Shown here piece by piece: positions 1-49,883 of a stretch of 49,883 nt of DNA. The notes under the pieces were generated by a model, which saw only the letters and a program-made list of their open reading frames with translations, had not been told where the DNA came from and did no database searches. Origin of the DNA: Octopus bimaculoides (taxonomy: Eukaryota). The translations under genes were made by a program, and so were the position numbers. The DNA is taken from NCBI RefSeq assembly GCF_001194135.2, contig NC_068987.1, positions 35,491,979 through 35,541,861 of the forward strand, read 5' to 3'. Positions within the stretch are counted from its first letter, which is position 1. Every line of letters begins with the position of its first letter.

Positions 1-11559: not shown

Positions 11560-11900
11560 CTTTAAATAAACCTTGGATTCAATAGCACTGTGTACAAACT
11601 CCATACTTGGAATTATCAATTTTAAATACTATTGGAATTTACTCACAAGGTATTGGAATCATATGCATACCATCCTGCCTAAATAATGGATCAACAAATG
11701 CAGTATCACTGCATACCTCACAACTATTTTCATTCCTCCACTTCACTCCCTATTTCATATCTCATCTAAATTAACTATTGCTTAACCGTTTTCTCACACC
11801 GTCTCCGATGAAGGGATATAAAAAATATCCTTGAAACAGTTGTAAGACCTATTTATAAATGTCCTAAAATCTTCACAGCCTTGGTTTTTTATCTCATTCT
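11560..11900 (+). mobile_element. Penelope-like terminal repeat (same family as 7060-7470)
   Basis: Clear alignment with 7295-7465 (cacttcactc..atctaaattaactatt..tcacaccgtct..gatgaagggat..tgtaagacct..cagccttg..ttatctcatt). Carries a hammerhead fold. Confidence 0.65.
11801..11848 (+). ncRNA. Minimal type I hammerhead ribozyme (U4C core variant)
   Basis: Stem I GUCU/AGAC; core CCGAUGA; stem II AGGGAUAU/AUAUCCUU with an A5 loop; GAAAC-AGUU-GUA; predicted cleavage after 11844. Confidence 0.7.
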
Positions 11901-12224
11901 GAAAAAAAAAATTATATACATTTATATATATATATATTATAATGTTAGGGAATTTCAAAATCCAAACTTACAAGGATATTCAATTTAATAATATCAAATT
12001 GAATTATATAATGAAAAATATAGTAATAATTTAGAGAAGAACCACCAAGATGCGACTGAAACAATGAAAAAGATCAGACTCCATTAAGAAAAGCGTACTC
12101 TTCAAAATACTAATTAAAAAAACTAAACAATCCAAAAGAAAATTTATAATCCATAAAATCTATAAAATATTAGATTAAAAATCTAATTCAGTTTAGTAAA
12201 TTTATAAAAACGAAAATGAATAAT

Positions 12225-12329
12225 AGACTACGCGCGTTTCGTAGCCACATAAAAGTGGAAAAGATTTGGCCAATTTACAAAAATCGATCAAAATAAGTTC
12301 CACTCAGAATGAGGACACTCTTCAGGTCT
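12225..12329 (-). ncRNA. Type I hammerhead ribozyme with long stem II
   Basis: Minus strand: AGAC-CUGAAGA-[GUGUCCUCA..GAGUGGAA..UUCCACUU..UGUGGCUAC]-GAAAC-GCGC-GUA-GUCU. Canonical core, stem I AGAC/GUCU and palindromic ACGCGCGU stem III. Confidence 0.7.
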
Positions 12330-13153
12330 TGTAACTTCAAAAAACGTATCTTAATATTTAAAAATGCAATAAAATAAAATAGGAAAAAGTAGAAATATCT
12401 GTACGTTTAAGCAATTATTGGTTCAATATATACAGTGTCAACGTTTTATAATAACAATCATCTCTCAGCTTAGAGGCATAAATCGTCTAATGAAGAAATA
12501 CAATCTATAGATTAGAATAGGAAAACATATATAAGGATAGTGCCATTAACTAATAAACGAATTCGGATGTTCAACAGTACTAATAAAAAGAACAACATCA
12601 CTTATCTTATGGAAGATTCGTTGTTGACTGTATTATTACACAATACGCATAGAATTTACACGATATGGATCACAAATATTAAACTTTCTATGTAGGATTA
12701 AAATATGTAAAACACGTGACAATATGGCGTTACAAGGAGAAGAGGTAAGAACAACTCCTCTAAATTATTTATATATATNNNNNNNNNNNNNNNNNNNNNN
12801 NNNNNNNNNNNNNNNNNNNNNNNNNNNNNNNNNNNNNNNNNNNNNNNNNNNNNNNNNNNNNNNNNNNNNNNNNNNNNNNNNNNNNNNNNNNNNNNNNNNN
12901 NNNNNNNNNNNNNNNNNNNNNNNNNNNNNNNNNNNNNNNNNNNNNNNNNNNNNNNNNNNNNNNNNNNNNNNNNNNNNNNNNNNNNNNNNNNNNNNNNNNN
13001 NNNNNNNNNNNNNNNNNNNNNNNNNNNNNNNNNNNNNNNNNNNNNNNNNNNNNNNNNNNNNNNNNNNNNNNNNNNNNNNNNNNNNNNNNNNNNNNNNNNN
13101 NNNNNNNNNNNNNNNNNNNNNNNNNNNNNNNNNNNNNNNNNNNNNNNNNNNNN

Positions 13154-13181
13154 ATATATATATGTATATATATATATACAC

Positions 13182-13228
<47 letters not shown>

Positions 13229-13245
13229 GATATAAATATATAGCA
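13154..13245. repeat. (TA)n/(GATA)n microsatellite
   Basis: Direct simple repeats beside an N gap. Confidence 0.9.
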
Positions 13246-14759
13246 ACAGACTAAGGAAAGGAATTCCTTCAAAGGTGTGTGTAAAACATCCAATTCACTG
13301 GTACGTCATAAACATGGGCATAATGCAAATTACAGAAAATAAATCAAATAGATACAATTGAGAATCCAATAATTTACATATATATATATTATATATAACA
13401 TGATATACTATGCATATGATATAATTTGATATACGTTAACATAAAAATAACTCATTAAAAACCTAAAATGCCAACAATTTGTTTCGACTTATATACATTA
13501 TTTGATTATTAACCATAGATATAGAGTTAGCCCATTAATAATGGATATCAAAATATTACTAGTTATTTTAGAAGTAGTGCTAATGTAGGTTTGTAGCCTT
13601 GCAATACATGTTCGAAATACATATAGATGGTCCATCAAGACGGATGACCAACGGACACGGTATTGTATCATATTACCGTAGGCGACGGGAGATATATATA
13701 TATTTCTGTTAATTAGATACGGGCAAAATTGTAAATAGACATGCAGATTGGACTGACGAAATGACTGGTGGGCTGGCAGGATGGGTGGATGAATAGATAG
13801 ATGGATAGACAGACGACTGGATAAATGCTGGGTTGTTTGATTCATGGATTGAATGAGTTGCACTTACTATGCGAGAATGTGACAATTGGATGTAATTTTT
13901 CTTTTTAAAGAAATCTGAGAATATTGTTCATTGTTACATCACCTTATACGTAAAATACATAAAACCCAGGTGTCTTCGTCAAAATAAACAGAGTATAAAC
14001 CATTTCAATAAAACATCATTCATTAGAATAAATGCTAGTAAATATAACAGAAACAGTGTAGCAATAATAAACAGAAAAACATTAAGTATTCTCATTAACA
14101 GTGCTTACAGAAGAAGCACACTTGCAGATGTATGAAGGCGCAACACACAAACAGAAACACTTACAAACACACATACACACGGCTATAAATTTATTAGAGG
14201 CTGACGCTGAGTCAACCATATCAAATGCCGCAGTCTAGTAAAAAAAAAATCACACAAACACCAACGCGTATACACACACTCATAGACTCACATATACACG
14301 CTCACATTTGCCCGTACAAATGAAGACAAGACACTATTAGTAAAAGAATTTGTTATTGAAGTACATATGTGTTATCTAACTTAATTACACACCAATTTTA
14401 TTCAACATAATATATACTTCAGCTGTAGCAAATACGAATAGTGGCTACACAATGACGGTGTCTCTGTATTCATATATCATATATGTATGTCATTACTCAT
14501 TTTTTTTCAAAATTTATTGTCAATAGAGAAAGAACTGGTTTCTAACCTAGATCCAAGGTTCCCTCACTGGAATTTCAACATCAACAACAGAGTATTTTTG
14601 TTTGTATGTATGTATGTATGTATGTATGTATGTATGTATGTATGTATGTGCAGATCTGTATGTTTTATGTATGTATTTTCATGCATGTAGTTACATATCT
14701 AGTTATGCTGATATATATTTAAATGATATTCTTCTGAAAAGTTTCAAAGAGTTTTACAG

Positions 14760-15080
14760 TTCCACTGATGGTGTGGATCTGTAGTCTTCGAATTAGCTTT
14801 CTCCATTCTTGGTTTAAGGAGCCTCATTTCTCAAGATTGGTAATTAGGCAGTGTGTTAAATATACCAGGGCCCCAATAATTATAGGTATAGACCTAATCT
14901 AGATAGAATAACTGTAGATTTCTCAATAGATCATCATAGGTGCTGTTTGTTTTTCATTGATCTTCAGCTTTACGTTAACATCCGCTGAGCAGCTAACTTC
15001 TACATTTGTGCACAGTTTCTCTTCTCTGTCCCAAATCATTATATCAGCTATGTTATGCTTACATTTCATTGATGACTTCA
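14760..15080 (-). mobile_element. CR1/L2-group LINE 3' coding remnant
   Basis: The minus strand WGPGIFNTLP matches the GPxLFNxLP motif at the end of CR1-group ORF2. Otherwise riddled with stops. Confidence 0.5.
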
Positions 15081-15094
15081 CTGGTACAGTCCAC

Positions 15095-15228
15095 CATGTA
15101 TGTATGTCTGTACTGTATGTCTGTATGTATGTATGTATGTAGATATATATATGTATATACATAAATGCTTATTCATATATATACACATATATATATATAT
15201 ATGTATACGTGTATGTATGTATATACGT

Positions 15229-15273
<45 letters not shown>

Positions 15274-15350
15274 CATATATATGCATAAAGATAAATATAT
15301 ATCCACACACTCATACACACATATGCACACGCACGTACATGCAAAATTTG
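15095..15350. repeat. Compound (TATG)/(TA)/(CA) microsatellite
   Basis: Direct simple repeats. Confidence 0.9.
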
Positions 15351-16479
15351 GTGCATAAACATAATTAAGCTATGTGGACATATCTACAACAAATGGGGCA
15401 CAAATATACGGAATGAAAATAAACCAAAAATATACATATATATATGAAAGTATATAACGTCTTATCGTGACAGCTGTTTCAGAAAGTCAAGGGTTACGTA
15501 ATAATCATAATTTGATGTGATTGCAATTATAACCGGAAGTTCGACTCCTCTGTTCAAGAGAAAGTTAACGAGTGCGAATCTTGTAGTAGTGCTTACAAAT
15601 ATAAATGGCTGAAGGGAGAGCGGAAGCAGGACAAAACCTTCAAATGAGAGTGTAATTAAGAGTACAGTGTTTCGTTAAGTCTGGTTTCTCCTGTAGATTT
15701 CCCATTGGGCTTATTTGCCCCATTAAATCCGGTTTAACTCTCAGTAGTAAATACCCTGTAGAACGGATTATGGCCTCGAGGAAGATTAATGTCAAAATTA
15801 CTGGCGATATATCCTAATTCTATACACTTTCTACCAGTTCTCATACTTACTTCCTCCAATTTCATATTTCGAACTATTAAGTTTTCATATCCTCTATTCG
15901 ATTAAATAAAAACCTTAATCTTCGCAAGAAAATGCTCTCCCCACATTCGGTTGGATATTGACACTATCTTAGTATCTTGTGTCTTAATATCAAAATACTG
16001 GTTCTGTAATTTCGTTATCACTATAGACTCGTTGGACTCTGCTCAGATTAGAGTCCTTATAAGACACTTCCCTCTTCTCAAATAAGTCAACACTTCCATA
16101 TGCTATCCAGAAGTTGTCTTTGCCACATCCACAGCTATGACTTGGAAATCCATTTAACGTGACTGTAAGAGAGGCTCCGCAAGTATATCATATTTATAAA
16201 CTGACAATCTCATTACGAAAATAGTAGCAGCTTCCTCAAGAGTGTATCATACATTCCTAATACTAGAATTTTGTTTTCTTATTCTGATACTACATATTCT
16301 TAAGATGCCAGTGGCAGAAAGCGGGAAACCATATGGCGTGCAACCTCTTTTCTCTTCAGGTTCAGCCATACCGAAGTTTTTTTTCAAAATTCCAAGCTAT
16401 AATTTTCAACCTACCGATATTATTACCTCATTTTCAACAAATCTCTTAAGATAGCATATCAAGCTCCTCCCAGACATAT

Positions 16480-16955
16480 TTGGGAAATATAATAAAAGTT
16501 TCCAATAGGCGTAAACCCGGCCGACTATTCATAGGTATAGTCAACAATCCGCCTGGCACCACACCTGCATTATACTAACACTGAACCTATGTTAGCGATA
16601 GCTGCATTAGCACAATTGCACCTGGTCTTAGTGACATTAATACTTGTGACTATGCCCATGTCCCAGTCCCAACTTCATACTAGGAATGCTAACACCTCTG
16701 GGCATACCTCCGTTATACCTGATCGTATGAATCAACGTACGATACGCAGTGAGAATAGGTCTGCATGCATCAGAACTACAGCGAGAACTGTAATTGTTGG
16801 GTCAGTTGGATGGATTTTTTTAACCTACAATGTGGATACAAATGTCTGGCCACAATTCCGCATTCCCACTAGTTTAGGGGCTGTAGATTTAAGCGTCGAT
16901 ACATAGCTCACCTGAGCTCATTCGTATTCCCTACCTTTATACACTGCCCCAATAC
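16480..16955 (+). mobile_element. Decayed Penelope-like GIY-YIG endonuclease region
   Basis: Frameshifted YL.LCPCP..F(I)LG, DRMNQ and ELIRIPYLYTLP segments resemble the PLE GIY-YIG motifs IYLLxCPC..YIG, RMNxHR and ExxWIxxLxTL. Confidence 0.4.
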
Positions 16956-17017
16956 ATATCTTCTAACCTATAGGGCATATCTTGTAACCTATAAGGCATA
17001 TCTTGTGACCTACCCTG
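16955..17017. repeat. 21-bp minisatellite x3
   Basis: catatcttctaacctataggg / catatcttgtaacctataagg / catatcttgtgacctaccctg. Confidence 0.85.
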
Positions 17018-17354
17018 GGCCATAGTCTGTTAGAGGTTCCCTCTCTCAATACTAATGATAATATCAATAGCATTTTTAAATTTTGGCATAATGCTAGCTA
17101 TTTTTGATGTCACATGTATTTGTTCACACCATGGATATACGTACTTAACTTGCGTTCTATTTTGTAAACGTCAAAAGATTAAAAATTGACCCCGGTGTTG
17201 TTGTAAGACAGATCGTAAAGGAACGGCAAAGATTTCCTCTTGGTACTTTTCGATTCCTACAGGGCGCAAAACACTCCACTTTTGAGCTTTGGGATTGAGT
17301 TGATTGATTCAAGCCCATGGCTTGCACTCTCTCTCTCTCTCTTTCTCTCTCTCC

Positions 17355-17388
<34 letters not shown>

Positions 17389-19140
17389 CAATATACAAAT
17401 GTTTATATGTGTGTTAAGGTGACTGTGTATATCTTTCTGTCTATGTGTTTATGTGTGTATGGCTCACAAATATGTTCTATGACTAAATAAGTTTTCACCG
17501 AGCCAGTTTGTCTGCAGATAAATCTCATCTAAGTAAAAGCTCTGTGCTTTCTTAAACAATTTCACACACCTGATTTCAATTATGTATCGAAACACACATT
17601 AATTTCTCAATATATTGCCCGGTTTATTGTCAAGAGGAATTCCTGTGCTGATTAAAATCATTAATTATCTGATAAGTATATAAAATAATGACTTAGAGTA
17701 GTTTATAATGGAAGAAATATCAATAAGACAAAAGAAATAGTTTACCATTCAACCCGTCTTGAAGGAATAGCTTTAACTAAAAAATTTAGTATTTAATTTA
17801 AGATTTGTCTGATTGAAAGATTGCTGTCAAATGATTTCCAGAATAAGTTAATAATTACCGATTGATTTCAAAGAAGTTCAATATGTAAGTCAGTGTTAAT
17901 TGCTAAATATGTAAGTCAGAGTTAATTGGTAAATACGGAAATGGCAGTTAATGTGAAATTTAATTGTCAGGCTATTATAGTCAACTCAGCTACTAGTCAT
18001 GAAAATCTATTTTAGCTTTTCATAGCTCACAGCAATCTCTCTCTAGGAATGTTTAATATTATTGCTTAAATTTTTGCATACCGTATTTGCCGGTCTATAA
18101 GTTGTATGCTACACTCGTTATGCCATCTGTAATATGAAATTAGACGAATGTCATATTTAAAATATAAAGACCCGCATCTTAAACACCGACGTGTGAGGTA
18201 TGAGGATTAAGCATTTCAGAAGAGAAGAATTACTGTTTTACATGGCTATCATAGCAGTTGTTCGTTTTTTAATGAGTCTGTACATTTTCTCCATCTCTAA
18301 TTGAAGTGTGGAATAGAAATTCAAATATGATATAGAAAGCCCGATGTCAAATGACCTATGTCTACCAAATACCATGTTTCTGAACTTCATGCAATATATA
18401 TAACAAGAAGAAAGCATGAAGTAGACAGTCAAAATAATTCTTGTAGTTGATCTTTATATAGTGAATATGCATCAACAATATTTTCTAAAAATATGCTGAG
18501 GAGGATATGAATGACTAATAAATATATTCAGAAATCTTAATCAAAGATAGGATATTACATTTGTACTCAAAAACTATCCATGCAGTGTTGGCAAAAGCAG
18601 TGACTAAAAAGAAAGATATAATAGATTTTTTTAATGGAAGCAATTTCTTAGGACTGAAATAAAATTTGTACATAAAAACTCAAAATAAAATCCTAACAAC
18701 GTTTCTTACACTGGTATGGTCTTTGTTAAGAAACATAAAGATCTTAAATAAAAACATTCTAATGAGAAGCAGAACTCAAACACTAAAATTGTTGGCGGCA
18801 AGTCCATAAATGTTAAGTACATAGGATTCATGTCTTACGTAAAAGGTAGTACTTTAATAGTATTATATATTAATAGAACAGGGAATGATGAACGGCAAAT
18901 CAACCACGAAGGATTTTGTTCGGCGATCTAAAATCTCTGCCTATGTGTAAGATATACAAGTATAAATGATAGAAAACCACTTCATAAACTCTCAAATACA
19001 AACTAAAATGAAAAACAAAATGTTTAAATCGACAATCATGTAAGTAAAAAAAAGTAATTATTCAGTAAGCCTTAAAGCGGTTCTCTCCCCTCAAGGAGAA
19101 TATTCACCATCTGTAACCTCCCAGTAATTTTCCACCTTCT

Positions 19141-19248
<108 letters not shown>

Positions 19249-19839
19249 GTAACTATAATCAGAAACACCAATAGTTTCCGCTTATTCATGGAACCGTTCT
19301 AAACATGTTTGCAGATGTTCACAAATATAAAATTGAAAATCTACACCAATGTACTCGCGCGGTTTATAACTCTTTTACAGACATGCTTGCCTTCAGATAA
19401 GAAAACCAGGTATATTATTTGACAAACTGTAAAATTGTCCGTCAGGAAGCATCTCCCTATTTTTTATTGCACAACTATTGCATAAAAAGTTTTTGGAGTG
19501 CATTCTCCTTATCACGAAAGTGGATTTCTTTCCTTTCAATTTATTTCATTTGATATTGTTTACCATAAAGCTATGTATATATAAGAGGTATGATCTAATT
19601 AATGACAGTACAATAAAAGCTGCATTGTATGACAATAAGCTTATGAAATTTATTCCTGCTTTGTACATAGCAAATGACCTAATCTAGGCATTGTTGGAGA
19701 GAAACTGTTTCGCCTTCTCAAAGAAATGATGAAAAACGTGAACAATTCTGAGAGGTTCTTCCCATGAATAATTATTAGAACAAATGCGTATAGACTGTAA
19801 TGATACCGAAACTGTACCTTTCCATTATTTACATTTATT

Positions 19840-20570
19840 CTCTGACTTGCCACAGTGTAGGCTGTGCTCTGAGAAGGGAGAAAGTATAAGGCATAGTGTT
19901 AGTGAGTGCTGTAAGCTCGCACAAGGCGAATACAAAAGGAGACACGACAATGCTGCCAGTTATGTCCACTGGCTGTTCTTCTGTAAAGCAAAACTCTTGA
20001 GAGCCTGACAATAGTATGAACACAAGCCAGAGGGAATAATGGAAAACGGGCATTACAAAATACTCTTGGATTTTAACATGCAGTGCGACCAAATCATACA
20101 GGCGAGACGACCAGACGTCGTGCTCATCCGTAAAGATGGAAAAGAGGTAAACATAATAGATGTTGCAATACCAGGCGATTCGAGGGTGAAATTAAAGGAA
20201 AGAGGAAAGAGGAAAGAGTGAGAAATACCAGCCAATGCGGGACGAGATAGGAAAGTTATTGAGCACGAGGAAAGTAATGGTGATGCCGGTGGTAATTGAA
20301 GCATTAGTAGCAGTTTCCAAGGGTTTTGGAAAACATATCAAGTATACTGGGACTGTTGTGATCCAGAAGACTGCATTGTTGGGTATAGCTGGCATTGTGA
20401 GGAGAGTATTGTCGCTTTGAGTCACATGATAAGGCATCACTTGAAACCTTTGGTGACTTTTTATTGCCTGTAAAGAATAACTGGTAATTAAGAACTATCC
20501 GAGAGTCTTTCAGAATGACAATAATGATAGTAATAATGATCATGATGATGACGATAACGATGATAATAAT
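19840..20570 (+). mobile_element. R4/Dong-like non-LTR retrotransposon 3' part (CCHC zinc finger and RLE)
   Basis: CRLCSEKGESIRHSVSECCKLAQGEYKRRHDNAASYVHW, then KILLDFNMQCDQIIQARRPDVVLIRK..IIDVAIP, then VIQKTALLGIAGIVRRVL. Degenerate (ATA/GAT)n tail at 20518-20570. Confidence 0.9.
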
Positions 20571-20639
20571 TCACGGCACCGACCAATCAGCAGCCGAAGA
20601 CTCTGAAACACTAATATAACTCAGCAGGAAAATAAAAGA

Positions 20640-20818
20640 AAATAGAATATAAGGCATGGTAGAATTGCTGCAAAAGGTTTGCCTCCTTGGCACGGCCTAA
20701 ATAATCAAGAAAGTATTGGATAGCTGGAAAGAATGGATAGCATGGTACAGTAGACTGCAGTTAGCAAGCCCGCTATGCATGTAACACTCCAGGTGCTCAA
20801 AGAAAACTTGTGATAAAG

Positions 20819-20876
<58 letters not shown>

Positions 20877-20878
20877 TA
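20640..20878 (+). mobile_element. Second R4/Dong-like 3' end with (TAA)n tail
   Basis: LLQKVCLLGTA..IKKVLDS* matches the terminal QKxxLLGxAxIxRxVL motif. Pure (TAA)n at ~20821-20878. Confidence 0.7.
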
Positions 20879-21012
20879 AACGTATCTGTCAAGACCTACC
20901 AAAAACTGAGCAAATATAAAGATCTTGAAATAGAAATTAGCAAAATGTGGAATCTGAAGACGAAAACAATACCTATTGTCATAGGTGCCCTGGGAATGAC
21001 AGCGAAACGGGC
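20879..21012 (+). mobile_element. Third R4/Dong-like RLE fragment starting directly after the TAA run
   Basis: NVSVKTYQKLSKYKDLEIEISKMWNLKTKTIPIVIGALG; continues into the N gap. Confidence 0.85.
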
Positions 21013-21398
21013 NNNNNNNNNNNNNNNNNNNNNNNNNNNNNNNNNNNNNNNNNNNNNNNNNNNNNNNNNNNNNNNNNNNNNNNNNNNNNNNNNNNNNNNN
21101 NNNNNNNNNNNNNNNNNNNNNNNNNNNNNNNNNNNNNNNNNNNNNNNNNNNNNNNNNNNNNNNNNNNNNNNNNNNNNNNNNNNNNNNNNNNNNNNNNNNN
21201 NNNNNNNNNNNNNNNNNNNNNNNNNNNNNNNNNNNNNNNNNNNNNNNNNNNNNNNNNNNNNNNNNNNNNNNNNNNNNNNNNNNNNNNNNNNNNNNNNNNN
21301 NNNNNNNNNNNNNNNNNNNNNNNNNNNNNNNNNNNNNNNNNNNNNNNNNNNNNNNNNNNNNNNNNNNNNNNNNNNNNNNNNNNNNNNNNNNNNNNNTA

Positions 21399-21430
<32 letters not shown>

Positions 21431-21589
21431 CATACATATGGCAGTTGCTAAACGAAATGCAACAACAGTTCTCTATTGTTCGAGGTGTATTGATAAATCT
21501 GGTTTGTGCTTGCTGTGAAAAAGAGGACGAAACGATCCAAGTAGGGCTAAAGAGTTTGACAAAAAAACACCGTCTCGCGGCTGTTGGAA

Positions 21590-22900
21590 GATGACCAGAG
21601 TTTCCTGATGAGGTATGATTTAGGGCTAGCTTTCTTGTAGAGGTGGAATAATTGCAGTGCTACTATATGTATAGGGACTTAAATTGTAAGTGGTGGAAAA
21701 TGATGTATGTCCGTCATATTAGGATGTGTGTGGGTCTGTGAGTGTGTTTGTGTATTTTGTAGTTAAAATCGATGCCCGTTCCTAGGTATTGGTTGCGTGG
21801 TATTATATATATAAACATAAATAGATTATTAAGTTTCAAAACGGACATATCAAATAGATACAAATAAATGTATTAATTAATTAACATCTTTAACAGCAAT
21901 TATTTCGTTTTGCATCCGATTTAAATTACAAAACATATATAAATATATACAAACACGTATAAATATGAAATCTCGGATTTCAAAATACTTTGGGTAGAAA
22001 ATCGTCAGGGAATGACAATGGACAATGTAAGGATTACATTATGATCTGTTGGAATGTTCTAATAAACTACGAATATGCTTATATGTGTTAACGCGTTTTG
22101 CTTGTGTATGTATATATAGCCTGTGTTCAGTTATTATGTGATTTTGTGAGTGTGGGAGTATACATTGTCTGTGTTCAGGTATTGTGTTCCTTTGTGTGTG
22201 TGGGGGGAGTGTGCATGATTATGCGCTGTGTGCGTACTGAGTTAAACAGTGTGTGTGACTGCTCATATAGTGGTATGTGTGGTGACGCTAGGGTAGATTG
22301 TCTGTGGGTGTGTGAATGATGGTGTACGATGTGGGCGATGGGAAGTGGTCAGTTCTGGTGTGTGTGGATCGAATTGGGGTTGGTATCAAATGAAAAGAAG
22401 AGCTGATGAAGAAAAGAGGTGAGTTGAGCCCATGTAGCGTAAAGGAGCGGATAGAGAAGATTAATTCCTATTCGCGGCGAAGGCGGGAGTCCGAATGGCC
22501 CCTGTGAAATACAGTCCCAACACAATCAGATGCTGCAGTGAATGACAGGGAGAGTGGAAATGACACAAGAGTTTGATGTCTAGCAAGTACTCCGCGAACC
22601 GGTCAGCCAAGCGGCGTCCCGTTTGACCGATGTTCAGGGAAAGACAGTGAGAGCAGGAAATGCAGTAAATGACGTTACTAGAACTACAAGTAAATCAGTC
22701 GGTGATGTCATAGGGATGATGATAGGTGCGTGTGTGGATGGTGGTGCTGGAAAGGTAGGGGCATGTGTGGCACCGTGGGCGGGAGCAGGGGAATGACCTA
22801 GGATCGGAGGTGGTGTTAAGGAAGAAATTGTGGACCAGGAGGTCATGCAAGTTATGGACTCGTTTGAAGGGTAGAAGGAGTAGGTTGTGGAAGATATGCC
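21590..22900 (-). mobile_element. Penelope-like element 3' part (GIY-YIG domain and low-complexity 3' region)
   Basis: Minus strand: FKRVHNLHDLLVH..SFPCSRPRCHTCP..FTCSSSNVIYCISCSHCLSLNIGQTGRRLADRFAEYL (coding ~22400-22890), followed by CA-rich tracts. The lower boundary is uncertain. Confidence 0.8.
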
Positions 22901-24399
22901 AGGTGGAGGGATCGGATATATCTGTGTGTGTGTCTATGCCTGTGAGTAACAAAATGGAAGCCTCTCGAAATGTAAAGTCTAATTTCTATAGAGTAGGAAT
23001 AAATGTAACTTTGCATTCCATCAGACCAACTAATCTGGGAAAGTTCCATCATGAAAATTAAACATATTAAAACACCTAAAATAATAATGAATGGACATGT
23101 ACACAGCAGACAAAAATAATAGCAGCAAATATGTAAATTACGAAGTTATTGTTGTTAGCAGCAAGGAGCATCAAGGAATTATAAGAAAAGAGATTGACTA
23201 CAATTTCAAATAACATCAATGATCAAATTCAACGCCCTTTCGGAATACTAGCCAATAGAAGCGAAAGATTGCGAAGAGGGTGTGAGATTCTAAATAAAAA
23301 TACATGCGTAAAATATTTAATATTGATTTTTATATTGGGTCATGGCCGGAAATATTTTGGTGAATGGAACACTCGATTACATCGATACTTTGTATTTATA
23401 ATGGAAAGACGATAAGCTTAAATCGATCTCAAATTGGATTTCAGCTGTAGATACGTAGGACTTAAGTATTTGCTGCAATGAAATTTGTTTGACGTTCTAT
23501 GTACTGACCTACCATCCTAAAGCAAGATTTAATAATACAAAATTTGAGAAATGAAAAATTCTAAATATATAAATAATTTAGAATGTAAATACTTAAATAA
23601 TGTAAATTCACATAATTTCTTCAAAACGAAAGATGCAAAATGATATAAATATCAACAGTATTATGAAAATCCAATATGGCTAGCGTTGGTATATCTGTAA
23701 ACAGATTCAGATATCAATAGAATAAATACAATGATATATCCAATGATTACGATATTACAAATATTGCTATGCATCTACTTTATTCCAGTGATTCATAATA
23801 GAAGAAATAAGCCTAAATAAAGAAAATTAAGAAAAACTATATCATAGTCTTTAATGTTGCCAAAAGTGAATATAACCCAAGGATACAAAAAATAGACAAA
23901 CACTACAGGAATATAAGATCACAAATAGTGAATCAGCGAGATCCTAAAGGATTTAAATAACGAAACAGCAAGTAAATTGCTCGGAATATGTCAGTAGGAA
24001 TTATGCTAACGATTATTTGAACAGATTAAACAGTACTATTCCAACCTAATTTACCCTTAATGGATATTATTAAGAAACACTGAGAATCTTTTCTGTTTGA
24101 AATGCATTTTGCAATTTTATTGGAAAGTTCTTTATAGATAGGTACTTTTTGTATCAATCCTAAAAAAATTGGAGAAATTAAGAAGAAAGCGTTTCAGACT
24201 TATGTTGCATATATCGTTTCAGACTTGTTTTGTATATGACATTTTAGCCTAACATATTCTCTTGTAGAAATGACAACCAAAAATCTTATTTAAAGAGGAA
24301 TAATATTTAACGAAAGAAAATGAAACAAACAAATTTACATTTGAAGACCATTTTTTGATGCATTATAAACTCCAACAATAAACCTATTAATAAAACGTA

Positions 24400-24615
24400 T
24401 CTTTAAACATCAAACCTTGCTGATACAATTCAGTCTAAACTTAAACTTTAGTTTTAACACTAACATAAACGTATTTCTCCAATTGAAACCTAACCTTAAA
24501 ACTTAACTTTGATTTCAGCCTAAACAATAAATCGTACATCGTTACCCTGATCCTAAATCGTAACCCTAAACCCTATATCTAACTCTAATCCCCGACAAAA
24601 ACCCTAACCATAAAA
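24400..24615 (+). repeat. Degenerate (TAACCC)-like tract
   Basis: Dispersed aaccta/taaccc/cctaaa hexamers; no pure array. Confidence 0.55.
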
Positions 24616-25467
24616 CCAATATCTTTTCTCATGGTTGCTGAAAGGGATATGCAAAATGGGTTAATCTCACACGGGTTATGACTACGACAAATTTCTATAA
24701 CTGAAAGCTCAAAGCGTTTGCGTTATTCATTTCTTCAAAAGCTAGTTACAAATTACGTAAATGGCGTAAAAATTACATCAAAATAAACACTTTTAATAAA
24801 ATCGAATGAGATACGTTGATGTACTTGTATAATCATGTTTCGACCCTAGTCACATTTCGTAACAATTATAATTGATTTTGGTGAAACGTTGCAAACTGCT
24901 ATTTATATGTGTGTGCGTGTGTGCGTGTGTAAAAAAATATATATGTGCATTTGTTTGATTGTTACTAGTTTTAGTAATTGAACTGCTGCCATGCTGGGGC
25001 ACCGCCTTCAAGGATGTTAGTCGTACGAATCGTACTTCTATATATCACTTATTTTAAGACTGCCACGTAGTCTTTCGTTTCCTGTAGCCGAGCCGCTAAA
25101 TTACGGAGACGTATACAGATCAGAACCGGTCGTCCAGCGACGATGTGGAACAATCACACGAGAAAACATACACACAAACAAATACACGCACACGCACGCA
25201 TATACATACATACATATCTATCGCTCTTTCGCTCTTTATCTCTCTCACTCTCTTCCCTCTCTCTCTGTCCCCCTCTCTCTCCACTCTCTCTCTCTCTTCA
25301 CTTTCTCTCTCCCTCTCTCTATATACATACNNNNNNNNNNNNNNNNNNNNNNNNNNNNNNNNNNNNNNNNNNNNNNNNNNNNNNNNNNNNNNNNNNNNNN
25401 NNNNNNNNNNNNNNNNNNNNNNNGATAGATAGATAGATAGATACATAGATAGATACATAGATAGATA

Positions 25468-25613
25468 TGTGGAAAGAAATTTGCTTCCCAACCACATATT
25501 TCCGGGTTCAGCTGCACTGCGTTGCAACTTAGGCAGGTGTTCTCTACTATAGCATTGGGCCTCCCAAATTCTTGTGAATTGATTTGGTAGACGGAAACTG
25601 AAAGAAGCCAGTC

Positions 25614-25664
<51 letters not shown>

Positions 25665-25920
25665 CGTATGTGTGTGTTTGTGTTTGTTTGTTTGTGTGTG
25701 TGTGCATGTGTGTGTCTGTTTGTCTGTGCGTGTGTCTGTGTGTGTCCCCTACATGGCTTAACAACTGATGCTGGTGTGTTTATGTTCCCATAACTCAGCT
25801 GCTTGGCAATGAATACGATAGAATAAGTACTATGCTTACAAAGAATAATTGGTGAGATTGAGTTGTCTGACTACAGGTGGTGCTCCAGCATGGCCGTGGT
25901 CAAATGACTGAAGTAATTAA
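25468..25920 (+). mobile_element. SINE family A, near full length with internal (TG)n
   Basis: Head (ttgcttcccaaccaca..ccgggttcag), core gatttggtagacggaaactgaaagaagcc, (TG)n spacer, 3' ccagcatggcc..gtcaaatgactgaa. Confidence 0.85.
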
Positions 25921-27032
25921 NNNNNNNNNNNNNNNNNNNNNNNNNNNNNNNNNNNNNNNNNNNNNNNNNNNNNNNNNNNNNNNNNNNNNNNNNNNNNNNN
26001 NNNNNNNNNNNNNNNNNNNNNNNNNNNNNNNNNNNNNNNNNNNNNNNNNNNNNNNNNNNNNNNNNNNNNNNNNNNNNNNNNNNNNNNNNNNNNNNNNNNN
26101 NNNNNNNNNNNNNNNNNNNNNNNNNNNNNNNNNNNNNNNNNNNNNNNNNNNNNNNNNNNNNNNNNNNNNNNNNNNNNNNNNNNNNNNNNNNNNNNNNNNN
26201 NNNNNNNNNNNNNNNNNNNNNNNNNNNNNNNNNNNNNNNNNNNNNNNNNNNNNNNNNNNNNNNNNNNNNNNNNNNNNNNNNNNNNNNNNNNNNNNNNNNN
26301 NNNNNNNNNNNNNNNNNNNNNNNNNNNNNNNNNNNNNNNNNNNNNNNNNNNNNNNNNNNNNNNNNNNNNNNNNNNNNNNNNNNNNNNNNNNNNNCACACA
26401 CTTATATACATATAAATCCTAGGAAGTTAGGGGTTTTGAATCCGACCCACTAAGGGACAATATCTATCCAATATACTGCCGGAGGAATACCCAATTATTA
26501 TTACACTAGCGTATGTACATTTAAATGTACATATATGTATTCATGTATTTATGTTTACTTATGTATATCTATATATTTTAAAGTATGCATATACATGTGA
26601 GGTTTTACGGTTTTTTTTATATTTATTATATTTGGATATTTTAAATTAACCTTCTGAACTTTATAAAATCTCTGAAGAGTCCTAGAGAATCATCCATGTA
26701 CCTCTATTTCATCTATTTCATCTATTAATTGATGGTGTTATATAGATAGAATGAGTCATGTCACCCTAGAGTGAAATAGCTGTAAGTCAATATCCCATTT
26801 TCTGTCACTGGATTTCCTTTTTTAATTACTGATACGACATGATATGTCACATGTGTTTGTATATTGTTATTACTCTCCTTTTAGTAAACAAATAAACAGG
26901 TAAATTGACACAATACAATTTCAGTAAGATGATTAATACCACCTATTCCCCTCCATTTTCTTGTTGCTATATATATGAATATATATATGTGTGTGTATAT
27001 GTTTATGTATATGTATTCACTTTTCTGTTCAA

Positions 27033-27125
27033 GGAATCCACTCACATGGGCTTGGCCAGCCAGAGTCTACATTAGAAAATACGTGTCCAAGTTGCCACTT
27101 ACTGGGACTGAAACATGTGGCACAC
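27033..27125 (-). mobile_element. SINE family A fragment
   Basis: The reverse complement ttcagtccc..gtggcaacttgga..tgtgagtggatt aligns with the SINE A body. Confidence 0.6.
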
Positions 27126-27802
27126 ATATGCATACATGCAATCATATATACATATCTGAAGTTGCGTGTCGAAGGGGCTACGTTTTACGTGTCATGGTCA
27201 CGGAGTTTTAGCCAGATGTGTCATTGGCTCCGACAATTTCTGTTTCCTCACTTGAAATTATTACGAGGCGTATTTTAATGGGAAGCGGCTTCATCTATGC
27301 ATCCAACACATTCTTAATTTCCTTTGTATTAATTTTGAATGACATAAAAATAAAAGGATCTGCTATATTTATGACTATAATTTGTGCACACTAGCAAAGG
27401 CATATACACACATGCATGCACCCACGCACGCACCCGCACCTATACATACACACTAACACACATACGTAATGATGATGACGATAAAGGTGATGATGATGAT
27501 GGTGAACTTGAATGTAAGACAAAAGTGGGCGTCATTTTTTTGTCTTAAATAATGAATCATTCAAATTGCATAGTAACACATCCTCTATTGTAAACAATTT
27601 CCTATTATTGAATGCAAACCTGATTTTTTCAAAGCTGCTTTAAGATTTGTATTCAACAATGGTACAAATGCACAGCCTTTGATAGAGGTTGTGATGAGTA
27701 GTTCTTTTGTATAGAGAAAGTGCTTCTCTACAGCTATGATTACTTTGGACGACCTGCCAGCAGAAAAAGAAAACAGTTATCCTAAATTTGCATTACTGTC
27801 AA

Positions 27803-28240
27803 CAGAAAGGTGCGGCTCTGCGAAGAATTTTGCTTCCCAACCACATTGTCTCACTACGCAGCACCTTAGGCAAGTGTCTTCTACTATAGCCACAGGTCGA
27901 CCAAAATCTTGTGAATTTAGTGAGTGTGTGTGTGTGTGTGTTTGTGTGTGTAGGAGAGAAAGAGAGAAAGAGTGTGTGTGTGTGAGAAAGAGAGAGAGAG
28001 TGTGTGTGCGCCCGCATGTGTGTAAATCTGTCAGTGAGTGAGTGTGCGTGCGTGTGCATTTGTGTGTGTATTTGTGTGTGTCTTTGAGTATGTGTTCTTT
28101 CCCATAACTTACTCGCATAGGGGACAGATAGGTTAAGTACTAGACTTTAAAAATACAAGAAGTGGGGTTGATTTCTTCGACTAAAATTAGTCAATCTGGT
28201 ACCCCAGTATGGTCGCAGTCTAATGACTGAAACGAAATAG
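27803..28240 (+). mobile_element. SINE family A, diverged copy
   Basis: ttgcttcccaaccaca..gcaccttaggcaagtgtcttctactatagcc..gaccaaa, a TG/GA spacer, and a 3' cagtctaatgactgaaac end. Confidence 0.8.
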
Positions 28241-28261
28241 AAAGTATAATGCAAAATATAA

Positions 28262-28718
28262 TATACTAGCCTTGGAGCCGCCCTGTAGTCGGCATTCGTC
28301 CTCGCCCCTGTGGAGGGAAATTTGAGGCTTTTGGCTCCCCTATAGAGCCGCTACGCGCCCCTCTACCCTTGTGCTCTAAAACTTATTTCTGCAAATGTGC
28401 TAAGCACTGATGCTGATCATAGTGTAATCAATAAGCGTAGGGAAAGTACATAGTATGAAATTCATTGTCATTTCATTGATTTGGTCGCCAATGCCATTTA
28501 TTTACTTTAAAATGCAGTAAAAATATCGGGGTAAGTGGGGCTGCATTTAGGCGGCAATTTAAAAAAAAGTAGACCCCATTAGGATATTCCATGGGATTAG
28601 GGGAGTTGCTGGTTTGAGTTTCGTTCTCCTTGTACCAACGGTCTAGGAGGAGTCAACGAACATAAAAACATAACGGACAGAGAAACATCACCCAAATTTA
28701 TTTATGTTATAACAAGAT
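28262..28718 (+). mobile_element. Possible non-autonomous Helentron/DINE-1-like element
   Basis: Begins tatactag and ends with a acggacagagaaaca..tttat..agat organisation resembling HINE/DINE-type elements. Based on pattern recall only. Confidence 0.35.
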
Positions 28719-29293
28719 ATGAATGTATGTGTGAGCGAGTGTGCGTATTTGAGTCTATAATATTTGGGTAAAGAGGAGGAAATATGTTGACGTAGCTCTC
28801 AATTTTAATTGTGGGAAAAATAATCAATCGCTAAATTGAAACGTAGCAATCAACTATATAAACTATATATTGTCTATGTAATTGATTTAATTCTTAAGTT
28901 TCAATAATTATAATTTTAGTTTGTTGTCTTAACATATTTTATGTATTCATTTGTTTATTATCTAATTTAATACGACACTCTCAAGTGTCGTGGTTCTTCG
29001 GTTTAGGAATCAATGCCTAAACATCGGCTGATTTCTATGCATATGATCTTTAATGGTTATAAGCAAAAATCGTTTATAGATAATGCAGAACTTTAGCTCA
29101 GAGATCGGAACATGCGATCACAGACCTATGATAGAGGTGATAATATCGAACTAATACCTTATATCAATGCAGCACTTGAGTAATATTTTACAGAAGTGAA
29201 CAGAAAATACCGACAAAGAACCTCGTTGTCGATCAACAAACATTGTAGCAATTTAAATCCTCCTTCATTCTACATACATATATACTACAATAT

Positions 29294-29337
<44 letters not shown>

Positions 29338-30399
29338 NNNNNNNNNNNNNNNNNNNNNNNNNNNNNNNNNNNNNNNNNNNNNNNNNNNNNNNNNNNNNNN
29401 NNNNNNNNNNNNNNNNNNNNNNNNNNNNNNNNNNNNNNNNNNNNNNNNNNNNNNNNNNNNNNNNNNNNNNNNNNNNNNNNNNNNNNNNNNNNGATATATG
29501 CACTTTTTAAAAGGTAGTTGCACAATAATTTAGAAATATTGCTATTGTTATGGTGCTCTTAGCTCCAATACATTTGCATCTAAGCTTTCCACGCAAATCC
29601 TAGATTGTTGTTTTTATTATTTAAGAAAACAACTTTTTGACGTATTCGTAAAACCTGGAATGGTTATTAATAATAAAAGAGAACTGGATTAATATATGAA
29701 TATATTTCAGCAACAAATTCCGAAGGATCACAAAAGAACAGTAACATTTTACGATGGTAAATAGATTCTCACCCTAACTTTATGTTTTTAGTAAATTTTA
29801 AAGCAAATGCTTCTATTGTTAGTGTTAAAGTAATTACAGCAGGTGTCTAACTTCTTTGAAGAACATTGATGTTAGTCACGTTTTCCTTCATAGTATAGGC
29901 ATCTCAGAAAGGAGTTGCCTCCCTCTAACCGTGTTTGCAGAGAAGGCAGGCTATTGATATTTTACTCTGCAAACGCTAATATTCTGCAACACGTTATAAA
30001 TATTCTTTGTTCTGTTTTATTTTTCTCTTTTTTAATATGAAGCCTTATACATAGATTAATGTTTTCGGTTTCCAAGCATTGCTCTAGACATTTATCATTC
30101 ATTCATATGTCAGAATACCAAGCAACCGAAGTTGCTGTGGAACATCTTTATGTGTTTACTTATTTATATATTTCACTGTATTTGTTTTCTAATAGTATTG
30201 AAGCAGTCTACGTTTCTGATTAATGCTGTTAACAATTTTGTTTTTCTAAGGTTTCTTACTATTACTGCTTTTGTTCTCATTGTTTAGCCCTAATTATACC
30301 AGACATGAAAATCTGTCTCTCTTTTTGTGGAAAGCGTGTCTAATTCTAAGTATCTAATATTTCATTTCTGAAAAGACATTGGTAGATTTACAATTTAAT

Positions 30400-30700
30400 G
30401 AATATTTTTCTGCTCTTAAGAATGTGGAGAGAAATGCATAACAGCCCACAGTATTGTTGCAACTCATTTCTTACTGCGTTATTCAATACAGAATTCATAA
30501 CACAGTTCGTATTGTTGTTGGTCGTCTTCCTACTTTTGTAACTAAATGCGAACACTGCGTCCATCTGCACCTAGCGGAGTGCAAAAGGAATATTTCCCGT
30601 CAATTGTATTTTTATTGATGGATAGATTTAGTTCAAAATCGATATATTTCATGGTATGCGTTTTTGTTCAGTGCAGAAATACGAGCAAGTTCTCGTTAAT
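30400..30700 (-). pseudogene. Possible decayed PIF1/Helitron helicase C-terminal remnant
   Basis: IYPSIKIQLTGNIPFALR*VQ..FAFSYKS and GLLCISL loosely resemble IPRIxL..PF.xxRxQFPVRLAFAxTINKSQG and GQLYVAxSR. Confidence 0.3.
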
Positions 30701-31672
30701 CTCCTTCAATGCTCTCACAGCTTACACTGATGAACATACTATCTCTTTAGGTATAATTGTATTGCGCTATGGGCATTTCAGTTTATTGGCCACTGGTACA
30801 TAAAAATGTCAATAATGCAATACAGACTTGTATCCTTACGGGCACTAATCACGCTTCCTTTAACATGTGATGCGAGAATATAATGAAACAGTACAGAGAT
30901 TTGTATGGAATGTAAGATCATATATCATATAGTATTAATGACATAGAGGATTGTGTGAAAACTTGCAATTGCTCTAAATGACCTAGCAAGACACATGAAA
31001 TGCATTCTAGTTGTTCGCTCTTTTAACTACATTTAACGATTTGTTTAGTGGAATGAACTCAAAAACATAGTTGAGAGAACAGTTCTCAGTATTCTCAAAC
31101 AGTGATTGATGACAATACGAGATAAAGTGCATAAGCTAATAATGAAACTCACGTATAGTGAAACTGACATTAAATAATTCATTGTTAATCGACTTTCATC
31201 TTCCAAAAAACCTGCTAGTGCACCAGAAGATTGCTTTCAACACATGTAATATGCATGAGTGGTAAACTGACTCCCCGACAATATGTTAATTACTGAAGTT
31301 ACATGTATCTATCATTAACTCGCATATTTGTTCCTTCACTTTCCCACACTTTCATATATATATATATATATATATTTATACACATGTAGATCAATTATGT
31401 ATATGTATGTCTGTATGTATATATATATANNNNNNNNNNNNNNNNNNNNNNNNNNNNNNNNNNNNNNNNNNNNNNNNNNNNNNNNNNNNNNNNNNNNNNN
31501 NNNNNNNNNNNNNNNNNNNNNNNNNNNNNNNNNNNNNNNNNNNNNNNNNNNNNNNNNNNNNNNNNNNNNNNNNNNNNNNNNNNNNNNNNNNNNNNNNNNN
31601 NNNNNNNNNNNNNNNNNNNNNNNNNNNNNNNNNATATATATATATATATATATATATATAACTTACTTCAAA

Positions 31673-32540
31673 ATGGACGCGTGGCGTTCGATCAAATAAT
31701 AATATAAACAATATATAAATATATGCACATGTACATACACATATGTACATGCTTACATATATATGTACTTGCATAAATGGGTACAGGGCATAAGTAAACG
31801 TCAACAAAATGAGAAACGAAAACATCAAAAACAAAAACGTAGAAAGCAAATTTTTTTCGAACAACGAAAGAAACAGAGAATCGAGAAAGACAACATAAAG
31901 AACATTCCCTACATCAGTTTTCTGATGTTTTATCTACTCCGCCTTTCGAAGGTAGGGACAAGACGTAACTTCGTTAAAGCAGTCCATGGGTTTTTTGAGG
32001 AGCGTTAAAGCGGTAACATAAAACAGGACAGTAAGAACAAAACAGTAAAATCAAACGGTACGGCCTATTAAGCGAAGACGATGTGAAGTGGTGAACGCTA
32101 CAAAAACGAGCTTTGAGAAGAGACAGGCAAAAGCACGTCTTGTCTCTAGGAAAGAAATGGAAGAAAGAAAGATGGACAGCCGTTGGTCGCGTGTAAGCAA
32201 CGAGAGAGTCAAAGAGGAAGAGTGAGAGAGAGAGAGAGGGGGGAACGGTGACGGGGAGAGGATTAGAATAGGGAAAGGGCGAGAGAGAAAAACAGGAAGG
32301 AAGGAGAACAAGAGAGGGAGATACATAGAAAGAATAGAGGGATAGAGTGCACATCGGAATTATAAAGATAAAATTTACATGGATGCGTGGCGTTCGATCA
32401 TATTATAATATAAATAATATATATGTATATGCATATATACATACATATATATATACATACCTACATATTTATGTGCATATACATGTATATATGGGTATAG
32501 GACATCAAAAGAATAGTCGAAAGCCATTGCAAGAGAAAAT
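31673..32540. repeat. Diverged direct duplication (31673-~31810 and 32379-~32540) flanking a purine-rich tract
   Basis: atgga(c/t)gcgtggcgttcgatca, an AT-rich tract and atgggta(c/t)agg occur in both copies. Confidence 0.7.
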
Positions 32541-33050
32541 CATTGAAATAATTCAAGGTTGATGTAATGTGAGGACAATGTATGTCTCTTGAGCCCAGAG
32601 TAAGTTTTGCAAATTTTATTATATAACGCATCACTGTGCTGGTTGTCAGATGAAGCTGGTGCCACCGTATGAACCCTTTTGACATGCCTCTTCAATTCTC
32701 CAACCGAAAGGCACAAAATTCCACATATTGCACGTGTTCTGTTGTGAAGAATAGCAATATTACACTTTGCCTGATGCTTGACCAACCCGCACGACTCAAG
32801 CACCGCGTCCCACAAACCACACACGCAAAAAGCAACACTCCTCCATCCTCCACAGGTTCATTACTTCTAAGCCGTCACCCAGTCTTCTCGTGTTTCATTC
32901 TTTCTCCCTGAAACCGCTAACAACGACTGTGCACTCTTTTCCTACATCCATCTCGGTCTTGTGCATCTCTCTTCTAATCAACAACTGGAATTCCTGTCTC
33001 TGTCAGAGAAATTTTGAGACAATGCTTGAACCGCATTTTGGGTTTATCGT
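32540..33050 (-). mobile_element. RTE-clade LINE 3' fragment with three C2H2-like fingers
   Basis: KPKMRFKHCLKISL..GIPVVD*.RDAQDRDGCRKRV, then CVVCGTRCLSRAG/LVKHQAKC, AICGILCLSVGELKRHVKRVH and NKICKTYSGLKRHTLSSH. Confidence 0.75.
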
Positions 33051-33199
33051 CTTCCATACATACATACATACATACATAAATGCATACACACCTACAAGCA
33101 TACATACACACACATGCACATGTATATGTATATATTATATATATATATAGACGAATACATGTATATATATATATATAAGTATACGTACACACACACATA

Positions 33200-33366
33200 T
33201 ATATGTATATACGTACATATATATACGATACACTTCTTTCTCTTTCCGCCTACCAAATCCACTCACAGGGCTTTGGTCAGTTCGAGGTGATAGTAGCAGA
33301 CATCAGCCCAAGGTTCCACGCAATGAGACTGAACCCGGAGGCATGTGGTAGCTAAGCATGCTACTT
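33200..33366 (-). mobile_element. SINE family A body resuming after the inserted element (includes the 3' TSD copy)
   Basis: Minus strand: gtagcatgcttagctaccacatgcctccgggttcagtctcattgcgtggaaccttggg..gaccaaagccctgtgagtggatttggtag aligns with 44683-44800. Confidence 0.85.
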
Positions 33367-35674
33367 TATTCTATTTTATTTGCTATAGAAGCAGTATACA
33401 CAGTAGCTGCGGGTTAGACAAACACATTAATGAATGAAAATGAAATAAAATGAATAGATGAGAGACGAAACCCAACACCCGCTGATTGGATTTTTCTCGA
33501 AAACATATATTTTTTTTTAAATCAAAATAAGTTTTCAAACCTCTTCCAAAAAGGAGGCAAAAACCTCTTACTTAACATGTTTTTTAAAAATAAAACACAC
33601 AATTGATGTTAAACCACTAAATTCAATATGATGAGGTTTCAAACACTCTTAGTATTTAATACTAACGAGGCTTTTTCACCTCCTACTCCTCAATATATCC
33701 ATCAATATATCCATGATTATCTTCATTGTCGCTTATGATCCCGTACCCCGTTTCCCATGTCTCATTCATGTACAAAGCATGTCATGTTAGGGTCACTCGG
33801 CCATATGCGACATTCCTCTTTCAGTCTTTTCAGCTTTTTCCCACACGGAAAACCCTATGACCTCCACAGCTATCTGCGGAGGCCATTCGGAATCCGTGTG
33901 CAGGCCATATCTACTGTTTCTTTATGTTCCTCCACTATGTTTTCCACCTCCCCTCCTTTGTAGAAGAAGACAAGTAAATCTTCATCTTTAAGGGTGGGGA
34001 TCGTTTCTTCCACCATCGGTGACGCAATCCCCGCCGACGAAGGCTTTCCCCCATCGGAACATGCAGACGGCACATCATCGTCTACATGCAATGACCCGTT
34101 CTTCTTTCTTTCTTTTCTTTTCTTTTCTTCCTGACTTCGGGAGAGTGGAGATCTCCCCCACTTCCCGAAGCCTTAGGGTCCTTCGGCGGGTAACTATTGT
34201 TGCTCGATTTCTTCCTTTTAAATCCCTTTTGGTTTGAGGAGGCGGAAGCTTCCTCAACAACATCCTCCACTCCCTTTGAATGAGTAGGTGAGGTAGCTTC
34301 CAGTAACTGTTCCAGGACCTTACCATGGTCCTGGGTCAGTTCTTTTTGATTTGGCCTAGCTCCAGGCACGAGTGACACTTGGGGGCGTCCCTCAAGTGTC
34401 ACCGGATACCTGCAGCAAGCCATTTAAAAAAAATCTGGAAAAATCACACCTGTTGCGGCCGATGGGTTCCACAGGGTCGAAATCGCTTTTAACCCTATCC
34501 AATCGACCGACGGCAATATCCTTACATTTAAAAGTCTGTACCGCTATCCCCCAGGTTCGTCGGATGTTATCTTCAATCTTACCCTCCTTGGTGCTTGGAG
34601 GTAACCAACATACCCAGGCTCTTATTAATTTCCTTCCGCAGTACGACGAGAGGAACGGAATTTCATTGCCTTCTAAGGGTTGGCTCGCGACATTGCGAGC
34701 CTTCTCCAGGGTGTCAAGCAGCAACTATACCGTTGCATGATTGACACCACGAGATATGTATTTCACAGAGGACAAATAGTCTTTCAATTCTTTTTCTATA
34801 TTTAGTTTTGAGAATAAGGTGATGGCATCACGAACTTTAGAGTAAGCTGTAACCAATACCATCCTCTCCTCCATGTCTTTTAACCACTGCTTGGGTGGGA
34901 TAATTTCCCACTCCAAGACAGGGGTTCTTCTTTTTAAGTTCCTTCACTAATATGTCCAAAAAAAAACCCAGTTCAAAAACAGTTCACAAAAACAGTCCAC
35001 CAAAAATTCAAACCGAATAATAATAGAAAACAAAATGAAGGAGAAGGGAAATAAACTGAAAAAAATAAGAAGAAAAAGAAAAGGGAACCGAAATTTAGAA
35101 AGAAGGAAAAAATGGGAGAAATGAAAAATAAAAAAAGAATAATGCACACAAATAGAACAGACAGGGAATCCTTGGCTCTGTATAATACTCTAACCAGGTA
35201 AATCAAATAGTCTGGCTTCTTCTTGATTGTACTCCAGTTAGGTAAACACCACAGGGTAAACCCCAAAGGGAATAACTTTTTCTGGTGAAATACGCCCACC
35301 AGAATGTACAAGTTATTTGGCGAAAAAAAGGCACACAGAATTTTATTCAAAGAAAGTTTTCAAAAAATTCTCAGTCAACCGTCATGGCGACGAGAACACA
35401 CCCACCAATAACGACGAACGAGGAACACAATATTTGTGCTCGTTAAAGAGAGCAACAATTTAAAGTCTCCAAGAGCAGACAAAATTGCCCCAGAGCTAGG
35501 CAGACATTTACTGAAAAAAGAAAACACAATAAATTCCCACCCAGCTCAAAAGACAAACAAAAAACTATCTATCTTGACGACTTCCTTTTGGTTCTTTTCT
35601 TCCTATTCCTGGAGCCAATGGTCACGTCTTCTCTCCCTGGAAGCAACAGAGCAACTAATGACGCATGCGCCGAA
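33367..35674 (-). mobile_element. ~2.3 kb ORF1-only non-LTR element (L1/Tx1-like) bounded by a TSD inside SINE A
   Basis: 5' end (ttcg)gcgcatgcgtca, long T-rich 5' UTR, decayed ORF1, 3' region ending aataaaatagaataaa. Flanks are ctaagcatgctactt (33352-33366) and gtaagctagctactt (35675-35689). No EN/RT motifs seen. Confidence 0.8.
33870..34940 (-). pseudogene. ORF1 nucleic-acid-binding protein remnant with CCHC-type knuckle
   Basis: 34392-34916 is one frame with few stops. VTLEGRP/PKCHSCLELGQIKKN*P (34336-34377) has knuckle spacing Cx2Cx4(H>Q)x4(C>stop). Lys/Arg-rich low-complexity C-terminus. Confidence 0.75.
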
Positions 35675-35711
35675 GTAAGCTAGCTACTTACCACGCAGAC
35701 ATACTTGCGCA
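35675..35711 (-). mobile_element. SINE family A 5' head (A-box half) upstream of the inserted element
   Basis: Minus strand gcgcaagtatgtctgcgtggtaagtagctagcttac aligns without gaps to gcgcaggagtggctatgtggtaagcagcttgcttac (44661-44696). Confidence 0.85.
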
Positions 35712-36779
35712 TATACATATATATAAGCTTTTTATTCTTTATATGTATGTATATATGTATATACATACATATAAAGAATGAAAAGCTTTGAATGGTACAA
35801 CAATGCACTATAATACAAAAATGGACTATATACTTGTTGTAATTTAGTTATCCATAGTCCGATGATATTTCGGAATACAATTCCTTCTTCAGATCTTCTT
35901 AGATGGAGTCTCTGCTATAAAGTGTTTACTAATGGCTTTTCTTTTTTTTTCTGGAAGTGTCGCAGTAGTGGTCTCACGAAGCCCCTTCCGGAATTCCTCA
36001 TGAGAAGTGTGTGAGGTCGGCTGTTTCAATCTCGTGTGTGTTGGTATAAATAACCGACAATGTTTCAAGCGAACTACAATACTCTCTTATATGTATATAT
36101 ATATATATATATGAATATATATATACATATATANNNNNNNNNNNNNNNNNNNNNNNNNNNNNNNNNTATATATATATATATATATATATTTGCATATGCG
36201 CACATACCTTTTTCTGCACATATGCTTGTATATAGGACAAGCCTGCTTTCATTCAGATGTATTTAAGCAGAGCTCTCTGCAGCAAAACACATCAAATAAC
36301 ACAGCCGTAACTATTTTCTCAGTGTCATTATAGATAAAAATATAACAGCATCTTTTACATTCAATCTCTCGATTATTAATGATATTACATAATTGGTAGT
36401 TATTGATATAATCAGTAATATTTCGAGTTTTTACAATTTTGTGACTTAATCTCGCATTACGTGTCTGGTTTTTACTTACAAAACTCACTTTACGCATCAA
36501 TGATTTCAATGATCGTTTATGTTCTGTGGAAATGATTTAACAGCTTGTCGTCTCTTTGACAAGACGGAATTACTCCCATTATCAAATGTTTTGTCCGTTC
36601 TTCCGTTCGTTCTTTCGACAATTGTCTTAGCCACATCACAATTATCTGAAAATTGGCACGCTTTGAGTATATACTTTTGGGGACCTGAAAAGATAAAGCT
36701 TTGATAAGTATCGGAGGAAATTATAATAAGCAATATTTCAGAGTAATGGGACAGTTGGCAGAGCTCATGGTCTCTTTTG

Positions 36780-49060: not shown

Positions 49061-49852
49061 CAGACATTCAAAGATAAACTGCAGCAGTATACACAAGTAG
49101 ATTACTCTGTGTTTGTTTCTCTGGAATGTACTTATAATAGGCCCAGTACAGCCCCTACGGGAGCATGTTCTTTTTAATGGAGTGCTCTCACATTCTTTTT
49201 TAACGTTTTACATTTTATATATGTAAATGCCTAGAAGTTTATCACTAGCATGTGCCTGATTAACTGTTTTACAGACAATTAGATAGCAATGACGCATTAA
49301 CCTTGCATAGCAAAACGATGATTGTATTTATAGTATGTTGATTGAAGCTGCCCTGTCTCTTGTAGATATGTGCATCTCATTCGGATATGAATTTTACTTA
49401 ATACAAGTTATTACTACTTCATTGCAAACACTGTGCGAAACCATTTCATTTAATCAACCTTCGTTCCACTGGCATGCACTTAGTAACAGTGTAAGAGGGT
49501 ACTTAAAATTAGTTATAATTGTTGTCAAATTACTAAGCCGACAATCCTAGCGCAAACGAATTTCTTGACAGCAAAACTACTGAAACCATCCCTTCGCTAA
49601 AATTATTTTCAAAACCAATTGTGTAGATGTTATAGTAGAACTACTAAATCTTGCGTGCAAACCACATCAGTTTAACATGCCAACACAATTACACCAGGTT
49701 AAGACTATATATGCTTCAAACCCAACTATAATTTCTGCAAAATTATACAACCGATTCCTTATAAAAAATTGTTTCCAGAGTAACTAATGATATCGTGGTA
49801 CGAGTATATAATACTGGCATTCAGATTATAACCGTTGCACATGTATACATAC

Positions 49853-49883
<31 letters not shown>

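What the first reader, a model, noticed from the sequence alone, without database searches (positions are those of the whole stretch)
33200..35711. Non-LTR element inserted into the tRNA-like head of a SINE with a ~14-15 bp target-site duplication: candidate SINE/tRNA-targeting retrotransposon
Seen: on the minus strand a SINE head (gcgcaag..gcgtggtaagtagctagcttac) stops, a 2.3-kb ORF1-bearing element follows, and after aataaaatagaataaa the SINE resumes as gtagcatgcttagctaccacatgcctccgggttcag. The flanks gtaagctagctactt (35675-35689) and ctaagcatgctactt (33352-33366) match at 12 of 15 positions. The intact site is visible at 44660-44720. The insertion separates the SINE A box from its B box. 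Known: Tx1-clade L1-group elements are often sequence-specific for multicopy RNA genes, microsatellites or other transposons, and target-primed reverse transcription leaves TSDs of this size. Inference: a lineage that uses an abundant SINE (or its parent tRNA sequence) as a safe-harbour target and disables the SINE promoter as it inserts. The clade call is tentative because ORF2 is absent.
Basis: partly seen in the sequence, partly recalled or inferred. Interest (0 to 1): 0.85.

Follow-up and report, generated by a model that had tools for sequence, protein, structure and literature searches.

The report
ORF1-only retroelement inside an octopus SINE
A decayed 2.3-kb retrotransposon that carries only a gag-like ORF1 sits inside the head of an octopus-type SINE with a 15-bp target duplication, and a second, independent copy in Octopus sinensis joins the same SINE head at the same position, so the family may aim at this SINE, though two copies cannot prove it.

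Summary
On the minus strand a SINE head (35710-35675) is followed by a 2308-bp insert (35674-33367). The SINE then resumes at 33366, repeating 15 SINE bases (12/15 identical). No assembly gap lies in the region, and the insert has no LTRs or terminal inverted repeats.

The "ORF1" is a pseudogene with 3 frameshifts and 4 stops. Its only relative among 1.8 billion representative proteins is an intact 281-aa protein of Octopus sinensis (LOC115225585; 55% aa identity; dN/dS 0.22). That protein has a weak CCHC knuckle and a basic tail. No endonuclease or reverse transcriptase is present in either copy, so the Tx1/L1 clade call cannot be tested.

New evidence: the O. sinensis copy lies in unrelated flanks, yet it too is preceded by the 36-37-nt SINE head, ending within one base of the same SINE position. 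A chance nested insertion is therefore unlikely.

Two readings remain:
- Site-preferring insertion into the SINE hairpin (favoured, about 0.55).
- The SINE head has become part of the element's own 5' end (about 0.2).

The O. sinensis copy has lost its 3' end, so only one 3' junction exists. A genome-wide census of flanks is needed and could not be run. This would be a new member of a known kind (target-specific non-LTR elements). Moderate interest.

The parts
35675..35710 (-). SINE head (5' part of the host SINE, with an A-box-like TGTCTGCGTGG); 28/36 identical to the intact copy at 44661-44696
35675..35689 (-). Upstream copy of the 15-bp target-site duplication, AAGTAGCTAGCTTAC (SINE positions about 23-37; one arm plus loop of the SINE hairpin)
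33367..35674 (-). Inserted 2308-bp element: about 735-nt 5' UTR, decayed ORF1, about 740-nt 3' region, A-rich end. No ORF2, LTR or TIR
35650..35674 (-). Conserved 5' terminus of the element (TTCGGCGCATGCGTCATTAGTTGCT). The GCATGCGT.ATTAGTTGCT core is shared with the O. sinensis copy, while the rest of the 5' UTR is unalignable
34109..34940 (-). ORF1 pseudogene: 55% aa identity to P0002 (LOC115225585, O. sinensis), 3 frameshifts and 4 stops, degenerate CCHC knuckle (KCHSCLELGQIKKN*) at about 34377-34336, basic tail
33950..33987 (-). Short segment after ORF1 still shared with the O. sinensis copy (DLLVFFYKGGE / DLVIFFHKGGA); last point of homology between the two copies
33367..33381 (-). A-rich 3' end AAATAAAATAGAATA, compatible with a short decayed poly(A) tail
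33352..33366 (-). Downstream copy of the target-site duplication, AAGTAGCATGCTTAG
33223..33366 (-). Resumed SINE body (B-box-like GGTTCAGTCTC; 77% to the intact copy), followed by its TA/TG microsatellite tail down to about 33055
44658..44835 (+). Uninterrupted copy of the same SINE family, showing the empty target GGTAAGCAGCTTGCTTACC (hairpin)

Best explanation
The insert is an old, dead copy of a non-autonomous, ORF1-only ('half-LINE', HAL1-like) non-LTR retroelement family of Octopus. It entered by target-primed reverse transcription.

Inferred mechanism:
1. The antisense strand of a resident SINE was nicked at 5'-...CTACTT|ACCAC-3', between SINE positions 22 and 23.
2. The A-rich 3' end of the element RNA was primed there.
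3. The sense strand was cut 15 nt further on, after ...GCTTAC. Repair duplicated the 15 bp that form most of the hairpin in the SINE head.

An independent copy from a distant sub-lineage in O. sinensis joins the same SINE head within one base of the same point. The family, or the unidentified autonomous partner that supplies endonuclease and RT, therefore most likely prefers this SINE site. This resembles Tx1-clade elements that target other transposons.

Shown: the insertion, the TSD, the absence of ORF2, the family relationship, purifying selection on ORF1, and the shared 5' junction. Inferred: the retrotransposition mechanism, the nick positions, trans-mobilisation, and the site preference.
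For: - TSD and SINE continuity. The two 15-mers match at 12/15 and both map to the same SINE positions. Only 4 of 93,426 window 15-mers match as well.
- Element type: no LTR or TIR; the element ends A-rich.
- Family: the only relative among 1.8e9 representatives is the intact 281-aa LOC115225585 of O. sinensis. It shares 55% aa and 66% nt identity, with dN/dS 0.22 at dS about 1.3. The ORF therefore evolved as a functional gene while the two lineages split, and the two copies are not a dead duplicated segment.
- Shared junction: the O. sinensis copy has GGCTGAGGCATGGCTGTGTGGTAAGTAGCTTGCTTCC directly before TGTGCATGCGTTGATTAGTTGCT (L001 9453-9512). The sequence upstream of the head is unrelated to the window's.
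- The window's 3' flank argues against the head being part of the element. If it were, a 3' flank that is a SINE body starting at the matching position and orientation would be a coincidence of roughly 3e-4 to 2e-3 (SINE fraction about 4% from PMC12988792).
- Head divergence: the two element-linked heads are no closer to each other (28/36) than to an unrelated SINE copy (28/36 and 29/36), as expected for independent SINE copies.
- Age is coherent: 3/15 TSD differences imply about 10% decay per copy. Simulating 10% decay gives 3.6 +/- 1.8 stops against 4 observed.
- Known precedent: non-LTR elements that target transposons or tRNA genes are described in PMC4494074 and PMC4640811. ORF1-only HAL1 is described in PMC5753468.
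Against: - Only two copies could be obtained, and only one has a 3' junction.
- The O. sinensis copy breaks off at L001 10975, exactly where another repeat begins. No SINE body lies within the 10 kb downstream. That copy therefore fits 'head is part of the element' equally well.
- No RT or endonuclease was found in either copy, so even the non-LTR assignment is indirect.
- ORF1 matches Pfam only weakly (zf-CCHC, E 0.058, below the cut-off). It has no PDB relative, and the AlphaFold model is unusable (pLDDT 38.7).
- The nick site CTT|AC also fits an unspecific L1-like endonuclease.
- The window is a gap-rich short-read-style scaffold.
Confidence: 0.55

Rival explanations
1. The 36-nt SINE head is part of the element itself. 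An ancestral master copy sat in a SINE, and its transcripts have since carried the head as their 5' end (5' transduction, or co-transcription with the target, as proposed for the origin of SINEU heads from Tx1 targets). On this reading the family inserts anywhere, and the window's downstream SINE body is a coincidence or the result of homology-assisted 5' joining.
For: - Both copies start with the head at SINE position 1-2. The head plus the first 25 nt is the only alignable part of the 5' UTR.
- The O. sinensis copy has no SINE body within 10 kb, and the head is the only SINE-like sequence in that 20.8-kb locus.
- Co-transcription of target sequence is documented for target-specific elements (PMC4494074).
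Against: - It requires the window's 3' flank to be a SINE starting at the matching position and orientation by chance, about 3e-4 to 2e-3.
- No TSD exists between the sequence upstream of the head and the sequence downstream of the element.
- The two heads share no extra similarity beyond that to an unrelated SINE copy (28/36 against 28-29/36). Neutral sequence in the two lineages has diverged beyond alignment (dS about 1.3).
- Pol III started in the head would stop at the T6 run 111 nt into the element.
Confidence: 0.2
2. The insert is a processed pseudogene (retrocopy) of a cellular single-exon gene of the LOC115225585 type, inserted by some LINE machinery. It is not a transposable-element family with its own behaviour.
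For: - The only relative is annotated as a protein-coding gene, with an intact ORF under purifying selection.
- The insert has an A-rich end and a TSD.
- There is no RT.
Against: - The O. sinensis 'gene' is itself intronless and lies within the span of a gene model whose locus carries a C2H2 zinc-finger ORF. It is preceded by the SINE head and broken at its 3' side by other repeats. That is the look of a TE copy.
- A retrocopy would not carry the same SINE head at the same junction.
- CCHC knuckle plus basic tail is a gag/ORF1-like make-up.
Confidence: 0.08
3. An ordinary random nested insertion, and the similarity of the O. sinensis junction is accidental. SINEs are common in octopus genomes, so some LINE-type insertions land in them by chance.
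For: - SINEs make up about 4% of the O. bimaculoides genome (PMC12988792).
- The nick site CTT|AC resembles loose L1-type sites.
Against: A second independent copy has the same 36-37-nt SINE head ending within one base of the same position and in the same orientation. The chance is of the order of 1e-3 or less.
Confidence: 0.04
4. An assembly chimera: the SINE halves and the element were joined wrongly in a repeat-rich, gap-rich scaffold.
For: The window has 13 N-gaps and abundant microsatellites.
Against: - There is no gap between 31634 and 36133.
- The two TSD copies differ at 3 positions, so they are not a collapsed identical k-mer.
- The head-to-element junction is independently seen in the O. 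sinensis assembly.
Confidence: 0.03

Closest known systems
Tx1-clade target-specific non-LTR retrotransposons (Tx1L into the Tx1D piggyBac element; Tx1-Mar into Mariner-N4_AMi; Keno into U2 snRNA genes) - PMC4494074
   Same: A retroelement found repeatedly at one position of another multicopy element, in one orientation, flanked by target sequence. The logic is that of a safe harbour in repeated DNA.
   Different: No APE endonuclease or RT is present here, so clade membership cannot be tested. The target would be a SINE head, which I did not find reported. Only two copies were seen.
tRNA-gene-specific non-LTR elements (NeSL-1_TV in tRNA-Pro; LIN15_SM and LIN25_SM in tRNA-Arg/Glu) and Dada DNA transposons - PMC4640811, PMC8869645
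   Same: Insertion inside a Pol III-type tRNA-like sequence, between the A and B boxes.
   Different: Those elements encode a restriction-like endonuclease (NeSL/LIN) or a DDE transposase with 6-7-bp TSDs (Dada; TSD size from my own knowledge). They hit real tRNA genes. Here the target is a SINE that ARAGORN and Rfam do not score as a tRNA, and the TSD is 15 bp.
HAL1 (half-L1), the ORF1-only non-autonomous derivative of mammalian L1 - PMC5753468
   Same: The element consists of a 5' UTR, an ORF1 under selection, a 3' region and an A-rich end, without ORF2. It is presumably mobilised in trans.
   Different: There is no sequence relationship to L1 ORF1 (no Pfam or PDB hit). The autonomous partner is unknown. 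HAL1 is not site-specific.
SINEU / 5'-transducing retroelements (target or flank sequence carried as a new 5' head) - PMC4494074
   Same: A piece of a small-RNA-like sequence sits at the 5' end of LINE-derived sequence in several copies.
   Different: In the window the rest of the SINE follows the element with a TSD. That is the signature of insertion into the SINE, not of a carried head.

Membership tests
Non-LTR (LINE-type) retrotransposon | Encodes a reverse transcriptase, usually with an APE or restriction-like endonuclease (ORF2) | tested here: not met
   Pfam found nothing in any of the three frames of the 750 nt after ORF1. No long ORF lies in the insert. The O. sinensis locus has no RT-like ORF of at least 90 aa within 10 kb. 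The copy is at best a non-autonomous derivative.
Non-LTR (LINE-type) retrotransposon | Insertion by TPRT: TSD of variable length (often 10-20 bp), no LTR or TIR, A-rich or simple-repeat 3' end | tested here: met
   There is a 15-bp TSD, 12/15 identical. No terminal direct or inverted repeats occur apart from flanking microsatellite. The 3' end is AAATAAAATAGAATA. The A-rich end alone is weak evidence.
Non-LTR (LINE-type) retrotransposon | ORF1 of a recognised type (RRM and/or CCHC knuckle, nucleic-acid-binding basic region) | tested here: inconclusive
   The CCHC pattern is visible by eye in both copies, each with one residue lost, and there is a basic tail. Pfam zf-CCHC scores E 0.058, below the cut-off. 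There is no PDB relative. The AF2 model has pLDDT 38.7 and is unusable.
Tx1 clade (L1 group) | RT/APE phylogenetic placement within Tx1 | not testable with these tools
   There is no ORF2 in either copy, and no partner element could be retrieved.
Target-specific non-LTR elements (any clade) | Most copies flanked on both sides by the same target sequence at the same position and orientation | tested here: inconclusive
   Two of two 5' junctions lie at SINE position 36-37. One of one readable 3' junction lies at SINE position 23. The second copy's 3' end is lost. The source genome could not be searched.
HAL1-like ORF1-only non-autonomous element | Complete ends with ORF1 but no ORF2, in several copies; ORF1 under purifying selection | tested here: met
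   The window copy has both ends and no ORF2. dN/dS is 0.22 between the two copies. Whether ORF2 was lost after insertion cannot be excluded from a single complete copy.
HAL1-like ORF1-only non-autonomous element | Derivation from an identifiable autonomous LINE that shares the 5' and 3' ends | not testable with these tools
   No related protein other than P0002 is in the databases. No genome search was available.
tRNA-derived SINE (SINE2) as host | Internal Pol III A and B boxes in a tRNA-like head | tested here: met
   The intact copy has A box TGGCTATGTGG (1 mismatch to TRGCNNAGTGG) and B box GGTTCAGACCC (2 mismatches to GGTTCGANNCC).
tRNA-derived SINE (SINE2) as host | Head recognisable as a tRNA | tested here: not met
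   ARAGORN found no tRNA and Rfam found no family in the whole window. 'tRNA-like' rests on the boxes only.

The most novel reading that the evidence does not exclude
An Octopus lineage of non-LTR elements is strictly specific for the hairpin GGTAAGYAGCTTGCTTACC in the head of the genus's dominant SINE. It comprises an ORF1-only form plus an as yet unseen autonomous partner with a sequence- or structure-specific endonuclease. It would be the first LINE-type family whose dedicated target is a SINE. It would exploit a target that is several per cent of the genome, and might read a DNA hairpin rather than a linear motif.
Probability: 0.35. Interest if true: 0.65.

Novelty: new member of a known kind. 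Interest (0 to 1): 0.45.

Why it matters
Target-specific retroelements usually aim at rRNA, snRNA or tRNA genes, microsatellites, telomeres or a DNA transposon. A family aimed at a SINE would add a new kind of parasite-on-parasite relationship. Octopus genome evolution has been tied to SINE expansion, so the case would sit in a genome of particular interest.

Such a family would also give a natural example of an endonuclease that recognises a short hairpin-forming site, useful for studying how APE-type or other LINE endonucleases acquire specificity. An ORF1-only family kept under purifying selection would in addition be an invertebrate parallel to mammalian HAL1.

If the alternative is true and the head is carried by the element, it is a smaller curiosity about 5' transduction.

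Tried and rejected
- Pfam on my first conceptual ORF1 and on a 73-aa ORF found nothing. The word-indexed protein search with that translation also found nothing. The translation later proved to be partly in the wrong frame.
- Rfam and ARAGORN on the whole window found nothing.
- There is no second copy of the insert in the window.
- Two further protein searches, with P0002 alone and with a two-sequence profile, returned only P0002. No more loci could be fetched.
- An exact-protein look-up of a window ORF, meant to find another assembly of this locus, found nothing on record.
- A metagenome scan for the conserved element start GCATGCGTNATTAGTTGCT gave 7 hits. None has a SINE head upstream, so all are chance.
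- AlphaFold on P0002 without an alignment gave pLDDT 38.7, so no fold search was run. A PDB sequence search gave only noise.
- I tested whether SINE similarity continues into the element beyond GCTTAC (a shared GCTTCCAGG caught my eye). It is not significant, p 0.3-0.9.
- I looked in the O. sinensis locus for a SINE tail remnant, for the SINE's own TSD, and for the missing 3' part of the element or a SINE body further downstream. Nothing was significant.
- Searching papers for the SINE sequence itself gave no hits. The Albertin 2015 genome paper was not held under the id I tried.
- A DNA-transposon or LTR origin of the insert was rejected: there are no TIRs or LTRs, and a 15-bp TSD is too long.
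Full report
**What is in the sequence**

The window is an AT-rich scaffold with 13 N-gaps, and microsatellites flank the SINE copies and the studied locus. It carries copies of a roughly 180-nt SINE whose head has Pol III A- and B-box-like motifs. The SINE's tail runs into TA/TG microsatellite. There is an intact copy at 44658-44835, a partial copy at 25466-25621 and a fragment at 27860-27905.

The finding region reads as follows on the minus strand:
- SINE head, 35710-35675, ending ...GGTAAGTAGCTAGCTTAC.
- 2308 bp of unrelated sequence, 35674-33367, ending AAATAAAATAGAATA.
- The SINE again from AAGTAGCATGCTTAGCTACCACATGCC..., 33366 down to about 33223, then its microsatellite tail.

The head stops at SINE position about 37 and the body restarts at position about 23, so 15 SINE bases are present twice. 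The two copies match each other at 12/15, and match the intact SINE at 13/15 and 12/15. Only 4 of the 93,426 15-mers in the window come that close to the first copy.

No assembly gap lies between 31634 and 36133. The insert has no terminal direct or inverted repeats other than flanking microsatellite. SINE similarity does not continue into the insert (p 0.3-0.9 against shuffles). The duplicated stretch is most of an 8-9-bp hairpin, TGGTAAGYAGCTTGCTTACCA, in the SINE head.

**What the insert is**

No frame of the insert is open for more than 125 codons. Pfam and a first protein search found nothing.

An exhaustive phmmer search with the longest ORF piece (window 34395-34721, minus strand) against 1.8 billion representative proteins gave one genuine hit. 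This is P0002, a 281-aa protein named 'uncharacterized protein LOC115225585 [Octopus sinensis]'. The other two hits are bacterial repeat proteins that match only short stretches.

Threading the window copy on P0002 shows a complete but dead ORF1 at about 34940-34109. It shares 55% amino-acid identity and has three frameshifts and four in-frame stops. Both copies have a C-x2-C-x4-H-x4-C knuckle with one residue lost in each, followed by a basic tail. Pfam zf-CCHC scores only E 0.058. There is no PDB relative, and a single-sequence AlphaFold model is too poor to use.

Between the two copies dN/dS is 0.22 at a near-saturated dS of about 1.3. The ORF therefore coded for a working protein while the two lineages diverged. 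That is what an active element family looks like, and it is not what a duplicated dead segment looks like.

Neither copy has an endonuclease or reverse transcriptase:
- Nothing matches in the three frames of the 750 nt after ORF1 in the window.
- No RT-like ORF lies within 10 kb in the O. sinensis locus.

The window copy has both of its ends, so it is an ORF1-only element. This is the architecture known from mammalian HAL1 (PMC5753468). The non-LTR assignment rests on the TSD, the A-rich end, the lack of LTR or TIR, and the gag/ORF1-like protein. It does not rest on an RT.

**The new evidence: a second copy at the same SINE position**

The O. sinensis locus is L001 (CM016886.1). It aligns to the window element over three blocks:
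- About 130 nt upstream of ORF1, through ORF1, to about 50 nt past its stop (66% identity).
- A short stretch about 90-125 nt after ORF1's stop.
- A 67-nt block spanning the 5' junction.

At that junction L001 reads ...ttccattatag | GGCTGAGGCATGGCTGTGTGGTAAGTAGCTTGCTTCC | TGTGCATGCGTTGATTAGTTGCT... (9453-9512). This is the same 36-37-nt SINE head, ending within one base of the same SINE position. It is followed by the same conserved element start, GCATGCGT.ATTAGTTGCT. The sequence upstream of the head is unrelated to the window's.

This rules out the dull explanation of a random nested insertion. SINEs are about 4% of the O. bimaculoides genome (PMC12988792). Hitting the same 10-nt stretch in the same orientation by chance is of the order of 1e-3.

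**Two readings of the link**

H1: the family inserts preferentially at this SINE site.
H2: the SINE head has become the element's own 5' end, by 5' transduction or co-transcription with a former target. That process is discussed for Tx1 elements and SINEU (PMC4494074).

The window copy discriminates between them. Its 3' flank is the rest of the SINE, in register, with a 15-bp duplication. Under H2 that is a coincidence of about 3e-4 to 2e-3.

The L001 copy does not discriminate:
- Its homology to the window element ends at 10975.
- Another roughly 220-nt repeat begins exactly there (10976-11195, repeated at 17873-18081).
- A small LTR element follows at 11503-14067.
- Neither the missing 3' part nor any SINE body is found in the remaining 10 kb.

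Two weaker points favour H1:
- The two element-linked heads are no more alike (28/36) than either is to an unrelated SINE copy (28/36 and 29/36). Meanwhile most of the 5' UTR between the conserved start and the ~130 nt before ORF1 has diverged beyond alignment.
- Pol III started in the head would terminate at a T6 run 111 nt into the element. The head is therefore unlikely to serve as the element's promoter.

I put H1 at about 0.55 and H2 at about 0.2. A retrocopy of a cellular gene is about 0.08, pure chance about 0.04, and an assembly artefact about 0.03.

**Mechanism (inferred)**

The structure fits target-primed reverse transcription:
1. The first nick falls on the antisense strand at 5'-CTACTT|ACCAC-3'.
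2. The A-rich RNA end is primed there. The boundary is ambiguous by two A's, as is usual for this kind of priming.
3. The second nick falls on the sense strand 15 nt downstream, after GCTTAC.

The two nicks lie near the base of the two arms of the SINE hairpin, about two bases away from perfect symmetry. Whether a hairpin or a linear motif is recognised cannot be said.

The conserved GCATGCG at the element's start resembles an NRF1-type half-site and could belong to an internal Pol II promoter. This is speculation from my own knowledge of the motif.

**Age**

Three differences in 15 between the TSD copies imply about 10% decay per copy. Simulating 10% random substitution on the intact O. sinensis CDS gives 3.6 +/- 1.8 stops, against 4 observed. 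This is an old insertion.

**Comparison with known systems**

[quoted passage not shown] Within the Tx1 clade, known targets include a piggyBac derivative, a mariner derivative and LTR elements (PMC4494074). A SINE as dedicated target was not found in my literature searches, but it would be the same strategy with a new target.

Membership in Tx1, or in any other clade, is untestable without ORF2. The window has no tRNA gene, and the SINE head is not scored as a tRNA by ARAGORN or Rfam.

**Verdict**

- Site specificity is plausible but rests on two copies.
- Novelty, if true: a new member of a known kind.
- Interest is moderate (0.45).

The decisive test is a census of flanks of all copies in Octopus genome assemblies, together with a search for the ORF2-bearing partner. 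Neither could be run with the collections available here.

Noticed in passing
window 35725-35788: A 31-nt inverted repeat, 97% complementary, with a 2-nt spacer (AAGCTTTTTATTCTTTATATGTATGTATATA / TATATACATACATATAAAGAATGAAAAGCTT). It lies directly upstream of the SINE head. Its origin is unknown; it may be a microsatellite-associated palindrome.
   Followed up: no
L001 11503-14067 (O. sinensis CM016886.1): A small LTR-type element. It has two 415-bp direct repeats, 97% identical, starting TG and ending CA, and is flanked by a CTCC duplication. The repeats carry a GCGCATGCGC plus CTTCCGG/CCGGAAGT promoter-like cluster. No long ORF lies between them.
   Followed up: partly
L001 10976-11195 and 17873-18081: Two copies (84.5% identical) of an unclassified repeat of about 220 nt that begins with a CA-rich stretch. 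The first copy starts exactly where the ORF1 element's homology to the window copy ends.
   Followed up: partly
L001 3012-4292 (+): A 426-aa open frame made of tandem C2H2 zinc fingers (HTGEKPY linkers). It is the kind of gene that is greatly expanded in octopus. The ORF1 element lies about 5 kb downstream, within the span of an annotated gene model.
   Followed up: no
window 1735-2163 (+): A 142-aa ORF containing ...LFHQNNAPAH.... This resembles the conserved motif of mariner/Tc1-type transposases (from memory). Pfam gave no hit at E <= 0.01, so it remains unconfirmed.
   Followed up: partly
window 20810-21012 (+), next to the gap at 21013-21396: The peptide ...KTYQKLSKYKDLEIEISKMWNLKTKTIPIVIGALGMTAKR, preceded by a poly-Asn run. 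It recalls the conserved C-terminal tail seen after the RT of some invertebrate retroelements (from memory). The only Pfam hit (Secretin_N_2, below the cut-off) falls on residues 6-48, mostly the poly-Asn run, and looks like a low-complexity artefact.
   Followed up: partly
window 33950-33987 (-) and L001 10933-10969: A short stretch after ORF1 is conserved at the peptide level in another frame (DLLVFFYKGGEV against DLVIFFHKGGAV). It could be the start of a lost second ORF or a conserved RNA element. It has no Pfam match.
   Followed up: partly
(tool behaviour): The word-indexed protein search did not return P0002 for a 278-aa query that shares PPKQWLKD, SQPLEG and RAWVC with it. The exhaustive phmmer search did find it. 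Negative results from the indexed search should therefore be read with care.
   Followed up: no
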